In this document: in pieces, positions 1 to 64,000 of the stretch
Layout of the letters: the number at the start of each line of letters is the position of its first letter
Numbering within the stretch: position 1 is the stretch's first letter
DNA from: Escherichia phage AV112
Direction: 5' to 3' (one strand)
Length of the DNA stretch: 64,000 nucleotides
Sequence record: OR352942.1
Notes under the pieces: generated by a model
Told to the model about the DNA's origin: nothing
Database searches by the model: none
The model's input: the letters and a program-made list of their open reading frames with translations, nothing else
Position numbers and translations under genes: made by a program

Positions 1-48
1 ATCTCGCGTTAATTGTTGCGATGGTTTTTGCAGGTCTTACTTAAATTA

Positions 49-450
49 TTATAGATTCGGTTTATATGATTTAAATGTTTCGAATTCGCCTTTATTCATA
101 AGAGCTTTGAATTCGTCAGGACGCATAGCTTTGTCGTCGATAATCCAATCATATACTGGTTTATGTGTTAGCAAATTATGGTACTTCAATCCAATGTTTG
201 CCAAGTTCTGAATCAGACTTGGGAGAATGTCAATTGCTATACGACCAGGACCGACTGACTTCATACCACGAGCAGTGTAAAGCGTTATGGTATGCCCTGC
301 ATCATACAGGGCATTAATGGCAGACACCATTTCGACGTCTGGTTTGAAGTTCACGTAATCACGATTGTTATTCCACTCTGTTATACAATCATCGACATCA
401 AAACAAAGATTAAGCATGTTTTTTACACGGGGCATTAGATTCGTTCCCAT
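49..450 (-). CDS. HAD-superfamily phosphatase (small KdsC-like sugar-phosphate phosphatase)
   Basis: Translation has the HAD motif I FDVDDCIT and a C-terminal IIDDK acidic motif; the likely true start is the internal Met of MLNLCFDVDD. It lies in an operon with the isomerase and the NTase/kinase. Confidence 0.6.
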   Translation of the reverse strand: MGTNLMPRVKNMLNLCFDVDDCITEWNNNRDYVNFKPDVEMVSAINALYDAGHTITLYTARGMKSVGPGRIAIDILPSLIQNLANIGLKYHNLLTHKPVYDWIIDDKAMRPDEFKALMNKGEFETFKSYKPNL

Positions 451-2120
451 TGATGAGTGATATCGCCACCGATTGGACGATAGGAAACACCAGTTTCTTT
501 ATCAGTTAGTACCCATTTACCAGGATTTTTTGTAATCAGAGTAGCCGTTACAGGTTCTGCTACGTCATAACTAATAGAGCCGTCCTGAAGTACACGGCCC
601 ATGTTACGTAATTGCTTAGTCAGAAGTTCCATACCTTTATAATATGCGGCTACCGCTTTAAGTGGATTATTCTTGAAATAACCACCTAATGCAATCCAGA
701 TAATTGCCACTGCCAAATGATGATACTCGTTAAACGAACTCATCTTTCCATATTTGTAAACTAATGGATTGATGTTAATAGTCACATTACAAGTTGTTTC
801 ATCAATAGTAAACTGTCCCCAGGTCGGATTAGCGTTGAATTCATCATACCCTGAAACAGCATAAAGCACTTTAGCTTCGTCATACAATTTTGGTCCGTAA
901 ATCTTGGTTTCGCCAAAATATCCACGAGGGTCGATAAACTTGACTTCGCCGTTATCAGTAATCATAGTATTACTGAAGTTCGGGTCACCATGAATAACAG
1001 AGTACTGTCCCTGAGAACGGTTATGATAACGAATAAGGTGTTCTAAAGCTTGTTTCAACATTGGCTTCAGACGCCCAATCTTAGTGTAGTTCACATGTGT
1101 GATTTTACCAAATGAATCAATCAGTGGTTGAATACTTTCACAACGATCAATAACTTTCGTATAGAATTCTTTAGTGAAATCACGACGAACAGTTTCAGGA
1201 CTTACAAAATAAGTGTCTGTGCTGAATTTCAGTGCGTCTAAAATTGCATCAACAATTTGTGGACGAGCAAGACTCGATTTGGATTTAATATATTCAAATG
1301 CTGGCTTACCTTTAATGCGTTCCATTTCAAAGTTATTTTCATTAACAGAAACTAACTGAGGAACTGAATCTGATTTCACTTTAAGATACCATGAAATCTC
1401 ATCTTTCTGAAGAGCTCGGCCCTGTTCGGTTAATGCGAATTTAGTTACAGTTTCTTCACCAATTTCAACGGCATTAAAACTACGATTAAGTTCACGAACT
1501 TCATGAGCTTTTTCAAGTTTAGGCATATCACCTAAATCAATTAGATTCATAAGCTCTGATTTATTGAATGCACTGCCGTAAAGGAATTCTACGAAATCAC
1601 GTCCTTTGCAGTATTCATGAATTTCCTCATCAGTAGAACCCATATAGAATTCCCAGTCTTTGAACTGATAAATTCCTACAACATTACCACCTGTTGAACC
1701 TACGTTAGTGATATTTTCACCGTCGAAATTATATCGACATTCGTCGCCCTTAACATAGATTGCGTTAACATTCCAAGACCACGAACCAAAATCAGGAATA
1801 ATATCACACCAGTTAACAATTACATTATGGCCGTCTAAATCTTTGTGCAATTTAGCAAGAGCATAAGCAGAACCATATGCTTCATCAACTGTACGAATAG
1901 TCACATTGAACCCTTCTTGCTCACAATAAGCTCGAACAGTTTCAGCAAATTTTGAATGAACTACTACAATAATTTCATCTGCGCCAAGGTCAGAATAAAT
2001 TGTATACAAATTGCTCAGAATAGTGTCTTGTTTATAGTTAACAAGCACCTTAGGAATATGATGCGTTATTGGATACAAACGAGTTGCCAGTCCAGCACCA
2101 AGAATAACAGCTTTTTTCAT
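435..2120 (-). CDS. Bifunctional sugar-1-phosphate nucleotidyltransferase (N-terminal) and APH-fold sugar kinase (C-terminal)
   Basis: N-terminus AVILGAGLATRLYPIT resembles the GxGTRL motif of RmlA/GlmU-type NTP transferases. The C-terminal half carries HGDPNFSN and FIDPRG, the catalytic loop and metal-binding motifs of the aminoglycoside/choline/anomeric-sugar kinase fold. Confidence 0.6.
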   Translation of the reverse strand: MKKAVILGAGLATRLYPITHHIPKVLVNYKQDTILSNLYTIYSDLGADEIIVVVHSKFAETVRAYCEQEGFNVTIRTVDEAYGSAYALAKLHKDLDGHNVIVNWCDIIPDFGSWSWNVNAIYVKGDECRYNFDGENITNVGSTGGNVVGIYQFKDWEFYMGSTDEEIHEYCKGRDFVEFLYGSAFNKSELMNLIDLGDMPKLEKAHEVRELNRSFNAVEIGEETVTKFALTEQGRALQKDEISWYLKVKSDSVPQLVSVNENNFEMERIKGKPAFEYIKSKSSLARPQIVDAILDALKFSTDTYFVSPETVRRDFTKEFYTKVIDRCESIQPLIDSFGKITHVNYTKIGRLKPMLKQALEHLIRYHNRSQGQYSVIHGDPNFSNTMITDNGEVKFIDPRGYFGETKIYGPKLYDEAKVLYAVSGYDEFNANPTWGQFTIDETTCNVTININPLVYKYGKMSSFNEYHHLAVAIIWIALGGYFKNNPLKAVAAYYKGMELLTKQLRNMGRVLQDGSISYDVAEPVTATLITKNPGKWVLTDKETGVSYRPIGGDITHQWERI

Positions 2121-2161
2121 GTTGTGGTCCTCATTGGTAAGTAGGAGTATTGTACACTATT

Positions 2162-2305
2162 CTAGTTAAAGCATTCATACTTTGCTTGTAGTCCAATCAT
2201 AATCCATCCGATTATAAGAGTCGGAATCATTACTGGAGCCGTTAAGCTCCAGTAGATAGTCATGACAAGCATCAATAGTAAAAGTCCTATTGTTATTGCT
2301 TTCAT
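2162..2305 (-). CDS. Small hydrophobic protein, 47 aa (below the ORF-track cut-off)
   Basis: Manual translation gives MKAITIGLLLLMLVMTIYWSLTAPVMIPTLIIGWIMIGLQAKYECFN. Its ATG overlaps the TGA of the isomerase gene (ATGA), with a GAGG box upstream. Confidence 0.3.
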   Translation of the reverse strand: MKAITIGLLLLMLVMTIYWSLTAPVMIPTLIIGWIMIGLQAKYECFN

Positions 2306-2937
2306 TGTTCGCCTCGTAACATGGCACCTAGTGCACCGCCAGGGTGGAACTTAAGGAAGTCATTAGAGGTAAATCCACGTTCAGACGAAAGGTTGATAGC
2401 AAACGTATCGATAAGCGCTAACAACAATGTAGTGGACATGGTCGGAGCCAGAGAATTCTCATCAACCTCTACTGCGATGCCTGTACAGAACGTATAATCA
2501 AAAAGAGCTTCGTATTCTTGTGGAATGTCCGGGTTACAATGCAACAGAATCTGTTTGACGTTCGGACGAATCATTTTAAGATGCTTAGCCACGCCTATCA
2601 TTTCTTCAGTTTTACCAGAACGACTAATATGAATCAACACATCATTAGGCGCAATGAATCCTGCATCACCGTGAGAATAATGTCCAGTGTTCAAGTACAT
2701 ACTCGGGATACCGAGTGAAGCAAATGTCTCAGAAGCTTTAGTTGCAATATTAGCATTCTTACCAACACCTGTAATAATTACTCGGCTTTCATAATTACTA
2801 AGTCCAGGACGTCGAAGAGTTTCTAGAATAGCATTATAACGAGCAGGGTTTTGACTAATTACTTTGGCCATAGCGGCCAAAGAAGAAGCTTGTTTTATGA
2901 TTGCGTCAATAGCGATAGTAATAGGAGTAGTTTTCAT
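2302..2937 (-). CDS. SIS-domain sugar-phosphate isomerase (arabinose-5-phosphate isomerase KdsD/GutQ-like)
   Basis: Contains the SIS signature HISRSGKTEE and the overall SIS-domain pattern; it sits directly downstream of gene 43, where T4 carries imm, 42 and beta-gt. Confidence 0.6.
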   Translation of the reverse strand: MKTTPITIAIDAIIKQASSLAAMAKVISQNPARYNAILETLRRPGLSNYESRVIITGVGKNANIATKASETFASLGIPSMYLNTGHYSHGDAGFIAPNDVLIHISRSGKTEEMIGVAKHLKMIRPNVKQILLHCNPDIPQEYEALFDYTFCTGIAVEVDENSLAPTMSTTLLLALIDTFAINLSSERGFTSNDFLKFHPGGALGAMLRGEQ

Positions 2938-2977
2938 ATTTCTCTCATTTAATTAGTTTGCCGTCCATGTCATTATA

Positions 2978-5689
2978 TCAAAAATCGAACATATCGAACA
3001 GAGATGCTTTCTTCTCGTAATCGAGTTTCGCTGCTGATGTGAATCCTTCAAGTGGTTTAATAAATGTCTTCTCAAGGAGAACAGTGTAGTCCATCCAATG
3101 AAGTACGTCGTCTTTAATTAAATCTGTGATTTCAGTACCAGAAGGCCATGCGATACATTTATCACCGAATGGGTTTCCTTCACGTAAAGGCAGAACATAT
3201 ACTTTTTCACCTTCTACAACTTGTGGTGCATCGATATTACCTTTGATAGCACGGTTATACGTCAGAATTCCACGAATATGGAATGGGCATTTAGGACCAG
3301 GGAATCCACCTACATCATATTTAGCAATGTTATTCGCAGAAGATACTGACGCGATGCTAATATAATTCAATTGACGGAATTCTTTTTCAAACTCTTTAAA
3401 ATATTCTTGTAATGATTCTTCGCCTTCCTGAAGCATACGACGAATACATTCTTTAAGAGCTTTCTGTACTGCTTTAGGAGTCGAAGATTTCTGAGTCTCT
3501 AGACCCATGATTTTGAGTTTAGGCTCAGCGTATCTGGTTCCTTCCATATCCCACACGTTTAATGCATAACGTTTCTTACCAGTCCAGAATCCACCAATAC
3601 CTTTAGAACCGAGTGGAGGCCCAGCGATAGCTTCTCGGTCCATGAACATTAAGTGTTGTTTATTGTTCATGTATTCACACATTTCACGGAAACCTCTATC
3701 AATAGCTGGTTCCATACGTTCACGTGCAAACTTATCTAAGAAGTCTACCCAATGGTTGGTATCACGGAATTTAGATTCACCAACCTTATCGATAATTTTA
3801 TCAGCAGATACGTAAATAGAGTCTGTATCACCATAAAGAACGAAAGCTTCACCTTCTGTGCCACAAACTTCATTCAGATATTCATTAACTTTACGTTCAA
3901 TCCACTGTAAAGCCATTTGCCCGAATGTTGTGATTGCAGTAGCATTACGCAAATCGTAATAACGGAACCAAACGTTGCCAAGTGCACCATAAAGTGAGTT
4001 GATAAGCAATTTACGGTTAATTTGGGCAGTCATACCTGCAACTTCAGTACGTTGAGCTCTAAACAACATTTCATTAAGAGATTTAGCAGACAACTTTTTA
4101 ATCTTTTCTTTAATCTCATCACTGAAGTCGAAACGATAATCAACATCTAATGGTTCGTCAACAGAAAGATTAGGATTATGCAATGCCTCTTTAATTATTT
4201 CACCATTACGTTGAGCTGCAAGCATGTAACCTTTATGTTCTTTACGTTGATTAAAGACCTTAGTGATTTCAGTTGGAACAACACCGTCACGGTCTTTATA
4301 ATACATCATGCCGTTAGGAGAACAACTGTACACATCAGAAGGACGTTCAGCAACAGCGTTAATATAATCATGTAATGGAGCTACTTTAAACGTTCCTGCT
4401 ATTGTTTCTGGGCTAATATTCACTTGGCGAATAATACTTGGATACAGAGATGTAAGGTCGAAACTCATTACATATTTGTATCGATTTGGAATAGGTTCCT
4501 TAACAAAAGCGCCGGGATAAGGTTGAACCGGATGAGAACGACCTTGTGGAATCACCTTGTTCTGCTCTTTAAGGCTATTAAAAATAATAGCATCCCATGT
4601 TTTAATTGGGCTAAACACAGATTGAATCTGTATCTTAGCATAATAACCCATGTCCAAACTCAAGTTGATGAACTGACGTTTAGCATCAATTTGCAATACA
4701 CGATACACGTCGATAATGTTATAAGAAATATATCGTTGGTGATTGCTTTCACGAAGCTTAGAAATAGGGCCGTCATATTTCAGTTTACCAACGTTCAATT
4801 CAAATTCTGAAATGTAATCCAGAGAATACGACGGTTGATTGGTAAAAGAGAATTTTTTGTAAAGGTCAATGTAATCAAGAACAGAGATACCGAACAATGT
4901 AATGATTTCACGAGAACCATACATGTTTTCGATAACTTTAACACGAGTTTTACGATGTGGTGATAAACGTTTCGCAGTAGATTCGCCAAAAATATTCTTG
5001 ATTCGGTTATACACATATGGAATATCAAATGACTCAACGTTCCATCCAGTCAAAATGACAGGAGTTTTCTGTTGCCAGAAGTTGAGATATTCCATCAACA
5101 ATTCTTTTTCGTTATCGAACGGCATATAAATGATTTTATCGATAATTTCGGATGGGACTTCATCACCGCCTTGTTCTTGAAGCTTAGCCGCAATTTCGAT
5201 AGACCATTCTTCCACATTCCCGTATGGAGAATTCAAAAGGTCAAATACGTAGAACCTGTCGTCAATTGAGTCATAATGAGTGATAGCATCAATCGGATGT
5301 TTTGCTTGTGACGGCTCAGGGAACCCGTCTGGAGATGTTACTTCGATGTCGAAGTTAGCCACACGAATTTTTGTATGGTCGTATTTGATTTCATAGTTAT
5401 AAGTGTCAGACAAATACGCCAATTTGAAATCGTCCATGCCAAGTGCTTCAAGTCCGATATCTTCCATGCGTTTAATCCATTGGGAGGCATCACGCATATT
5501 GGCGAACAACTTACGAGTACACGGCTTACCGTAGATATCGAAATATTTCGTAGCCTGACTTTCCGGACAATGAGCAAACAGTGATGGTTTATATTCTACT
5601 TCACGAGTACGTTCACGGCCGTTAGAATCGATGTAACGTTCAAAAATTGAATCACCAATCTGTTCAACCGTTAAGTAAAATTCTTTCAT
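2978..5689 (-). CDS. 43: DNA polymerase gp43 (family B)
   Basis: 903 aa, starting MKEFYLTVEQIGDSIFERYIDSNGRERTREVEYKPSLFAH; collinear with recalled T4/RB69 gp43, with exonuclease and polymerase motifs such as YGDTDS. Confidence 0.97.
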   Translation of the reverse strand: MKEFYLTVEQIGDSIFERYIDSNGRERTREVEYKPSLFAHCPESQATKYFDIYGKPCTRKLFANMRDASQWIKRMEDIGLEALGMDDFKLAYLSDTYNYEIKYDHTKIRVANFDIEVTSPDGFPEPSQAKHPIDAITHYDSIDDRFYVFDLLNSPYGNVEEWSIEIAAKLQEQGGDEVPSEIIDKIIYMPFDNEKELLMEYLNFWQQKTPVILTGWNVESFDIPYVYNRIKNIFGESTAKRLSPHRKTRVKVIENMYGSREIITLFGISVLDYIDLYKKFSFTNQPSYSLDYISEFELNVGKLKYDGPISKLRESNHQRYISYNIIDVYRVLQIDAKRQFINLSLDMGYYAKIQIQSVFSPIKTWDAIIFNSLKEQNKVIPQGRSHPVQPYPGAFVKEPIPNRYKYVMSFDLTSLYPSIIRQVNISPETIAGTFKVAPLHDYINAVAERPSDVYSCSPNGMMYYKDRDGVVPTEITKVFNQRKEHKGYMLAAQRNGEIIKEALHNPNLSVDEPLDVDYRFDFSDEIKEKIKKLSAKSLNEMLFRAQRTEVAGMTAQINRKLLINSLYGALGNVWFRYYDLRNATAITTFGQMALQWIERKVNEYLNEVCGTEGEAFVLYGDTDSIYVSADKIIDKVGESKFRDTNHWVDFLDKFARERMEPAIDRGFREMCEYMNNKQHLMFMDREAIAGPPLGSKGIGGFWTGKKRYALNVWDMEGTRYAEPKLKIMGLETQKSSTPKAVQKALKECIRRMLQEGEESLQEYFKEFEKEFRQLNYISIASVSSANNIAKYDVGGFPGPKCPFHIRGILTYNRAIKGNIDAPQVVEGEKVYVLPLREGNPFGDKCIAWPSGTEITDLIKDDVLHWMDYTVLLEKTFIKPLEGFTSAAKLDYEKKASLFDMFDF

Positions 5690-5770
5690 TTAATTTCCTT
5701 TAGACGAGTTATTGTCTTTTGTTTGTTGATGAACTTATTATACTCCAAATGGGACCGAAGTCCCATTGCT

Positions 5771-6139
5771 TTAATTACCAATTGTATATTTTGCTTTCAA
5801 AGTCCAGTCATCTTTCTGTTTAAAAGAGATAACACGGAAGTTATTAGTCAGACCAAACAGATCTTCACGAGCAGAGTCTTCAATAACAATCAATCCCCAG
5901 TCTTCAAGCAACTGAGCAATCGAATCACGTCGCTGATAGTCTTCACCATCAATATCAACCTGACGTCCATCCATACGCAGCATTTCTTTAAAGTGGACGA
6001 TATAGTATTTACCTTGCTTTTGGAGGATATGACAAGACTGGTAAAGGACTTTATCCTTGTTATTAGCGATGCCCATACGGGTCAAAGTCTCTTTGACTTT
6101 CAGAAAATCTTCAGGGTTCTTCAATTTAATTTCAATCAT
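5771..6139 (-). CDS. regA: Translational repressor RegA
   Basis: 122 aa; near-identical over long stretches to recalled T4 RegA (KETLTRMGIANNKDKVLYQSCHIL...NNFRVISFKQK). Confidence 0.92.
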   Translation of the reverse strand: MIEIKLKNPEDFLKVKETLTRMGIANNKDKVLYQSCHILQKQGKYYIVHFKEMLRMDGRQVDIDGEDYQRRDSIAQLLEDWGLIVIEDSAREDLFGLTNNFRVISFKQKDDWTLKAKYTIGN

Positions 6140-6142
6140 TTT

Positions 6143-6706
6143 TTACCATTCCAATGCTATTTTTTTAAATTGTTTTTGTTCTTTCACATTTTTTGTAACT
6201 TCTTTGAGAAACTCATCAGTGACCATGGCCTTCAGTTCTTTAAGGACTATTGGCAACTTGTTATTTTTTTCAAGGAGCCGCTTATACTCAGTAGCATCAT
6301 TCATGTTTATTGTGTAATGTTTCATCAACAGTTTGATAACTAGTAACTCTGAAGTGTCTTCGACTAGTTTAGCCCATTTAGAGAATCGACGACCACGCGG
6401 AATTGCCGCCATCATATAGTTGAAGTGCGCTTCATCACTTAATTCAGAACCGACTAAGTTCATCATGTAAACAGCTGGCATACATTCTGGGAACTGGGAT
6501 AATGAGTTCTCAACCATAAATTTTGAGTAGTCGACCTGAGCAATTGACATAGATTTCTTTTCATTAATAGCATTAATGATTTTAAAGAATTCGTTCTCAG
6601 GTTTTTCTTTAAACATATCAGCACATTTTTGAATCGCATCAGCGTCATTAGACTTCCATGCAATTTGGTGCTCGTTAAGCCGGACGTCATCATCGAATAA
6701 GTTCAT
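6143..6706 (-). CDS. 62: Clamp-loader small subunit gp62
   Basis: 187 aa, the same length and position as T4 gp62, between regA and 44. Confidence 0.88.
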
Positions 6707-6707
6707 A

Positions 6708-7670
6708 TTATTTCCAAGTCAGTTCGCATGTCAGTTGAAGAAGCATATACATAACATGTAATTCAATATTACTTGCTAATCCATGAAACTTATTGTTTTC
6801 GCCTGCAATTTCATAAAGCGAAATAATACTTTTACCAGGTGCAACTTGGTCATAACATTCTGAAACTAATTTATCGATGAACCATGAATAATCTGCGGCA
6901 TATTTTGGAGCTAATGCACGAAGCTGTTTGATATCTTTGTTCTTCATTGCTTCGATAACATCAGAGACTGTGCCACGGTCATTAGTTACGATAGACAAAA
7001 TACCCGCATCAAGAACACCTTTAGACGAGTACTGGTCTAATTGGCCAATTGTGCGACGAAAGTCCGGGAAGTTCTTTTTAACCAGAGCTGCAACAACTTT
7101 CATATCAGCGATTTCGATATTTTCGTTCTTACAAATTTCAACCATACGATGAATCATTTTCTTCATCATCGATATTTTATCTTCTTCGGTTGGACGTCCG
7201 AATTCGATAACTCGACAACGACTACGTAATGGTTCAATAATTCCATCGATGTTGTTAGCAGTAATAATAATAGAGCAGTTACTAGAGAATTCTTCCATAA
7301 ACGTACGAAGGTGACGTTGTGATTCGGCGAGGCCACTACGGTCAAATTCATCAATAACAATAACTTTCGGCTTGCCTTCCATTGAGACTGAACGAGCGAA
7401 TGCGGTTAACGGTCCCCGTACAAAATCAATCTTACAATCAGAACCGTTGACGAACATCATTTCGGCATTGATATCATTACATAATGCTTTTGCTACGGTT
7501 GTTTTACCTGTACCAGGAGAAGGAGAGTGCAAAATAATATGAGGAAGTTTTCCTTTAGATACTAAAGACTTGAATGTTTCATGGTCATACGCAGGCAGAA
7601 TACATTCGTCAATGGAAGAAGGACGATATTTCTGTTCTAGAATGTGTTCTTTGGAATTGATAGTAATCAT
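6708..7670 (-). CDS. 44: Clamp-loader ATPase gp44
   Basis: 320 aa; Walker [11 protein letters not shown] and Walker B VIVIDEFD; collinear with recalled T4 gp44. Confidence 0.95.
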
Positions 7671-7745
7671 GTAATTTTCCTCATTAACATTAAACTGGAG
7701 GATTTCTCCTCCATAATCATATCACAATAAACGTAAAGCTTTGAC

Positions 7746-8432
7746 TTAGAAGTCGTGAGTAGAATCGGCTTCCATAGCAATAACATAACTTACTTGAGAG
7801 CTTTCAAACTTGGCTGCAACTTTATCACCAGCTCCCCACAACATTACTTTATAGTTACCTGGCTGGATTTTCATATTAGCCATATTGATTACGAAGTTAA
7901 AATTGTTAGAACCGTCATAATCGGTAAGAGTCAAAGAATACTTAGGACGAGTTAGTCCAGAATCTTCAACTTTATTATAGCCATTGATAACAATTTTACC
8001 ATCTTTATTTGTAATAGCAATTGTATCAATCTGAAGACCACGTGAAACTCGAAGCAATTGTTGAAGGTCTTCAGCTTTAATTTCAGTAATCACAGAAGCC
8101 ACTGGGAATTGAATTGGTTTATTAGGAAAAACAATGGTGCTCTTGTCAGCGGCAGGCCAATAAACCGTGGAACGTGTATCTGCAATTTTAATATTACCAT
8201 CGGTGTGCATTGAAATTTCAGCATCATCAGACACTAGACTCAAAATGCTTAAGAAGCTATTCAAATCATAAAGTGCTACGTCAAAATCAATTTCATCGGA
8301 GATATTTGCTTCCGCATAAGTGGTGCCATTAACTGCACGAGTCATAATAAATTTACCTTGACTCAGCAGAATGCCGGAGTTAATAGAGGCAAAGTTTTTC
8401 AGAATAGCGATAGTATCTTTAGACAGTTTCAT
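7746..8432 (-). CDS. 45: Sliding clamp gp45
   Basis: Start trimmed to MKLSKDTIAILKNF (228 aa), which matches the recalled T4 gp45 N-terminus; the ORF track's upstream Met adds 5 residues. Confidence 0.93.
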   Translation of the reverse strand: MKLSKDTIAILKNFASINSGILLSQGKFIMTRAVNGTTYAEANISDEIDFDVALYDLNSFLSILSLVSDDAEISMHTDGNIKIADTRSTVYWPAADKSTIVFPNKPIQFPVASVITEIKAEDLQQLLRVSRGLQIDTIAITNKDGKIVINGYNKVEDSGLTRPKYSLTLTDYDGSNNFNFVINMANMKIQPGNYKVMLWGAGDKVAAKFESSQVSYVIAMEADSTHDF

Positions 8433-8474
8433 TTTATTTCCTTTCAAGACAATTCAAAGTTTATAACAAATTTA

Positions 8475-8891
8475 TTACGCAGCAACCATTTGCTTTTTAA
8501 TAGCTTCAGGCAGTGATTCAATATATTCTGGAATTTTAGAAGCAACAATTTCGCCAGCTGCAATTAGTTGTTCGTCGGCATCAACACAGTAGAAATCTTC
8601 CAGACGCTCAGAACCATCTTTATCAAGAACGATTTTTCCGCCGGCTTCAATAGAATCTTTATAGTGCTTACGCATCAGATGAATCCACATATCAGATACA
8701 TCATTATCAATAAAACCATAAATCATAAAACGAGTTTCTTGTGGCAAAGATTGGAGTTTTTTAGCACTTGCGTCATCACAATGCAGGACCCATGCTTTAC
8801 GAACACGATTATGGTTATGTGGGTTAGCGTCAGTACGGATAGAAGTAACTTTCAGATCAGCAGCGGTGAAACCTTTAGCAGTAGTAAACAT
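8475..8891 (-). CDS. rpbA: RNA polymerase-binding protein RpbA (by position)
   Basis: 138 aa ORF in the T4 rpbA position between 45 and 46; identity rests on synteny only. Confidence 0.55.
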   Translation of the reverse strand: MFTTAKGFTAADLKVTSIRTDANPHNHNRVRKAWVLHCDDASAKKLQSLPQETRFMIYGFIDNDVSDMWIHLMRKHYKDSIEAGGKIVLDKDGSERLEDFYCVDADEQLIAAGEIVASKIPEYIESLPEAIKKQMVAA

Positions 8892-8903
8892 ATTATTTCT
8901 CTC

Positions 8904-9104
8904 TTATTCGTAGAAGTCGGTAACTGTCCATGCGGAATTGCGATTAGACATTATTTTATTATACTCATCTTTAAAAGCAGATTTGAGCATTTGTTCAGTA
9001 ACAATATGTTCTTCACCTGAAAACGTATTGGTCAAAACATATTTTTTAATTTCAGGGACAACGAGAAGATGTTGGCCGGTTGAATACTCCATGTTGTTCT
9101 CCAT
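8904..9104 (-). CDS. Hypothetical protein (T4 45.2 position)
   Basis: 66 aa ORF between rpbA and 46. Confidence 0.45.
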   Translation of the reverse strand: MENNMEYSTGQHLLVVPEIKKYVLTNTFSGEEHIVTEQMLKSAFKDEYNKIMSNRNSAWTVTDFYE

Positions 9105-9146
9105 TTAATTTGATGTGGTCATTATAACCACATCTTGTTAAAGCGT

Positions 9147-10835
9147 TTATGAAACAGTCATTACCGTAAATCGTCCAACTTTGCTCATTTGAAGATGTTG
9201 TCCATAACGTTGAGGGTCATGGTCTCGATGAGAGATAATGAACACATTAGTATTTTGTAAACTTCCAAGAATGGTATCTATAGCCTTAACAGCCTCAGAA
9301 TCGACAGCACCATCAAAAACCTCATCAAGAATCAGAGTGTTGATTTTAACACCAGAGACCTTTTCAGCAATATCTCGCCATGTAAACAACAATGCGATAT
9401 CGATACGTGCCTTTTCACCTTGACTAAATGAAGCATAACTAAAATCTTCACGACCACGTGATTTTATAGATTCATTGAATTCTTCGTCAATAGAAAACAC
9501 GTAATCAGCTTCCATGATTTTAAGATAATAGTTAATCTGCTTGTTGAACAGAGGCACATATTTTTTAATGATAGCACCTTTAATACCAGAATCTTTTAAC
9601 ATATCTGTGATAATACCACGATGGTATTTTTCAAGAACGATATCAGATTTTGTTTTAATGATTTTATCAAGTTCTTTTTGAAGCAAAGCTATCTCATCAG
9701 CATGGTCGATAAATTCCGCCGAGGCTTGTTCTATTGCAGCTTTAACTTTCTTAGCTTTATCAATAGTGGCAATCATTGCTTGTTTCTTGGTACGAATATC
9801 AGATGCAAGGTCCTGTTTAGTCTTAACATTAGCTCTATATTCGTCCACTAGGACACTCAGATTATCTCTGTGGCATGTAAGTTGCTCGAATGAGTGATTA
9901 CATTCGTGAAGCTTATCGGTAATCTTAGAGACAATAGGATCACCCTGGTGCAACTGCGATGCACAAGTAGGACATGTACCACCATCATGATACATCTTAA
10001 TAACTTTGTTATATGAGTCGATTTTAGATTTAATCAAGAATGCTTCTTGTCCGATCTTGTTGAATGCCTCAGTAGGGTCTTCGTCAAGAACGATATTAAG
10101 TAGACGCTCATTAGCTTCTTCAATTTCTGCTTTTAATGAACGAGCTTCTTTGGCTAGGTCGTCATACATATTCTGTAGACGCGCTACATTATCACCAGAT
10201 AATTTCTTTTGTCGTTCGATATTCTCGTTATAAATCTTAATTTGTTGGATAACACCATCTTTCTTGGCATCGAGAACTTGTCCCTGGGAATTAAGTTCTC
10301 GAACTTGAGACTTATTGATTTTATCCATTTCAGCGAGTGTGCCGACTTCTAAAAGGTCTTCGACAAGTTTTCTGCGAGCAGGGGTGCTAAGAGCCATGAA
10401 AGGGGTATACCCTGCCGTCCCAAGCACAACGATTTGTTTAAAAGACGCGTATGACATTCCGATGCTGCGTTCAAATTCTTCTTGGAAGTCACGACTGCTG
10501 GCAGATTCATCAAGACGAACACCGTCAACGGAGATTTCGAAAATATTGGGCTTTTGGCCACGTTTAATGAAGTATTTTTTACCATCGAATTCCATCCAAA
10601 GCTCAACTAAGAGCTCTTTCTTGTTCGTGCTATTAATGATTTGCCCTTTCTTAACATCACGAAATGGTTTACCGAAAAGTCCGAAAGTAATGGCTTCTAA
10701 CATCGTAGATTTGCCACCACCATTTTTACCAGTGATTAATGTCTTTTGGACTTTATCTAATTGGATATCGATAAAATTTTGCCCAACAGACATTATATTT
10801 TTATAACGAACACGATTTAATTTAAATGTTTTCAC
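9147..10835 (-). CDS. 46: Recombination endonuclease subunit gp46 (SbcC/Rad50-like ATPase)
   Basis: 562 aa; N-terminal Walker A GKNGGGKST, a long central coiled coil and a C-terminal ABC signature region; position matches T4 gene 46. Confidence 0.92.
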   Translation of the reverse strand: MKTFKLNRVRYKNIMSVGQNFIDIQLDKVQKTLITGKNGGGKSTMLEAITFGLFGKPFRDVKKGQIINSTNKKELLVELWMEFDGKKYFIKRGQKPNIFEISVDGVRLDESASSRDFQEEFERSIGMSYASFKQIVVLGTAGYTPFMALSTPARRKLVEDLLEVGTLAEMDKINKSQVRELNSQGQVLDAKKDGVIQQIKIYNENIERQKKLSGDNVARLQNMYDDLAKEARSLKAEIEEANERLLNIVLDEDPTEAFNKIGQEAFLIKSKIDSYNKVIKMYHDGGTCPTCASQLHQGDPIVSKITDKLHECNHSFEQLTCHRDNLSVLVDEYRANVKTKQDLASDIRTKKQAMIATIDKAKKVKAAIEQASAEFIDHADEIALLQKELDKIIKTKSDIVLEKYHRGIITDMLKDSGIKGAIIKKYVPLFNKQINYYLKIMEADYVFSIDEEFNESIKSRGREDFSYASFSQGEKARIDIALLFTWRDIAEKVSGVKINTLILDEVFDGAVDSEAVKAIDTILGSLQNTNVFIISHRDHDPQRYGQHLQMSKVGRFTVMTVS

Positions 10836-11697
10836 TTAAATTTTTCCTCATGAATTCAGAAACTAAAGCCTGTAAAGAACTTTGTATAGGATATCCTAAA
10901 TTGACTAAATTTTTAGAAAAAGTCACATATTTAGGTTTGTTCATTTTAACCCATTCATCGTAAAGCATATCAAAATTTTCCCAATGATATCCTTTTCTTC
11001 TAGATTTCAAATGAGTGTCTCTAACTTTAGGATTTTTCCAACTGCGTGAAACTCCAGCCGATAATGATTCTCTATATTCGGCTGTTTTAGATATTTTACG
11101 ACAAGCATCCAAATGTTTTTGTTTATTAATAGGGTCACTAAACCACTTTTGGGTCATAATAGAGACGGTTTCTTTAAATTCCTTTGAACTTGTCATAATT
11201 CTGTGTTTCTTTAAATTTTCCGGATTTTTAAACCATGCTTTTAAAGCTTGACTAATCTTAATTCTATTATCCTGATTGGAATAGTATAATGTCATTTTTA
11301 TAGAATTAACTTTACAAACATTTTCGAATTCTAAAGAATACGCCTCGGCTATATTATTTAGTTCATGCGTTGTACAATTTAAATTAAATCGCCCGGTATA
11401 CATTCTTTGAAGCGCGTTAATCATCTTGTGGTTGCCAGTTTTTGCCAAAATGCTATGTGCAATAAAATGGTTATAATGACTTAAATGACACAAGTTCCAT
11501 TTACATGTTTTAAAATCTGGAAAAATAGATTTTGGTAGTATATGGTGAACCTGAGTCAGTCCTTTTACTTTATTAGTTGAATTAGTTTTTATAAAGTTTA
11601 AATACTCATCAAGTCCTTCCCACGAAGGGAAGGAGGTTTTAAGAATTTTATAAATTTGAGTTTCATAATCAGTCTTCGTCATTATACGCGTCCTCAA
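10822..11697 (-). CDS. HNH homing endonuclease (free-standing, Mob-like) with NUMOD-type DNA-binding repeats
   Basis: HNH core QVHHILPKS...CKWNLCHLSHYNHFIAH, followed by repeated WFKNPE / WFSDP / WKNPK helix motifs. It is inserted between 46 and 47 and overlaps the gp46 start by 14 nt. Confidence 0.8.
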   Translation of the reverse strand: MRTRIMTKTDYETQIYKILKTSFPSWEGLDEYLNFIKTNSTNKVKGLTQVHHILPKSIFPDFKTCKWNLCHLSHYNHFIAHSILAKTGNHKMINALQRMYTGRFNLNCTTHELNNIAEAYSLEFENVCKVNSIKMTLYYSNQDNRIKISQALKAWFKNPENLKKHRIMTSSKEFKETVSIMTQKWFSDPINKQKHLDACRKISKTAEYRESLSAGVSRSWKNPKVRDTHLKSRRKGYHWENFDMLYDEWVKMNKPKYVTFSKNLVNLGYPIQSSLQALVSEFMRKNLSENI

Positions 11698-11926
11698 TAC
11701 ACGCTTCAGCCATTTTAAGAATAGAGCCAGGAGTATCGTTGTCCATTATATTAAAGCTAAATTCAACAGCCCAGTCGGTGCAGACATGAACTGCTTTAAC
11801 TTCATTACCTTCAACGCGTAATGGCTCAATCCAATACTTGATAGTGTTCTCGAATCCATCATCATCTTTAACGTCCATTTCAACTTCAAGCCTGAGTCCA
11901 GCATTGTTAAATTCATCTAAAGTCAT
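11669..11926 (-). CDS. Hypothetical acidic protein
   Basis: 85 aa ORF between gene 47 and the HNH gene. Confidence 0.45.
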   Translation of the reverse strand: MTLDEFNNAGLRLEVEMDVKDDDGFENTIKYWIEPLRVEGNEVKAVHVCTDWAVEFSFNIMDNDTPGSILKMAEACIEDAYNDED

Positions 11927-12942
11927 TGTGTTGCCTCAATATAAAGTTCGTTGGAATATTTGACCAGCGCTTCTCTGTCTTCGTCTGAGATATCTGGAAT
12001 CGCGTCAATATATTCTTTAATGATATCTTGAAGAGATTTAATCTCGATTTCCTGGTCGTCATCAGATTCAACACTGTTATCAACTTTAGAAACCATACGA
12101 AGAGAGTGAACTACTTTTTCAAGTTCAGATTCAAACTTAGTCAACTCTGAATCAATTTCTGATACTATAACACGTACGGCTAGATTAGTATAATCAGAAT
12201 AATTGATTTTGCCTTTAAACGGATAAGTGATTCGTCGATGCCATGTTGTTTCGTTAGGAATAAATTCCATACGTTCAACATCAGTGTCAAATACCCAAAA
12301 TCCGCGCGGGTCGTTCTCATCACCTGCAGTAAGGGTCCATGGTGTCCCAATATATTTGACGTTAGCAGCTTCAGAGATTGTGTGGAAGTGGCCGGACCAG
12401 ACTTGTTTATAGGTCTTTAAGAAATCAGGTTCAAGCCCATGAGACTTCATTCCTTTATAGAAATAAAAACCATTCAGTTCCCAGTGCCCAACACAATACG
12501 CTGCGGAAGAAGTCTTGATGTGCTCTAAGATTTCACCTGTATTTTCTTCGCACATCCATGGAACGATATCAATCAGACATCCGTCAAAATCTACAGTAGT
12601 TGGATGCTCGTAAATAGTAAAGTTTTCAAATTGAGTTAACAATTCAGAAACAGTGTTAGGTGTTATTGTATTCTTAAACGCCATGTCATGGTTTCCTATC
12701 GTGACATGAACGTGAATGCCTGCTTTAGAAATCATATCAACGATTTCACGATTGAATTCCATTGTACGATGTGTTATTGCTTTACGGACGTCAAACCAAT
12801 CACCGTACTGAATCCAAGTTTTAATCCCATGTTTCTTAGAGTATTCAATTGCTTGACGAATACCATCACGTTGAATATCTTGAACCCATGGGTCGTCTTG
12901 TTTGACTCCGATATGGAAGTCGCCTAAGTGCAAAATTTTCAT
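11923..12942 (-). CDS. 47: Recombination endonuclease subunit gp47 (SbcD/Mre11-like)
   Basis: 339 aa; MKILHLGDFH...GNHD phosphoesterase motifs; collinear with recalled T4 gp47. Confidence 0.94.
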   Translation of the reverse strand: MKILHLGDFHIGVKQDDPWVQDIQRDGIRQAIEYSKKHGIKTWIQYGDWFDVRKAITHRTMEFNREIVDMISKAGIHVHVTIGNHDMAFKNTITPNTVSELLTQFENFTIYEHPTTVDFDGCLIDIVPWMCEENTGEILEHIKTSSAAYCVGHWELNGFYFYKGMKSHGLEPDFLKTYKQVWSGHFHTISEAANVKYIGTPWTLTAGDENDPRGFWVFDTDVERMEFIPNETTWHRRITYPFKGKINYSDYTNLAVRVIVSEIDSELTKFESELEKVVHSLRMVSKVDNSVESDDDQEIEIKSLQDIIKEYIDAIPDISDEDREALVKYSNELYIEATQ

Positions 12943-12986
12943 ATTATTTCCTCATTAGTTAATTCATTCTATCATCCGCTTATAAA

Positions 12987-13013
12987 GCAAAAAAAGGAAC
13001 TCCGAAGAGTTCC
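12987..13013 (-). terminator. Rho-independent terminator (minus strand)
   Basis: Plus strand reads aaaaaaa-GGAACTC-cgaa-GAGTTCC: a 7-bp stem with a 4-nt loop, followed by a U-run on the minus-strand transcript. Confidence 0.6.
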
Positions 13014-13186
13014 TATCCACATAGTACACCATACAGAGGCTCATTTGAACTTTTAAATCGAATGGGCTTGTATGTAATAGTTCCTTCGGCTTTAGCTTTA
13101 TCATAAGACTCTTTAAAACGCCTCATTCTTTCTGCTTTGCCTTTACGGATTTTATCGAAATTTTCAGAGGTCAGGTCGTTCGTCAT
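13013..13186 (-). CDS. Small basic protein, 57 aa (below the ORF-track cut-off)
   Basis: Manual translation gives MTNDLTSENFDKIRKGKAERMRRFKESYDKAKAEGTITYKPIRFKSSNEPLYGVLCG; GAGGTG sits 7 nt upstream of the ATG, and the terminator follows directly. Confidence 0.35.
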   Translation of the reverse strand: MTNDLTSENFDKIRKGKAERMRRFKESYDKAKAEGTITYKPIRFKSSNEPLYGVLCG

Positions 13187-13406
13187 GCATAATCACCTCT
13201 CAGAAAATACCTAAATCGATTTCTCTCATCGTTTCCACCATTTCTTAACTTGAAATGAGTCAACCCACACGAGTTGTTTTGGGTCGGCCCTTACAACAGG
13301 TGGACAAATTTCTGTAATAGAACTGTCGTGATATTCCTTTTCAGAGATTTTAACACAAAGAGGACCTCCCAATTTAAGGGTGAACCCTGCGTTCAGCTTA
13401 AGACGT

Positions 13407-13730
13407 TTAAACTTTGTTTGAACTAGCGCCATTAATGATGTCCTCAATAGCCTGACGAGTAGTAACCCACTGGATTTTAATTAACTTGTCATTATATGGT
13501 TGTCGTAGAATATCCCGAGATTTCTTAATAGCATATTCGTAAGCTTCGAAGTTGTTTTGAATTGCTGCTTCTTGAGCATGAGCATAAAGACGGTTTAGTT
13601 CAAAACGATTCTTTTTAAGAATCTTTTCGGATTTTTTACGTGCTTCAGCTTCATTTTTCTTTTGGATTTCTTGTAGCATTTTAGCTACTGCATCTTCTGC
13701 TTCTTTATTTTCAATAATCTCGGTAGTCAT
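13407..13730 (-). CDS. Hypothetical protein
   Basis: 107 aa ORF in the interval where T4 carries alpha-gt and 47.1; no glycosyltransferase-sized ORF is present here. Confidence 0.5.
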   Translation of the reverse strand: MTTEIIENKEAEDAVAKMLQEIQKKNEAEARKKSEKILKKNRFELNRLYAHAQEAAIQNNFEAYEYAIKKSRDILRQPYNDKLIKIQWVTTRQAIEDIINGASSNKV

Positions 13731-13731
13731 A

Positions 13732-14025
13732 TTATCTCATTAAATTAAAATAAAAACGTCCATCCTCTTCAATACGGAACTCATACTCAACCGGAGTCCC
13801 ATTTATCGAAAATGACACGTCATGTGGGTTCAAAGGGTCGATGTCAAAATTAATTTTAAATTCACGACCCAACAGTTTTACCAAATAAGGGATTGCTTCG
13901 TCAAAAGGTTCTTCTAAGTAGTTAGAGATGTCAATTGTCATCCTCATATAAAAAATCCAAACTAGGCGAATCGCTAACAACTTCCTTCTTTTCAGCCCCA
14001 GGAGCTTTATAAGCGGATTCTTCAT
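13732..14025 (-). CDS. Hypothetical protein (start uncertain)
   Basis: 97 aa ORF whose 5' part overlaps the 3' end of gene 55; internal Met codons at 13945-13947 and 13939-13941 are alternative starts. Confidence 0.4.
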
Positions 14026-14488
14026 AATGCGTCATTTTATCGTAGATGTCTTGAATAAACGTTTCATCTACCAACGCTACCATATCATCGTCATGACTGT
14101 CGTAGACGTTATGAACGAAGTAACTATATTTCTTTGCAACTTCCTTACGTTCTTTTTTGATACGTTGGACAAAAGCATTAAAACAAGCTCGAGTTATGTA
14201 TGCATGTGGGTTATTGTACTTAGTTTCGTCGAAATTATGAAGTCCCTTAATAGAGGCTTCAATCCCATCTGCAATCATCTCCTGCTTCCAAGACTGGGTA
14301 TATCCTGAAAAGTTGAAACGTTTGGACAGGCCTTCGGCGATAAGCATAATTGCTAAACCGATGGTATCATTCTGACGAATAATTTTGTTTGGGTCTTTAT
14401 TATTTAAGAGCTCCTTTTTCCACTCGATTATAGCGGCGAGAAGCTCTTTATTATTCACATAGTTATTTTTAGGTTTTTGTTCAGTCAT
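13931..14488 (-). CDS. 55: Late-transcription sigma factor gp55
   Basis: 185 aa; near-identical to recalled T4 gp55 over NYVNNKELL...[25 protein letters not shown]. Confidence 0.94.
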
Positions 14489-14643
14489 AAGTACCTCTTA
14501 GCTCAATTCATAGGTCTATTATATCATAATATTTAGAGACCTATCTTAAAGCACGAGATACTACCAAAGATACGTAACTTTCATAAAGTTGTCGACTTAA
14601 AATTCACCAAACTTTTATTCGGTTATAGTAATTCGAGATAGTT

Positions 14644-14871
14644 TCATTCTATTTCCTTTGCTGCAAATAAGGCAGCATCCAACGAATCAAATTGGTCAAC
14701 GAAATCAATATTCAATGCATCGTCATCCGTAGCATATAACCACCATTGTTTGAATTCGTATTCTAGAATAAATCCAGGACCTTCAATCTGAGGAAGACCT
14801 AGACTATTTGTACTAACTTCATAACCAGCTAGACGCAGGTCATTAATCAAAGTTTCTGTTAATACGTTCAT
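14644..14871 (-). CDS. Hypothetical protein
   Basis: 75 aa ORF upstream of gene 55 (T4 55.x region). Confidence 0.45.
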   Translation of the reverse strand: MNVLTETLINDLRLAGYEVSTNSLGLPQIEGPGFILEYEFKQWWLYATDDDALNIDFVDQFDSLDAALFAAKEIE

Positions 14872-15200
14872 TTTACCGCCTTAACAATTTTCAGGTCAAC
14901 GAATTTTTTCTTACGTTGATTTTTCATACGACGGATAGTCTTTTCAGAGATTTCATGTTTCTGATAAGCTTTAGATTCAACACCAAATGCAGCAACGTCA
15001 AATTCAGAAAGAATATATTGTACTAGAATTTCACGAATAGAATTACGTCCAATTTTCTGGTCGTGTTTTTGCATGATTTCATAAAGACGGAATTCCCACG
15101 CGTCAAGAACTTGAGGAGTAACAATATTGCCGGATTCAAGAAGAGCAACAACTTTATCGAAAGCGAAAGAATTAACTACGTTTTTGATTTTAGTAGACAT
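14868..15200 (-). CDS. Hypothetical protein
   Basis: Start placed at MSTKIKNVV, preceded by GAGGAAAATAAT-ATG; the longer ORF-track start would place the ATG inside the -10 element of the promoter repeat. Confidence 0.5.
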   Translation of the reverse strand: MSTKIKNVVNSFAFDKVVALLESGNIVTPQVLDAWEFRLYEIMQKHDQKIGRNSIREILVQYILSEFDVAAFGVESKAYQKHEISEKTIRRMKNQRKKKFVDLKIVKAVK

Positions 15201-15218
15201 ATTATTTTCCTCGGTTAT

Positions 15219-15264
15219 TTTATTATCCAATGAGAGCATTATACTCTGCTCTCAAGAGTTTGTA
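15219..15264. repeat. 46-bp exact direct repeat, copy 1 (second copy at 45853..45898)
   Basis: tttattatccaatgagagcattatactctgctctcaagagtttgta occurs identically at both sites, each about 20 nt upstream of a minus-strand start codon. Confidence 0.8.
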
Positions 15265-15266
15265 AA
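15238..15266 (-). promoter_or_regulatory. Sigma70-type early promoter inside a 46-bp repeat
   Basis: Minus strand reads TTTACA, a 17-nt spacer, then TATAAT; the -10 hexamer sits in the loop of the palindrome TGAGAGCA/TGCTCTCA. Confidence 0.55.
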
Positions 15267-15269
15267 TCG

Positions 15270-15482
15270 TTATCCGAACTTTTTAGCGCCTTTCCAGCCT
15301 TCGTACATAACTGCACAAGTCAGTAATACAGCGTGCTGGCATTCTTTGTATTTGTAAATCCAGAACCAGCGTAAAAAGTCTTCATCCTCAACACCGTTGA
15401 GTTTCATGTTGGCAAAGAATTCGGCACGTTCTTCACGAAGTTGCCATGACACAATATTTTCAGGATTCATTTTGTGTTCCAA
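15270..15482 (-). CDS. Hypothetical protein
   Basis: 70 aa ORF. Confidence 0.4.
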   Translation of the reverse strand: MEHKMNPENIVSWQLREERAEFFANMKLNGVEDEDFLRWFWIYKYKECQHAVLLTCAVMYEGWKGAKKFG

Positions 15483-15608
15483 GCCCCGTTTTCGTCGATG
15501 AACTTAATCCAGTCATTTACAGACCATTTAGTTGTATCACCCTTTAGATTAACATTTAAAGTATATAATCCCTGCTTAAAAAGCATTCGTTTGATATTCA
15601 TAATTTCC

Positions 15609-15929
15609 TCAACTGTAACGATAACATTCGTTAGCTTTACGTTTGGCTTCAGTATGAGAAGTATTATAATCATAATCTTCTTTACTGTAAACATCTTTTT
15701 TCAACTTACGAACTTCTTTGCGGAGTTGTCGATTCATTTCGTTCTTGACTTCAGAATCAACGCCTTTCATACGTTTCCATTTATCCGAGCGGAAAATGTT
15801 TTCAACCATGTCTTTGTGGCTAACACCGTCAGGAGCTTTACGTTTACCAAAATAGTCGTAATCACGAACTTTCAAATCTTTACGACGATACGTTTTACCC
15901 ATAAGTACCTCAGAGGTTGATTGATACAA
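15609..15929 (-). CDS. Hypothetical basic protein
   Basis: 106 aa, Lys/Arg-rich ORF. Confidence 0.45.
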   Translation of the reverse strand: MYQSTSEVLMGKTYRRKDLKVRDYDYFGKRKAPDGVSHKDMVENIFRSDKWKRMKGVDSEVKNEMNRQLRKEVRKLKKDVYSKEDYDYNTSHTEAKRKANECYRYS

Positions 15930-16278
15930 TGCGTTTGATAAAATTCACTTCACTTACTGAAAGGTCTTTAAGACCGATTGATTCTAAACGCTGAGTAAGC
16001 GTCAACATCGGGATATAGTCCCAATGTGTTTTAGACGTTTGATAAGTACGGGCGCCATTAGCAATTTCAACGTTCAAATCAGAAATGGTAATGAATACCA
16101 GACGTTCGTTGTTTACATTAAGAGTTAGAACAACTTTCTTCGAATTCAGACTAATCATTTTGTTTTCCTCTATAGTAGATGGTTTAATCTTAACACATCT
16201 ATTGAGGATGTAAACTGTTTTATGAAAATATTTTCGATTTGAGAGGGGCACAAGGAGATAGTGAAGTGAAGATTCCAA
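15910..16278 (-). CDS. Hypothetical protein
   Basis: 122 aa ORF. Confidence 0.45.
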   Translation of the reverse strand: MESSLHYLLVPLSNRKYFHKTVYILNRCVKIKPSTIEENKMISLNSKKVVLTLNVNNERLVFITISDLNVEIANGARTYQTSKTHWDYIPMLTLTQRLESIGLKDLSVSEVNFIKRIVSINL

Positions 16279-16323
16279 TGGATTATATTAGAAATGAGAT
16301 AAAGAAGACCAGGCGGCACCTGG

Positions 16324-16647
16324 TCAATCTTCTATGATATCAGAGTCATATCCTAATGAAATCAAGGACTTTTTAAACTCTGCAATATTCTTTTGTTTCT
16401 TATCATTTAAAAATATGACAGGATAACGAATATTAAGTGAAGTGAATCCTGCACGTTTAGCAAGAGATACGATTAAAGGACGGTCATATTCAATCTTACC
16501 ATTATTAGTGAGGACTTTATAAAATGTATAAGGAGCATTGAGCTCCTTTAAAAGTTTTGTAACAGTATAACATCCTGGACAACGTCCTACTTCTTCAGGG
16601 ATGCCATAGATTTCAATCTTGTTCTTTAAGTTCGAGTTTTGTTCCAC
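16324..16647 (-). CDS. nrdH: Glutaredoxin-like redoxin (NrdH position); start uncertain, possibly GTG
   Basis: Thioredoxin-fold signature IEIYGIPEEVGRCPGCYTVTKLL with a CxxC pair; the first 40 residues of the ORF-track translation overlap the upstream ORF and are probably not translated. Confidence 0.5.
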   Translation of the reverse strand: MEQNSNLKNKIEIYGIPEEVGRCPGCYTVTKLLKELNAPYTFYKVLTNNGKIEYDRPLIVSLAKRAGFTSLNIRYPVIFLNDKKQKNIAEFKKSLISLGYDSDIIED

Positions 16648-16930
16648 GAGAAATAATTCCTTGGTAAGCCCAATAAGGAGGATTAACAGAATCCTCGCCA
16701 GAGTTTTCTTCAGGAAAATAAACCTGGATAACAAATCCAGATTCATCAAAGGTAAAATAAACTGTAGGTAATTCACCTAACAATTCAGCACGATTATTAA
16801 TTTCTTCGAGTTCTCGTTCGCATCCAGCCCAAAAACTAGGATTTAGACTACATTCATAGAAATAATAGTCATTACCGAACATATCAAAACCATTCCAACT
16901 CTCAACCACATACCGCTCAAAACTAATCAT
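16613..16930 (-). CDS. Hypothetical protein
   Basis: 105 aa ORF. Confidence 0.45.
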   Translation of the reverse strand: MISFERYVVESWNGFDMFGNDYYFYECSLNPSFWAGCERELEEINNRAELLGELPTVYFTFDESGFVIQVYFPEENSGEDSVNPPYWAYQGIISRGTKLELKEQD

Positions 16931-16932
16931 AA

Positions 16933-17172
16933 TTAAGCCTTTTTATCAAGAACAGAATTCAGTTTATTAGTAATTTTGTCCAAACGTTCATTGAATTCGC
17001 TGGAAGATAAACCCTTTTCAGGAGAAATTAAACTAATCACGAAAAATACAACAGTAAAAGGAATAAGAAAAATAGCTCCAACTGCCATAAACAAAAAGAA
17101 CGTTACAGTTGTAAGAAAATCAGCTAAACCTTTACGAAATTTATACATATTTACCCTTAATTGATTAACCAA
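16933..17172 (-). CDS. Small membrane protein
   Basis: 79 aa with one long hydrophobic segment (FLTTVTFFLFMAVGAIFLIPFTVVFFVISLI). Confidence 0.5.
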   Translation of the reverse strand: MVNQLRVNMYKFRKGLADFLTTVTFFLFMAVGAIFLIPFTVVFFVISLISPEKGLSSSEFNERLDKITNKLNSVLDKKA

Positions 17173-17262
17173 ACATTGATAAACACTAAACTATATTGCG
17201 AATAAAATTCTGGACCAAAACGAAAAATCATATCATTTATAGTATCCATAGTGTAATTCAAT

Positions 17263-17733
17263 TTAATCATGTTTCCACACCCCGTCGGTATTTGTCCAAA
17301 GTCGCTGATTATCTGATCCTCGCCACAGTTTTTTGGTCGGAAGATTTTTCTCATACTTCCCATCAATAATAACATCAACATATTTAAGCATTTCTAGTTG
17401 TTTAATATCTTCAAACTTATATCCTGTCCACAACCAAATGCTTTTATTGGGATAAAGTTTTTTTACTGTTTGAACAATGCAATGAACAACATCTTGGTTA
17501 TCAGGATAGAGAGGGTCTCCTCCAGTTATAGTTAATCCTTCTATATAATCATTATTCAAACATTCAATTAATTGTTCCAGCGTTTCACCGGTGAATGGGA
17601 TACCATTTCTAGCGTTCCATGTTGATTTATTATAACACCCCTCGCATTTATGCAAACAACCTGTAACGAAAAGAACGACCCTGCAACCGGGGCCATTCAC
17701 AAAATCGCAAGGATAAAATCTATCATAATTCAT
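17263..17733 (-). CDS. nrdG: Anaerobic ribonucleotide reductase activating protein NrdG (radical SAM)
   Basis: 156 aa with the CxxxCxxC cluster CLHKCEGC; immediately downstream of nrdD. Confidence 0.92.
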   Translation of the reverse strand: MNYDRFYPCDFVNGPGCRVVLFVTGCLHKCEGCYNKSTWNARNGIPFTGETLEQLIECLNNDYIEGLTITGGDPLYPDNQDVVHCIVQTVKKLYPNKSIWLWTGYKFEDIKQLEMLKYVDVIIDGKYEKNLPTKKLWRGSDNQRLWTNTDGVWKHD

Positions 17734-19547
17734 TGGTGTTTAACCCTATGCATGATTTCTTTATTTTTGCCGAGATTAAATCCGCGTTCGTTCGGATTTC
17801 CAAGATAACCGCATGTTCTTCTTATTGTGTTCATCTTTTTAGGATCAGTTTCTCCGCAAACTGAACAAACAAATCCGGTTTCAGTAGGAGTCATTTCATG
17901 AGTACTTCCACATGTAAAACATTTATCTACTGGCATATTAACACCAAAATAATCTAAATGTTGTGCAGCATAATCCCATACAGCCTCAAGACCTTTTAGG
18001 TTATTTTTCATATCAGGAAGTTCAACATAAGAAATGTGACCACCAGTCGCAATGAAATGATATGGCGCTTCACGAGAAATCTTTTCAAACGGAGTAATAT
18101 TTTCTTCTACTGAAACATGGAAACTATTAGTGTACCAGCCTTTATCAGTAACATCTTTTACACTTCCATATTTTTCTGTATCAAGTTTACAGAAGCGATA
18201 ACAAAGGTTTTCAGCAGGAGTAGAATACAAGCTAAAAGCAAAACCGGTTCTTTCAGTCCACTGCTTAAGACGAGCATTCATTTTAGTTAAAATTTCTTGC
18301 CCAATATCACGTCCGGCAAGAATATTCAATTCGTGAATACCAATGTATCCTAAAGACACTGAACTTCTACCGTTTTTAAATAACTCAATTATATCGTCAT
18401 CAGGTTTAAGACGAACCCCGAATGCACCTTCTTGGTAAAGAATAGGAGCAACAGTAGCTTTAACTCCTTTTAAGGAACTAATTCTACACATCAAAGCTTC
18501 AAAACACAAATCCATTCGCTCATTGAACAATTCGATAAATTTCTGTTCATTGAACTGTGTTCCAATATAAGAATCTAACGCAATGCGAGGAAGATTCAGT
18601 GTTACAACACCGAGATTATTACGTCCATCAAGAATTTCATTACCAGTCGAATCTTTCCATACGCTCAAGAAACTACGGCAACCCATTGGAGAAACAGGAA
18701 TAGACGAACCAGTGATAGCTTTATTGTTCTTAACTGAAATAATATCAGGATACATTCTTTTGCTTGCGCATTCTAAAGCAAGCTGTTTAATATCATAGTT
18801 CGGGTCGTCTTTATAAAGATTAACACCCTCTTCAACGAACATAACAAGTTTAGGGAAAATAGGAGTTATTCCATCACGACCAAGGCCTTTAATACGATTT
18901 TTCAGAATTGCTTTCTGAATCATTCGTTCAGTCCAGTCAGTTCCAGTACCAAATGTAATTGTTACAAAAGGCGTTTGTCCGTTTGAACTAAAGAGAGTAT
19001 TTACTTCGTATTCATACGCTTGGAATGCATCATATACGTCTTTTTCTGTTTTAGATTGAGCATAATTCAACGCATCAGCGATTTGCCATTTTTCTGCATC
19101 TTCAATATGTTTTGCATAGGTGCGTTTAACATAAGGAGAAAGAACTTTATCGACATTCGCAAATGTAGTTCCACCATACTGATGCGAAGCAACCTGTGCG
19201 GTAATTTGTGCCATAATTGCAGTAGCAACACCAATCGATTTAGGCGTTTCAATTTGAGCATTGCCTAATTTAAATCCATTCTCAAGCATTCCTTTTAAAT
19301 CTACTAAACAGCAATTAGTAAAAGGCAATGATATACTGTAATCTAAATCATGAAAATGAATTAATCCAACATTATGTGCATTTACAATATGACTTGGAAG
19401 AATACGACAAGCGATATGTTTAGAAACAATACCGGCCATTAAATCTCTTTTTGTTGGAAAGACACGAGAATCTTTGTTGGCGTTTTCGGTATTTAATTCT
19501 TTATCTTTATTTGAAATAAAATTTAAAACATCTTTCTCTAAAGACAT
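17730..19547 (-). CDS. nrdD: Anaerobic ribonucleoside-triphosphate reductase NrdD (glycyl radical enzyme)
   Basis: 605 aa with the C-terminal glycyl-radical motif RRTCGYLGNP and a Zn-ribbon CxxC pair; one uninterrupted ORF, so no intron. Confidence 0.95.
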   Translation of the reverse strand: MSLEKDVLNFISNKDKELNTENANKDSRVFPTKRDLMAGIVSKHIACRILPSHIVNAHNVGLIHFHDLDYSISLPFTNCCLVDLKGMLENGFKLGNAQIETPKSIGVATAIMAQITAQVASHQYGGTTFANVDKVLSPYVKRTYAKHIEDAEKWQIADALNYAQSKTEKDVYDAFQAYEYEVNTLFSSNGQTPFVTITFGTGTDWTERMIQKAILKNRIKGLGRDGITPIFPKLVMFVEEGVNLYKDDPNYDIKQLALECASKRMYPDIISVKNNKAITGSSIPVSPMGCRSFLSVWKDSTGNEILDGRNNLGVVTLNLPRIALDSYIGTQFNEQKFIELFNERMDLCFEALMCRISSLKGVKATVAPILYQEGAFGVRLKPDDDIIELFKNGRSSVSLGYIGIHELNILAGRDIGQEILTKMNARLKQWTERTGFAFSLYSTPAENLCYRFCKLDTEKYGSVKDVTDKGWYTNSFHVSVEENITPFEKISREAPYHFIATGGHISYVELPDMKNNLKGLEAVWDYAAQHLDYFGVNMPVDKCFTCGSTHEMTPTETGFVCSVCGETDPKKMNTIRRTCGYLGNPNERGFNLGKNKEIMHRVKHQ

Positions 19548-20359
19548 AATTCTAATTTATCCTTTTGAAATTCTTCGTCTAAATATGGGTTCCAACCCAT
19601 TTTAAACCTTTTGATGAAATTATCAATTCTAAATTTCGGTAAGTTTAAATCCGCAAAAATAGATGATTTACTTTTAAAATCTGGACCTAAATAATCATAT
19701 AAAATTTCTGCGTATTTTAACCATAATATACAAGTACCAGATTTAATTGCGTTCGGAGTTTTCCAAGGTTTTACACCATACATCGGATTTCCACTTCCTT
19801 TATGCCTGATAGAAGATGAAATTCCAATTTTAATTTTAGCTTCCTTTGTATGCGAAAATCCACGATGCGGATTTTCTTTCCAGTATTTTTTAGAAGCTTC
19901 TGATATTTTCTTTCTGGCTAAATTAGTATGATGCTTTCCATAAAATCCATGATTTTTGCCTTTATTACGATTTCTTTTAATCATGGTTATTGATTGCTTT
20001 TCTCTAGTTTCTTTAGAAGGAGAAATACCATATGTCGTAAATTTGCCATCAGCATATGCTAAATTAAAATACTCTTTATTCCATACATCTTTTTCTATAT
20101 TCTTTTGAAATTCAGCTTCAATGCTAGTTATTTGTTCATCTCCGACTAATTGAAAATATAATATTTCAACTTTCGGCGTTTCTTTCAATAAGGCTTTTTG
20201 AAATTCGGAAGATGACGAAGACGAATAATAAAATTTACCATTTTTATCAATAATATTCGTTCCATCAAAAGTGCAATTGGTTTTACTTCCAATGTAATAA
20301 TATGGTGGGGTTTTAGCATTAATTCTATTAATAAATGATAGTTTATATACTACATTCAT
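19538..20359 (-). CDS. GIY-YIG homing endonuclease (free-standing, Seg-like) with NUMOD3 repeats
   Basis: N-terminal VVYKLSFINRINAKTPPYYYIGSKTN (GIY-YIG core); C-terminal repeated KNHGFYGKHHT / ENPHRGFSHTKEAK / GSGNPMYGVKPW helices. It sits between 49 and nrdD and overlaps both. Confidence 0.75.
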   Translation of the reverse strand: MNVVYKLSFINRINAKTPPYYYIGSKTNCTFDGTNIIDKNGKFYYSSSSSSEFQKALLKETPKVEILYFQLVGDEQITSIEAEFQKNIEKDVWNKEYFNLAYADGKFTTYGISPSKETREKQSITMIKRNRNKGKNHGFYGKHHTNLARKKISEASKKYWKENPHRGFSHTKEAKIKIGISSSIRHKGSGNPMYGVKPWKTPNAIKSGTCILWLKYAEILYDYLGPDFKSKSSIFADLNLPKFRIDNFIKRFKMGWNPYLDEEFQKDKLELCL

Positions 20360-20829
20360 TTTAAACTCTTTCTAAGCTGCTTTTTGAATGAAGCTATTAA
20401 TTGTGTTTTGGTATCAGATTCATTATATTCAAATCCTCTTTGAAGCATCTCGGCCATCATTTCCTCTTTACCTAGTCTTGAGAACTCTTTAGTTTTGTCT
20501 GGAACAAAATTAGGATGGATATTATTATCAGAATAATCTTGTTTCAAATAAGCGAGAAGAGCTTCAAGCCATTCGAGGTAGTCGACATCACGTCCTTTAA
20601 GACCGGAACGGTTGAACTTATGCTTCATTTGACCTTCTGCTGCGTTGCACAGATTACAGAGTAATCCACGAACTCTACCGGCTTTTGGCCCGTTTAATTC
20701 ATGGTCGTGGTCAAGATGGTTACCTTGAACATCAGGGTCTAATTCACGGTGGCAAATAGGACACTTACCGTTCTGTGCATCATAAAATTTTTGTTTTTCT
20801 TCTTTATATTTTGCGCCTGATAATAACAT
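20356..20829 (-). CDS. 49: Endonuclease VII (Holliday-junction resolvase) gp49
   Basis: 157 aa; near-identical to recalled T4 endo VII, including CPICHREL...HLDHDHELNGPKAG...CNLCN. Confidence 0.94.
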   Translation of the reverse strand: MLLSGAKYKEEKQKFYDAQNGKCPICHRELDPDVQGNHLDHDHELNGPKAGRVRGLLCNLCNAAEGQMKHKFNRSGLKGRDVDYLEWLEALLAYLKQDYSDNNIHPNFVPDKTKEFSRLGKEEMMAEMLQRGFEYNESDTKTQLIASFKKQLRKSLK

Positions 20830-20864
20830 GATAAACCCTTACCTTAAATAGATAAGGGTATTTA

Positions 20865-21290
20865 TTAACTTAAACGTCTTTCTAAATATTCAATGTATTC
20901 TGCGGCTGCTTGCATCAGGTTACCTTCATAGCCGTCGTTATTTTCTTGTCCAGCTAATTTAGCTAATGCATAAGAAATTCGTTCACCTTCGAATTCACCA
21001 AGTTTACTACCTAGCACATCCGCAATATCAGCCGAATCAATTTCTTCGAGTTCATCTATTGAATGGGATTCCCAGAAGCACCAAAGAGAAGTATCACGGT
21101 CATAGATGCAAAGTTTCTCACCTGTGTTCAACATCACTTCGATAATGCCATGGCCGCCATAACCATCTTCGGTAGTAGTACCAATTACCTTGATGATTGT
21201 TCCTTTCTTTAATTCAGGAAACTTGTCTTGTAGTTCTTCATCTTCTTTAACAATCTTGAACCATTTACCGCGAGTTTCAGAAATATTCAT
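20865..21290 (-). CDS. Hypothetical acidic protein
   Basis: 141 aa ORF between 49 and nrdC. Confidence 0.45.
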   Translation of the reverse strand: MNISETRGKWFKIVKEDEELQDKFPELKKGTIIKVIGTTTEDGYGGHGIIEVMLNTGEKLCIYDRDTSLWCFWESHSIDELEEIDSADIADVLGSKLGEFEGERISYALAKLAGQENNDGYEGNLMQAAAEYIEYLERRLS

Positions 21291-21590
21291 ATCAATATCC
21301 TCTATAAAAGTTGCGATGCGTGCGTTTCGCTTTGCGAAGCTGACGTTTAGTTGGTCGAACCGTAAATGGTCGTCCGGAGAAAAAATTTGGTTCAGTTTTA
21401 ATCAACACATACCAATCGTGTTCGCCACTTTTTAATAAACGGTACAATAATTTAACTTGCATAATAATCTCTTCCCATTTCCAAATCAATCATATCGTTT
21501 ACTGTAGGTTCATCATAACACGTTTCTTTGTCGTTGTAAACTGTTTCGACGTCTGGCTCGACAGTTTCCCATCGAGCCGAATACCATGGT

Positions 21591-21926
21591 TTAACCCCGG
21601 AGTTTATTGAGCTCTTCATAATCAATCCAGGATTCTAGCCCTGACGGCAGGTCACATTCAATGTTCCACAGAAGCTCTTCGATGGCTTGTAGGCGATTAT
21701 ATTCTTCAACAGTAATAGTAACCATTGTTTCAGGCTTTTTAACCATCATGTCATTCATCAGAATGTACAGGTCTTCACAAACAGCCGGGTCGTCCCATGT
21801 CCATATTTCAGCATCTCGAACTAATGAAGTCGGAATCGAATTTAAAACTTCAAGCTTAGTAGGAGCGTCAGGGCCGAGAAGAGTTGCTACAAATTTATAC
21901 GCTCTGGCGAAATCAATATCATTCAT
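21591..21926 (-). CDS. Hypothetical protein
   Basis: 111 aa ORF. Confidence 0.45.
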   Translation of the reverse strand: MNDIDFARAYKFVATLLGPDAPTKLEVLNSIPTSLVRDAEIWTWDDPAVCEDLYILMNDMMVKKPETMVTITVEEYNRLQAIEELLWNIECDLPSGLESWIDYEELNKLRG

Positions 21927-22186
21927 TTAAAATATTCTCGCAGTTGGTCGAATCCACCAATGTGACTTCCGTCAGGAGCAAACACTTGAGGCATAGTCAA
22001 TCCGACTTGTGATTCACGTCCAAGCTTAACCAGAAGCTCAGCAATTTTCTCATCATCAAAAACACCTTTTTCTGGCATAACATTAATGAATTCGAATGGC
22101 TGTTTCTTAACAGTCAGTAATCGTTTCGCATTATCGCAATAAATGCATTTATGAATAGTAGAGTCATACCCGTACACTTTAAACAT
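21923..22186 (-). CDS. nrdC: Glutaredoxin NrdC (T4 thioredoxin)
   Basis: Start trimmed to MFKVYGYDSTIHKCIYCDNAKRLL, which is near-identical to recalled T4 NrdC (87 aa). Confidence 0.9.
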   Translation of the reverse strand: MFKVYGYDSTIHKCIYCDNAKRLLTVKKQPFEFINVMPEKGVFDDEKIAELLVKLGRESQVGLTMPQVFAPDGSHIGGFDQLREYFK

Positions 22187-22592
22187 TATTTTTCCTTTCA
22201 TCGATTAAATATGCAACGCCAAATACAATACATGTAATAAAACCTGTGATACAGATAGAAACCAACAACACTGTACCAAAGAACCAAATCAAGTTATCTT
22301 TAGTAGTTTGTTTGATATCCATCTCACGAATTTCTATAGCTATTGTATCACCTTTATTCAGAAGCGTATAAAACGACGGTGATACATGCCTGTCAAAAAC
22401 TCGACCTTGTTCATCTTTATAAACTGCAATAAATTCCAGTTTAGAATATTTTCCTGTAGATTGACCTGAAATTAATTCCACTACCTCCACAGGAATTACT
22501 TTAGTTTCCATGTAAGTATTCTGGCTGTTCCAAATGAATGGAATGATGGCAAAAACTAAAGCTACAATAAAACAACGAAGGCTATATCTCAT
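22179..22592 (-). CDS. Membrane protein
   Basis: 137 aa with N- and C-terminal hydrophobic segments. Confidence 0.5.
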   Translation of the reverse strand: MRYSLRCFIVALVFAIIPFIWNSQNTYMETKVIPVEVVELISGQSTGKYSKLEFIAVYKDEQGRVFDRHVSPSFYTLLNKGDTIAIEIREMDIKQTTKDNLIWFFGTVLLVSICITGFITCIVFGVAYLIDERKNNV

Positions 22593-22897
22593 TATAATGT
22601 TCTCTCAAATTTGTGGAAGCATTTACGGCATTTCAATTTCAAGTTATCAGTGGTCCAGTTAACCAGTTGGACTTGGATAGTTCCACATTCCGGGCATGGA
22701 TGTTTTGCTGCCGATTTGGCAGCATTTTCACGTCGTTCAACCATTTTCATTATTTCGTTCCATGCCGGAGGAACGAACTCTTCTTCACCGTGGATTTTAT
22801 CTCGCTGAACAAATTCAATCTTTGAACTATCGTCAATAAACTTAACCAAGCTGTGATTAGTGCTCATGTCAATATCCTCTAAAAGACGTAGTTTCAT
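22592..22897 (-). CDS. Zinc-ribbon protein
   Basis: 101 aa with CPECG...CRKC. Confidence 0.45.
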   Translation of the reverse strand: MKLRLLEDIDMSTNHSLVKFIDDSSKIEFVQRDKIHGEEEFVPPAWNEIMKMVERRENAAKSAAKHPCPECGTIQVQLVNWTTDNLKLKCRKCFHKFERTL

Positions 22898-23847
22898 TAT
22901 AAAACCTCAATGGCATTTCGTAAACCATCCGCTTTTGCATTCAGAGCTTTTAATGATTTAGTTTGTTCTGCAATCTGGGCTTCAACTTCTTTCAGACGAG
23001 ATTTGAGGTATTCGCGTTCTTCTCTTAAGTTATCAACTTTTTCTGCTTTAGGCTCTTTAATAGGCTTAGGTTTATACGTATTAGGGTTCTTCAGTTTAAT
23101 TAGAATGCGTGAACTGTACAGCATTGAACCATTATCTTCGGTTTCGTCATACATTTCCACTACGTCCATCATCTCCACCATCGTGCAGAGTTTATAAGAC
23201 AACGAACGAATAGTTTTGTTGTGCTTATTAATTTCTTTAGAGTTCATGGTGCCTAGATTACGCGAGTAGTAATAAGGAACCTGGATATCAACTGACAATG
23301 ATGCGTTACCATTGCCAGTTGGTTTGAATACTGCAGTAACCCAATCTTTAACATGAACTTTATTTGTACGGCCATCACCGCCAGTGAATAATTTACGAGA
23401 ATGTTTAAAAAGCATATTCACTTGGTTATTGAATTCACAAGCAAATTTATCAGCAAATTTAGTTTCAGGAATGGTAGATAACCAATCAGCTAAATGAGTC
23501 TTTTTAACATCGTTAATAATAGTAAATTCAACCAAATCAGTTTTAGATGTCACAGATTTAATAAAGCTCGGCTTCATAAAGTTTTTAATGTTATCGCGAG
23601 CTACAGTAGAAGATAATAAACGAGAACGTTTGAACCATTGAAGCAGTGTCCCTAATGAATGAGAATACGCATTCTGAGTATCTTTACAGATATGATTTTC
23701 TTGGCCTGTGTATGTACCAAAATCGCGAAGAATACCGCTTACTACAACTCGGTGTGGAACATCAAATCCTAATGAACCAGAAGCACGTTGGGCATGAACG
23801 TTAGCGATAAGACCTGCAAAATAATCAATGTAATGTGAACGTGTCAT
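22897..23847 (-). CDS. Hypothetical protein with coiled-coil C-terminus (tandem paralog 1 of 3)
   Basis: 316 aa; the C-terminal ~45 residues are heptad-rich (LREEREYLKSRLKEVEAQIAEQTKSLKALNAKADGLRNAIEVL). Confidence 0.55.
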   Translation of the reverse strand: MTRSHYIDYFAGLIANVHAQRASGSLGFDVPHRVVVSGILRDFGTYTGQENHICKDTQNAYSHSLGTLLQWFKRSRLLSSTVARDNIKNFMKPSFIKSVTSKTDLVEFTIINDVKKTHLADWLSTIPETKFADKFACEFNNQVNMLFKHSRKLFTGGDGRTNKVHVKDWVTAVFKPTGNGNASLSVDIQVPYYYSRNLGTMNSKEINKHNKTIRSLSYKLCTMVEMMDVVEMYDETEDNGSMLYSSRILIKLKNPNTYKPKPIKEPKAEKVDNLREEREYLKSRLKEVEAQIAEQTKSLKALNAKADGLRNAIEVL

Positions 23848-23875
23848 AATATTTTCCTCTCGTTAAGATAGAAAG

Positions 23876-23905
23876 ATTATACTCCAACCGTCCTTGGTTG
23901 TAAAC
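23876..23905 (-). promoter_or_regulatory. Sigma70-type early promoter
   Basis: Minus strand reads GTTTAC, an 18-nt spacer, then TATAAT. Confidence 0.5.
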
Positions 23906-23909
23906 TGAT

Positions 23910-24842
23910 TTATGATTTTAATGCATTCATTGCGTTAAAAAGTTTAGAGTACTGCAACTGGAGCTTGGTAACTACTTGTTGAGCATCACGAAGCTTAGCT
24001 TGTGCTTTGTCAAGTTCAACAGACAGTTGATCCACAGTGCCTTTGATTTGATTATAATAGTAATCTTCGGCAGGAAGAAGGCCGTTAGAGATTTCCAGTT
24101 TAGTCGTCGGTGTGCCGTTAAACATAACAGGTTGTGCTGAAGCTGCATTAATCTTACCGATAGTCGGGGCGACAATAATTGACGCTTCGAACGTTGCATT
24201 TTCCTTTTTAAGATTTTGATAGTATTCAGAGTCTTTGTGCCACCATGGCGCAGGAACCTTTTTACCAATAGATACACGAGCCTGGATAGCGATATGGCCC
24301 TTATTCTTGATAACGTCGATAATATTAAGCTCACGAGAATAAATTGCTTTAATCTGGTGAATATTATCACCTAACACTTCCAACGCTTGGTGGAATACAC
24401 GAGCAACGTTATCATTCTTAGGTTTATACGTAAGAGTGAACTCGTTCTCACTGATAACCATGATTTCTAACTTATCGTAAGTATATTTCAAATGTTTCAT
24501 GTTAATTGCTTGAGGACGAATACGAGAAGCAATGGCCATCAGATTGTTAAGGTTATTCCGGAACTGCTTAGCGAAATATTGTCCTTCACCACCAATACAA
24601 AAATTACGAAGTTTCTGTTTGGCTAATAAACGGCTGAACTCACCGTTTTTAATGAACTCTTTAACGGGTGTGTTAGTAACGCATTCAAATTGAGTAAACT
24701 TACGAGAAGTAATCCCATAATATGAACAGATTTCCTCAATCTCTTCAGGAGTCTTTACAGGCATACGGATAGGATTAGGACCTGGGGTATATGCGTTCGA
24801 GGTAAATTCTTTGATAAGTTCTCTACGTGTAATAGAAGCCAT
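23910..24842 (-). CDS. Hypothetical protein with coiled-coil C-terminus (tandem paralog 2 of 3)
   Basis: 310 aa; C-terminal coiled coil (VDQLSVELDKAQAKLRDAQQVVTKLQLQYSKLFNAMNALKS). Confidence 0.55.
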   Translation of the reverse strand: MASITRRELIKEFTSNAYTPGPNPIRMPVKTPEEIEEICSYYGITSRKFTQFECVTNTPVKEFIKNGEFSRLLAKQKLRNFCIGGEGQYFAKQFRNNLNNLMAIASRIRPQAINMKHLKYTYDKLEIMVISENEFTLTYKPKNDNVARVFHQALEVLGDNIHQIKAIYSRELNIIDVIKNKGHIAIQARVSIGKKVPAPWWHKDSEYYQNLKKENATFEASIIVAPTIGKINAASAQPVMFNGTPTTKLEISNGLLPAEDYYYNQIKGTVDQLSVELDKAQAKLRDAQQVVTKLQLQYSKLFNAMNALKS

Positions 24843-24897
24843 TTTATATTCCTCATGTTGAAAAATTTATTATACTCCAACCATCCTTGGTTGTACA

Positions 24898-25893
24898 TCA
24901 TTCCTTAAGAAGTTTTACTACTTGAATAAGATTAGCTCGTTCTGTTTTATTTTTACCGTTTAAGCCTGCTAATCGTGAGATTTCATCGTCAGTCTGTTGA
25001 ATAGTTACATTAAGTTCGTTAATCAAAGCTTCAAAGTATTTGATTTGCTCAGCATGTTTTGATTCAAATTTCTGAACCGGAATAACGTCTTGGTTTAGTT
25101 CATCAATAAGGTCTTTAAGAGCATCTTCTTGATTGATATCATATTCAACTTCTTTTATTTCTTCAACGAGCTCGTCTTTATATCTAACGTCTTTTAGTCC
25201 TGGTGCTGGTCCTGAAATCTCTTCTTTAAGAGTACAAACATATCCAATACGGTATCCAATGCCGTCTCGCTTGATATCAACTTCGTCAATAAATCCACAA
25301 TGTTTAAGACCAGAGCCGATTAAGTCAAAATATCCTTGACGACGTCCTTCAAACGTTACACGAACTACTAAGACAGTTTTACCTGCAACCTTTTGAAGCT
25401 CACATTTATAAAAGTTTGTTGAACCTGAATAACGTGGATGAGTTTTAAAGTTCATCTGACGATCTAGGCCCATTTGTAAGCGTGCTGATACGGCCATAAA
25501 ACGTGTTTGGTTCTCGTTAAGATGAGCAACAATCCATTTCAAAGGCATTTTACACTGTTCACGACCGAACAAATCAGTACGTCCTAGATTACGCAGGATG
25601 TTGTTAGAGTTAATCATCGACAGAACATTAAGTTTATTCAGCGCGCTGAAGATTCCATCAGCCATTGATTTTCCGTAACCTTTACACGCTTTAATAAGCG
25701 CTCGCGGTAGATTAGCATAGATTTCAGACGGCATATGAAAATCAAATTTACTAGTCAGTAATTGATGAACTTGGATAGCAATTTGCTCATAATTAAGTGC
25801 TCTGCGATCATTATGATCTTTAAACCACACTTTAATCTGTGAAGCACATAAACCGTTAATTTCATGTTTTACCGCATCAGATGTAATGCTCAT
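24898..25893 (-). CDS. Hypothetical protein with coiled-coil C-terminus (tandem paralog 3 of 3)
   Basis: 331 aa; C-terminal coiled coil. Confidence 0.55.
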   Translation of the reverse strand: MSITSDAVKHEINGLCASQIKVWFKDHNDRRALNYEQIAIQVHQLLTSKFDFHMPSEIYANLPRALIKACKGYGKSMADGIFSALNKLNVLSMINSNNILRNLGRTDLFGREQCKMPLKWIVAHLNENQTRFMAVSARLQMGLDRQMNFKTHPRYSGSTNFYKCELQKVAGKTVLVVRVTFEGRRQGYFDLIGSGLKHCGFIDEVDIKRDGIGYRIGYVCTLKEEISGPAPGLKDVRYKDELVEEIKEVEYDINQEDALKDLIDELNQDVIPVQKFESKHAEQIKYFEALINELNVTIQQTDDEISRLAGLNGKNKTERANLIQVVKLLKE

Positions 25894-25928
25894 ATCTATT
25901 TCCTCAGATTGAATTGGAACTCAAAACC

Positions 25929-25953
25929 ATTATAACCCGTCCTTGGGTAAAGC
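25929..25953 (-). promoter_or_regulatory. Candidate MotA-dependent middle promoter
   Basis: Minus strand reads cGCTTTA (MotA-box-like), a 13-nt spacer, then TATAAT. Confidence 0.4.
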
Positions 25954-25955
25954 GT

Positions 25956-26483
25956 TTATGCGTGAACCGTCTTTAAACGTTCTTCAAATTTCCGAAGAGT
26001 ACTAATACGTTCTGCTTTCTGTTTTGTATAGTTTGCAATACGTTCTGAAGTGAGAGCGTATCGTTCGTTTACTGTTTCTTTCATGAAGTCAGGGATTTCA
26101 CGAGAAGCTTTAATTTCATCAAACTTATCGAGTACTGCCTGGTCTTCAGCGATTAAATTTTCGTACATCTCGATATCTTTCTTGATGAAGTCGATATCTT
26201 CCTGGGTTACTTTGGATAAACGAGATGCTTTATCCTTTTTGTATTGCTCGTTAGTTTCACGAGACCAGAATAATGTACGTTTTTTGTTAGTGTTTTTGTA
26301 GACTTCCACAATTCCAACTGAATCGATGATAGCAATCCAATTCCAGCGAGATTTGAAAATCTGACCTCCGTCCACGGTAATCTCGTTACCATAAGCAACA
26401 TCATTAAAGAACTTGCTTTGTGCTTCAGATTTAAATTTACCGTCGTTATAATTTACCAGGTTGAAAATATCTTTAGCGTTCAT
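25956..26483 (-). CDS. Hypothetical protein
   Basis: 175 aa ORF. Confidence 0.5.
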   Translation of the reverse strand: MNAKDIFNLVNYNDGKFKSEAQSKFFNDVAYGNEITVDGGQIFKSRWNWIAIIDSVGIVEVYKNTNKKRTLFWSRETNEQYKKDKASRLSKVTQEDIDFIKKDIEMYENLIAEDQAVLDKFDEIKASREIPDFMKETVNERYALTSERIANYTKQKAERISTLRKFEERLKTVHA

Positions 26484-26510
26484 GTTTTACCTCCAGTAGT
26501 TGATAGGTCT

Positions 26511-26539
26511 ATAATAACACAACCATAGACCTTGTAAAC
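26511..26539 (-). promoter_or_regulatory. Sigma70-type early promoter
   Basis: Minus strand reads GTTTAC, a 17-nt spacer, TATTAT, then AGACCTATC. Confidence 0.55.
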
Positions 26540-26541
26540 AA

Positions 26542-26829
26542 CTAAAAGAAACTTTTTTCGGTATTTTTTCCACTGAACCAAACCGACTTCGGGACTTTCT
26601 GTAATTTTTCGGATTTAAGTTTCTCTTCCTGTTCTTTCTTATATGCATCCTTGTCGTACTGGAACAATTCTAAGGCATTCTTTTGTAGACGGTCTAAGGT
26701 AATTAAGGCTTTAGTTTTTCCTTTCAAGGAAGAGTCCTGGCGAACCTCCTCGCTATATTGCATCGTAGAACTAACCATACGATGAGCATACAGTTCGACT
26801 GCGGCTTTAATTTTTTGCATAAAATCCAT
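26542..26829 (-). CDS. Hypothetical protein
   Basis: 95 aa ORF. Confidence 0.45.
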   Translation of the reverse strand: MDFMQKIKAAVELYAHRMVSSTMQYSEEVRQDSSLKGKTKALITLDRLQKNALELFQYDKDAYKKEQEEKLKSEKLQKVPKSVWFSGKNTEKSFF

Positions 26830-26967
26830 AACATATCCTCTTTGATTTGTACACCATTATTTTTAAATATTTCTATGCCCTCAGTAGGTTCCTGGTGTCC
26901 TTCTTTGAGGTAAGCCATATGATTATTCATCTTTATGGCTTTTGTTACCTCAGAACTTCCTATAAGC

Positions 26968-27969
26968 TTATTTCAGTAAAGTAACTTCAGAGATTTCCTC
27001 CCAACCATCTTTATCAGTTGAAATAAAATCTGCTACATAAAGAGCCGTACGTAATGATACATTGCGAAGACGAGATACATTAGCCTTCATCCAGGACAAT
27101 GCTTTATACGTTTCTGCATCTGTCAGACCACGTTTCTGCATCATGTCAGTAGATAATATTACATCTTCAACTCGAACCATAATCTCTTCATTAGAGTGTA
27201 CTCCAAGGTCGAGATACACTGAACGAGATACTAAAGCTTGAAGGTGTGGGGCAAGTTTCGAACCGCGTTCTAACTCTTTATCGATATCAACGTTTGTAAT
27301 GAAAACGATAGTACCTTCAAACTCAAATTCTTTATCAATACCCTTATCATCGAGATAAGATGACGCAGTGCTCCAACAAACTTTGCGTTTATCTCCAGTA
27401 TCTAATGCTGCTTTAAGAAGGTTCAAGATGTCCATATCTGAGAATACGTCAACGTCGTCGATTAAGAGAACGCTGTCTGCATCACGGTTGAGCCAAAGTT
27501 GTTCGTAAAGGCCAATACCGGAGATTTTACCATTAATGCTTTTGTATTTGATGAAACCATTATCATTAGCGTTATTAAGTGCTTTATCCAGAGAATACGT
27601 CTTACCAATACCGGCTGCACCTGAAATAATGAGTGAACGAATTTTGCCATCGATAATGCCATTCGTCATCATGTTCATTACTTTAAAGCGTTTGTTGATA
27701 CGAGTTTTCATATCTTCAGTGCTTTCAACAACTGCAACTGGTGACGTCTCAACTCCTTCCATTACGATGTCTGATTTGAAGACCCATACTCCACGTTCAG
27801 ACCCATCAATCATAACGAAAATTTTACCATCACCTAAGTGGGAACATTCAGGATTAAGCTTTGCTGGGAACCATGTCTTTGTGGCAACATAAGAACCAGA
27901 GATTTCGTTATTACGATAAATACCTTTTTTGATTTGAACGTTGAACATTTTATTCTCCAATTTACTCAT
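26968..27969 (-). CDS. P-loop NTPase (AAA-like ATPase)
   Basis: Walker A IISGAAGIGKT and Walker B VLLIDDVD. Confidence 0.6.
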   Translation of the reverse strand: MSKLENKMFNVQIKKGIYRNNEISGSYVATKTWFPAKLNPECSHLGDGKIFVMIDGSERGVWVFKSDIVMEGVETSPVAVVESTEDMKTRINKRFKVMNMMTNGIIDGKIRSLIISGAAGIGKTYSLDKALNNANDNGFIKYKSINGKISGIGLYEQLWLNRDADSVLLIDDVDVFSDMDILNLLKAALDTGDKRKVCWSTASSYLDDKGIDKEFEFEGTIVFITNVDIDKELERGSKLAPHLQALVSRSVYLDLGVHSNEEIMVRVEDVILSTDMMQKRGLTDAETYKALSWMKANVSRLRNVSLRTALYVADFISTDKDGWEEISEVTLLK

Positions 27970-27986
27970 TTCGTTTCGATAGGTCT

Positions 27987-28015
27987 ATAATAACATGTTT
28001 AAAGCAAAAGTAAAC
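27987..28015 (-). promoter_or_regulatory. Sigma70-type early promoter
   Basis: Minus strand reads GTTTAC, a 17-nt spacer, then TATTAT. Confidence 0.55.
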
Positions 28016-28017
28016 AA

Positions 28018-28236
28018 TTATTTGCGACGAGATTTTTTGGTAAGAGGTTGAAAGAACACTGCTTTACCTGCTGGGGTTAAGGTGACTCGTAATGCATTAC
28101 CGATTCCTAAGGATGCTTTAACTAGACCTTTAGCTTTCAGTTCACCGAATGCTTGACGTTGGTCTGCATCACGAGTGTTAACCATAAGACCTTTATCACC
28201 TGCTTCACGAATCATTTCTAACATTTTGGTTTTCAT
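28018..28236 (-). CDS. Small hypothetical protein
   Basis: Start placed at MKTKMLEMIRE, preceded by AGAGGAGAACAAA-ATG. Confidence 0.45.
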   Translation of the reverse strand: MKTKMLEMIREAGDKGLMVNTRDADQRQAFGELKAKGLVKASLGIGNALRVTLTPAGKAVFFQPLTKKSRRK

Positions 28237-28344
28237 TTTGTTCTCCTCTTGTTTTGATAGGTCTATAATAACATATCCTAAAAGCATGTACACTACTTTT
28301 TAAAAATATTTTAACCCCCTAAAGGGACCCGAAGGTCCCCACAT

Positions 28345-28626
28345 TTACTTATCGCACTTAGCAACATAATTAGGCATATCACAGAATACGGAGCGAGTAA
28401 CTACTCGGCCCTTTGACCATGCTTCAGTTGCTTGTCCGGCTGTGCTATTAATATAGCTTGATCTAATGTTCTCAATACCCTGAGAATGTGATGCATTTAC
28501 CGAACCATTAGAAGACCCAGAAGACTGGTTACCACCAGCTCCTGCGCTACCGCTGGCTGCACCCGTGGTAGCACCAACAGAGAATGCCATCATTACTGCG
28601 AATAAACCAATTACTATTTTTTTCAT
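28345..28626 (-). CDS. Secreted Gly/Ser-rich small protein
   Basis: N-terminal signal peptide MKKIVIGLFAVMMAFSVGA, followed by a Gly/Ser/Asn-rich region. Confidence 0.5.
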   Translation of the reverse strand: MKKIVIGLFAVMMAFSVGATTGAASGSAGAGGNQSSGSSNGSVNASHSQGIENIRSSYINSTAGQATEAWSKGRVVTRSVFCDMPNYVAKCDK

Positions 28627-28657
28627 ATTTACCTCAAGTTAATGGTTATTTATCTAC

Positions 28658-29647
28658 TTATTTATAGTAAGAATTATGATTTTCGAGATAGACTTGTTCA
28701 AGGAAGTCATCCCAGAAACTCATATCTACTTTTTGTTGCATACCGTTCTTGGCAGCTTGTTCTGATGCATGTTCAACTTGGTCAACGATATCTTCTAGGA
28801 ATTCTTGTACAGTTTTAAACGTATGTTTACCAAGCTTAACATCGAGAATAAATGGAGCATCCTGAAGTGGGTAAACCAGGTCGCCGGTTTTATAAATTTC
28901 TAATAGTTGAAGTCCACCACGACATGCATGACTCAATGCTTTCCAGTCAATACCTTCGTTAGCTTCTGCCTTACGAGCACGTTCACCATAGTTCTCTTCC
29001 AGTTTAACCAGGATGGCATTGAACTCTTTATTGGTTAACGTGTCTTGGAATTTACGGTCTAACAGATTATAGAATGTTTGCTTACCTGTTTTCTCGTTTT
29101 CAGTTTCAACCCACGAAGCAAATTCACCTACAGGCAGAACATTCTTCATATGTGATAAACGAATTACTGCACCATTATCAAAGTATTGTCCCCATTCATT
29201 AGAACGTTTAAGGGCTTGACGAAGAACAGCCAGTCGAGAACCCTTGACACCGTATTTAGAAGCTTGTTTACGGACATACCCTAAATAAGATTTCATGTTA
29301 GTGGTATAGAAACGAGACCTGTTATCTTGAATATACTTCCATACATCAGGCAAATCGGATTTAACTACTAAACTTGGTGGAGTGTGAAGCATATCTAATG
29401 CGACGGTTTCGCCATCTGCAGCTAGTTTAAAGAAATATTTGAGACTATACAACTCATGGTCCACGTCGTCTTTTGTGTTCTTAGAAGATGTGTTATTTGT
29501 GTTCTTGCTCATATGTTCTTTAACGTTACCGGTCAAGATATCACGAGCATGAGGGACATAAATTTCTTTAAAATCGACGTCAGATTCAGGAGTAGACGTT
29601 CCATAAAGGTGGCTACCAAAGTAGCCTTTCATAATTGTTTTCATCAT
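28658..29647 (-). CDS. Nucleotidyltransferase-fold protein (Pol-beta superfamily)
   Basis: N-terminal GSHLYGTSTPESDVDF matches the GS-x(10)-DxD active-site signature of minimal NTases and of the OAS/CD-NTase families. Confidence 0.5.
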   Translation of the reverse strand: MMKTIMKGYFGSHLYGTSTPESDVDFKEIYVPHARDILTGNVKEHMSKNTNNTSSKNTKDDVDHELYSLKYFFKLAADGETVALDMLHTPPSLVVKSDLPDVWKYIQDNRSRFYTTNMKSYLGYVRKQASKYGVKGSRLAVLRQALKRSNEWGQYFDNGAVIRLSHMKNVLPVGEFASWVETENEKTGKQTFYNLLDRKFQDTLTNKEFNAILVKLEENYGERARKAEANEGIDWKALSHACRGGLQLLEIYKTGDLVYPLQDAPFILDVKLGKHTFKTVQEFLEDIVDQVEHASEQAAKNGMQQKVDMSFWDDFLEQVYLENHNSYYK

Positions 29648-30117
29648 TTGGCCTTATATTCGAGAGTAGGACAGATTTTTTCTTTACGAGCTTTAAGGTA
29701 TTCACCTATTAATGATTTCTTACGTTCAATAGGCTCAAGACCATTTTTAATTCGTTCTTGGTTTTGTGCAATGAGCTCAATTTCTTTATAATATTTTCTG
29801 TCGTTATATTTGTCTAACAACCAAGACGGACCAATTACCAACCCGGTAGCAATAAAAGCCATGACTGCTACCATTAAAATGCCTACACCAATTGAGGCCG
29901 GAACTAATGTCCATAGACTGCTAAAAACAAAGAATCTAGTTAAAATTTCCTGGCCAATGATTACTACTGCTGCTAAAATAGCAAATCCAATAATTGAAAC
30001 AGACAATACTGGGATTAACGTTTTCCAAAAATAAGCACACAACGTTTTCGGGCGATTCCATGTACTATTGAACGCGGCATAAATTTTAAAGTGCCAAGAG
30101 TTTTCATTGATAATCAT
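29644..30117 (-). CDS. Membrane protein
   Basis: 157 aa with two to three predicted transmembrane helices. Confidence 0.5.
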   Translation of the reverse strand: MIINENSWHFKIYAAFNSTWNRPKTLCAYFWKTLIPVLSVSIIGFAILAAVVIIGQEILTRFFVFSSLWTLVPASIGVGILMVAVMAFIATGLVIGPSWLLDKYNDRKYYKEIELIAQNQERIKNGLEPIERKKSLIGEYLKARKEKICPTLEYKAK

Positions 30118-30126
30118 AATAATTCC

Positions 30127-30657
30127 TTATTTCAAAGTCGGGATAATAGAATCAAGATAAGCTTTAAGAGCAACTGCTTCATCTTTGTCTAATGTAATGA
30201 TATGTTGACGAAGGTCATCAATTTGACGAATAACTACGACATCGCCATCTTCATAAGAAGGATTAACGCCTAAGACCGTTGTAGAGTCAGGGTTGGCCGG
30301 ATTTGTAATAAAAGCATTACGGCATTTAGCCCATTGAAGTTTGGCCTTTTTGGCTGTTTCAGATTCCACGAATTCTTTCACCTTAGTGACGAATGTTTTC
30401 CAATTATTAATAGAAAAACATTCGTCTTCAGTTTCGATATTAACCCCACTATAAAGTCCATGATAAAAACGAACTTGAAGGTCTTCGTCAATGTTAATTA
30501 CAGATGCATGGCCCGGTGGATTGAGTTTCAAAATCTTGTCCAGTTCCATAGGAAGAATAGTAGCAGCATCATCTTCTTGTGTCAGAACATACACATAACC
30601 ACGTTTTTCGATACATAAATCACCAAACAACTCGGTTGTTTCAATTACAGTTTTCAT
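30127..30657 (-). CDS. Hypothetical protein
   Basis: Start placed at MKTVIETTELFGD; the ORF-track start is a TTG codon. Confidence 0.45.
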   Translation of the reverse strand: MKTVIETTELFGDLCIEKRGYVYVLTQEDDAATILPMELDKILKLNPPGHASVINIDEDLQVRFYHGLYSGVNIETEDECFSINNWKTFVTKVKEFVESETAKKAKLQWAKCRNAFITNPANPDSTTVLGVNPSYEDGDVVVIRQIDDLRQHIITLDKDEAVALKAYLDSIIPTLK

Positions 30658-31216
30658 ATTATTCACCAATTAAAGTTTCAACAAAATTCACCAAAGCATT
30701 CTGGCAAGCATCAACCTGATTTTCATAAAAGTCTCCGTTATCATTTACCGCATGATAAGCTACATCATTCAAATCTGAATCGGCTTCACGTAAGTCACGG
30801 ATAAGGTCCATCAATTTATTAGCTTGTTCACGGGTCATTTTACCATACTCGTTTCAATAAGATTCACTATGCCGTTTACCATGTTATAAGTAAACATCGG
30901 ATAATTGTATTGTACTACAACATAAGCGATAAGCAAAAGTTTCATTTTGTTCTCCATTTGTTTTGGTAGGATTACTATATCATAGTCCTACCAAGACGTA
31001 AACTACCGATTGTGTTTTAAATGTTGATAAAGTTCTTCAACTTGTTTAGGGTCCAAAACAATTAAGTCATTTTCTTGGCGAAGATAAATCCATCCCTTAT
31101 CCCCAGGGCCATTTTTACAAAACATCACCACCGTATCATCATCTTCAGCGCTTTCAGGTAAAAGTTCAAGTACACCGTCTTCAGATTTTCCAGTATAATC
31201 GTAAAGCATAATGTCC

Positions 31217-31396
31217 TCACATAATCTCGTTAACATACATTTGTAATTCGGTGTGGGCTTCGGCCATCTTTTTCATAGCTTTGTTAATGTCGATGTCTCC
31301 ATCTTCGCATCCATGAGCATTTTCCCAATCAGATACCGCATTAGCGTACTCTTCAATCAAAAACATTAACTTAGAAATTTTTTCTTTACGTGTCAT
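31217..31396 (-). CDS. Small hypothetical protein
   Basis: Start placed at MTRKEKISKL, preceded by GAGGAGAACGTT-ATG. Confidence 0.4.
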   Translation of the reverse strand: MTRKEKISKLMFLIEEYANAVSDWENAHGCEDGDIDINKAMKKMAEAHTELQMYVNEIM

Positions 31397-31462
31397 AACG
31401 TTCTCCTCTAGTAAGTAAAGACTACTATAACACAACCTGAGGAGAAGTAAACTGCTAAACGC

Positions 31463-31490
31463 AAAAAAGCCCCAACCATAAGGAAGGGGC
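31463..31490 (-). terminator. Rho-independent terminator (minus strand), copy of a recurring hairpin
   Basis: Plus strand reads aaaaaa-GCCCCAACC-ataa-GGAAGGGGC; it lies downstream of rI. Confidence 0.6.
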
Positions 31491-31497
31491 TAGTAAA

Positions 31498-31800
31498 TTA
31501 GATAGATGTAGGCTCTAATTTTATTTTCATGAACTCGGCAAATTGTCTGGCAGTTTTTATGCCTTGTTCATGACATTCAAATGCATCATCACAGGGGCTA
31601 TTTTTGTAATGCTTTGCCATATACTTATAGAATTTTTCAGAATTCTCGACATTTTGAATTTCAAACAAAGTATATACGTTTTTAATCCCTGATTCCATAA
31701 AGTTATCAAAATATGGGTCGGTATACGCAGTACCAACGTTAGGAGTTGTTGCTGCAAAAAACCCCAGCATCGCCATGACAGCTATCGCTCTTAAGGCCAT
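31498..31800 (-). CDS. rI: Lysis-inhibition regulator rI
   Basis: 100 aa with a signal anchor; MALRAIAVMAMLGFF...DPYFDNFMESGIKNVYTLFE resembles recalled T4 rI; it sits adjacent to tk as in T4. Confidence 0.75.
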   Translation of the reverse strand: MALRAIAVMAMLGFFAATTPNVGTAYTDPYFDNFMESGIKNVYTLFEIQNVENSEKFYKYMAKHYKNSPCDDAFECHEQGIKTARQFAEFMKIKLEPTSI

Positions 31801-31812
31801 ATAGGCCTCCTG

Positions 31813-32025
31813 TTAATTTTGGCCAGTATTTATTTTTCGCCTTTGGACGGCCTTAACATCTGTGAGGTATTTTTCCAGCTTGCGCTTGCGTGTATAATCA
31901 GCTTTAGAACCAGTTTGACGGATATCCTCGTTTAAATGAGAAATAGAATGTCCTAATTCTCTTCGGATTTCATCCAATTGGGTTACAGTAAGATTACGAA
32001 GTTGTCTTTCGTTTAATTGCTGCAT
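31813..32025 (-). CDS. Hypothetical protein (rI.-1 position)
   Basis: 70 aa ORF. Confidence 0.4.
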
Positions 32026-32052
32026 ATATACCTCTTGGTTAGATATTAGTAT

Positions 32053-32634
32053 TTATAACAACCCTGTCAAATCATTCCAATGCTTCCGGCATAATGACAC
32101 ATATCTATCAGTATCACCAATTTCAATTTGACTGCCATCTGTAATTGGAAGTCCGTCTTCCGTGACTCTAGCTACCATTGTGGCCTTTTTACCACAGTGA
32201 CAGACACCTTTAAGTTCAACAAGCTTATCAGCAATAGCCATTAACGCTTGAGAACCTTCAAATAGATTACCTTTAAAATCTGTTCGTAGTCCATATGCCA
32301 TTACCGGCACATTGTATACGTCAACAATACGACTAAGTTGATACACCTTTTCAGTAGTTAAGAACTGAGCTTCGTCAACAAATACACAATGAATATCCTT
32401 TTGTGCTGCAGCCCATTTATAGAATTCAAAGATATCCATGTCTTTTGTAATTATATTGGCGTCCTGACGAATACCAATACGAGAGACTATTTCACCTTTT
32501 GAATCACGAGTATCAATAGCCGGTTTAAGAACTAATACACCCATGCCACGTTCTTTATAGTTATGTGCGGCAGTAAGTAATGAAGCAGACTTACCAGCGT
32601 TCATAGCGGCATATGTAAAAATTAAACTAGCCAT
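32053..32634 (-). CDS. tk: Thymidine kinase
   Basis: 193 aa; P-loop AAMNAGKS and a C-terminal Zn-ribbon CHCGKKA...C; collinear with recalled T4 Tk. Confidence 0.93.
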   Translation of the reverse strand: MASLIFTYAAMNAGKSASLLTAAHNYKERGMGVLVLKPAIDTRDSKGEIVSRIGIRQDANIITKDMDIFEFYKWAAAQKDIHCVFVDEAQFLTTEKVYQLSRIVDVYNVPVMAYGLRTDFKGNLFEGSQALMAIADKLVELKGVCHCGKKATMVARVTEDGLPITDGSQIEIGDTDRYVSLCRKHWNDLTGLL

Positions 32635-32635
32635 T

Positions 32636-32824
32636 TTAATCCTTAGTTAAATTTTCTAAATATGTTTTTAAATCATTTTCAGCTTTATCGATAGATTTTA
32701 CTAATTCGTAATATGTTTCGGCATCTCCATATTCAGAAGATAATTCAAAAGACAAATCCTTTTCTAAACTAATAATTTCACCAACTAAAAATAATATTTC
32801 GTTCTTTTGTTCGCGAGTAATCAT
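32636..32824 (-). CDS. Small acidic protein (tk.x paralog)
   Basis: 62 aa; similar to the neighbouring 63-aa ORF. Confidence 0.4.
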   Translation of the reverse strand: MITREQKNEILFLVGEIISLEKDLSFELSSEYGDAETYYELVKSIDKAENDLKTYLENLTKD

Positions 32825-33012
32825 AAGGAATTTATATAATCAATGAGTTCTTGTTCTTTATTATCGAATTCTTTAGAAAGTTCTTCGTACTCGTTTGCAC
32901 TAAAAGGACCGCATTCATTACAAACTTTTTCCAATTCACTATTTTTATCCATAACTTCATGGATAAGAGAAAAGAGTTTGTCTTTTTGTTCTTTACTTAA
33001 ACTCATAACCAT
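32821..33012 (-). CDS. Small acidic protein (tk.x paralog)
   Basis: 63 aa. Confidence 0.4.
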   Translation of the reverse strand: MVMSLSKEQKDKLFSLIHEVMDKNSELEKVCNECGPFSANEYEELSKEFDNKEQELIDYINSL

Positions 33013-33230
33013 GTCACCTTTAAGCAGTATTCTTCTACATGCTGTTTACGACCTTTCTTATCAATAAAGGTATATTCAACGAATGTTCCGATGTAGTCTT
33101 TATCTACATCATGTGGACTATTAATTGGACATTTGGTACGACAAATGCGTTCCCATTGACGAATAATTACTGCCTTATTCTTTGGGTCATATGGATGTGG
33201 ATAATGTATATTCATAATAATGGTTCCCAA
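33003..33230 (-). CDS. Hypothetical protein
   Basis: 75 aa ORF. Confidence 0.4.
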   Translation of the reverse strand: MGTIIMNIHYPHPYDPKNKAVIIRQWERICRTKCPINSPHDVDKDYIGTFVEYTFIDKKGRKQHVEEYCLKVTWL

Positions 33231-33709
33231 TCAACAATCACAATTTCTAGTTTAGTGGAATACGTATCTAAAATCTCTTCGATGACATCCCAGTTTCCAC
33301 CACCGATACCTGCACCAATTCTTGGCATATAAATTACAGGCTTTGTTATCTTATTCTTTCCGAATTCATTTAATTCTATTATACAATTCATTAAAGCATA
33401 GTACTCAAAATTAGGTCCAGGCTCAAACTGTGTATAAAGATTAAAGCAATAAGCTTTATGGGTCTTAAAATATTTTTCATAAACCGAATAAGTCCCGAGT
33501 TTAGACTCGTCTCCGAATTCGGTTTGAAGTTTATCGGCTTCTAAAATTTTTGGATAAGCCTTTGCTAATTGTCCTGCCACACCAGCGCCCATTGTATGAA
33601 AACAATTACACCCATGAGCAATATTATTACCTTTAGAAAACAGGGCGACAATATCGCCCTTGATATAGTTTTTAATCACTTGCTGCAAGTCCTCTAGTAT
33701 AAGAGTCAA
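33212..33709 (-). CDS. Macro-domain protein (ADP-ribose binding/processing)
   Basis: Gly-rich motifs NIAHGCNCFHTMGAGVAGQLAK and IGAGIGGGNW are characteristic of macro domains. Confidence 0.5.
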   Translation of the reverse strand: MTLILEDLQQVIKNYIKGDIVALFSKGNNIAHGCNCFHTMGAGVAGQLAKAYPKILEADKLQTEFGDESKLGTYSVYEKYFKTHKAYCFNLYTQFEPGPNFEYYALMNCIIELNEFGKNKITKPVIYMPRIGAGIGGGNWDVIEEILDTYSTKLEIVIVDWEPLL

Positions 33710-34019
33710 CTAGACGGTCCACCATAGAATTGCATGCTGCCTTATCTTTAGGTTCCGCCACCGAGCATTCTAATATTTGCCATTTTTTATAGTATCTTTT
33801 AATTAAGGTAGACGCCTTGAACCTACTAGTCGCCCCATCTTTTTCTCCGTCTTTATACGCATATAACAATTTTTGTGAAAAATCTACTTTACACTCTTGA
33901 CTTTTACCACAATAATCAGACGCTGTTCTGTTTGTATACTCCGTTACATCAGTATATGTAGTATTAGCAAGAGCGTTAAATGAAACCAAGCCAACTATTA
34001 AAGCCAACATTTTGGTCAT
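33672..34019 (-). CDS. Secreted protein (T4 vs position)
   Basis: 115 aa with signal peptide MTKMLALIVGLVSFNALA; assignment is by position only. Confidence 0.4.
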   Translation of the reverse strand: MTKMLALIVGLVSFNALANTTYTDVTEYTNRTASDYCGKSQECKVDFSQKLLYAYKDGEKDGATSRFKASTLIKRYYKKWQILECSVAEPKDKAACNSMVDRLVDSYTRGLAASD

Positions 34020-34558
34020 TCTTTTATTTCCAGTAGTTTGTTTGATTTAAGGTAATTAGCCTTTTCTAGGACTTCAGAAGCATATTTACTTCCAGCACTT
34101 GTCTTCCATCCCGCATTATATGAGGATATAGCTTTTCTTATATCCCCGTTATGTATATTTAACCAATAAGAAAATTCGATATAAGCCCATCTGGCTGAAT
34201 TAGACCGCTTAGATAGCATTTTCTTAATTTGGGCATCAGTCATATTATAACCAAGCTGGTTAATTCTTGCCCTCATTGTTGGTAGATAATTTTGGAACAT
34301 TCCATACGCATGGTGACCTTTCTTATCTTTAAGATTAATACCGGCAGATGATTCCTGCCATAGTATTGCGGCCATTATGTATCCAAGTCCTTTCTTATGC
34401 ATGTTTTCATGCGTTTTAAATTTTCCATCCTTAGAAAACTGTTCCCCAAACTGATAAGCATAATTCAAGTTATCGAGTTGGACATTACTAAAAGTATGCT
34501 CGGAGCTATGTGCTGATAATGAAAGAGCAAATAGACCAGCGAGTAGTGCTTTTCTCAT
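34016..34558 (-). CDS. Periplasmic lytic transglycosylase-like protein (SLT domain)
   Basis: Signal peptide plus LWQESSAG and GMFQ motifs typical of SLT-family catalytic sites. Confidence 0.55.
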   Translation of the reverse strand: MRKALLAGLFALSLSAHSSEHTFSNVQLDNLNYAYQFGEQFSKDGKFKTHENMHKKGLGYIMAAILWQESSAGINLKDKKGHHAYGMFQNYLPTMRARINQLGYNMTDAQIKKMLSKRSNSARWAYIEFSYWLNIHNGDIRKAISSYNAGWKTSAGSKYASEVLEKANYLKSNKLLEIKE

Positions 34559-34566
34559 GTTTACCT

Positions 34567-35025
34567 CTAGATTTTAATCACTGCTTTAGAAGCTTTTCCT
34601 GGTAGTCGTTTACTGTTAATAATAGCCATTCTGCATTGAAGAGTCTTCATTTTGAACGCTGGATTTTCGCGACAAACTGTAAGTCCTAACCAAAGATTTC
34701 CGTCAGTTATTTCTAAACGGCCTGGGCGATATTCGACACCTTCGACAAAATCTTCATCAACATCTGGACGTGCCGGCATTGATAAAAATTCTGTAACTTC
34801 TTTAACATGATTTTTTACTTTACGAAATAATTCAAAAACGTAGTTCTCATCTATTTCTCTCTGGATGGCACGATCTAAGAGATGTTGAGAATACTTGATA
34901 TGAAAGCCTGGTAGTCCAAGAGACTTTGCAGCATCTTTTATACCGGCATTTATTTTGCGGAACTCCGTTTCAAAGATTCGACGGAGTTTATTACGGCGGA
35001 TAAAAACGTCAGAATTGATAGTCAT
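34567..35025 (-). CDS. regB: Endoribonuclease RegB
   Basis: 152 aa; MTINSDVFIRRNKLRR...YSQHLLDRAIQREIDE...RMAIINSKRLPGKASKAVIK is near-identical to recalled T4 RegB. Confidence 0.88.
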   Translation of the reverse strand: MTINSDVFIRRNKLRRIFETEFRKINAGIKDAAKSLGLPGFHIKYSQHLLDRAIQREIDENYVFELFRKVKNHVKEVTEFLSMPARPDVDEDFVEGVEYRPGRLEITDGNLWLGLTVCRENPAFKMKTLQCRMAIINSKRLPGKASKAVIKI

Positions 35026-35054
35026 TTTTTATTTCTCCTCTAGTTGACAGGTCT

Positions 35055-35083
35055 ATAGTAACACATCTAGAGGAGAAGTAAAC
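35055..35083 (-). promoter_or_regulatory. Sigma70-type early promoter upstream of regB
   Basis: Minus strand reads GTTTAC, a 17-nt spacer, then TACTAT. Confidence 0.5.
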
Positions 35084-35087
35084 TACT

Positions 35088-35303
35088 TTATTGATAAAAT
35101 GGAGTTAAAGCCCAAGATTCTTTAGATACCATATCGGCGAAATGCCTCATCTCTTCGATTTGGCGACGACGCTGGTCAGCATAGTCTTCTTCGCCTTCTT
35201 CCTTACAATCTTCAAGGTCTTCTTCAAGATACTTTAAGTATTCACTACAAATTTTGTTGATCTTTTCTTGAAAGTCCAATAACCCTGTAATAGTAGAAGC
35301 CAT
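35088..35303 (-). CDS. Small acidic protein (vs.3 position)
   Basis: 71 aa ORF. Confidence 0.4.
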   Translation of the reverse strand: MASTITGLLDFQEKINKICSEYLKYLEEDLEDCKEEGEEDYADQRRRQIEEMRHFADMVSKESWALTPFYQ

Positions 35304-35569
35304 TAGTATTTTTCCTCAGGTCGAAATACTGCACGACACGCCCACATGCTGGCTTCTTTTAGATGTTGCTTAGCATACTTAAGAGCCTGCACTGCATCCA
35401 TATCTTCTTTGGTTTGTTGCTCTGATTCATTTTCTTTCAAGATATATGCTTCTTCAATCAGAGCATCAAACATCAATCCAAGACGGACTTCTGCATCTTT
35501 AATAGCGTTCACTTTACTGATTTTATCATCGGTATGCGGCTTGTAGCCTTTGATGTCTTCAATCGACAT
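35303..35569 (-). CDS. Small protein in the T4 vs.4 position (candidate Acb2-like cyclic-nucleotide sponge)
   Basis: 88 aa from MSIEDIKGYKPH, preceded by GAGGAAATTCCTT-ATG; identity is by position only. Confidence 0.35.
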   Translation of the reverse strand: MSIEDIKGYKPHTDDKISKVNAIKDAEVRLGLMFDALIEEAYILKENESEQQTKEDMDAVQALKYAKQHLKEASMWACRAVFRPEEKY

Positions 35570-35783
35570 AAGGAATTTCCTCATCGGTGGCAAGGTCATA
35601 TTCGACCAATTGGATAGGCTCATTAATACCGTATCCGCGTACAGTGATATCGGTTGACGGATATTTTCCAGTAATATCACCAATTCTAAATGATTCAATG
35701 AATGATTGCTCGCCTGAGCAACTAAACCAGGCGGCAAAACATTTTAAAACATCTTCAGACCCTTCTATAATCAATTTAGCCAT
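35559..35783 (-). CDS. Hypothetical protein (vs.5 position)
   Basis: 74 aa ORF. Confidence 0.4.
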   Translation of the reverse strand: MAKLIIEGSEDVLKCFAAWFSCSGEQSFIESFRIGDITGKYPSTDITVRGYGINEPIQLVEYDLATDEEIPYVD

Positions 35784-36145
35784 TATAGGCTCTCAGTAAA
35801 GGTACGAGCGATAACGTCGCGCTGCTGTTCCGGAGTCAGAGAGTTAAAGCGAACTGCATAACCGGATACACGGATGGTCAGCTGTGGATATTTTTCCGGA
35901 TGCTTAACTGCATCTTCCAGAGTTTCACGACGCAGAACGTTAACGTTCAGGTGTTGACCACCTTCAATTTTAACTTTAGGTTGATGTTCAATTTCAATTT
36001 CACGGGCATTCAAACCGTAGAAAATTTCTGGGTCTACAATAGCGTCTTCTTTAAAAGTCTTAGAGACAATAATCCGGGCTTGAGCACCGTCTTCAAAATA
36101 AATAGTGCCTTTATGTACACCTTCAAGAATTTGATATGCTTTCAT
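35783..36145 (-). CDS. Autonomous glycyl-radical cofactor protein (GrcA/YfiD-like)
   Basis: C-terminal 60 residues are essentially identical to recalled E. coli GrcA ([59 protein letters not shown]), including the RVSGY glycyl-radical motif. Confidence 0.8.
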
Positions 36146-36151
36146 ATAACC

Positions 36152-36508
36152 TCAATTAGAAAATAAATTTATCCAAGATTTTTCTTTAATCAAAAATGGG
36201 TCGGAATTAAACGCCATTAAACTTTGGGTGATTAATCCCTTAAATGGTCCATCAATAAATTCCATTTTGAAATGTGGAATACTAGTCATCAACCGTGCAT
36301 TAGGAGCAGTACAAAGAACCTGCTGACCTGCGAACGGACCTTTAGTCAAACGATATCGTTTAGGTTTAAAATGGTAAATCTCGTAATTTTCTACAAGAGC
36401 CCTTTTATTGCATACTGGGCTGTTATAACAATACTCAAAAACTTCAATAGTGGTCATCATTGCATTCCAATCACAAAAAATTGAGGACGAGCAATACCGC
36501 CGATGCAA
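36152..36508 (-). CDS. Hypothetical protein
   Basis: 118 aa ORF. Confidence 0.4.
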   Translation of the reverse strand: MHRRYCSSSIFCDWNAMMTTIEVFEYCYNSPVCNKRALVENYEIYHFKPKRYRLTKGPFAGQQVLCTAPNARLMTSIPHFKMEFIDGPFKGLITQSLMAFNSDPFLIKEKSWINLFSN

Positions 36509-37032
36509 TATTTGCTTTTGCAGCAGTGCTGTATTGCTTTAATATGGACATTGTAAATCTTATCCATATCAGGAGCTTTAATAGGCTCGTCAATTATATA
36601 CAGAATACGAGAAAGCGTTAATCCACGGAATTTAGAACCTTCATTACCAATAAAACTACGGACAGAATCAGTAAATAAACGGAATCGAATATCATCGCTA
36701 GAATAACGTGAAAATTCTTTTTTAATGTTGCCAGCAGAAATTTTAGCATAAGCTGAAGTATTAGAAAGAACAATAACTGTTCCACCATCGAGCAGCCAAT
36801 TAGCGGCAAAATTAGTTACTGCGGTAGATTTACCAGATTGTCTGCCACCGTCTAAACGAAGTGTACAGTACTGCTTGAGTACGTCTTCAAATGGTGGGGC
36901 ACAACCGTTCTTACAAATTTCTTCTACTCTAGCATCAGAATGGTGTGTAAAAGCATTCATCAGGGATAGATAAGGTCCAGTTAAAAATGTTCTCATATTA
37001 TTTCTCTTAAGGTTTGGGCCATTCCATGGCAC
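36457..37032 (-). CDS. P-loop protein
   Basis: Walker A DGGRQSGKST. Confidence 0.45.
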   Translation of the reverse strand: MPWNGPNLKRNNMRTFLTGPYLSLMNAFTHHSDARVEEICKNGCAPPFEDVLKQYCTLRLDGGRQSGKSTAVTNFAANWLLDGGTVIVLSNTSAYAKISAGNIKKEFSRYSSDDIRFRLFTDSVRSFIGNEGSKFRGLTLSRILYIIDEPIKAPDMDKIYNVHIKAIQHCCKSKYCIGGIARPQFFVIGMQ

Positions 37033-37274
37033 ATGTTAGGTCCTTCGATTCGCTATGTAAACCCATTACCGCACTTGGGCTCGACCTTATTACAGGTTGG
37101 CGGGAATCCCTCATAGAATCATGAGGTCCAGGTTGTTCCCATGTTATTTGAATGTAAATATTTTTGCCGTAATACTTATACCAGTGTGGCTTCGTTAAAA
37201 TTTTTTCATCGAGTCATTTTACCTCTCCAAGTAATTATGAATATACTATCACAATTTTAGGAGAAAGTAAACTG

Positions 37275-37577
37275 TTATTTACCTTTAATTACTTTAGCTG
37301 CTTCGATAGCCGCTTGCTGAAGGTCATCCATCGACATACCGAATTTAGAAGCAAAGTTATCAATTTTCTTTTCGACAGCATTCAAAGGCTTGGCCTGTTT
37401 ACCTTCATTAGCGCCAGGAAGAGCGAGAATACGCTCTTTGTCAATATAAAGGCTTACAAGTTTCTTACGGTCTTTATCGGACAAATCATGAAATGAATGG
37501 GCCTTTTTATTTATAGCGGCTTCTAATTTACCTGCACTCACTCGCGCTTCAGTAATAAATTCTTGATATGTTTTCAT
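37275..37577 (-). CDS. Internal protein (IP) with capsid-targeting sequence; ipII position
   Basis: Starts MKTYQEFITEA, matching the T4 internal-protein capsid-targeting consensus MKTYQEFIAE; 100 aa as for T4 IPII. Confidence 0.65.
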   Translation of the reverse strand: MKTYQEFITEARVSAGKLEAAINKKAHSFHDLSDKDRKKLVSLYIDKERILALPGANEGKQAKPLNAVEKKIDNFASKFGMSMDDLQQAAIEAAKVIKGK

Positions 37578-37618
37578 ATGTTTCCTTTAAATGTAAATAG
37601 GCCTAAATATAGGCCTTA

Positions 37619-38197
37619 TTAATTACCACGGGCTGCATTAGCAACGGCGTAAGCGTACTGAACATTAGCGTCTTTAAACGTACCTTTAGAGGTATCTAGT
37701 TCTGCCTTAAAGCCACCTTTAGCCATAACATCGGCAAATTCTTTACGGAAGGCCATTGCATCAAGACCTTTCCATGATGATTTGTGCTTGGCGAATTCAA
37801 GACCAGCGTAGTTGACAGCCTTAGCTAATTTATTATCAATGACCCATTTACCGGCTTTAGGCACAAACACCGGGCCTTTCTGTTTAGAGAATAGTTTTAA
37901 ATTCCAGCGACGAAGATCACTGTCGGCTTTAACAAAAGCTGCGTCTAAGTTACTAGCAACAACATCTTGAATATGGCCAAATTTAAGCCCATCAACTTCA
38001 ATATTTAAATCGGTACGCCAGCGAAGTCCTTCCCAAGCGAAGGCTTTAAAATCAGAAGCTTTTGTGGCTAGATATCGTTCAAGTGGAGCAGTTTTAGGGT
38101 CAAAGCCGTTACCGCCACGATAAGTCCACTCGTCCTTATTAATGCCTTGAGCTTTTCCTGCAAAGGCCTCGGCGATAAATTCTTTATATGTTTTCAT
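37619..38197 (-). CDS. Internal protein (IP) with capsid-targeting sequence; ipIII position
   Basis: Starts MKTYKEFIAEA; 192 aa. Confidence 0.65.
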   Translation of the reverse strand: MKTYKEFIAEAFAGKAQGINKDEWTYRGGNGFDPKTAPLERYLATKASDFKAFAWEGLRWRTDLNIEVDGLKFGHIQDVVASNLDAAFVKADSDLRRWNLKLFSKQKGPVFVPKAGKWVIDNKLAKAVNYAGLEFAKHKSSWKGLDAMAFRKEFADVMAKGGFKAELDTSKGTFKDANVQYAYAVANAARGN

Positions 38198-38260
38198 TTT
38201 TGTTTCCTTGTTTGTTTTGATAGAGTAATTATACCATATTAATACTTAAGCGTAAACTGT

Positions 38261-38521
38261 TTAAGCTTTACCGCCGGAAATAATTCCGAAGTTGTTAAAA
38301 TCGTATCCAATATCGTCAACATCTACTTTAGGACTTGTAGCAACATAAGCAATTTCACTACGTTTTGCATAGGTGTTGATTTCTTTACCATCGCCACCTA
38401 AGAAAAAATACCCATTACGTTTTAATGAGCCAAAGTCTTCCGCATCACCAATGAAAGCTTTAACTTTAAATTTAGGACCTTTGGCATCTGCTTCAGCGAT
38501 AAATTCTTGATACATTTTCAT
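38261..38521 (-). CDS. Internal-protein-like small protein
   Basis: Starts MKMYQEFIAEA. Confidence 0.55.
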   Translation of the reverse strand: MKMYQEFIAEADAKGPKFKVKAFIGDAEDFGSLKRNGYFFLGGDGKEINTYAKRSEIAYVATSPKVDVDDIGYDFNNFGIISGGKA

Positions 38522-38527
38522 TTTTCC

Positions 38528-38941
38528 TTAGTAAATTGATTTACCATAGTATTTGTACCAAGTAGGACGTTGAGCAATTTTTTCATCTAAGCGTGCTTGA
38601 CTTATCGCAATGGACGCTTCGGACGGGACATAATTATTACGAAATTCGGCAGGGATGTCGGAAATATCCTGGACAGTCGTGTCCTTGATTTTGAAACCAC
38701 GTTTCAAGCATTCAGCGATTAGCTCGATTTGTCGTAAACGTAAAAATTCGAGTTTGTCGTAAAAGAATGTTACGTGGCCGGTGCCTAAGATAAATGTTGG
38801 AGAGATTTTAAAATCCTTTACACGTTTACCATTTTGAACATGTTTACGGACTGCACCGAATACACGAGGTAATTCACGATACTCAGCCATAAGATGTTGG
38901 TCGGTCAGTTCAGAAACAAGTGTTAAATTGATACGGGTCAT
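38528..38941 (-). CDS. denV: Endonuclease V (pyrimidine-dimer DNA glycosylase)
   Basis: Start trimmed to [12 protein letters not shown]; near-identical to recalled T4 DenV across its length. Confidence 0.93.
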
Positions 38942-38968
38942 AATTTCCTCCAAGTAGTTGATGAATGT

Positions 38969-38998
38969 ATAGTATCAAAACCCTTGGAGGAAGTAAAC
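38969..38998 (-). promoter_or_regulatory. Sigma70-type early promoter upstream of denV
   Basis: Minus strand reads GTTTAC, an 18-nt spacer, then TACTAT. Confidence 0.5.
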
Positions 38999-38999
38999 A

Positions 39000-39281
39000 C
39001 TATTTTTCTGAAGCGCCTGAAATATATTTTTCAAGACGTTGTTTCATCAGCGAGCCGTTCTTAGCGATTTCTTCCGGTTTATCGCACATACGCAACAAGG
39101 CTTCAAGCTTAACGATATCACTGGTGCGTTCAAATTTGCGAGTATCTATCTTACTAGCAAGTTCAGAAATACGTGCTAATAGACTTTCGGCTTCAACCAA
39201 AGCTGCACCTAGCTTAGTTGCAAATGTGTCAGTAGCTTCGTTAAGAATAGATTCTGATAAAAATTCACTATATGTTTTCAT
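39000..39281 (-). CDS. Internal-protein-like protein
   Basis: Start at [10 protein letters not shown]; its ATG overlaps the stop codon of gene e (ATGA). Confidence 0.55.
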
Positions 39282-39766
39282 ATATACGCTTTCCAAGTTC
39301 CTGTTTTAAATGTTGAGATTACGCGTTTCGCGCGATTAGGTGTCTGACGATACCATTTAGATTGGGCTAGATTTACTGCCGCTTCGTCCCAACGTTTCTG
39401 TTGAAGCATACGAAGAGAATTAGTAAAACCGGCGACGCCTGCTACACCCATTTGGAAGACCATATTGACCAGTGCACATCGACGAACCGCATCTAAAGAA
39501 TCGTATACCGGTTTAAGTTTAGCATTACCCAAGATTCCGCGAACGGCTTTATCAACGTCTTCATTAAATAACTTTTCAGCCTCATCAAGGGTAATTGTAC
39601 CGTTGCATTTACGTCCGATCATTCTGTCAAGTTCAGCTTTAGCTACGGTTAAAGACGGGTTCTTTGTTACTAAATGACCTATGCCAATCGTCCAAAAGCC
39701 TTCAGTGTCTTTGTATAAAGTCAGTCTAAGACCTTCGTCATTACGAAGCATTTCAAATATATTCAT
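39278..39766 (-). CDS. e: Endolysin (T4 lysozyme)
   Basis: Start trimmed to [15 protein letters not shown], preceded by GGGAGGTATT-ATG; near-identical to recalled T4 lysozyme. Confidence 0.95.
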
Positions 39767-39800
39767 AATACCTCCCACGTTTATAGGAGGTATTTATTAC

Positions 39801-40259
39801 TTATAGGAGGGTAGTGAGCACCTTATATAATGATTTGCCCATTACATATTCCCATTGAGAAGGTTTAATTAAAGCGAATGCATCAAATTCAGGAATCTGA
39901 CGTCCGTCTTGGAATGTATGATAGGAATTACAAACACTGTTTCTGAATTGCTCGTGCTCTACAGGGATGGTATATAGGAACAGATGAATATTCTTATTGT
40001 CTGAGTAATGATGTTCACCTAGGTCTTTCAGGAAGGCAGGGTCATATTGTGTAAACCCAGTTTCTTCTTCGCATTCACGAACAGCGGCTTCGATAGGAGA
40101 TTCACCTGGCTCGACACGGCCTTTAGGAATATCCCACCGATGAGCTAAAGAACCTTTAGGACGAGAACCAGTTACACGCCCCATGAATAATTCTTTATCT
40201 TCGGTAAGGAAAATAATACCGGCTGATAGTTCTTTCACTTTATTTTTCTTACTCATCAT
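39801..40259 (-). CDS. nudE: Nudix hydrolase NudE
   Basis: Nudix box GRVEPGESPIEAAVRECEEETGF; lies next to e as in T4; the start among the two or three adjacent Met codons is uncertain. Confidence 0.85.
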   Translation of the reverse strand: MMSKKNKVKELSAGIIFLTEDKELFMGRVTGSRPKGSLAHRWDIPKGRVEPGESPIEAAVRECEEETGFTQYDPAFLKDLGEHHYSDNKNIHLFLYTIPVEHEQFRNSVCNSYHTFQDGRQIPEFDAFALIKPSQWEYVMGKSLYKVLTTLL

Positions 40260-40747
40260 CTCAAATTCCTGCATTCGGTAATAAAACGTTCAACTTCATT
40301 ATTCTTGGCCTTTATCTTGTCTTTACGTTCCTGTAAACTACTTTTAACAAGATTAATAATGATGGCGGCGGTACCGCCGCCAATGATGCCACCAACAACA
40401 CTTATGATACTAGATGCTAATAAGATAGCAATAATATCAACAAAACCGAAAGAACTCACCTTAGTACTGAAAAACCATATAGACGGCACAAATATAATCC
40501 ATCCTGTTATCCATTGGCACTTATTGAAAAACTTTTCAAGCTCAGCTTGAGTTGTTCGTATTACTTCATCGATAGGTTTATATCCATTAATGTATCTGTT
40601 CACGATAATACCTGCTGGCTGGTCGATTTTAAATTCTTGGCAAATATGTTTAACTAAGTAGGATGGACATCCTGTCCAATCTACTGAATAGTATGAAATA
40701 CCTTCATTGCCATCGTCTATATTAGACCAATATGTTTTGTTAATCAT
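40256..40747 (-). CDS. Membrane protein ending in a FITECR motif
   Basis: 163 aa with a C-terminal transmembrane region; ends ERFITECRNLR. Confidence 0.5.
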   Translation of the reverse strand: MINKTYWSNIDDGNEGISYYSVDWTGCPSYLVKHICQEFKIDQPAGIIVNRYINGYKPIDEVIRTTQAELEKFFNKCQWITGWIIFVPSIWFFSTKVSSFGFVDIIAILLASSIISVVGGIIGGGTAAIIINLVKSSLQERKDKIKAKNNEVERFITECRNLR

Positions 40748-41418
40748 TACCAGCCTTCCATAGGGAATTCCAGATAAACTTGAGCATTGACACGAATTTC
40801 ATTGGTAATCTTTTTAACTCGGTCTGTATTACGAGATACACGTCCGAACCAACGCCATCCATTACTAATTGCACGAGAACCAGTGTGCCATGTTTGCCAA
40901 TCAAACTGAAGAAGAGTACGATCTGGAGCTTCCCATTTCTCTAGTTCACCTTTTTCGATTTTTTCGAGGACTTCTTTGTGCCACTGGCGATAGATAAGTT
41001 CGCCATCAGGAATCTGACTGAACTCTGCAGTTCCTGTTGCAAAATGAGTAGGACACACATCAGCGTTAACAAGACCAAGAATATGTTCAGAATGGTAACG
41101 AGGGTTGTCATAGTCAGGTTGTCCTGCAGTAATAAAGTGTTGACCAACTGGAATATCAGGGCGTGGTACGTCATCATGGTGATAGCCTGGGATTGCAGGA
41201 TACCAACCAGGCATCAGCATGTGGACTCGTGAATCAAATACAACCTGGTCGGTGTTCCAATCATCAGGAAGATTTTGGATAAAGCTACGAGTAATTGGGC
41301 CACCATTATCAAAAGCAAAATTCAAATCGCAGTTAAAGAACATAGGCTCGTTTTTAATCTGGTTGTTTTTAATCTCATGAGCAAAACCACCTACTGCACG
41401 AGCTTGGCTATTAAACAT
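40747..41418 (-). CDS. Hypothetical protein
   Basis: 223 aa, His/Asp-rich ORF with no recognisable family. Confidence 0.5.
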   Translation of the reverse strand: MFNSQARAVGGFAHEIKNNQIKNEPMFFNCDLNFAFDNGGPITRSFIQNLPDDWNTDQVVFDSRVHMLMPGWYPAIPGYHHDDVPRPDIPVGQHFITAGQPDYDNPRYHSEHILGLVNADVCPTHFATGTAEFSQIPDGELIYRQWHKEVLEKIEKGELEKWEAPDRTLLQFDWQTWHTGSRAISNGWRWFGRVSRNTDRVKKITNEIRVNAQVYLEFPMEGW

Positions 41419-41434
41419 ATTATTTTCCTCGATA

Positions 41435-41740
41435 TTATTTTCCTCGGCATTCTTTAATGAAATTTTCTAGATTGGTAGATTCAATAGCTTTTTTACGAGC
41501 TTCTGCGTGTTCTTCTTCAGACAATTTACATTTATAATTGACCCAGGCATTATGGTCGAAACTAGTCGTGGCATATAATAACAATGCTCCGACGAATAAT
41601 AAAAACGGTGATAAGAATACAAAACCAGGAACACCATCCATATCGTAAGCCTTTTGTAATACTGCAACAGAAAGGGCCGCGTAAAAAGGTGATGCAAATA
41701 TTGTTAAAAGACCAATTCGGTTGGTTTCTGTTAATTTCAT
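41435..41740 (-). CDS. Membrane protein ending in a FIKECR motif
   Basis: 101 aa with two transmembrane helices; ends ENFIKECRGK. Confidence 0.5.
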   Translation of the reverse strand: MKLTETNRIGLLTIFASPFYAALSVAVLQKAYDMDGVPGFVFLSPFLLFVGALLLYATTSFDHNAWVNYKCKLSEEEHAEARKKAIESTNLENFIKECRGK

Positions 41741-41768
41741 ATTATTCTCCTCATGTTTTAATAGGACT

Positions 41769-41798
41769 ACTATAACATAGTCCTATCATGTTGTAAAC
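41769..41798 (-). promoter_or_regulatory. Sigma70-type early promoter with palindromic -10 region
   Basis: Minus strand reads GTTTAC, an 18-nt spacer, then TATAGT, embedded in the inverted repeat ATAGGACTA/TAGTCCTAT. Confidence 0.5.
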
Positions 41799-41810
41799 AG
41801 TTTTGTGAAG

Positions 41811-42767
41811 TTATTTGAAAGGTTTCACCATATGAAAATTTTCTTTAAACCGTTTGATGTAATCATTTTTGCCGAGCTTATGATACATAGCCACTACTTC
41901 ATAATAGTTCTCGTATGCGTACTCACGGAACCAACCAGAGGTGATGCTTGTACAGACCTTTTCCAATGCCATCATGAAACTGGCTTCAGGGTTAATTTTA
42001 AAGTCATTAGGAATCTGAGAACGTTCTAATGCTAGTACACATGATTCTTCGTATACACCGGCCAATTTGACCATTTCTGGTAATGATTCGAACTTCTCTC
42101 GTGAGGTCATGACTTCAGAACCGTCTTTCATATAAAATGTATACGCTGGACGGTCTGTTAGCGCAATGGCTTCATGAATAGTATCATGGTCATATGTATA
42201 GATGTCATCTTTAAAGAACGCACTTTTAGAAGTGTCAAGAACTGGGTGAGCATAGTTCAAGGTTTCTTTCTGGCGTTTCAGCATAATTTCAGTAAGTTCA
42301 TCGTTCAGTGTAACACCTTTACCGCGAAGATACTGAATATGGTTCATAGTCTTTAAAAAGAATGGATTATTTTTCTTGAAACGATGAGACATCTTAATTG
42401 CAAGACACATCTCAGGAGTTGCCCAGTAAAACCCGTTCAAACGGTCTTTAGTCAAATTTTTCTTGGCGTATTTTAAAAGGTCATAAGAAGACGTGAAATC
42501 TTCAGGAGTGAGTTCACCGACTAATTCACGGACATTAGTGATTGCCGGAACAATATATGCTTCAAAATGAGTTTCGCGTCCGTTATGGAAACATTTGAAA
42601 ACTTGGACACCAGGGTTATCTTGATGAACGTATACACCCATCATTTGATTTTTGAATGCATTCCAAGAACCTTGGTCTGCAATAAAGTCCCAGTCACTAT
42701 TTTTGATAGCGTTAGAATCAATAAGACCGTGATAGTGAAGTGCACGAGAACCAATAACTAACATCAT
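41811..42767 (-). CDS. Hypothetical protein
   Basis: 318 aa ORF. Confidence 0.5.
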   Translation of the reverse strand: MMLVIGSRALHYHGLIDSNAIKNSDWDFIADQGSWNAFKNQMMGVYVHQDNPGVQVFKCFHNGRETHFEAYIVPAITNVRELVGELTPEDFTSSYDLLKYAKKNLTKDRLNGFYWATPEMCLAIKMSHRFKKNNPFFLKTMNHIQYLRGKGVTLNDELTEIMLKRQKETLNYAHPVLDTSKSAFFKDDIYTYDHDTIHEAIALTDRPAYTFYMKDGSEVMTSREKFESLPEMVKLAGVYEESCVLALERSQIPNDFKINPEASFMMALEKVCTSITSGWFREYAYENYYEVVAMYHKLGKNDYIKRFKENFHMVKPFK

Positions 42768-42795
42768 AATATTTTCCTCGGATTAATTCATTAAC

Positions 42796-43047
42796 TTAAA
42801 TTTCACGACATGCGATATCATATTCATCCCATAGGTCATCGTGTGAAGCCTCTACTAATGGAACGATTGTACCATTTATGTCTTCATTATAAGGGCAAAT
42901 TGTACAGTGTGCATCTTCGAATCGGATGCCTTTGTGTTCAGATTTTTTATAACGCATATCGAATATCTTTGCAAACTTTTCACGAGTAATGGTTTTAGCA
43001 ACCACTTTGGTTCCAACACTTTCGTAATAAATCATTGTGGACTCCAT
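42796..43047 (-). CDS. Small Cys/His-containing protein
   Basis: 83 aa; HCTICPYN...ACREI. Confidence 0.45.
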   Translation of the reverse strand: MESTMIYYESVGTKVVAKTITREKFAKIFDMRYKKSEHKGIRFEDAHCTICPYNEDINGTIVPLVEASHDDLWDEYDIACREI

Positions 43048-43063
43048 TTAATTTGATAGGACT

Positions 43064-43093
43064 ACTATAACATAGCCCTATCTTGTTGTAAAC
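43064..43093 (-). promoter_or_regulatory. Sigma70-type early promoter with palindromic -10 region
   Basis: Same architecture as the promoter at 41769, with the palindrome TAGGACTA/TAGCCCTA. Confidence 0.5.
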
Positions 43094-43097
43094 TGTT

Positions 43098-43295
43098 TTA
43101 GCAAGAATAACTAGATGATACCCAGCCTTGAACAGTAATACTATTATTTGATACCGAGATTGCATTCTGGAGATTCAAACCTGCATTATCTTCAATCCAC
43201 AATGTAACTTCTTCGCGTTCTTCTGTTGCAATTTGGAACAGGTTTTCTAGGGCAGCTACTGCCGTACGTACAGCACAATCCAATTCACGAGACAT
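43098..43295 (-). CDS. Small protein, C-terminal W-V-SSS-x-SC family (member 1)
   Basis: 65 aa; ends QGWVSSSYSC. Confidence 0.45.
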   Translation of the reverse strand: MSRELDCAVRTAVAALENLFQIATEEREEVTLWIEDNAGLNLQNAISVSNNSITVQGWVSSSYSC

Positions 43296-43304
43296 GTAGT
43301 TTCC

Positions 43305-43577
43305 TTAGCAAGTGTGAGAAGATGCAATCCAACCACCAGTTTCAAGGCTCAGGTTGTAGTCGTATTGGTAAACGTCAGCCCATTCAGCATAGCCGTTTTT
43401 TGTACAACGTTCAAGATCGGCTTTAAGTTGTCCGGGTGAATGATATGTTCCACCCATACCATAAGCTGGATACAAGTCGAATGTTGTGTTTTGTTTATCA
43501 GCAATTTCTTTGGCAGCCTCAATAGCTGCATAGATTTTTGCTACGGCTTCAGCCAGTTCGGTTTGTTCTTTAGACAT
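43305..43577 (-). CDS. Small protein, C-terminal W-I-ASS-x-TC family (member 2)
   Basis: 90 aa; ends GGWIASSHTC. Confidence 0.5.
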   Translation of the reverse strand: MSKEQTELAEAVAKIYAAIEAAKEIADKQNTTFDLYPAYGMGGTYHSPGQLKADLERCTKNGYAEWADVYQYDYNLSLETGGWIASSHTC

Positions 43578-43586
43578 AATGATTCC

Positions 43587-43892
43587 TTAGCACAACGCAG
43601 AAGACGAAACCCAAGCACCTTCAGTAATAACGTAACCATTACCTTCACGCTTAACATCGCCACCATTATTTTCAATTTCATCTTTCATCCACTGGGATAC
43701 GATTTCACCCTTAGGATAATAAGTACGACCGCTACCATAATCACCTACAGAAAATGATACGGCGTATTGGTCTGCGATCTTTGTTGCTTCTTCTTCGATA
43801 CGTTCAGCTTGATTCAGAAGTTTATAAATTGCATCTGAAGCGGATTTGGCATCATTAAACTCTGGTACTTTAATTTCAATAATCTTACTCAT
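43587..43892 (-). CDS. Small protein, C-terminal W-V-SSS-x-LC family (member 3)
   Basis: 101 aa; ends GAWVSSSALC. Confidence 0.5.
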   Translation of the reverse strand: MSKIIEIKVPEFNDAKSASDAIYKLLNQAERIEEEATKIADQYAVSFSVGDYGSGRTYYPKGEIVSQWMKDEIENNGGDVKREGNGYVITEGAWVSSSALC

Positions 43893-44248
43893 TTTCTACA
43901 TTCCTTAATAAAGTTTTCGATTGTTTCATTTTCACGTCTAGCTAGGAGTTCATTATAACTAATCATTTGAGAAGCGTAAACCTTTTTATTTTTCTTGTTA
44001 TGGTTTATAAAATCGTAGTAAAAATAGACTACAGTACAAAATGATGCGATGGATGCAAAGGCTTGGGTATACCGTAAGTCCTGCCATTGGTCTGTGAATC
44101 CACCAGTGTTCCCTATAAATCCTAACACAACGCCGTCAATAAGAAATCCAACTAATCCAAAGGCAAATCCCATGCCAATACTCATAATAAAAATTAGAAT
44201 GTTCTCACCAAGAGAAGGCCATACGGTTAAGAGTTGAGGCTTTTGCAT
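43889..44248 (-). CDS. Membrane protein ending in a FIKECR motif
   Basis: 119 aa with two transmembrane helices; ends ENFIKECRK. Confidence 0.5.
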   Translation of the reverse strand: MQKPQLLTVWPSLGENILIFIMSIGMGFAFGLVGFLIDGVVLGFIGNTGGFTDQWQDLRYTQAFASIASFCTVVYFYYDFINHNKKNKKVYASQMISYNELLARRENETIENFIKECRK

Positions 44249-44622
44249 CTTATTTCCTTAACGAATTCCATAGCTTCTTCATATTCGTACTTTTTAACAG
44301 CTTCATCATACTGAGCTTGGGCTTTTGCGCACTGAACTTTCCATTCTCTTAATCGGGCTCTATAATGACGTCCTTGGTGCCAATATCCTACCCAATTAAT
44401 AGGCATTAATAAAAACGGTACAATAAGTGGTGCGACGAACATTAATGAAAATGCTGCATCAGACGATATAACTTCACTAGAATCTAAAACAGCTCCTATA
44501 ATCGTAAAGATTAAAAATGCTAAAGCTAAAATAGGGCCAAATAGTACTTCGTTTGGGATTAATTTACGCTTGTATTCATACGCCCAGGGCTTAATTGGCA
44601 TGTATAGGGTTGGCTTTGACAT
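44227..44622 (-). CDS. Membrane protein
   Basis: Start placed at MSKPTLYMPIK; two transmembrane helices; ends EFVKEIRCKSLNS. Confidence 0.45.
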   Translation of the reverse strand: MSKPTLYMPIKPWAYEYKRKLIPNEVLFGPILALAFLIFTIIGAVLDSSEVISSDAAFSLMFVAPLIVPFLLMPINWVGYWHQGRHYRARLREWKVQCAKAQAQYDEAVKKYEYEEAMEFVKEIRCKSLNS

Positions 44623-45208
44623 ATTCTCTACATTCCATAATAAATTGCTCAAGGATTAAATTGTTAGTGAAATTAGGACTAACAACCATGGTTTCATAAA
44701 GCGCATCAATAGCACTTAAAGCATCAACTCTTTTAAGCAAAGGCTTGCCTTCATACATAGTTTCAGAATCGACGATTAACGTAAAGTAATATTTTTTATT
44801 ATTGACCAGAACTTCTGTATCAATATAAAACATGTTAGATCTTAAAAGCTTATCTCTAAAACCATAATAATCTTCAGAGCGTTCGCTGATATATTCCAAT
44901 TCAGTGTTTAAACAACAAACAGACCACGTAGGAGCAACGAAATCAGTGAATCTAATATCATGGTCTGCAACTAGTTTAGCAATAGCTCCGATATCATGAA
45001 TCATAATACCTGGGGCTAATAAAGATTTTCGGTTATTTGCATATTCAGTTGTCTCATAAGAAGACGACCAGTACCATTTACGTCCAGTTGCAACATATCG
45101 TAATGAATCAACTAAAGACGTAGGTGGATTTACCTTATTTCGGAACTCTTCGAACATTGAGTCAATATCATTATTTTGGTTTCGCATGTTAACTCCTTTA
45201 TTATCCAA
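44591..45208 (-). CDS. Hypothetical protein with FIMECR near the C-terminus
   Basis: 205 aa ORF. Confidence 0.45.
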   Translation of the reverse strand: MDNKGVNMRNQNNDIDSMFEEFRNKVNPPTSLVDSLRYVATGRKWYWSSSYETTEYANNRKSLLAPGIMIHDIGAIAKLVADHDIRFTDFVAPTWSVCCLNTELEYISERSEDYYGFRDKLLRSNMFYIDTEVLVNNKKYYFTLIVDSETMYEGKPLLKRVDALSAIDALYETMVVSPNFTNNLILEQFIMECREYVKANPIHAN

Positions 45209-45236
45209 AAGGAGGACCGGAGTCCTCCGTATTATT

Positions 45237-45830
45237 TTATTTCAAAGAGTTAATATATTCTTGTACATCAGCAGAAGTGGTTTCGACACCAGCTGGAGTG
45301 CCATTGAACGTTTCAACACGAGTCAGAGTGTCTTCGATATCAACCTTAGTCAGTGCAGCGATTTCAATTACATCGTCAGCCGTAGAGATACCAAGGGCAT
45401 TGGCTGCTCGAGTTTCACGAATGTATTCGAGTTTGATTGCCAGGTTCTGACGAGCATCGTCAAGTTCAACCACCTTACGAGCAATTTCAATTCGCATAGC
45501 AGCGTACCCGTCAGCTTTTGTATTAAGTTGTTCGGCGGTTCGACGATACAGAAGACCAAGCTTAGCATGCATGGTAACATCTTGTCCTTCAGCCAGGAGC
45601 TTACGAATTTCAAGTTCCTTAGAAGCGGCTTGCTTATTCTTTTCATTAACAAGTTCGCGAATACGTTTTTCTTCATTAATAGATTTAACAGAAGCCGTTT
45701 TTAGTTCTTTGATTTGGGTAATCAACTTATCTGCGGCTGCGTTATACTGTTCTTCGACAGTCAGATTTTTAGCCATAGCAGTACCCAGTTTAGTGCGGAT
45801 GAATTCAACAAGTTTCTTCAGTGTGTTCAT
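45237..45830 (-). CDS. Coiled-coil protein (possibly PspA/IM30-like)
   Basis: Start placed at [10 protein letters not shown]; long heptad-rich helices; the PspA resemblance is by overall pattern only. Confidence 0.4.
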
Positions 45831-45852
45831 ATTATTACCTTTCAATTGGTGG

Positions 45853-45898
45853 TTTATTATCCAATGAGAGCATTATACTCTGCTCTCAAGAGTTTGTA
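45853..45898. repeat. 46-bp exact direct repeat, copy 2 (first copy at 15219..15264)
   Basis: Identical to copy 1; contains a TATAAT hexamer in the palindrome loop on the minus strand. Confidence 0.8.
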
Positions 45899-45901
45899 CA
45901 C

Positions 45902-46183
45902 TTATTTGTACGAATTAATAATCTCTTCCATTTTATCCAGAACATGGATATCGATTATACGAGGAAGTGCCGAAAGATTAGAACCGTCGAAAGATTTAAG
46001 GTCTTCCAAAATAATATTTTCAATGGCCTTTAAAGCTTCCGCAGATTCTGATGCAGAATTAAATTCAGGAATTTCTCCAAAAAGACGTAAGAATGAACCA
46101 AAGTATTCTGCGGCGATTTCTTTAGCTTGTTCGATATCAGACTTAAACATTTTGTTTTCCTCATTTGTTGGTGGAGTAATCAT
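45902..46183 (-). CDS. Hypothetical acidic protein
   Basis: 93 aa ORF. Confidence 0.4.
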   Translation of the reverse strand: MITPPTNEENKMFKSDIEQAKEIAAEYFGSFLRLFGEIPEFNSASESAEALKAIENIILEDLKSFDGSNLSALPRIIDIHVLDKMEEIINSYK

Positions 46184-46207
46184 ATCACCATCCTTGGCGT
46201 TTGTACA

Positions 46208-46711
46208 TCATTTATTTTTAATTTTGCAAATTTTTTCTGCTTCAGCAATTGCAGCGTCAATGATGCTTTGTGCAATTTTATTACTAGTTGACCTGGCAAT
46301 CACACTAAGAACAATTTCTTTTTCTTCACCACCCCAACCCCAAGTCCTTTGTTCGTGGGTACCTTTAACTACAGCTGAAACTTCAACAGAACGTCCACCA
46401 TCAGAAGTTTTAACATCTACAACCCAATCACCATCTTTCTCTTCTACCCTTGATTTATCCCAAGAAATACTAATATATGATTCGTTGTCAATAGAAGTCG
46501 CCGGGTTTTTCTCTACCGTAAGACCTTCACTTTCCAGCCATTCAATAGTATTTGCGCATAAATCGGAGGAACACCTCATCGGGAACCGGCAAGATTTTTC
46601 ACCTTTAGATGCGGCGTTATACATCTTTTCTAAAATACGCTTTTGCACGTTTTTAAAAATAGTTTCAGCAGATTCTTCAGATTTTTTATTCAGTTCAGTA
46701 TAAAGACTCAT
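46208..46711 (-). CDS. Hypothetical protein
   Basis: 167 aa ORF. Confidence 0.45.
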   Translation of the reverse strand: MSLYTELNKKSEESAETIFKNVQKRILEKMYNAASKGEKSCRFPMRCSSDLCANTIEWLESEGLTVEKNPATSIDNESYISISWDKSRVEEKDGDWVVDVKTSDGGRSVEVSAVVKGTHEQRTWGWGGEEKEIVLSVIARSTSNKIAQSIIDAAIAEAEKICKIKNK

Positions 46712-46801
46712 AACATTTTCCTATGTTGTTGATAAGTCTATAGTATCATGTCCTTAGAAGAAGTAAACATCTTTATGAAATATTTTTATGCCCTAGATAC
46801 C

Positions 46802-46828
46802 AAAAAGCCCCAACCGTAAGGAAGGGGC
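46802..46828 (-). terminator. Rho-independent terminator (minus strand), copy of a recurring hairpin
   Basis: Plus strand reads aaaaa-GCCCCAACC-gtaa-GGAAGGGGC. Confidence 0.6.
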
Positions 46829-46834
46829 ATTCTA

Positions 46835-47299
46835 TTATTTAATTTGTTTAGCAGACCAGATACGGTCTTTAATAAGTTTTTGGATATCTTCAACATACTC
46901 AAGGCTATGAGCGTGAGGATTATCTTTGAAGCTATGTGCTCGTGCCAGTTTCTGGCCTTCTGTTTTGATTACTAAAAGCTCTTTAAGAATTGCTTCATAC
47001 TTAGAAATAATTCCTTTGGCGATATTTTTTTCTTGAGCGGCTTTAGGGTCCGCTTTTGGCGCAGGTGCTTTACCTGTAGCTTTCTGGAACAATTCACCTG
47101 ATGCAGCTAGGCTTTTAAAAACTCGGCTAACAGTATTAGCATTAGTAAAACCTTCGGCTTTAAAATCTCTAATAAAACGGAAACGTTCTTCATCAGAGGC
47201 GTCTTTGTAAGAATATTTACCTGCTCTAATTGCTGCAATCGCAGCGGCTTTTACATCTGAACTAGATTGTTCAGTCAAAAATTCAGCGTATGATTTCAT
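46835..47299 (-). CDS. Internal-protein-like protein with capsid-targeting sequence
   Basis: Starts MKSYAEFLTEQ. Confidence 0.5.
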   Translation of the reverse strand: MKSYAEFLTEQSSSDVKAAAIAAIRAGKYSYKDASDEERFRFIRDFKAEGFTNANTVSRVFKSLAASGELFQKATGKAPAPKADPKAAQEKNIAKGIISKYEAILKELLVIKTEGQKLARAHSFKDNPHAHSLEYVEDIQKLIKDRIWSAKQIK

Positions 47300-47343
47300 G
47301 TTGCTTTTCCTAAGTTAATTAACTTATCTATTTATTATTATGC

Positions 47344-47371
47344 AAAAAAGCCCCAACCTTTCGGAAGGGGC
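47344..47371 (-). terminator. Rho-independent terminator closing the tRNA/stable-RNA transcription unit
   Basis: Plus strand reads aaaaaa-GCCCCAACC-tttc-GGAAGGGGC. Confidence 0.6.
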
Positions 47372-47423
47372 TATGCCTTGCGGCAACCTTGTCGGGGTTC
47401 CACCTGCTAAGGCAAGTGTTTGT

Positions 47424-47515
47424 ACGAAACGCCGGGATTCGAACCCGGTTATTAAGCAGTTGACGCTACTCAATATTTTTAAAAGGCCATATCTCGACCA
47501 TATCCGAACGTTCCG
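47424..47515 (-). ncRNA. tRNA-like element or small stable RNA (T4 rnaC/rnaD position)
   Basis: Minus strand has a canonical T-arm CCGGG-TTCGAAT-CCCGG and a 7-bp acceptor-like stem (CGGAACG pairing with CGTTTCG), but the ~60-nt body does not fold as D and anticodon arms. Confidence 0.3.
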
Positions 47516-47683
47516 TCAAAAACGCTACTCGGCTTACGGCAAAGATATTTCCTCGAATCGATAATTCTGTGCGCCGTTTCAGCTGTGATAGTAAAGAACC
47601 AGAACACAGTAAAACTGTGGGAGGAACTATACTCCAGGGAACATCAGTCCGACGACTTACCGGTAGCGACCCGGTTTCTTGTT

Positions 47684-47759
47684 TGGTCGAGACAGTAGGG
47701 GTCGAACCTACGACCTAGGACTTAGAAGGTCCTTGCTCTTCCTTCTGAGCTATGCCTCG
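47684..47759 (-). tRNA. tRNA-Arg (anticodon TCT)
   Basis: Manual cloverleaf: acceptor CGAGGCA/TGTCTCG, D-arm GCTC-AGAAGGAA-GAGC, anticodon loop CTTCTAA, T-arm GTAGG-TTCGACC-CCTAC, encoded CCA. Confidence 0.85.
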
Positions 47760-47763
47760 GATT

Positions 47764-47838
47764 TGGCGGACATGCATGGATTCGAACCATGGACCAATTG
47801 ATTAACAGTCAACTGCTCTACCACTGAGCTACACATCC
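47764..47838 (-). tRNA. tRNA-Asn (anticodon GTT)
   Basis: Manual cloverleaf: acceptor GGATGTG/CATGTCC, anticodon loop CTGTTAA, T-loop TTCGAAT, encoded CCA. Confidence 0.8.
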
Positions 47839-47842
47839 AAAT

Positions 47843-47929
47843 TGGTTGGGAGTGATGGAGTCGAACCACCTGAGTCGCAATGACAATGGATTTACAGTCC
47901 ACACCGCTACCTCTACGGGATAACTCCCC
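47843..47929 (-). tRNA. tRNA-Tyr (anticodon GTA), long variable arm
   Basis: Anticodon arm GTGGA-CTGTAAA-TCCAT, long variable arm, T-arm GGTGG-TTCGACT-CCATC, encoded CCA; the 5' acceptor boundary is uncertain by 1 nt (a 1:72 mismatch if the start is 47929). Confidence 0.6.
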
Positions 47930-47938
47930 AAATTAATT

Positions 47939-48013
47939 TGGTGGCCCTGGGTGGAATTGAACCACCATCTGGCGATTATGAGTCGCTTGCTTGAACCTTC
48001 CAGCTACAGGGCC
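47939..48013 (-). tRNA. tRNA with CAT anticodon (Ile-lysidine type as in T4, or Met)
   Basis: Acceptor GGCCCTG/CAGGGCC, anticodon loop CTCATAA, T-arm GGTGG-TTCAATT-CCACC, encoded CCA. Confidence 0.8.
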
Positions 48014-48014
48014 T

Positions 48015-48090
48015 TGGTGCTGATTGACGGAATTGAACCACCGACCTTCTCATTACAAGTGAGTTGCTCTACCTACTGAGCTAAATCAGC
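48015..48090 (-). tRNA. tRNA-Thr (anticodon TGT)
   Basis: Acceptor GCTGATT/AATCAGC, D-arm GCTC-AGTAGGTA-GAGC, anticodon loop CTTGTAA, encoded CCA. Confidence 0.85.
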
Positions 48091-48095
48091 AAAAC

Positions 48096-48185
48096 TGGCG
48101 GAGGCGATAGGATTTGAACCTATGAGTCGCCGGAGCGACTGCCGGTTTTCAAGACCGGTGCATTAAACCACTCTGCCACGCCTCC
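48096..48185 (-). tRNA. tRNA-Ser (anticodon TGA), type II
   Basis: Acceptor GGAGGCG/CGCCTCC, anticodon arm CCGGT-CTTGAAA-ACCGG, long variable arm, T-loop TTCAAAT, encoded CCA. Confidence 0.85.
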
Positions 48186-48187
48186 AG

Positions 48188-48261
48188 TCTCCATACAAGG
48201 ATTTGAACCTTGGACCTCCTGATCCCAAATCAGGCGCTCTACCAAACTGAGCTACACGGAG
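48188..48261 (-). tRNA. tRNA-Pro (anticodon TGG)
   Basis: Acceptor CTCCGTG/TATGGAG (C1:G72), anticodon loop TTTGGGA, T-loop TTCAAAT; CCA is not encoded. Confidence 0.8.
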
Positions 48262-48271
48262 TAAATTAAAT

Positions 48272-48345
<74 letters not shown>

Positions 48346-48350
48346 AAATT

Positions 48351-48437
48351 TGGTGCGAGAAGTGGGACTCGAACCCACAAGGAAATCATTCCGCAGCATT
48401 TTAAGTGCTGTGCCTTTACCAATTTGACCATTCTCGC
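48351..48437 (-). tRNA. tRNA-Leu (anticodon TAA), type II
   Basis: Acceptor GCGAGAA/TTCTCGC, anticodon arm CAGCA-CTTAAAA-TGCTG, long variable arm, T-arm GTGGG-TTCGAGT-CCCAC, encoded CCA. Confidence 0.85.
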
Positions 48438-48438
48438 G

Positions 48439-48511
48439 CTGGGAATAAAGGACTCGAACCTTTGCATCCTGGAATCAAAATCCAGTGCCTTACCAACTTG
48501 GCTAATTCCCA
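48439..48511 (-). tRNA. tRNA-Gln (anticodon TTG)
   Basis: Acceptor TGGGAAT/ATTCCCA (U1:A72, typical of Gln), anticodon loop TTTTGAT, T-loop TTCGAGT; CCA is not encoded; only 1 nt separates it from tRNA-Leu. Confidence 0.85.
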
Positions 48512-48608
48512 ATTATTAACAAAGGCTCTCAAGCAAGAACCCTTGATGATAGAGGGTATTAATCAGTGCGATATGAGTTAATAATAACAAATAATTCTTA
48601 AAGCATAT

Positions 48609-48902
48609 TTACCATTTATGATAATACATATTTACGATGCATTCAAGACCCAAAGGATTCTTGAAAATATCATATTCAAGAGGACCTTTTTCCGTTTCAA
48701 TAAAGAAATCAAAGTTAACTGTGTTAAATTTACGGTCTTCCTTTACTAATTTAACTTGAGAAGATGAACGGTCAATGTAAACCTTTTCAACTTCAAAACA
48801 TGTTAAAATGCCATAATCATCAATCAAGGCTTTAGCCGCATCTTGATCATATTTATATCCATTTTCAATGGATGATACTTTCGCATAAAGAATCATTATC
48901 AA
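48609..48902 (-). CDS. Hypothetical protein
   Basis: 97 aa ORF upstream of the tRNA cluster. Confidence 0.45.
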   Translation of the reverse strand: MIMILYAKVSSIENGYKYDQDAAKALIDDYGILTCFEVEKVYIDRSSSQVKLVKEDRKFNTVNFDFFIETEKGPLEYDIFKNPLGLECIVNMYYHKW

Positions 48903-49318
48903 CCTTCATCAACAATAGTATGCGTATTGGCATTTACAATTTGCCACCAATCAAAGCGATTAGAACCATACATCAGTTTGTTTTCATTTTCTTTGATAAT
49001 ATCACGGAGTTCATCTTCAGTGGCGGCTTTCGCGATTAAATCAGCATATCCACCACGAGGATAATAATTATCACCTGCAAAAAGTAAAAAGTTTGGTTTA
49101 ATGTTATTGAACTCTTCAAGAGTAATAACTTTTCCTGACGGTTGAACAATCTCTACATATTTATATCCCAATTTTTGAGCAGCATCTACTGCTTCAAGCA
49201 AAGTATCATGAGCCCATCCAATTTGACAACCTGGCTTTTCAGATGGATTAGCCTGATAATCCGCATACACTTTGTACATTCTATTCACCTTTAGAAATTT
49301 TATCCATAACGATAGCAA
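48899..49318 (-). CDS. Hypothetical protein
   Basis: 139 aa ORF. Confidence 0.45.
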   Translation of the reverse strand: MLSLWIKFLKVNRMYKVYADYQANPSEKPGCQIGWAHDTLLEAVDAAQKLGYKYVEIVQPSGKVITLEEFNNIKPNFLLFAGDNYYPRGGYADLIAKAATEDELRDIIKENENKLMYGSNRFDWWQIVNANTHTIVDEG

Positions 49319-49466
49319 TTAAACCAATTAAAAATGCTACTACAAGTGAAAACACATTTTCTGCTGTAGTTAATAATCCGCATATAAATCCAACAAACAT
49401 TGAAAAACTAAAAGCGGAAGCAGAAATTGCAATAGCAACATTTCGAATTAATTCACAACGTTTCAT
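49281..49466 (-). CDS. Small membrane protein
   Basis: 61 aa, almost entirely hydrophobic. Confidence 0.4.
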   Translation of the reverse strand: MKRCELIRNVAIAISASAFSFSMFVGFICGLLTTAENVFSLVVAFLIGLIAIVMDKISKGE

Positions 49467-49524
49467 TTTATTCTCCTCTGTAGTTGATAGGGTAATAGTA
49501 TCACTACCCCATCTAAAAGTAAAC

Positions 49525-49797
49525 TCATTTTAAATAAATTGCGTATTTTTTATAGCCACCAGGCTCGTGTCGAAGACCCTTATCATTAGCAAAACGCTCA
49601 ATGTTGTTAATTTGATTCTGGTCAAGTTCAGAGATGTCAAACACGAAATAGTTACGTTTGTTACCAACTGTTACATAGTCAGTTAAATCAATACCATATA
49701 GGTAATTGATGTCAGCAATCATAGTCTTGACAGCTTTGCTAATTTTTACTTTTTCGTTAAAAGTAGCTTCATTGATAAATTCTTTAAATGTTTTCAT
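49525..49797 (-). CDS. Internal-protein-like protein with capsid-targeting sequence
   Basis: Starts MKTFKEFINEA. Confidence 0.55.
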   Translation of the reverse strand: MKTFKEFINEATFNEKVKISKAVKTMIADINYLYGIDLTDYVTVGNKRNYFVFDISELDQNQINNIERFANDKGLRHEPGGYKKYAIYLK

Positions 49798-49828
49798 TTT
49801 ATTTTCTTAATTAATTTTGATAGGACCT

Positions 49829-49858
49829 ACTATAACATAGTCCTATCAACATGTAAAC
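49829..49858 (-). promoter_or_regulatory. Sigma70-type early promoter with palindromic -10 region
   Basis: Minus strand reads GTTTAC, an 18-nt spacer, then TATAGT, within TAGGACTA/TAGGTCCTA. Confidence 0.5.
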
Positions 49859-49860
49859 TA

Positions 49861-50124
49861 TTAAATACCTGCTTCGCGCTTAACATAAGCAACATAAGCT
49901 TCGATAGCTTTCTTGCTGGTAATTTTTACCTGACCGCGTCCGTTGCCTTCTTTAGAGTTTTTCTTAACAACTACATTACCATCTTTAACACCCCATACAT
50001 GGACATAAGTACCGATGTTTCGGTCGTAGAACATTGCATGGTCGTTGTTGTAAGAGAATGATTCGTAGTTCTCTGTCAGAGTAGAAGATTGAGATTCAGC
50101 GATAAATTCTTTATACGTTTTCAT
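49861..50124 (-). CDS. Internal protein, ipI position
   Basis: Starts MKTYKEFIAES; adjacent to 57B as in T4. Confidence 0.6.
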   Translation of the reverse strand: MKTYKEFIAESQSSTLTENYESFSYNNDHAMFYDRNIGTYVHVWGVKDGNVVVKKNSKEGNGRGQVKITSKKAIEAYVAYVKREAGI

Positions 50125-50158
50125 TTTATTTCCTTGAGGTCGTTTATTTGATAGGATG

Positions 50159-50188
50159 ATAGTAACACACCATCATCCTTATGTAAAC
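50159..50188 (-). promoter_or_regulatory. Sigma70-type early promoter
   Basis: Minus strand reads GTTTAC, an 18-nt spacer, then TACTAT, within the palindrome AGGATGATGG/CCATCATCCT. Confidence 0.5.
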
Positions 50189-50200
50189 TGTTTTGTGAAA

Positions 50201-50886
<686 letters not shown>

Positions 50887-50890
50887 TTTA

Positions 50891-51625
50891 TTACCTTAAG
50901 ATTGTTTCAATTTTAGAATAAAGCTCTTCTAAAGAGCCGTCGTTTGTAATAACTAAATCGCCTTCTTCAATAGGCAATCCAGCTTCTGTAATATGTTTAT
51001 CAGTGGATTCCGTACCAGAGCGAACCACATGAATAACTGTAGCACCCATCGCTCTAGCGGTTTCCATTTCATGGACTTGGCGTGTATCGGTTACAACATA
51101 GTAATCGAAATCACTTCCAATATAATCCATATAGTTTAATGCAAAAAGTTTAACCCAATACATACGGTCAAATAAATTAACGACAACATCCGTACCGAGG
51201 GCTTGCATAAGACGGCGGATTGACCATGTGTCGTTGATATTATTTATAGCTTCACGCAGTGCTTCATATGGTTTAATATCTAGATATGAATACCCACCTT
51301 CTAATGATGATAATACTTTAACATTATTAATTGGTAAATATTGACTTTGTAAATAAATTAGCGCTTCTTCAATTAATTCAATAACATCCAACTTATTGAT
51401 ATTTAATGGTGTTTCACGGTCATATCCAATACCTTCAAAGTATTCATATTTCAACTCAGTGAATACAGCAGGGTTTTCGGCGTGTCTACGTCCCCAGGCT
51501 ATTGCTAGAGCGTCTTTAATCGGATATGCCAATTGGTATTTTACGGATTTAAAGTTTGAATTGATGTAATCAGCAGTAGTGTCTTTACCACTACGTTTGA
51601 TGCCGCTTAAAAAGATTAGCTCCAT
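50891..51625 (-). CDS. 1: Deoxynucleoside monophosphate kinase gp1
   Basis: 244 aa; P-loop LSGIKRSGKDTTAD and overall collinearity with recalled T4 gp1. Confidence 0.93.
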   Translation of the reverse strand: MELIFLSGIKRSGKDTTADYINSNFKSVKYQLAYPIKDALAIAWGRRHAENPAVFTELKYEYFEGIGYDRETPLNINKLDVIELIEEALIYLQSQYLPINNVKVLSSLEGGYSYLDIKPYEALREAINNINDTWSIRRLMQALGTDVVVNLFDRMYWVKLFALNYMDYIGSDFDYYVVTDTRQVHEMETARAMGATVIHVVRSGTESTDKHITEAGLPIEEGDLVITNDGSLEELYSKIETILR

Positions 51626-51678
51626 AGGTTTTCCTCATATAATTTATGAGTGATTATAACATACGGAGCTAGAAGCGA

Positions 51679-52269
51679 TTAACGCAAGGAAGGGTGTCTA
51701 GAAATGGAGTTAGATTCGACTGCTTGACGTGGTTGTTGAGATACAATGACCTCGCCATCCTTTTCTATCGTCATATACGCGTAGTGAATAGTTGCTACGC
51801 ACGTAACGGCAGGGTCAGAGTCTTCGGTGTAACTAAATTCAATTTCACTCAAATCAGAAATCCATGGTTTATAGAAATTTGCTGTCAAAACTACTTCGGT
51901 CTTATTGTTGTTTAAAATGTGCAAAGTAACAAACTCAGGACCATCGGAGTGGGCCGTATTATGTCCGGTTATATAGTTATTAGTGCTGAGCATCCATTTA
52001 TACATGTTCATCCAGGACGTCATGTCTTCATCAACTATAAATCGTACAACAAAAGGGTCGTATTCAAATGTGGTGCCTGCACGCATTGCACGTCCTAGCC
52101 CCATTGTGCCTGTCACAGTTTCAACAACAGGAATTCTCACACCTGGTAATGGAGCCGTTTGGGCATTGAGCACAAAACCTGAAGTTCGTGTACTATCTGG
52201 GATATCCACAACAAAGTTTGTTATATTTGTTTGGTTAAAAATCTGTCTCGCTGGACGAGTCATAAGCAC
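51679..52269 (-). CDS. 3: Tail completion protein gp3 (by position; start uncertain)
   Basis: 196 aa ORF between gene 1 and gene 2, as in T4. Confidence 0.6.
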   Translation of the reverse strand: MLMTRPARQIFNQTNITNFVVDIPDSTRTSGFVLNAQTAPLPGVRIPVVETVTGTMGLGRAMRAGTTFEYDPFVVRFIVDEDMTSWMNMYKWMLSTNNYITGHNTAHSDGPEFVTLHILNNNKTEVVLTANFYKPWISDLSEIEFSYTEDSDPAVTCVATIHYAYMTIEKDGEVIVSQQPRQAVESNSISRHPSLR

Positions 52270-52365
52270 CTCAAAAACGCTTTAATAAAAATGCAGTATA
52301 ATGGTTTTAGGTCTCTTCCATTAATCTGGTTCAACAGAATATCAGAAGAACGGAAGAGAATAGAA

Positions 52366-53187
52366 TTAAGATTTCCAAACAGTATTCGCAGAGAAACGTT
52401 TTCCTTTTGACATAAACTGCTGAGTAGGTAACATGATTATGTTAGCCCAGTCTTTAGGAGCTATTTCTGTTATTGTTCCTCTAATGTGGCCTGGCAGGTA
52501 TGCTTTAATCATTTTGTCAGCACCTTGAAATCCTTTCACCTTGCTCCAGTCTATCTTCAACTTTGTGTTATTAGTAATAGTAGTTGTGCTAGCATATTGC
52601 TTCAGCAATTCTTCAAGAAACTGTTGACGTGCTTTAGGTGGGATATAGTGCAAGTTTAACCCATACATCAAATTATGTTTACCTAATCCTAAATAAATAA
52701 TCAAAGGATATCGGTCCCAGTATGGCAGAGTATCTTTATGTTTAGCATCATACACGTAGGTATAAATTTTGCCTGGCGTAGGCTTGACTACTTTATGACC
52801 TTTTACACTTTTCTTAATTGTTTCAACAAACCACTTAGATGATTTGTTGTTTACTGCTGCACCTTCATTTCTAATCTTTTCTCGTATTGAACTGCGAAAC
52901 GAGTTTATCATCAGAAGTTGACGTTCTTGCTTATTTAGTTTATTTTTAGGTTTAGATTCAAGCGTTTCAATTTTCTGTTCAGTTTTAATAGCTGATGCAT
53001 ATTTAGACATTGCAGACTTAAACGTCGAGTATTTTATTCCTTTTGATTCTGCAAATGCTTTTGCAGTGATTCCTTTCTCTTTAGCTTTCTTGTACTCTAA
53101 TCCTACCTTAATCCATTTTCTTTCGTTAATAGACCTTGCGATCTTAACTACTTGCACCCCTTCAGATATAACTTGGAATATACTCAT
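52366..53187 (-). CDS. 2: DNA end-protector gp2 (by position and size)
   Basis: 273 aa, in the T4 gene 2 position (T4 gp2 is 274 aa). Confidence 0.65.
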
Positions 53188-53189
53188 AA

Positions 53190-53639
53190 TTACCCCTTGT
53201 ATCCGAGTTTTCTAAGACCATCTTCGGTTAGAACTCGGAATTTTATATTTCTCTTTTCAGCAACAGCTGAGGCAGCTTTCCATTTGTCGCAGTTCACAGA
53301 CCAGGTATATATTTCATTCATATAACGTTTCTTTGCTGCAGTCGTAAGATTTGCAGGCTTAATAGGTGGTTGAGTTTCTTTCTTTGGTTTTATTTCTACA
53401 AAGAACTCTTGACCTGATGCATCTTTCATCCATATGTCCATAAAGTATCGACGTTTCTTACCTTCAGCATTACAAAAATATGGAATTACTGCCGTTTCGC
53501 TGCCCCATGCAATAATTTCTGGATTTTTATCTAACCATTCGAAAAAGAATTTTTCCCAGTTTGAACGATACGTTATTTTGGTATGGTCTCCACGGTATTT
53601 TTTTAAATTTTTTGGGACCCATTTACCAGAGTAGGCCAT
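53190..53639 (-). CDS. 4: Head completion protein gp4
   Basis: Start trimmed to [14 protein letters not shown] (149 aa, as for T4 gp4); a late promoter lies 27 nt upstream. Confidence 0.75.
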
Positions 53640-53650
53640 GTTGTCCTCCT

Positions 53651-53658
53651 TATAAATA
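53651..53658 (+). promoter_or_regulatory. T4-type late promoter TATAAATA for gene 53
   Basis: Exact TATAAATA about 40 nt upstream of the gene 53 start. Confidence 0.7.
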
Positions 53659-53665
53659 GTATTAT

Positions 53666-53673
53666 TATTTATA
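53666..53673 (-). promoter_or_regulatory. T4-type late promoter TATAAATA for gene 4 (divergent)
   Basis: Plus strand tatttata is the reverse complement of TATAAATA, 27 nt upstream of the gene 4 ATG. Confidence 0.65.
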
Positions 53674-53700
53674 CCAATTTCATATTGGAAGGAGACTATC

Positions 53701-54276
53701 TTGTTATTTACATTCTTCGACCCAATAGGATATAGTGCTAAAACAGTTAATAAGAATGCACCTACTATTCCTATGACAGACATATTTCGTAACTATAAAG
53801 AGTACTTTAAACGTGTTGCTGCCAATTATAGATTACGTTCTTATTACATTAAAGGCTCTCCGCGTCCTGAAGAACTAGCAAACATAATTTATGGCAACCC
53901 TCAATTATACTGGGTCCTTTTGATGTGTAATGACAACTATGATCCGTATTATGGCTGGATTACATCTCAGGAAGCAGCGTATCAAGCTTCTATTCAGAAA
54001 TATGCTAATGCCGGCGGCGACCAAGTTCTTTATCATATTAATGAAAATCATGAGAAATTTTACAATTTGGTTTCATATCCGGACGAGCCTTTAGTGTGGT
54101 ACGATAAAGGTGATGAAGCTCGTAAGTATCCGCAATATAAAGGACCTTTAGCTGCAGTAGATACTTATGAAGCGGCAGTATTAGATAATGAAAAACTTCG
54201 TAAAATAAAAATTGTTGCAAAAGAAGATATAAACTCGTTTATCACAGATTTGATTCGTGAGATGGAGATTGCATAA
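53701..54276 (+). CDS. 53: Baseplate wedge protein gp53
   Basis: 191 aa; MLFTFFDPIGYSAKTVNKNAPTIPMTDIFRNY is near-identical to recalled T4 gp53; the apparent start is TTG with AAGGAG upstream. Confidence 0.93.
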   Translation: MLFTFFDPIGYSAKTVNKNAPTIPMTDIFRNYKEYFKRVAANYRLRSYYIKGSPRPEELANIIYGNPQLYWVLLMCNDNYDPYYGWITSQEAAYQASIQKYANAGGDQVLYHINENHEKFYNLVSYPDEPLVWYDKGDEARKYPQYKGPLAAVDTYEAAVLDNEKLRKIKIVAKEDINSFITDLIREMEIA

Positions 54277-56009
54277 TGGAAATGATTAGCAGTAGCCTTA
54301 ATTGGTTCGTTGGTGTTGTCGAGGACAGAATGGACCCATTAAAACAAGGGCGAGTTCGAGTTCGAGTCGTTGGTCTTCATCCGGCGCAGAGAACACAAGG
54401 TGATGTACAAGGTATTCCTACAGAAAAACTTCCATGGATGACTGTTATTCAACCTATTACGTCTGCATCAATGTCAGGTATTGGTGGTTCTGTTACAGGT
54501 CCTGTTGAAGGAACTCGAGTATATGGTCATTTCTTAGACAAATGGAAAACAAACGGGATTGTACTTGGTACATACGGTGGAATAGTACGTGAAAAGCCTA
54601 ATAGACTTGAAGGTTTTTCAGACCCGACAGGCCAGTATCCGCGACGTTTAGGTAATGATACGAACGTACTAAACCAAGGTGGTGAAGCTGGTTATTATTC
54701 GAACTCTAACGTAATTCAAGATAACAACTTAGATTATGGTATAAACCCAGACGATACAGATTTAGCAAATATTCCAGAAGATGATGACCCTAATTTTACA
54801 ATAACAGAAATGTTACGTCGTGACGAAGGTCTTCGTGATAAAGTGTATTGGGACCATCTAGGGTATCCTACAGTAGGTATTGGACACCTTATCGTAATGG
54901 AAAAGACCCGAGACATGACTCGAATTAATAAATTGTTATCCGATCAAGTAGGGCGTGAAGTAACAGGAAATCCGGGAACTATTACATTAGAAGAAGCAAC
55001 AGCGTTATTTGAGAAGGACCTTGCTAAGATGCAGAAAGACATTCGTTCTAATTCTAAAGTAGGTCCTGTTTATGCTAAAATGAACAGATCTCGCCAAATG
55101 GCATTAGAAAACATGTGCTTCCAGATGGGCGTTGGCGGTGTAGCAAAATTCAATACTATGCTTAAAGCAATGGCCACAGGCGATTGGAAAACCGCATACA
55201 AATCTGGGCGCGATTCGTTATGGTTCCAACAGACTAAAGGGCGTGCTTCACGTGTAACAACAATTATTTTAACTGGTAACATGGAATCATATGGCGTTCC
55301 TGTTAAAACACCACCTTCACCAGGAGTTGGTGCCGATTTAGTTACTAGAAATACCGATCCAGAAGACCCAGCTGGTCCTCCTGTTCCGTTAGATTCACGT
55401 ATCCTTTTTAAAGAACCGGAATCAAGTTATCGTGGTGAGTATCCATATGTTCATGCTATGGAAACAGAAAGCGGTCATATCCAAGAATTTGACGATACTC
55501 CAGGTAATGAACGTTATCGCTTAGTTCATCCAACAGGGTCATATGAGGAAGTTTCTCCGTCTGGGCGTCGTACTCGTAAAACTGTAGAAGACCTTTTTGA
55601 CATCACTAATGGCGACGGGAACTTCTTGATTTCTGGTGATAAACTTGTTAACGTTGGTGCTAATGAAATATATTATAATATGGCAGACCGCCTCCATCAA
55701 ATAGACGGCAATGACACAATCTTTATTCGTGGTAACCAATCTAAAACTGTTGAAGGTGATGGAACTCTTTACGTTAAGGGTAATATCAAAATAGTCGTTG
55801 ACGGAAATGCAGATATTCTTGTTAAAGGTGATGCTAAAACTCAGGTCGAAGGGAATCATGATTACACCGTCAACGGAAACGTTAAATGGACTGTTAATGG
55901 TAATGTTGATATGACTGTTGCTGGGGATTGGGCAGAAACAATGTCTACAATGAGCTCAGTAGCTTCAGGACAATACACTGTTGACGGATCTCGTATTGAT
56001 ATTGGGTAA
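54276..56009 (+). CDS. 5: Baseplate hub and tail lysozyme gp5
   Basis: 577 aa; N-terminal OB domain, central lysozyme domain (GLRDKVYWDHLGYPTVGIGHL) and C-terminal beta-helix repeats (VEGDGTLYVKGNIKIVVDGN...). Confidence 0.95.
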   Translation: MEMISSSLNWFVGVVEDRMDPLKQGRVRVRVVGLHPAQRTQGDVQGIPTEKLPWMTVIQPITSASMSGIGGSVTGPVEGTRVYGHFLDKWKTNGIVLGTYGGIVREKPNRLEGFSDPTGQYPRRLGNDTNVLNQGGEAGYYSNSNVIQDNNLDYGINPDDTDLANIPEDDDPNFTITEMLRRDEGLRDKVYWDHLGYPTVGIGHLIVMEKTRDMTRINKLLSDQVGREVTGNPGTITLEEATALFEKDLAKMQKDIRSNSKVGPVYAKMNRSRQMALENMCFQMGVGGVAKFNTMLKAMATGDWKTAYKSGRDSLWFQQTKGRASRVTTIILTGNMESYGVPVKTPPSPGVGADLVTRNTDPEDPAGPPVPLDSRILFKEPESSYRGEYPYVHAMETESGHIQEFDDTPGNERYRLVHPTGSYEEVSPSGRRTRKTVEDLFDITNGDGNFLISGDKLVNVGANEIYYNMADRLHQIDGNDTIFIRGNQSKTVEGDGTLYVKGNIKIVVDGNADILVKGDAKTQVEGNHDYTVNGNVKWTVNGNVDMTVAGDWAETMSTMSSVASGQYTVDGSRIDIG

Positions 56010-56012
56010 CAT

Positions 56013-56528
56013 ATGGCACAAATACTTCCTTTAAATACCGACTTAGGAGAAGACATGGAAGGGGCGTCTATTGACGTCCTTTTTACTCCACAGTTAGAAA
56101 CAACCGAAACTTTAGTGTCAATAAATATAACAGATTATGAACCGACACAAGGCATTACGGTAGATGGTAATCGTTTATATGGAACATATGAAAGTGTGTT
56201 TAGCTTTTCTTCGGATGCATTGAAATACCGATTAAATGACGATTTTGAAACCGCATCTTCATGGGACGATTTACCAAAAGATGAATCCACACAGTTATAT
56301 TTGTGGAGAGCTCCTCAGAATCTTCGTAAAGTGTTTAGTTATACGGTTGAAATGATTTATAACTACCAAGAAGAAAGTTCATCAGGCGGCTCTAGAAGTG
56401 ACTCTGGTACAGAACCTCCACCGGCTCCAGTACAAAAAACTCTTACTAAGGTTTATACAAAAACTATAGTAGGAAATTGGAGCAAATGGGCTCGACAATT
56501 ACGAAACTATGTTTATGTGAGGCCGTGA
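56013..56528 (+). CDS. Hypothetical protein gp5.1 (by position)
   Basis: 171 aa ORF between 5 and 5.4. Confidence 0.55.
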
Positions 56529-56530
56529 AA

Positions 56531-56824
56531 ATGTCTGGCTTAAGTTACGACAAGTGCGTTACAGCAGGTCATGAAGCATGGCCTCCTACTGTAATAAATG
56601 CTTCCCAATCTAAAGTGTTCACCGGTGGTATTCCTGTTCTTGTGGCAGGAGACCAAATAACACCTCATACAGAAACTAAAAAACCATACGAGACTCATGG
56701 AGGTGTTACTGAACCTCGTACATCTAAAGTATACGTCACCGGTAAAAAGGCCGTTCAAATGGCCGACCCAATTTCATGCGGGGATACTGTTTCTCAGGCC
56801 TCGTCAAAAGTCTTTATAAAATAG
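56531..56824 (+). CDS. 5.4: PAAR-repeat spike-tip protein gp5.4
   Basis: Start trimmed to [19 protein letters not shown] (97 aa); PAAR-like repeats. Confidence 0.8.
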
Positions 56825-56832
56825 GAATTAAA

Positions 56833-58806
56833 ATGGCAAACACTCCTGTAAATTATCAATTAACCCGAACAGCGAATGCTATTCCCGAGATTTTTATCGG
56901 GGGCACATTTGCCGAAATCAAACAGAACATTATCGAATGGCTCAATGGACAGAATGAATTTCTTGATTATGATTTTGAAGGTTCGCGTTTAAACGTATTG
57001 TGTGACCTTTTAGCATATAACACTCTTTACATCCAACAGTTCAGTAATAGTGCAGTGTATGAAAGTTTTATGCGTACTGCAAACTTGCGTAGTTCTGTTG
57101 TACAAGCGGCTCAAGATAACGGATATCTGCCTTCATCTAAATCAGCAGCACAAACAGAAATTATGCTCACATGTACGGATGCATTAAATAGAAACTATAT
57201 CACCATTCCACGCGGCACTCGTTTCTTAGCATACGCTAAAGATACTTCTGTTAACCCGTATAACTTTGTTTCTACTGAAGATGTCATTGTAGTTAAAGAC
57301 AAAAATAACCAATATTTTCCACGTCTTCGATTAGCTCAAGGACGTATTGTTCGCACTGAATTAACATTTGATAGATTAAAACCTATCATTATTCGTGATA
57401 AGAATATTGACCGTAATTTGGTTAAGTTGTATGTTGACGGAGCAGAATGGATTAACTGGACTCGTAAGTCGATGGTTCACGCTGGTTCTACGTCAACAAT
57501 CTATTATATGCGTGAAACAGTTGATGGGAACACTGAATTTTATTTTGGTGAAGGCGAAATTTCTATTAACACATCAGAAGGTGCGTTAACATCTAACTAT
57601 ATTGGTGGCCTTAAACCTGTTCAGGGTTCTAAAATTGTAATTGAGTATATTTCTACTAACGGCGCAGATGCTAACGGTGCTGTAGGATTTTCTTATGCCG
57701 ATACATTAGCTAATATCACGGTAATCGGTATTAACGAGAACCCTAGCAATAACCCAGACTTTGTTGGGGCTGATGGTGGTGGCGACCCTGAAGATATTGA
57801 ACGTATCCGCGAATTAGGCACAATTAAACGCGAAACTCAACAACGTTGTGTAACTGCTTCCGACTATGACACATTCGTCTCTGAGCGGTTTGGTTCTATT
57901 ATTCAAGCGGTTCAAACATTCACAGATTCATCTAAGCCTGGGTACGCATTTATTGCTGCTAAACCTAAGTCTGGGTTGTATTTGACTTCTGTTCAACGTG
58001 ATGATATCAAAAACTATTTAAATGATTATAACTTAGGGACTATTACACCTGTTGTTATTTCGCCTGATTATTTGTTTATCAAAATGAATATCAAAGTTAC
58101 GTACGCGTTGAATAAACTCCAAGAATCAGAACAATATCTTGAAGGGCAGATTATTAATAAAATAGACCGTTATTATATTGAAGATGTAGAAATTTTTAAC
58201 TCATCATTTGCAAAATCTAAAATGCTAACTTATGTCGATGATGCAGATATTTCTATTATTGGTTCTTCAGCTACTATTCAAATGGTTCGCGAAGTACAAA
58301 ACTTCTATAAAACGCCTGAGGCCGGTATTAAATACAATAATCAGATTAAAGATAGATCGATGGAATCTAATATATTCTCGTTTGATTCACACAGACCTAA
58401 TCCAGAAAATGCAAACGAAACTATTAAATATGGTGTTCGCATAGTATCTTCTGACCGTAATGACCGTGGCATAGGTCAAGTTATTATTGGTCCATTTGCA
58501 GACGGCGATGTTGTTGAAAACGAAAATATACAACCTTATACAGGTAATGATTTTAATAAACTTACTGTTACTGACGGACGAAACAAATACTATTCAATTG
58601 GTGAAGTGAATTATCCTGCCGATTCGATTTATTGGAACATTGCTAAAATTGACCTCACTTCAGACCGTTTTGAAGTTCAAACAATTGAACTTTATTCCGA
58701 CCCTGCAGATGATATTATTTTTACAAAGGATGGTTCTTTAATCGTATTCGAAAATGACTTACGTCCTCAGTACTTAACTATAGATTTGGAGCCTATTTCA
58801 CAATGA
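56833..58806 (+). CDS. 6: Baseplate wedge protein gp6
   Basis: Start trimmed to MANTPVNYQLTRTANAIPEIF, which matches the recalled T4 gp6 N-terminus. Confidence 0.93.
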   Translation: MANTPVNYQLTRTANAIPEIFIGGTFAEIKQNIIEWLNGQNEFLDYDFEGSRLNVLCDLLAYNTLYIQQFSNSAVYESFMRTANLRSSVVQAAQDNGYLPSSKSAAQTEIMLTCTDALNRNYITIPRGTRFLAYAKDTSVNPYNFVSTEDVIVVKDKNNQYFPRLRLAQGRIVRTELTFDRLKPIIIRDKNIDRNLVKLYVDGAEWINWTRKSMVHAGSTSTIYYMRETVDGNTEFYFGEGEISINTSEGALTSNYIGGLKPVQGSKIVIEYISTNGADANGAVGFSYADTLANITVIGINENPSNNPDFVGADGGGDPEDIERIRELGTIKRETQQRCVTASDYDTFVSERFGSIIQAVQTFTDSSKPGYAFIAAKPKSGLYLTSVQRDDIKNYLNDYNLGTITPVVISPDYLFIKMNIKVTYALNKLQESEQYLEGQIINKIDRYYIEDVEIFNSSFAKSKMLTYVDDADISIIGSSATIQMVREVQNFYKTPEAGIKYNNQIKDRSMESNIFSFDSHRPNPENANETIKYGVRIVSSDRNDRGIGQVIIGPFADGDVVENENIQPYTGNDFNKLTVTDGRNKYYSIGEVNYPADSIYWNIAKIDLTSDRFEVQTIELYSDPADDIIFTKDGSLIVFENDLRPQYLTIDLEPISQ

Positions 58807-61800
58807 CAGTAAAAGCGCCAGCAGTCACAAGTCTCAGAATATCCAAGTTGTCCGCTAACCAAGTTCAAATACGCTGGGATGACGTTGGTGCTAATTTCTA
58901 CTATTTCGTAGAAATCGCTGAGACTAAAACGTCAGACGGGGAAATAATTCCACCTGCCAACTACAGATGGGTAAATTTAGGATATACTCCTAATAGCAAC
59001 TGGTTCGAAAATAGCTTAGACCCATTAACTTCTTATATTATTCGTGTATCAACTGCCGCCGAAGGCTTCGAGAGATCTGATTGGGTATATACCGAAATAT
59101 TTGAATCATTTCAGACCAACGCGTATACATTTCAACATATGATTGAAATGCAATTGGCTAACAGTTTTATTAGAGAAAAATTTACAAATAACAACATGGC
59201 TTATGTCGATTTTAATAACGACACTATAATGGCAGCTCTAATGAATGAATCGTTCCAATTTAGCCCTGCTTATGCGGATATTTCATCTATTAAAAATTTC
59301 ATTATTGGCGAAAATGAGTATCATGAAATTCAAGGTTCGATTCAACAGGTGTGTCATGATATAAACCGTGTTTATTTGATGGAATCCGAAGGAATTCTTT
59401 ATTTGTTTGAACGGTATCAGCCTGTGGTTAAAGTCTCTAATGATAAGGGACAAACCTGGAAATCGGTTAAATTGTTTAATGACCGTGTAGGGTACCCTGT
59501 ATCAAGAACAGTGTATTACCAGACGGATCACACCACGTATGTTCTTGGGTATGATAAATTATTTTACGGCCGTAAATCAACCGACGTTCGTTGGTCTGCC
59601 GATGATGTGAGATTTAGTTCTCAAGATATAACATTTGCTAAAATTGGCGACCAATTAAATTTAGGATTTGATGTAGAAATATTTGGTAACTACGCATCAT
59701 TACCTGCTAACGTATCACGTATTGCAGAAGCTATCGTTTGCAATGACGATTATGTATACGTTGCTGCTCGAGATAAAGTTCGTTTTATTAAAACTAGTAA
59801 TGCCCCTATTGATTCGGACCCGTTATCTCCGACATATTCCGAACGTTTGTTTGAACAAGAAACATTTAACATCACAGGTAACCCTAAGGCAGTTTGCTAT
59901 AAAATGGATTCTGTCGGTGGTAAAATATTTGCACTGATTGTCGGTGAAGTTGTTAATCTTAATGACGACCCGAGGACCACTCCTATTGTTGATTCTGCTG
60001 ATAAGGGTGTTTACGTTCTAGACCATGATGCTGGCACATTTAAACGTGTGTTTGGTAATACTGAAGAAGAACGCCGTCGTATTGAACCTGGGTACACCAG
60101 TATGTCTACTGATGGTGTTGAGTTATCTATTTCATCTAGTAATTTTAAATTTTTAGAATCAGATATTGTTGATGACCAAAAAACACAAGTCAAGTACGGT
60201 TTAAACGGTGCTGTTAAATACGAGTATCCTCGCGAATGGTTGGCTGATAAACATTATCATATGATGTCATTTATTTCAACTGAAGACTCTCAATGGGAAT
60301 CGTTCACTCCTCAACCGATGGAATACTATGCTGAGCCATTCTTTAGTTATTCTAGAAAGTCTGGTACTCGTTGTTGGATTAATAACTCAGACAAGGCCGT
60401 TGTAATTTATTCTGATTTACTTTACACTAAGGTTATTGAGAGTCATCCACTTAGTTCTCCAGACCGTGAAGTTCATGAATATTGGAAGGACGGTGACTGT
60501 ACAATAGTGATGCCTAACGTAGATTTCACCGGATTTAAAAAATATGCATCTGGCATGATTTTCTATAAAGCATCAGGTGAGATTATTTCTTATTATGATT
60601 TTAGTTACCGTGTTAGAGATAATGTTTCTATAATTTGGAAGCCTACTAATGTATTCTTAACAGCATCGTTACAAAACCAAGAAAAAGATACCACATGGTC
60701 TCCTGTGGAAGAGAACGGTATTGCGGACCCAGATTTACGACCATTGCTCACTACAATGATGCCGGAGTCTTATCTTTTAGATAATACAAACTTCGAAGCA
60801 TTCTGCGAGGCTTATATTCAGTATCTTTCTGACGGCTATGGGACCCATTATAACAACCTTTTAAATCTTATTAAAAATCAATATCCGCGAGAAGAACATG
60901 CGTGGGAATATTTATGGTCTGAGATTTATAAACGAAACATTTACTTAAACGCCGAAAAACGCGATTTAGTGTCTCGTTTCTTTGAATCAAGAAGTTATGA
61001 CTTCTATTCAACTAAAGGAACTGAAGCATCATATAAATTCTTGTTTAAAGTGCTTTATAATGAAGATGTTGAAATTGAAATTGAATCTAGTTCCGGGACC
61101 GAATATGATATCATCATTGAATCTGATTCGTTGACAGAAGATTTGGTCGGACAAACCATATACACCGCTACAGGACGTTGTAATGTGACGTATATCGAGA
61201 GAAGTTACTCTAAAGGTAAATTACAATGGGCTGTAACAATTCACAACCTCTTAGGTCGTTTAATCCAAGGACAGGAAGTTAAAGCTGAAAGACTCCCTGG
61301 TTTTGAAGGTGAAATTGTTCGTGGTATTAAAGGTAAGGAGCTTTCTCAGAACAACATCGATTACATAAATCGTGGTAGAGCATACTACGTAATGAAGATT
61401 AAATCTAAACTTCCATCATCTCGTTGGAAATCAGACGTATTACGTTTTGTTCATCCGGTTGGATTTGGATTTATCGCAATTACCCTTCTCACAATGTTTA
61501 TTAACACCGGATTAACACTTAAACATGTTGAAACCATTATTAATAAATACAAAAACTATAAGTGGGATTCTGGATTACCGACTAAATATGCAGACCGAGT
61601 GGCTAAATTAGACCCACAAGGAAATGTTGAGTTTAACCCTATTACAGGTGAAGCGATATATGAAATAGGCCCTATGGCTGGTCAAGATTATCCATTGCCT
61701 GAAGATTATAACGCTGAAAACAATAACTCCATATTTCAAGGTCAACTTCCATCGGAACGACGTAAACTGATGAGCCCATTATTTGATGCGTCCGGAACAA

Positions 61801-61901
61801 CATTCTCTAGATTTAGAGATTTGGTTGAACAACGGTTAATCGATAATGTAGGAAATCCAAGAGACCCCGTGAATCCACCACAGGTTAAATTAGATGAATG
61901 A
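58803..61901 (+). CDS. 7: Baseplate wedge protein gp7
   Basis: 1032 aa, the same length as T4 gp7, in the same position. Confidence 0.9.
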   Translation: MTVKAPAVTSLRISKLSANQVQIRWDDVGANFYYFVEIAETKTSDGEIIPPANYRWVNLGYTPNSNWFENSLDPLTSYIIRVSTAAEGFERSDWVYTEIFESFQTNAYTFQHMIEMQLANSFIREKFTNNNMAYVDFNNDTIMAALMNESFQFSPAYADISSIKNFIIGENEYHEIQGSIQQVCHDINRVYLMESEGILYLFERYQPVVKVSNDKGQTWKSVKLFNDRVGYPVSRTVYYQTDHTTYVLGYDKLFYGRKSTDVRWSADDVRFSSQDITFAKIGDQLNLGFDVEIFGNYASLPANVSRIAEAIVCNDDYVYVAARDKVRFIKTSNAPIDSDPLSPTYSERLFEQETFNITGNPKAVCYKMDSVGGKIFALIVGEVVNLNDDPRTTPIVDSADKGVYVLDHDAGTFKRVFGNTEEERRRIEPGYTSMSTDGVELSISSSNFKFLESDIVDDQKTQVKYGLNGAVKYEYPREWLADKHYHMMSFISTEDSQWESFTPQPMEYYAEPFFSYSRKSGTRCWINNSDKAVVIYSDLLYTKVIESHPLSSPDREVHEYWKDGDCTIVMPNVDFTGFKKYASGMIFYKASGEIISYYDFSYRVRDNVSIIWKPTNVFLTASLQNQEKDTTWSPVEENGIADPDLRPLLTTMMPESYLLDNTNFEAFCEAYIQYLSDGYGTHYNNLLNLIKNQYPREEHAWEYLWSEIYKRNIYLNAEKRDLVSRFFESRSYDFYSTKGTEASYKFLFKVLYNEDVEIEIESSSGTEYDIIIESDSLTEDLVGQTIYTATGRCNVTYIERSYSKGKLQWAVTIHNLLGRLIQGQEVKAERLPGFEGEIVRGIKGKELSQNNIDYINRGRAYYVMKIKSKLPSSRWKSDVLRFVHPVGFGFIAITLLTMFINTGLTLKHVETIINKYKNYKWDSGLPTKYADRVAKLDPQGNVEFNPITGEAIYEIGPMAGQDYPLPEDYNAENNNSIFQGQLPSERRKLMSPLFDASGTTFSRFRDLVEQRLIDNVGNPRDPVNPPQVKLDE

Positions 61902-62898
61902 TTCAAGTGTTATCTATCGTGCAATAGTTACATCAAAATTTAGAACAGAGAAAATGCTGAATTTTTATAATTCAGTCGGGGATGGAGATGATAAGAACTC
62001 CATTTATATTACGTTTGGACGTTCAGAGCCTTGGGCGTCAAATGAAAATGAGGTGGGCTTCGCCCCACCTTATCCTACAGATTCTGTTCTTGGTGTTACT
62101 GATATGTGGACCCATATGATGGGTACCGTTAAAGTTTTACCTTCAATGTTAGATTCTGTTATTCCTAGACGTGATTGGGGAGATGTGCGATATCCAGACC
62201 CTTACACGTTTAGAATTAACGATATAGTCGCATGTAATACTGCTCCGTACAACGCGACAGAAGTTGGAGCTGGTTGGTTAATTTACCGTTGTTTAGATGT
62301 CCCTGACGTAGGGCTCTGTTCAATAGAATCTTTAGATAATAAAGATGAATGTCTTAAATTAGGTGGTAAATGGACTCCGTCTGTTCGTTCTATGTCTCCT
62401 CCTGAAGGCAGAGGCGATGCTAATGGGGTTATCGAAACTGGTGATGGATATATTTGGGAATACCTTTATGAGATTCCTGCCGATGTGTCAATTAACCGTT
62501 GCACTAATGAATATCTTGTAGTTCCATGGCCGGAAGAAATTAAAGAAGACCCAACCCGTTGGGGATATGAAAATAACTTAACTTGGCAACAAGACGACTA
62601 TGGCTTGATTTACCGTGTTAAAGCCAATACGATGCGGTTTAAAGCATATTTTGATTCTGTTTATTTCCCTGAGGCAGCTTTGCCTGGTAACAAGGGTTTT
62701 AGGCAGATATCAATTATCGCAAACCCGTTAGAAGCTAAGAAAAATCCAAATGACCCTAATGTTAAAGCAGAAAAAGATTATTACGACCCTAGAGACCTGC
62801 AGCGTCATTCCGGTGAAATGATTTATATGGAAAACCGACCACCTGTTATTATGGCAATGGACCAAACAGAAGAAATTAACATTTTGTTTATGTTTTAA
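61894..62898 (+). CDS. 8: Baseplate wedge protein gp8
   Basis: 334 aa, the same length as T4 gp8. Confidence 0.9.
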   Translation: MNDSSVIYRAIVTSKFRTEKMLNFYNSVGDGDDKNSIYITFGRSEPWASNENEVGFAPPYPTDSVLGVTDMWTHMMGTVKVLPSMLDSVIPRRDWGDVRYPDPYTFRINDIVACNTAPYNATEVGAGWLIYRCLDVPDVGLCSIESLDNKDECLKLGGKWTPSVRSMSPPEGRGDANGVIETGDGYIWEYLYEIPADVSINRCTNEYLVVPWPEEIKEDPTRWGYENNLTWQQDDYGLIYRVKANTMRFKAYFDSVYFPEAALPGNKGFRQISIIANPLEAKKNPNDPNVKAEKDYYDPRDLQRHSGEMIYMENRPPVIMAMDQTEEINILFMF

Positions 62899-62901
62899 TT
62901 A

Positions 62902-62925
62902 GGGAGCCTTCGGGCTCCCATTTTT
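62902..62925 (+). terminator. Rho-independent terminator after gene 8
   Basis: GGGAGCC-ttcg-GGCTCCC hairpin followed by aTTTTT. Confidence 0.7.
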
Positions 62926-62930
62926 GTATC

Positions 62931-62938
62931 TATAAATA
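62931..62938 (+). promoter_or_regulatory. T4-type late promoter TATAAATA for gene 9
   Basis: Exact TATAAATA 33 nt upstream of the gene 9 ATG. Confidence 0.7.
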
Positions 62939-62970
62939 GAATATAATATCGGACAACAAAAGGCAGAATT

Positions 62971-63843
62971 ATGGCATTTTTTAAGCAAACTCCTAAACAA
63001 TTAATCGATACCGGCGAAATTGGTAATGCCTCAACAGGTGATATCTTATTCGACGGTGGTAATAAAATAAATGACGATATCAACGCTATTTACAATGCAT
63101 TTGGCGATCAACGTAAAATGGCTGTAGCAGATGGAACCGGACCTACAGGTCAAACTATTCATGCCACAGGTTATTATCAAAAAGGAAAGGCGGTCGATTA
63201 TCAAACTCCTATTAAACCCGGCACCATGCATGATATTGATGCTTCTGATGGTGGTGTGATTGTTATTATTGACCGTCCTGAATTAGGTGACTCTGTAGAA
63301 TTCATAAACTCTAATGGGTCTATTTCTGTTAACAATCCTTTAAGTATCCAAGTAACCGATGGTTCAATTAAAGGCGTTCTTAATAATCTTGTTATTTCCA
63401 CCCCTTATACCCATGTTGTTCTTCGTTGTATTGAACTTAATGGGACAACTTCAGTATGGAATTATTCTACTGATAGCATGTTTGGGCAGAAAGAATCTCC
63501 TGTCGATGGGACCTGGAGTCTTACAGGAAACACAGTTTCTATTCCTCTGTTTTATCGCACAGATTATAACATGGCTAAATTGCTTGTTACATGTCAATCC
63601 GCCGACGGTAGAAAAATAAAAACATGCGAAATAAATATTCTAATAGATACAATTAACTCAGAAGTTCTTTCTACCGAATTTGCAGTAATGCGAGTTGGTA
63701 ATGTAGATGAAACCGACGAGATTGCTAATATTAGCTTTAGTATTATTAACAACTTTGTTACTATGACGATTACATCTGATATTATTGGATTACGTTCAGC
63801 AGTTAAAATTATCTCAACTCAGAAAATTGGGGTCGCTCAATAA
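62971..63843 (+). CDS. 9: Baseplate wedge / tail-fibre socket protein gp9
   Basis: 290 aa (T4 gp9 is 288 aa); position between 8 and 10. Confidence 0.88.
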   Translation: MAFFKQTPKQLIDTGEIGNASTGDILFDGGNKINDDINAIYNAFGDQRKMAVADGTGPTGQTIHATGYYQKGKAVDYQTPIKPGTMHDIDASDGGVIVIIDRPELGDSVEFINSNGSISVNNPLSIQVTDGSIKGVLNNLVISTPYTHVVLRCIELNGTTSVWNYSTDSMFGQKESPVDGTWSLTGNTVSIPLFYRTDYNMAKLLVTCQSADGRKIKTCEINILIDTINSEVLSTEFAVMRVGNVDETDEIANISFSIINNFVTMTITSDIIGLRSAVKIISTQKIGVAQ

Positions 63844-64000
63844 TGAAACAAAATATTAAAATTGGTAACGTCGTTGATGACGGACAAGGCGATTACCTTC
63901 GTCGAGGTGGTGAAAAAATAAATGAGAACTTTGACGAAATCTATTATGAATTAGGTGATGGTGAAGTTCCTTATTCCGCTGGTGCATGGAAGACTTATGA
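63843..64000 (+). CDS. 10: Baseplate wedge protein gp10 (5' partial, runs off the window)
   Basis: Translation MKQNIKIGNVVDDGQGDYLRRGGEKINENFDEIYYELGDGEVPYSAGAWKTY matches the recalled T4 gp10 N-terminus; the ATG overlaps the gene 9 stop (TAATG). Confidence 0.85.
   Translation, partial: MKQNIKIGNVVDDGQGDYLRRGGEKINENFDEIYYELGDGEVPYSAGAWKTY

What the first reader, a model, noticed from the sequence alone, without database searches (positions are those of the whole stretch)
45237..45830. Long coiled-coil protein with possible PspA/IM30 resemblance
A ~197-aa protein made almost entirely of amphipathic helices is driven by the duplicated 46-bp promoter. Its helical segment lengths resemble the membrane-stress protein PspA, which would be an unusual phage-encoded membrane-protection factor. 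The resemblance is by pattern only.
Basis: inference. Interest (0 to 1): 0.35.

Follow-up and report, generated by a model that had tools for sequence, protein, structure and literature searches.

The report
T4 e.6: a phage-encoded PspA homolog
This early gene is the ortholog of T4 gene e.6, still listed as "unknown function"; it is a compact, very divergent relative of the bacterial membrane-repair proteins PspA and Vipp1, so T4-like phages appear to carry their own "phage shock protein".

Summary
Window 45237-45830 (minus strand) encodes a 197-aa protein predicted to be about 86% helical. It has a sigma-70-type early promoter, a near-identical second promoter copy at 15222-15267, and a terminator hairpin 9 nt after the stop.

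It is the ortholog of T4 e.6 (88% identity; the window is an RB69-like Mosigvirus). Public annotation calls it "hypothetical" or "host specificity protein".

- A 39-sequence family profile finds Vipp1 as the best PDB sequence hits (E 3.5e-5), collinear from residue 1.
- hhalign against a 17-sequence PspA/Vipp1 alignment gives 96.8% probability, score 71.7, over the full length. Reversed or shuffled controls score 27 or less.
- Two Ackermannviridae-type family members pass Pfam's own PspA_IM30 cut-off.
- Two AlphaFold models (helices 2-22, 25-80, 86-145, 152-174, 186-196) retrieve almost only Vipp1, PspA and ESCRT-III structures.

The window protein itself does not hit the Pfam model, and no Psp partner genes are nearby.

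T4 e.6 is transcribed early, detected as protein, and non-essential in two genome-wide screens. Membrane protection while host transcription is shut off is the likeliest role, but this is inferred.

I found no paper linking e.6 to PspA.

The parts
45237..45830 (-). CDS of 197 aa plus stop; ortholog of T4 gene e.6 (T4p129); divergent PspA/IM30/Vipp1-superfamily protein
   Evidence: ORF and sequence; 88% identical to T4 e.6; phrog_1203, unknown function; homology to PspA/Vipp1
45765..45827 (-). Residues 2-22: N-terminal amphipathic, cationic helix (alpha0 equivalent), the presumed membrane anchor
   Evidence: AF2 helix 2-22 at low pLDDT (~55). Hydrophobic moment 0.43 against 0.42 for E. coli PspA alpha0. 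Family mean net charge +3.4 against +0.8. Aligned residue-for-residue with PspA/Vipp1 alpha0.
45591..45758 (-). Residues 25-80: helix alpha1, first arm of the long hairpin
   Evidence: AF2 models, pLDDT 85-97; ungapped alignment to PspA 25-80
45576..45590 (-). Residues 81-85: hairpin tip (EGQDV), aligned with the PspA/Vipp1 tip motif (xGxExLA)
   Evidence: AF2 loop 81-85; hmmsearch and hhalign alignments
45396..45575 (-). Residues 86-145: helix alpha2/alpha3, second arm of the hairpin; ends in the family's most conserved motif, [13 protein letters not shown]
   Evidence: AF2; conservation in alignments A2 and A3
45309..45377 (-). Residues 152-174: alpha4-like helix (low confidence); its 'RVETF' aligns with the PspA 'ARFESFE' / Vipp1 'FERME' region
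   Evidence: AF2 model 2, H152-174, pLDDT 40-56; hhalign alignments
45243..45275 (-). Residues 186-196: alpha5-like C-terminal helix ([12 protein letters not shown]), aligned with the PspA/Vipp1 C-terminal 'ELAALKA' motif
   Evidence: AF2; hhalign; Y192 is nearly invariant in the family
45838..45843 (-). Shine-Dalgarno-like GAAAGG, 7 nt upstream of the ATG
   Evidence: read directly from the sequence
45856..45901 (-). 46-bp sigma-70-type early promoter: -35 TGTACA at 45895-45900, -10 TATAAT at 45872-45877. A 7-bp inverted repeat, GAGAGCA/TGCTCTC, brackets the -10.
   Evidence: promoter scan; pattern search; positional match to a T4 promoter-like site upstream of e.6
45211..45228 (-). Intrinsic-terminator-like hairpin GGAGGACTCCGGTCCTCC followed by TTTT, 9 nt after the stop. 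It makes e.6 a promoter-gene-terminator unit.
   Evidence: terminator scan; a terminator is also listed after e.6 in the T4-like phage UFV13 (PMC5931544)
15222..15267 (-). Second copy of the 46-bp promoter (44/46 identical), upstream of a 110-aa phrog_1475 gene (14868-15200) near gene 55

Best explanation
The gene is the Mosigvirus ortholog of T4 e.6. Its product is a compact (197 aa against about 220), highly divergent member of the PspA/IM30/Vipp1 branch of the ESCRT-III superfamily.

Shown here:
- Full-length collinear homology to PspA/Vipp1.
- The same predicted helix plan: alpha0, an alpha1/alpha2-3 hairpin, alpha4 and alpha5.
- An N-terminal amphipathic helix in the same register as PspA alpha0, but more cationic.
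- A stand-alone promoter-gene-terminator unit with a sigma-70-type early promoter.

Taken from the literature: the T4 ortholog is transcribed early, made as protein, and dispensable in standard laboratory infection.

Inferred mechanism: soon after infection the protein binds the cytoplasmic face of the inner membrane through alpha0 and the hairpin. It self-assembles as PspA and Vipp1 do. It stabilises or reseals the membrane and keeps the proton-motive force. This would matter during genome injection, during the insertion of many small phage membrane proteins, and during holin accumulation.

The phage supplies this itself because T4-type host transcription shut-off would stop the cell from inducing its own sigma-54/PspF-dependent psp operon.

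My probabilities: homology to PspA/Vipp1 about 0.9; PspA-like membrane binding and oligomerisation about 0.6; the specific role (protecting membrane integrity and proton-motive force for the phage's benefit) about 0.35-0.4.
For: Identity of the gene: 100% DNA identity to Escherichia phages AV113 and RPN187 (Mosigvirus); 88% protein identity to T4 e.6; same position between nudE-e.2..e.5 and e.7/e.8/tRNAs.

Sequence homology:
- hmmsearch of family profile A3 against 177,635 PDB sequences puts Synechocystis and Nostoc Vipp1 at the top (E 3.5e-5, 8.8e-5, 1.1e-4, 1.8e-4, 7.4e-4...). The alignment runs 1-146 to 1-147. E. coli PspA is collinear but weak (E 1.2).
- hhalign of A3 against 17 PspA/Vipp1 sequences: probability 96.8%, P 2.5e-10, score 71.7, 198 columns.
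- Controls: reversed alignments score 21.7 and 24.1; forty block-shuffles have mean 17.6 and maximum 26.8; circular shifts show the score building up along the homologous register.
- Subsets: 22 close sequences give 69-84%; 26 T4-like sequences give 93%; the 13 divergent ones give 96.5%; close against divergent gives 99.9%, E 2.7e-35.

Transitive link: P0181 (39.0 bits) and P0175 (35.1 bits) pass the Pfam PF04012 gathering score of 33.9. The e.6 profile found them at E 6e-17 and 1e-19 in 1.8 billion proteins. P0181 hits T4-like e.6 genes by tblastn.

Fold: AF2 pLDDT 75.5 and 77.1, with the hairpin at 85-97. In the Foldseek PDB search the top 10 and top 12 hits are Vipp1, PspA or CdvB2. The best is 7o3w_A, E 8.4e-4 and 8.9e-5, probability 1.00. 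The hairpin fits 6zvs_A with TM 0.70 and rmsd 3.0 A.

alpha0: hydrophobic moment 0.43 against 0.42; family charge +3.4.

Expression and dispensability of T4 e.6: early RNA / middle protein (PMC9697503 supplement); CRISPRi-ART 'Not Fit' (PMC11879866 supplement); HIDEN-SEQ 43/43 sites hit, 'Non-essential' (bioRxiv 10.1101/2025.11.20.689424 supplement).

Promoter and terminator.
Against: - The window protein, and all 22 of its close relatives, give no direct hit to Pfam PspA_IM30 or to any NCBIfam PspA model.
- A single-sequence PspA template gave hhalign probability 0.8%.
- Identity to PspA is only about 12% in the hhalign alignment.
- Coiled-coil composition inflates profile scores (bias 16-18 bits; a prefoldin scores E 6.8e-4).
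- AF2 confidence is low for alpha0 and for residues 150-185.
- About 20 residues of the PspA alpha4-alpha5 region are missing, and the 'EDP' motif after alpha0 is not kept.
- There are no PspB, PspC, PspF or LiaI-like partners, and no conserved neighbour at all.
- No phenotype is known: e.6 is non-essential and shows no fitness effect in two T4 screens. In the one conditional comparison I read, log2FC was -0.20 and not significant.
- Membrane binding, oligomerisation and any effect on proton-motive force are untested.
Confidence: 0.6

Rival explanations
1. e.6 is a PspA mimic that targets the host Psp system instead of the membrane. It would bind PspF (as PspA does, to repress it), or bind PspB/PspC, or co-polymerise with host PspA. 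The effect would be to silence or redirect the host envelope-stress response.
For: The homology to PspA covers alpha0 and alpha1, which in E. coli PspA mediate membrane sensing and PspF control (established knowledge; alignment). All ten most frequent host genera of phages carrying the family are Enterobacterales or Aeromonas; from my own knowledge these hosts have classical PspF-ABC systems. The gene is expressed early.
Against: Identity to E. coli PspA is very low. Host PspA is among the weakest matches to the e.6 profile (E 77 against 2e-5 for cyanobacterial Vipp1). That argues against recent mimicry of the host protein. T4 shuts off host transcription anyway, so repressing PspF would add little. 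No interaction was tested.
Confidence: 0.12
2. e.6 is an ESCRT-III-like membrane remodeller used for a phage-specific purpose other than protection. Candidates are resealing the inner-membrane channel after DNA injection, superinfection exclusion, organising membrane-associated head assembly or replication sites, or countering membrane-permeabilising abortive-infection effectors.
For: Same structural evidence as the best explanation. PspA and Vipp1 do remodel, fuse and tubulate membranes (titles and abstracts of bioRxiv 10.1101/2025.06.13.659447 and PMC12636044). Early timing. An accessory, non-essential gene in a hyperplastic region fits a conditional or anti-defence role.
Against: No conditional phenotype is reported for e.6 in the HIDEN-SEQ main text, which covers RexAB, RnlAB, CBASS and clinical strains. 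There is no PADLOC or defence-related hit and no conserved partner. The idea is entirely speculative.
Confidence: 0.2
3. The resemblance is convergent. e.6 would be a generic antiparallel coiled-coil hairpin protein (for example a scaffold or adaptor) whose composition and helix lengths merely mimic PspA.
For: There is no direct Pfam hit for the window protein. Coiled-coil families give many marginal hits. Foldseek TM-scores are only 0.4-0.55, with large rmsd over the full length. A prefoldin appears at E 6.8e-4.
Against: Reversed and shuffled controls, which keep composition and heptad character, score 27 or less against 71.7. The alignment is collinear from residue 1 to the C-terminal motif. 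Two family members pass Pfam's curated PspA_IM30 threshold. PspA, Vipp1 and ESCRT-III dominate both Foldseek lists over thousands of other coiled coils. The large rmsd is expected, because the solved structures are open polymer conformers.
Confidence: 0.07

Closest known systems
E. coli PspA (phage shock protein A; Pfam PF04012 PspA_IM30; PDB 4WHE)
   Same: Full-length collinear profile alignment, 1-197 to 1-222. Same order of helices. The N-terminal amphipathic helix has hydrophobic positions in the same register and an equal hydrophobic moment. The hairpin tip is at residues 81-85 in both. The C-terminal 'LxxLK' helix is shared.
   Different: About 12% identity. 25 residues shorter, mostly in the alpha4-alpha5 region. 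No 'EDP' motif. alpha0 is more cationic. Encoded by a virulent phage behind a sigma-70-type early promoter, not a sigma-54/PspF-controlled stress operon. No pspBCDE or pspF neighbours. Direct HMM match not significant (E 1.2 against 4whe).
Vipp1/IM30 of cyanobacteria (Synechocystis sll0617, Nostoc; PDB 7O3W, 6ZVR, 8QFV, 9EOM)
   Same: Best sequence hits (E 3.5e-5) and best structure hits (E 8.9e-5, probability 1.00) for the e.6 family. alpha0 through alpha3 align without large gaps.
   Different: Vipp1 has an extra C-terminal helix (alpha6) and forms thylakoid-associated rings. e.6 ends after alpha5. Hosts of these phages have no thylakoids. Oligomer state of e.6 is unknown.
Canonical PspA/IM30 proteins already annotated in viruses (for example Acinetobacter phage vB_AbaM_ME3 'PspA/IM30 family protein', two human-gut phage contigs MT835668/MT839532, and giant-virus Snf7 proteins)
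   Same: Virus-encoded members of the same superfamily. They appear as weaker Foldseek hits to the e.6 model (BFVD ranks 7 and 13).
   Different: Those are ordinary-length proteins of about 225 aa, detectable directly (29-30% identical to Vipp1), and rare: 2 of 50,697 phage records by tblastn. The e.6 family is a separate, much more divergent clade. It is unrecognised in annotation and present in 1101 records by tblastn with the window protein, plus Ackermannviridae records found with P0181.
Bacillus LiaH / archaeal and eukaryotic ESCRT-III (CdvB, Snf7/CHMP)
   Same: Shared hairpin-based fold. CdvB2 (9s97) and Snf7 (5fd9) appear in the Foldseek list.
   Different: No sequence-level signal to Snf7 models. 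No Vps4/CdvC-type ATPase or LiaI-type anchor nearby. LiaH was not compared here.

Membership tests
PspA/IM30/Vipp1 family (Pfam PF04012) | Direct match of the protein to the family HMM above the curated gathering score (33.9 bits) | tested here: not met
   No PF04012 hit at E <= 10 for the window protein or for any of its 22 close relatives. No NCBIfam PspA hit.
PspA/IM30/Vipp1 family (Pfam PF04012) | Membership by transitive or intermediate sequences: clear relatives of the query that pass the family threshold themselves | tested here: met
   P0181 scores 39.0 bits (E 8.9e-10) and P0175 35.1 bits (E 1.4e-8), both above 33.9; P0179 scores 22.3 bits. The e.6 profile found these at E 6e-17, 1e-19 and 1e-17. 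They align to the close family at hhalign 99.9%, E 2.7e-35.
PspA/IM30/Vipp1 family (Pfam PF04012) | Profile-profile similarity over the whole length, above composition-matched controls | tested here: met
   hhalign 96.8%, score 71.7, 198 columns. Reversed controls 21.7 and 24.1; forty shuffles at most 26.8. Robust to sub-sampling either alignment. PDB hmmsearch puts Vipp1 on top at E 3.5e-5.
PspA/IM30/Vipp1 family (Pfam PF04012) | Fold: alpha0, a long alpha1/alpha2-3 hairpin, then alpha4 and alpha5 | tested here: met
   Prediction only. AF2 gives helices 2-22, 25-80, 86-145, 152-174 and 186-196. Foldseek PDB top hits are Vipp1, PspA and CdvB2. alpha0 and alpha4 have low pLDDT.
PspA/IM30/Vipp1 family (Pfam PF04012) | N-terminal amphipathic membrane-binding helix alpha0 | tested here: met
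   Hydrophobic moment 0.43 (PspA 0.42, Vipp1 0.57). Family mean 0.40 and net charge +3.4. Same register in the alignments. Actual membrane binding was not tested.
PspA/IM30/Vipp1 family (Pfam PF04012) | Self-assembly into rings, rods or carpets, and membrane binding or remodelling | not testable with these tools
   Needs purified protein with liposomes and EM, or multimer modelling, which is not available here.
Enterobacterial Psp system (pspF-pspABCDE) | Genomic association with PspB/PspC membrane partners and the PspF activator; sigma-54 stress-inducible expression | tested here: not met
   Neighbours are phage ORFs of unknown function (phrog_2607, 2604, 2330, 13919...). None is conserved next to distant e.6 homologs. 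The promoter is sigma-70-type early. The e.3- and e.4-like genes downstream look like two-span membrane proteins by eye, but they lie beyond the terminator and are not conserved with e.6.
ESCRT-III proper (Snf7/CHMP/CdvB; Pfam PF03357) | Sequence match to Snf7 models; a Vps4/CdvC-type AAA ATPase partner | tested here: not met
   No Snf7 hit among the hits listed for the query, or among the 25 families most often hit by family members. Only weaker fold-level hits to CdvB2 and Snf7. No AAA ATPase nearby.

The most novel reading that the evidence does not exclude
T4-like (Straboviridae) and Vi1-like (Ackermannviridae) phages carry their own ESCRT-III-type membrane-repair polymer. It would be made within minutes of infection. 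It would seal and stabilise the inner membrane, and keep the proton-motive force, after tail-tube puncture and during holin loading, or it would neutralise membrane-permeabilising abortive-infection effectors. It would replace the host Psp response that the phage's own transcription shut-off disables. This would be the first functional viral ESCRT-III/PspA system in bacteria, sitting unnoticed in the model phage T4.
Probability: 0.3. Interest if true: 0.8.

Novelty: new member of a known kind. Interest (0 to 1): 0.6.

Why it matters
T4 is the best-studied virulent phage, yet e.6 is still listed as a conserved hypothetical protein. Automated labels call it 'host specificity protein', and PHROGs lists it as unknown.

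Placing it in the PspA/Vipp1/ESCRT-III superfamily gives a concrete, testable function to a gene found in more than a thousand sequenced phages of Enterobacterales and Aeromonas.

It suggests that maintaining the inner membrane is a task the phage takes over from the host. It also extends the bacterial ESCRT-III superfamily to a compact viral clade.

A 2024 survey of Psp evolution and a 2025 review of bacterial and archaeal ESCRT-III-like systems do not discuss phage-encoded PspA homologs.

The compact 197-aa form could also be a useful minimal model for PspA assembly.

The gene is non-essential in the laboratory, so any biological importance is probably conditional.

Tried and rejected
- Direct library scans (Pfam, NCBIfam, PADLOC) of the window protein gave only marginal coiled-coil noise and no PspA hit. 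PHROGs gave phrog_1203, 'unknown function'.
- phmmer of the single protein against PDB sequences: no hit at E <= 10.
- hhalign of the close-family alignment against a single E. coli PspA sequence: 0.8%. This is uninformative because the template was a single sequence, not a profile.
- Two attempts to get a diverse PspA alignment returned only Enterobacterales PspA at 78% identity or more, so they added little depth. These were search for homologous proteins with E. coli PspA and a genome-contig scan. I built the alignment instead from plasmid and phage tblastn hits plus the Vipp1 sequence printed by the PDB search.
- Synteny: I looked for conserved partners next to distant homologs, namely Klebsiella phage phi1_146010, Aeromonas phage AS-yj and two metagenomic contigs. 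Only e.6 itself is shared. A PspBC-like partnership with the e.3/e.4-like membrane proteins is therefore not supported.
- Recent capture from the host: rejected. E. coli PspA is among the poorest matches to the e.6 profile.
- 'Host specificity protein' and 'tail completion protein' labels: I found no evidence for either. They are automated labels (ACLAME, UniRef, BFVD).
- Literature searches for any link between e.6 and PspA/ESCRT-III found none.
- The T4 genome review (PMC150520) is not held.
- I read only one of several conditional HIDEN-SEQ comparisons for e.6.
Full report
**1. What is at the coordinates**

Window 45237-45830 carries, on the minus strand, an ORF of 197 codons (ATG at 45830, TAA at 45239-45237). 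The mechanical ORF list starts it at a TTG five codons earlier. Every homolog begins at the ATG, and GAAAGG lies 7 nt upstream of it.

Upstream, at 45856-45901(-), is a sigma-70-type promoter, TGTACA-17-TATAAT. A terminator-like hairpin (45211-45228) followed by TTTT lies 9 nt after the stop. The gene is therefore a self-contained promoter-gene-terminator unit.

A copy with 2 mismatches lies at 15222-15267(-), against 0 expected by chance. The 25-nt core is identical in both copies and occurs nowhere else in the window. That second copy precedes a 110-aa phrog_1475 gene next to gene 55.

**2. Which gene it is**

The 3.2 kb around the gene is 100% identical to Escherichia phages AV113 and vB_EcoM-RPN187 (Mosigvirus, RB69-like). 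The protein is 88% identical to the T4 protein encoded at 69312-69905, gene e.6 (T4p129). It sits in the same order: nudE, e.2-e.5, e.6, e.7/e.8, RNA C/D and the tRNA cluster. Ten tRNA genes lie just upstream in the window.

T4 has a GTTTAC...TATTAT promoter-like site at the same place.

Public names are "e.6 conserved hypothetical protein", [quoted passage not shown], "hypothetical protein", or an automated "host specificity protein". PHROGs lists phrog_1203 as unknown function.

tblastn finds the gene in 1101 of 50,697 phage records. The most frequent hosts are Escherichia, Klebsiella, Shigella, Aeromonas, Enterobacter, Yersinia, Citrobacter, Salmonella and Cronobacter.

**3. First tests of the PspA idea were negative**

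- The protein gives no Pfam, NCBIfam or PADLOC hit beyond coiled-coil noise.
- It gives no PDB sequence hit by phmmer.
- None of its 22 close relatives hits PspA_IM30.
- hhalign of that shallow alignment against a single E. coli PspA sequence gave 0.8%.

**4. Deeper tests were positive**

*Family search.* An exhaustive HMMER search of 1.8 billion representatives with the family profile found only 45 proteins. Most are about 200 aa and the rest are shorter fragments. Identity to the query falls to 17%. Several of the most divergent begin MSIFQRL..., MGILSRI..., which recalls PspA (MGIFSRF) and Vipp1 (MGLFDRL).

*PDB sequences.* A profile of 39 of these (A3) searched against all PDB sequences puts Vipp1 first:
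- 8qfv, E 3.5e-5
- 9eom, E 8.8e-5
- 8qhv, E 1.1e-4
- 7o3w, E 1.8e-4
- Nostoc Vipp1, E 7e-4 to 1e-3

The alignment runs 1-146 to 1-147, collinear from the first residue. E. coli PspA is collinear but weak (E 1.2).

*Profile against profile.* I assembled 17 PspA/Vipp1 sequences. They were E. coli PspA, Synechocystis Vipp1, homologs from Nostoc, Klebsiella, Aeromonas, Rhodococcus, Niallia and a haloarchaeon, two gut-phage contigs, and seven Enterobacterales. hhalign of A3 against this alignment gives probability 96.8%, P 2.5e-10, score 71.7, over 198 columns. It covers e.6 1-197 and PspA 1-222, including the C-terminal "YLxSLK" / "ELAALKA" helix.

*Controls*:

| Comparison | hhalign score |
|---|---|
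| Real alignments | 71.7 |
| PspA alignment reversed | 21.7 |
| e.6 alignment reversed | 24.1 |
| Forty 7-column block shuffles | mean 17.6, maximum 26.8 |

Circularly shifted templates recover exactly the homologous segment.

*Sub-sampling*:

| Query set | Result against PspA/Vipp1 |
|---|---|
| 22 close T4-like sequences | 69% (84% against seven cellular PspAs) |
| 26 T4-like sequences | 93% |
| 13 divergent sequences | 96.5% |

The close and divergent groups match each other at 99.9%, E 2.7e-35.

*Pfam link.* Five of the 39 members hit Pfam PF04012 directly. Two exceed its curated gathering score of 33.9 bits: P0181 at 39.0 bits and P0175 at 35.1 bits. P0181-type proteins belong to phages of about 158 kb (Klebsiella phages Zahir and vB_KpnM-20, Escherichia phage FEC14, Salmonella phage moki). 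I take these to be Ackermannviridae from the names I recognise and from genome size. The tools did not return a taxonomy line for them. P0181 also finds T4-like e.6 genes by tblastn.

**5. Structure**

Two AlphaFold2 runs (22 and 39 sequences) give mean pLDDT 75.5 and 77.1. The second model has helices 2-22, 25-80, 86-145, 152-174 and 186-196. The 25-145 hairpin is at pLDDT 85-97. alpha0 (~55) and residues 150-185 (40-56) are uncertain.

Foldseek against the PDB returns Vipp1, PspA or archaeal CdvB2 in nearly all of the first 10-12 places for both models. The best is 7o3w_A, E 8.4e-4 and 8.9e-5, probability 1.00. The hairpin fits 6zvs_A with TM 0.70 and rmsd 3.0 A over 122 columns. Other hairpin proteins (chemoreceptors, SMC arms, p85 iSH2) come later with lower probability.

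Large full-length rmsd values are expected, because the solved structures are open polymer conformers.

Against predicted viral structures, the best matches are family members in Citrobacter, Erwinia, Serratia and Klebsiella phages. A Megaviridae Snf7 protein follows at rank 7 and the annotated PspA/IM30 protein of Acinetobacter phage ME3 at rank 13.

The N-terminal helix has the same hydrophobic register and moment as PspA alpha0 (0.43 against 0.42). It is more cationic: family mean +3.4 against +0.8.

**6. Differences from canonical PspA**

- Identity is about 12%.
- About 20 residues of the alpha4-alpha5 region are absent.
- The "EDP" motif after alpha0 is replaced (consensus KNxSxE).
- The family has its own strongly conserved [13 protein letters not shown] motif at the end of alpha3.
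- There are no PspB, PspC or PspF genes nearby. All neighbours are unknown-function PHROGs.
- Across distant loci only e.6 itself is conserved. In Klebsiella phage phi1_146010 the gene sits between nrdD plus a homing endonuclease and nrdG.
- E. coli PspA is among the weakest matches to the e.6 profile, so recent capture from the host is unlikely.
- Canonical PspA is rare in phages. tblastn with Vipp1 finds 2 unverified gut contigs among 50,697 records.

**7. What is known experimentally about T4 e.6**

- The transcript is early and the protein is in the middle class (PMC9697503 supplement).
- CRISPRi-ART knock-down is "Not Fit", meaning no fitness effect (PMC11879866 supplement).
- In HIDEN-SEQ, 43 of 43 TA sites tolerate insertions, so the gene is "Non-essential". 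The one conditional comparison I read gives log2FC -0.20, not significant. e.6 is not mentioned among conditionally essential genes in the main text.
- None of these papers assigns a function.
- Searches for e.6 or T4 together with PspA, Vipp1 or ESCRT-III found nothing relevant.
- A 2024 PSP evolutionary survey and a 2025 ESCRT-III review do not discuss phage homologs.

**8. Mechanism**

Shown: homology, the predicted fold, the amphipathic cationic alpha0, and the early-type promoter-gene-terminator unit.

From the literature: early expression and dispensability.

Inferred from what PspA and Vipp1 do (membrane binding through alpha0 and the hairpin, self-assembly, protection against proton leak): e.6 binds the inner membrane early in infection and stabilises it. 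I rely for this on established knowledge and on the titles and abstracts listed.

A rationale, which is also inference, is that T4-type shut-off of host transcription would prevent induction of the host's sigma-54/PspF-dependent psp operon. That is exactly when the membrane is punctured and loaded with phage membrane proteins and holin.

Rivals are a decoy acting on host PspF/PspBC/PspA, another remodelling role (resealing, exclusion, anti-defence), or convergence. The controls make convergence unlikely.

**9. Verdict**

The function remains to be tested.

I file the gene as a new, unannotated and unusually compact viral clade of a known superfamily. Interest is moderate to high, because it concerns T4 itself, is widespread, and is directly testable. 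It is tempered by the lack of any phenotype so far.

Noticed in passing
window 45856-45901(-) and 15222-15267(-): The two near-identical promoter copies share a perfect 7-bp inverted repeat (GAGAGCA ... TGCTCTC) that brackets the -10 TATAAT. Identity extends about 50 bp, far beyond the promoter consensus. This recalls the 'PeSL' promoter/stem-loop cassettes proposed to mediate modular gene shuffling in T4-type phages (PMC2839356, PMC4122927). In Klebsiella phage phi1_146010 the e.6 homolog sits in the nrdD-nrdG region (L092). From my memory of the T4 map, not checked here, that is the same part of the genome as gene 55, where the window's second copy lies.
   Followed up: partly
window 43098-43892(-): Three tandem small genes (43098-43295, 43305-43577, 43587-43892) all end in a W[IV][AS]SS..C motif. 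The last two both match the C-terminal part of phrog_899. The 48-nt direct repeat D1 (43290-43337 / 43572-43619, 71% identity) marks their junctions. This looks like a tandem paralog expansion at the position of T4 e.2.
   Followed up: partly
window 43889-44248(-) and 44227-44652(-): The e.3-like (phrog_2330) and e.4-like (phrog_2604) genes downstream of e.6 and e.5 look, from their hydrophobic stretches, like proteins with two membrane spans. They are conserved with T4 (35% and 54% identity). They are not found next to distant e.6 homologs and lie beyond the e.6 terminator, so a PspBC-like partnership is not supported.
   Followed up: partly
window 46797-46828 and 47340-47371: Two copies (84% identical) of a G+C-rich hairpin that reads on the minus strand as GCCCCTTCC..GGTTGGGGC followed by a T run. 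They are terminator-like elements, one upstream of the 167-aa gene and one upstream of the 154-aa gene. The second closely resembles the terminator listed after RNA C in a T4-like phage (PMC5931544).
   Followed up: no
window 47684-48511(-): A cluster of 10 tRNA genes (Arg, Asn, Tyr, Met, Thr, Ser, Pro, Gly, Leu, Gln). It has no segB-like homing endonuclease inside it, unlike T4, where segB splits the cluster. The roughly 380-nt gap between the 154-aa gene and tRNA-Arg may hold RNA C/D homologs.
   Followed up: no
L084 (MT835668.1 3476-4144) and L085 (MT839532.1 2206-2883): Two unverified 'Bacteriophage sp.' contigs from human faeces encode canonical full-length PspA/IM30 proteins (225 and 227 aa, 29-30% identical to Vipp1). 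They were the only canonical PspA hits in the 50,697-record phage collection. Whether these contigs are really viral was not checked.
   Followed up: no
L092 (Klebsiella phage phi1_146010) 3097-4594: In this phage the e.6 homolog lies directly downstream of a homing endonuclease gene, between nrdD and nrdG. That fits the e.6 gene being moved as a cassette.
   Followed up: no

Follow-up and report, generated by a model that had tools for sequence, protein, structure and literature searches.

rnaD and rnaC at the 3' End of the tRNA Operon of Escherichia Phage AV112, and a Probable Four-Way-Junction Fold of rnaC

Organization of the Locus

The 64,000-nt stretch of DNA analysed here (the window) comes from a Tequatrovirus, a T4-like phage. 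On its minus strand, the last tRNA gene of a 10-gene cluster, tRNA-Arg (UCU), is followed by approximately 340 nt that end in a terminator hairpin and a U-tract. The tail of this tRNA operon, interval 47376-47683 on the minus strand, carries rnaD, a spacer, rnaC and a structured trailer; tRNA-Arg forms the upstream boundary of the rnaD/rnaC interval. The features, in order of transcription, are as follows.

47684..47759, minus strand: tRNA-Arg (UCU), identified by ARAGORN and by Rfam RF00005 (64.9 bits)
47568..47682, minus strand: homolog of rnaD (T4 species 2 RNA), from alignment to T4 rnaD
47658..47674, minus strand: 5' hairpin of rnaD, ACCGG-GUCGCUA-CCGGU, present in the minimum-free-energy and centroid folds
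47605..47619, minus strand: internal hairpin of rnaD, CACAG-UUUUA-CUGUG
47562..47567, minus strand: A/U-rich 6-nt spacer GAAUUA between rnaD and rnaC, from alignment with T4
47423..47561, minus strand: homolog of rnaC (T4 species 1 RNA), 139 nt, tRNA-like, from alignment to T4 rnaC
47373..47422, minus strand: 3' trailer with small hairpins, from the predicted fold; its sequence is conserved with T4
about 47344..47372, minus strand: intrinsic terminator of the tRNA operon, from sequence and fold

The spacer, which reads AAAUUA in T4, forms the 5' leader of rnaC. The terminator consists of GCCCC-UU-CC-GAAA-GG-UU-GGGGC followed by U6 and was overlooked by a simple scanner because of its internal U-U loop; folded together, trailer and terminator give z = -3.06. 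The trailer region of T4 reportedly holds the RNase III processing site. A MotA-type middle promoter was considered just upstream of tRNA-Gln; its spacing to the tRNA 5' end is unsuitable and we make no claim for it.

The alignment of the interval with the rnaD and rnaC annotated in T4 (NC_000866) runs base for base. The rnaC sequence is identical to T4 rnaC (70908-71046) at 137 of 139 positions over the full length, nt 1-139, and is 100% identical to the RB3 gene annotated "rnaC: species I RNA" (AJ884578) and to the likewise annotated rnaC of RB10 and Aplg8. It shares position, strand and length with T4 rnaC, with rnaD upstream and trailer and terminator downstream, and is the same gene. It differs from the T4 sequence by two structure-neutral substitutions, at nt 66 and nt 105, and the tRNA set of the window is of the T2/RB3 type (Met, Tyr, Asn; no segB), not of the T4 type. 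It is virtually certain that the tRNA-like element described in an earlier note on this DNA is rnaC and that rnaD and rnaC are encoded here at the 3' end of a tRNA operon of the T4 type. That note, made from the letters alone, had correctly placed the element downstream of tRNA-Arg and upstream of the terminator, and its leading guess, the rnaC/rnaD RNAs of T4, is borne out by these alignments. It had treated 47376-47683 as one element, which does include rnaC but also contains a second, separate RNA gene, rnaD.

The locus is already known: it is the textbook rnaC/rnaD pair of T-even phages, whose stable RNAs have been known since the 1970s. We take the species 1 RNA of T4 to be 140 nt long. 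Northern blots have detected the T4 rnaC and rnaD products as late-accumulating RNAs of unknown function (PMC9697503; PMC3014915), and T4 makes a stable RNA from rnaC (PMC9697503). Both stable RNAs are excised from the same primary transcript as the tRNAs, and transcription stops after the species I gene (PMC2330249), findings with which the term "processing substrate", also offered earlier, is compatible.

Searches with RNA Models

ARAGORN called no tRNA or tmRNA in 47376-47683. When the Rfam models were run at the gathering threshold and at E up to 10, only the tRNAs passed; Rfam has no family for rnaC or rnaD. The best sub-threshold match on rnaC was to tRNA-Sec (RF01852), with 16.6 bits where the gathering score is 47 (E=1.5); it relies on an internal pairing that is not conserved. 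RF00005 gave no match on rnaC even at E up to 10, only the T-arm being canonical, and tmRNA_permuted matched the T-arm only (10.1 bits over 17 nt). The sub-threshold matches to tRNA-Sec, isrK and tmRNA_permuted all stem from the T-arm. We also built a covariance model, R1, from 18 sequences with Tequatrovirus left out. It matched the window at 47420-47561 over the full model with 135.9 bits (E=2.7e-28). None of the tRNA or tmRNA models accepted rnaC.

The Fold of rnaC

The minimum-free-energy structure of rnaC (RNAfold, -50.2 kcal/mol, z = -4.55) has its termini paired. For structural comparison we assembled 34 distinct rnaC homologs from at least 7 phage genera. From these, RNAalifold independently recovered the helices P1, P2 and P3 and the T-arm, with compensatory changes in 20 of 35 pairs. 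In the structure named below, 91.6% of cells are paired across the 34 homologs and 22 pairs show double changes; such values were reached in none of 500 shuffles, and slid controls did not exceed 49% paired. The conserved fold is likely to be cloverleaf-like, with P1 made by the two termini of the RNA. Its parts are:

47554..47561, minus strand: 5' strand of P1, rnaC nt 1-8, UCGAUUCG, from RNAfold and RNAalifold
47424..47431, minus strand: 3' strand of P1, rnaC nt 131-138, CGUUUCGU, from RNAfold and RNAalifold
47484..47553, minus strand: P2, a long interrupted arm at the D-arm position, nt 9-78, from the minimum-free-energy fold
47514..47519, minus strand: L2, the apical loop of P2, UUGACG, nt 43-48
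47450..47475, minus strand: P3, a hairpin with a 10-bp stem at the anticodon-arm position, nt 87-112
47460..47465, minus strand: L3, the loop of P3, CGUCAA, nt 97-102, proposed partner of L2
47432..47448, minus strand: P4, the T-arm CCGGG-UUCGAAU-CCCGG, nt 114-130, from sequence

P1 pairs nt 1-8 with nt 131-138 and forms an acceptor-like stem closed by the predicted mature ends; the annotated 5' end of T4 rnaC coincides exactly with nt 1, at the base of P1. The stem consists of five Watson-Crick pairs, an invariant tandem U-U and a terminal position that is U-U or A-U, and as a helix it is weak, three of its eight positions being non-Watson-Crick in most sequences. Pair 4:135 is A-U in 9 homologs, G-C in 25 and broken in none; this sole covarying P1 pair reflects a single split, that of Tequatrovirus from the rest. 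A139 (47423) occupies the discriminator position. It is followed in the genome by CAA (47420-47422), with no encoded CCA, and CAA stands after the discriminator position in 33 of the 34 homologs.

P1 abuts the 5-bp T-arm without a linker, producing a minihelix of 13 positions (8/5). The perfect T-arm reported earlier lies exactly at 47432-47448. All its cells are paired across the homologs and its third stem pair covaries (U-A in 20, G-C in 11, A-U in 2, U-G in 1). Winklervirus-like phages replace the canonical T-loop with UGCAUCC or UGCAUGC, so recognition of a canonical T-loop is not essential everywhere.

The earlier note had found neither a D nor an anticodon arm in the body of the element. 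Two covarying arms do occupy these positions, and it is true that neither is canonical. In P2, the apical hairpin covaries at all 5 of its pairs with 100% of cells paired, and P2a (AGG/CCU), being invariant across the homologs, offers no covariation; the middle of the arm aligns poorly between two body types. In P3, 8 of 10 pairs show changes on both sides. The substitution at nt 105, G in the window and A in T4, keeps the pairing with U94 either way.

The apical loops of these two arms, L2 and L3, are perfectly complementary in 34 of 34 homologs, as UUGACG/CGUCAA or, in Marfavirus, as UUGGCG/CGCCAA. The compensatory A-U to G-C change is confined to this one clade of 6 sequences, and the calculated duplex energies are -5.5 and -7.6 kcal/mol, respectively. 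From the sequences, we lean toward a loop-loop contact between L2 and L3, which may be a kissing-loop pseudoknot or may serve dimerisation.

Comparison of rnaD with T4

Like T4 rnaD (NC_000866 71053-71171), the rnaD of the window lies directly after tRNA-Arg. In the alignment to T4 the 5' ~50 nt and the 3' ~25 nt are conserved and near-identical around a divergent center, where the ~45 nt of the window represent another allele, common to T2, BW-1 and others. The 3' end of the T4 gene reads ...CACC-A, whereas the window reads CACA-G. The single-sequence fold gives z = -0.85. In the consensus fold of 14 homologs the closing pair of the 5' hairpin covaries (A-U in 8, G-C in 4, G-U in 2). The idea that rnaD is a second tRNA-like RNA was ruled out: it lacks a T-arm, and its fold consists of a 5' hairpin and a long closed domain. 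The internal hairpin contains the site of a convergent adaptive SNP reported for phage BW-1, an A to G change at the equivalent of position 47607 that goes with a fitness gain on ECOR34.

Distribution and Genomic Context of rnaC

The region is present in 766 phage records, nearly all of T4-like phages of Enterobacterales, and rnaC is at least 95% identical in 680 of 743 phage records. Its surroundings vary among genera. In Karamvirus, Gelderlandvirus and the unclassified Citrobacter phage Ursula the rnaC slot follows tRNA-Trp, with tRNA-Gly directly after rnaC in the first two and an intervening ORF in Ursula; in Winklervirus, rnaC lies between tRNA-Phe and tRNA-Trp. The spacers around rnaC within tRNA arrays measure 4-11 nt. 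PEi20 keeps rnaC with no tRNA in 1.5 kb, and Kosakonia 305 and Marfavirus keep it with little or no adjacent tRNA array.

Pattern scans of IMG/VR, a metagenome scan and a scan of GTDB genomes returned genuine matches in T4-like phages of Enterobacterales only, so that P1 and the loop-loop contact are each backed by only a single independent covariation event. GC-rich bacterial and metagenome matches were rejected as chance, model R1 having found nothing in them. No rnaC match was found in E. coli genomes, so rnaC is not of host or prophage origin. Annotation pipelines mislabel rnaC as "hypothetical protein" or as a 95-nt "tRNA-Met".

Comparison of rnaC with Other Structured RNAs

With canonical tRNAs and tRNA-Sec, rnaC shares the canonical T-arm sequence, an end-closed acceptor-like stem abutting the T-stem, a four-way junction, an unpaired nucleotide after the acceptor-like stem, and a slot inside tRNA arrays with tRNA-like spacers. 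It differs from them in its length of 139 nt, in a 70-nt arm that replaces the D-arm, in an acceptor stem with a tandem U-U and no CCA, and in failing RF00005, RF01852 and ARAGORN. In place of the anticodon arm it carries a 10-bp stem capped by a 6-nt loop that lacks any anticodon-loop signature.

The tRNA-like domain of tmRNA likewise has an acceptor and T-arm minihelix closed by the two ends of the RNA, and in both RNAs a large structured, pseudoknotted insertion, the pseudoknot of rnaC being predicted, replaces the anticodon region. In contrast to tmRNA, rnaC is much smaller, lacks a tag reading frame, a G-U alanine identity pair and an encoded CCA, and shows no sequence or model similarity to it. 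Fully paired 6-nt kissing loops are known from HIV-1 TAR/TAR* and ColE1 RNA I/RNA II. There, as in L2 and L3, every base of one loop is complementary to the other; in rnaC both loops belong to one RNA, so that the contact could be intra- or intermolecular, and it is deduced from conservation and one compensatory change.

Taken together, the locus is highly probably explained by the rnaD and rnaC genes, a processing trailer and a terminator, with a conserved four-way junction in rnaC.

Release and Possible Role of rnaC

Because rnaC occupies a slot in tRNA arrays, is flanked by tRNA-like spacers and has its annotated 5' end at the base of P1, we propose a release of the RNase P type. RNase P would most likely free the 5' end, as it does for a tRNA; judged by the fold, the substrate geometry, an acceptor-like stem stacked on a T-arm, is present. 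The 3' end would be made in tRNA fashion, by endonuclease cutting and then exonuclease trimming. Roles of RNase P and RNase III in the processing of T4 stable RNAs were reported in work of the 1970s-80s. Once released, the RNA would be made stable by its compact fold. In a tentative model of its function, the minihelix would bind a host factor that normally recognises tRNA, with specificity supplied by the conserved loop-locked body.

A role of rnaC as a tRNA mimic is only an inference. That rnaC is a decoy-type RNA, for example for a tRNA-directed host enzyme or a defence toxin, is a tentative idea to which we give a minority weight. Slightly more tentative still is the fuller version, in which rnaC is a dedicated trans-acting tRNA mimic, its 8/5 minihelix with the invariant tandem U-U borne on a body that a loop-loop pseudoknot locks; it would bind a tRNA-acting host factor and neutralise or redirect it, and rnaD would be a host-specific accessory RNA belonging to this module.

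Alternative Explanations

A purely cis-acting role is unlikely. Here rnaC would be a processing or stability module whose tRNA-like fold does no more than attract RNase P or protect the operon transcript at its 3' end, with the released RNA as a by-product. In Tequatrovirus rnaC is indeed the final structured unit ahead of the terminator, it belongs to the tRNA precursor (PMC2330249), and 50 years of T4 genetics have yielded no function for it. However, rnaC lies in mid-array and is not terminal in Karamvirus, Winklervirus and Gelderlandvirus; there is little or no array to process in PEi20, Kosakonia 305 and Marfavirus; and an RNase P handle has no need of invariant loops with a compensatory change.

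The earlier note had drawn the acceptor stem differently, pairing 47509-47515 (CGGAACG) with 47425-47431 (CGTTTCG), which would define a tRNA-like unit of ~93 nt (47424-47516) on a longer transcript. The 7-bp pairing exists in Tequatrovirus sequences (6 Watson-Crick pairs and one G-U), and the ~60 nt between its 5' strand and the T-arm are AT-rich as had been stated (35% GC, against 45% for the whole RNA). It is the pairing used by the tRNA-Sec model in its 16.6-bit match, and Enterobacter phage id4496 has a fully Watson-Crick version of it, on which both ARAGORN and the deposited record call the 95-nt "tRNA-Met". It is not, however, a conserved acceptor stem. Across the 34 homologs 81% of the cells of this helix are paired and compensatory changes are absent, individual pairs being broken in 23 (pair 49:135), 14 and 8 sequences, and the type-B bodies (KMB17, PEi20, Marfa) cannot form it. 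In the P2 apical hairpin, where all 5 pairs covary, its 5' strand serves as the 3' side. Forcing the helix costs 13.3 kcal/mol (-36.9 versus -50.2 for the minimum-free-energy fold), and with this stem the annotated mature T4 RNA would begin 45 nt ahead of the tRNA-like unit. Since a 7-bp partner of this kind turns up in about 19% of shuffled versions of the upstream 113 nt, the pairing is no more than expected by chance, and we consider a ~93-nt unit very improbable.

It is equally improbable that rnaC enters the ribosome as a tmRNA-like or aminoacylatable RNA. The acceptor/T-arm minihelix with a large insertion resembles the tRNA-like domain of tmRNA, and there is a weak likeness of the 8/5 geometry to that of bacterial tRNA-Sec. 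Against this, the ARAGORN tmRNA search was empty, and the Rfam tmRNA families contribute only the 17-nt T-arm match. No reading frame is conserved: in T4 a stop follows the first 3 codons, and type A bodies differ from type B bodies by changes that preserve structure and are non-synonymous. Nor is there an encoded CCA or a recognisable G3-U70 or other identity element. An SD-like GAGGA with a mini-ORF, considered in connection with this idea, was dropped as not conserved.

A tRNA pseudogene had also been suggested. A remnant of this kind, decaying and without its own function, could sit in a tRNA array, retain a T-arm and fail all tRNA models, as rnaC does. The pattern of conservation is the opposite of decay and refutes this reading, which we give almost no credence: besides the near-identity in 680 of 743 records, at least 7 genera have kept rnaC, its loops invariant and 22 of its pairs showing changes on both sides; it persists where no tRNAs lie next to it, and T4 makes a stable RNA from it (PMC9697503). 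Just as implausible is a small protein-coding gene at rnaC/rnaD, as the "hypothetical protein" of many records would have it. The region does overlap with ORFs of 24-74 aa, Marfa, EI and F48 carry an annotated 45-aa CDS, complete with RBS, that spans rnaC, and several Tequatrovirus records list hypothetical proteins. Against this, the T4 reference has no CDS here, the ORFs are not conserved between genera, the annotated CDS strand varies by record, and the substitutions obey base pairing and not codon logic.

Implications

As a discovery the locus carries little weight. rnaC and rnaD are nevertheless among the oldest orphan RNAs in molecular biology, and reviews from 2010 to 2025 call their function unknown. 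The comparative data give rnaC a testable anatomy, namely an end-closed acceptor stem with an invariant tandem U-U and two complementary loops, and its retention in genera without adjacent tRNA arrays is part of the same testable picture. A covariance model such as R1 would cure the misannotation of rnaC. If rnaC does act as a tRNA mimic, this would be why T4-like phages of Enterobacterales keep it even after losing their tRNA arrays, and its target could be a tRNA-directed defence toxin or an enzyme that processes or modifies tRNA.

The locus is rnaC/rnaD

A ten-gene tRNA cluster occupies the minus strand at 47340-48511 (Gln, Leu, Gly, Pro, Ser, Thr, Met, Tyr, Asn and Arg; ARAGORN and Rfam) and is followed by about 340 nt ending in a GC-rich hairpin and a U6 tract. 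With the Rfam tRNA model nine of the tRNAs score 59-73 bits, while tRNA-Tyr (47843-47929, minus strand) passes narrowly, at 30.9 bits against a gathering score of 29. A megablast search with 47340-47700 matched 766 phage records, nearly all T4-like phages of Escherichia, Shigella, Yersinia and Salmonella, the top match being Escherichia phage AV113 (100%); these matches indicate that the source of the window is a Tequatrovirus. Its tRNA set matches the T2L/RB1/RB3 type described previously, with Met, Tyr and Asn present and segB absent (PMC2330249).

In the T4 reference (NC_000866), tRNA-Arg is followed by rnaD ('small, stable RNA; species 2 RNA', 119 nt), a 6-nt spacer and rnaC ('species 1 RNA', 139 nt). 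Pairwise alignment with NC_000866 was used to carry the T4 features onto the window.

47568-47682, minus strand: rnaD (alignment with T4)
47562-47567, minus strand: rnaD-rnaC spacer (alignment with T4)
47423-47561, minus strand: rnaC (137 of 139 nt identical to T4)
47373-47422, minus strand: trailer (alignment with T4)
about 47344-47372, minus strand: terminator (hairpin and U6 tract)

Three annotated phage genes match the window rnaC at 100% identity: 'rnaC: species I RNA' of RB3 (AJ884578) and the rnaC features of RB10 and Aplg8. Together with the T4 alignment, this bears out the leading reading of the earlier note, that a tRNA-like element at this position is rnaC/rnaD; the locus is already known. 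A simple terminator scanner marks the internal hairpin of rnaD (47605-47619, minus strand) and the downstream UUCUGGUUCUUU as terminator-like, and overlooks the real operon terminator at 47344-47372, owing to an internal U-U loop in its stem.

A conserved fold for rnaC

We gathered rnaC homologs from a phage collection, IMG/VR and metagenome scans, obtaining 34 distinct sequences that span Tequatrovirus, Karamvirus, Winklervirus, Kanagawavirus, Moonvirus, Gelderlandvirus, Marfavirus and a few unclassified relatives. The minimum-free-energy fold of the window rnaC (-50.2 kcal/mol, z = -4.55; RNAfold) contains a stem, P1, at nt 2-4/135-137 and 7-8/131-132 (rnaC numbering). P1 and three arms were recovered independently by RNAalifold from the 34-sequence alignment, with compensatory changes in 20 of the 35 predicted pairs, and 91.6% of cells pair over the whole structure, compared with 80% in shuffles and at most 49% in slid controls.

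P1 comprises nt 1-8 with 131-138 (UCGAUUCG with CGUUUCGU). Four of its pairs are invariant (C2-G137, G3-C136, C7-G132 and G8-C131), as is a tandem U-U (U5-U134 and U6-U133); at 1:138, 27 sequences have U-U and the other 7 have A-U. The sole variable base of the 3' strand, nt 135 (U in Tequatrovirus, C elsewhere), tracks nt 4, so that pair 4:135 is A-U in 9 sequences, G-C in 25 and broken in none. The weakness of P1 lies in its three non-canonical positions and single covarying pair. The long arm P2 (nt 9-78) is interrupted and occurs as two sequence types with one architecture; an A-rich linker of 8-10 nt, J2/3, leads to P3 (nt 87-112), a 10-bp hairpin with both-side changes in 8 of its pairs. 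P4 is the T-arm that the earlier note had read, exactly, as CCGGG-UUCGAAU-CCCGG (47432-47448), and its third pair covaries (U-A in 20, G-C in 11, A-U in 2). Relative to T4, the window rnaC has two substitutions, one at nt 66 in a bulge and one at nt 105 that turns U94-A105 into U94-G105.

The 5-bp T-stem adjoins P1 without a linker, giving a minihelix of 8+5 positions, the geometry of bacterial tRNA-Sec. This shared geometry probably explains why the tRNA-Sec model gives the best, though insignificant, Rfam score. None of the tRNA, tRNA-Sec and tmRNA models accepts the rnaC element (ARAGORN, Rfam), the outcome also of the Infernal check with tRNA and tmRNA models that the earlier note had suggested. 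By comparison, R1, a covariance model built from 18 non-Tequatrovirus sequences and the rnaC consensus structure, matched 47420-47561 over its full length (135.9 bits, E = 2.7e-28); its sole other match in the 64 kb, at 21.9 bits, lies in the tRNA-Tyr/Asn T-arm region.

The acceptor stem had previously been placed elsewhere, in a 7-bp pairing of 47509-47515 with 47425-47431 (nt 47-53 with 131-137). That pairing exists, with six Watson-Crick pairs and one G-U, but as an acceptor stem it is a chance-level alternative, which the comparative data reject. Shuffling the upstream 113 nt yields a 7-mer able to pair with CGUUUCG 19% of the time; when enforced, the helix gives -36.9 kcal/mol, 13.3 kcal/mol worse than the minimum-free-energy fold, and it is absent from the RNAalifold consensus of the 34-sequence alignment. 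Across that alignment it is 81% paired with zero compensatory changes, and nt 49 is mismatched with its partner in 23 sequences, pairing as G-U in 9 and as G-C in 2. Its 5' strand is the 3' side of the P2 apical hairpin, in which each of the five pairs covaries and 100% of cells are paired, and is unable to pair with the 3' strand in 'type B' bodies (KMB17, PEi20, Melville, Marfa). The roughly 60 nt between the paired strands are AT-rich, as had been noted (35% GC); the view that the body forms no D and anticodon arms is only partly right, as two covarying arms, P2 and P3, occupy those positions, neither of them canonical. In the T4 annotation the mature RNA begins with nt 1 of P1 and extends a single nucleotide beyond the P1 3' strand, as expected if its 5' end matures like that of a tRNA, at the foot of an acceptor stem.

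CAA, not CCA, stands 3' of the discriminator-like base in 33 of the 34 homologs (window 47420-47422; columns 144-146 of A3, the homolog alignment), and is kept whether a trailer, tRNA-Gly or a CDS lies downstream. The Marfavirus discriminator base is C, giving GU-CCA-A. In Winklervirus-like phages (LC53, a Winklervirus, locus L003; L009, L026, L031, L071) UGCAUCC or UGCAUGC, the latter containing the self-complementary GCAUGC, stands in place of the T-loop UUCGAAU, with the T-stem and the rest of rnaC kept. In Enterobacter phage vB_Ecl_id4496 (L004 746-840; PQ824230 172234-172328) a 95-nt 'tRNA-Met (CAT)' is called over the 3' two-thirds of the rnaC homolog, both in the record and by ARAGORN. 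The call relies on the internal pairing of nt 47-53 with 131-137, which is fully Watson-Crick in that phage, and is almost certainly a mis-call of rnaC.

Complementary apical loops

The six bases of the P2 apical loop (L2, UUGACG, nt 43-48) are perfectly complementary to the six of the P3 loop (L3, CGUCAA, nt 97-102). The complementarity is present in 34 of 34 sequences, and in six Marfavirus sequences both loops have changed together, to UUGGCG and CGCCAA; by simple arithmetic, a perfect match between two specified 6-nt loops has a chance of about 1 in 4000 per register. We lean towards a kissing-loop pseudoknot, with a dimerisation interface as another possibility, and put it no higher because the covariation comes from one clade. 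In the Karamvirus phages KMB17 (L005) and KaAlpha (L039) complementarity of the L2/L3 region reaches about 15 nt (AAAGUAGUUGACGCU with AGCGUCAACUACUUU), and the single-sequence fold of the KMB17 type joins the two regions as one long helix, not two hairpins (RNAfold).

Distribution and genomic context

Identity of rnaC is at least 99% in 490 of 743 phage records and at least 95% in 680. It follows tRNA-Trp in Karamvirus, Gelderlandvirus and the unclassified Citrobacter phage Ursula, with tRNA-Gly directly 3' in the first two and an ORF in between in Ursula; in Winklervirus it is flanked by tRNA-Phe and tRNA-Trp. Its spacers are 4-11 nt, as for any tRNA gene. It is also kept without a tRNA array in PEi20 (L006; 0 tRNAs within 1.5 kb by ARAGORN), Kosakonia 305 (L037) and Marfavirus (L040-L045; at most one tRNA-Met upstream), and the Moonvirus NM4.3 record has no annotated tRNA near it. 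This persistence indicates that rnaC is retained independently of tRNA genes. Loosened-pattern scans of IMG/VR, JGI metagenomes and GTDB genomes yielded no homolog beyond T4-like phages of Enterobacterales, and E. coli genomes gave zero matches.

The records of Marfa (L045 516-653), EI (L040 518-655), L042, L043 and many Tequatroviruses have 'hypothetical protein' CDSs overlapping rnaC and rnaD, on one strand or the other. Some carry an RBS at an invariant GAGGA; they are probably spurious because substitutions follow base pairing.

Structure of rnaD

The single-sequence fold of rnaD is no better than shuffles (z = -0.85), and a tRNA-like character was rejected for this RNA. The consensus of 14 homologs has a 5' hairpin whose closing pair covaries and a long-range helix, GUCGUCG with CGGCG-CAC, enclosing a central domain with at least three alleles, of which the window carries that of T2/BW-1. 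In many Tequatroviruses (loci L010, L011, L023, L025, L032, L062, L066, L070, L074) an ORF stop codon, not tRNA-Arg, lies directly 5' of rnaD (e.g. ...GAATATTAA|GAAACCGGG); an inserted gene thus parts tRNA-Arg from rnaD.

One convergent SNP (164264, T-C) was found in every BW-1 line adapted to host ECOR34 (PMC12685909). This position (OR125554 record 164264, L099 position 315) falls in the rnaD hairpin CACAG-UUUUA-CUGUG (window 47605-47619, minus strand), at 47607 in particular. The deposited BW-1 strand reads CUAUG, with a C-A mismatch, whereas the window and other carriers of the allele read CUGUG. Provided that T was replaced by C, and not the reverse, the 'adaptive' SNP would restore a Watson-Crick pair and be a reversion to the common sequence, an account that the authors did not give (PMC12685909).

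Biogenesis and function

Both RNAs are cut from the tRNA operon transcript, with termination after species I (PMC2330249), and, as stable RNAs, build up late in T4 infection (PMC9697503). Upstream of the tRNA cluster, its strand carries two T4 late-promoter consensus boxes (TATAAATA; 48850-48857 and 49158-49165, minus strand), which would fit this late accumulation; in the window such motifs are no commoner than expected by chance (9 found, 8.35 expected). From its anatomy, the acceptor/T-arm minihelix of rnaC would be recognised by RNase P and other tRNA enzymes, so that its 5' end would be made as tRNA 5' ends are. The 3' end may arise by a cut in the trailer and then trimming, and in other genera by RNase P cleavage at the tRNA that follows, again with trimming. 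Work from the Abelson, McClain and Apirion laboratories reportedly assigned these steps to RNase P and RNase III.

The two RNAs have been described as of unknown function (PMC3014915, PMC12685909). We infer that a trans-acting tRNA mimic, binding a tRNA-recognising host factor, would fit rnaC better than a passive processing handle, because of the invariant loops, the invariant tandem U-U in the acceptor stem and the retention without tRNA arrays; a decoy-type role seems unlikely. For rnaD, the BW-1 SNP would, if the proposed restoration is true, be genetic evidence that its structure matters on some hosts. For rnaC, the analysis adds a covariation-supported structure for a 50-year-old orphan RNA without an Rfam family.
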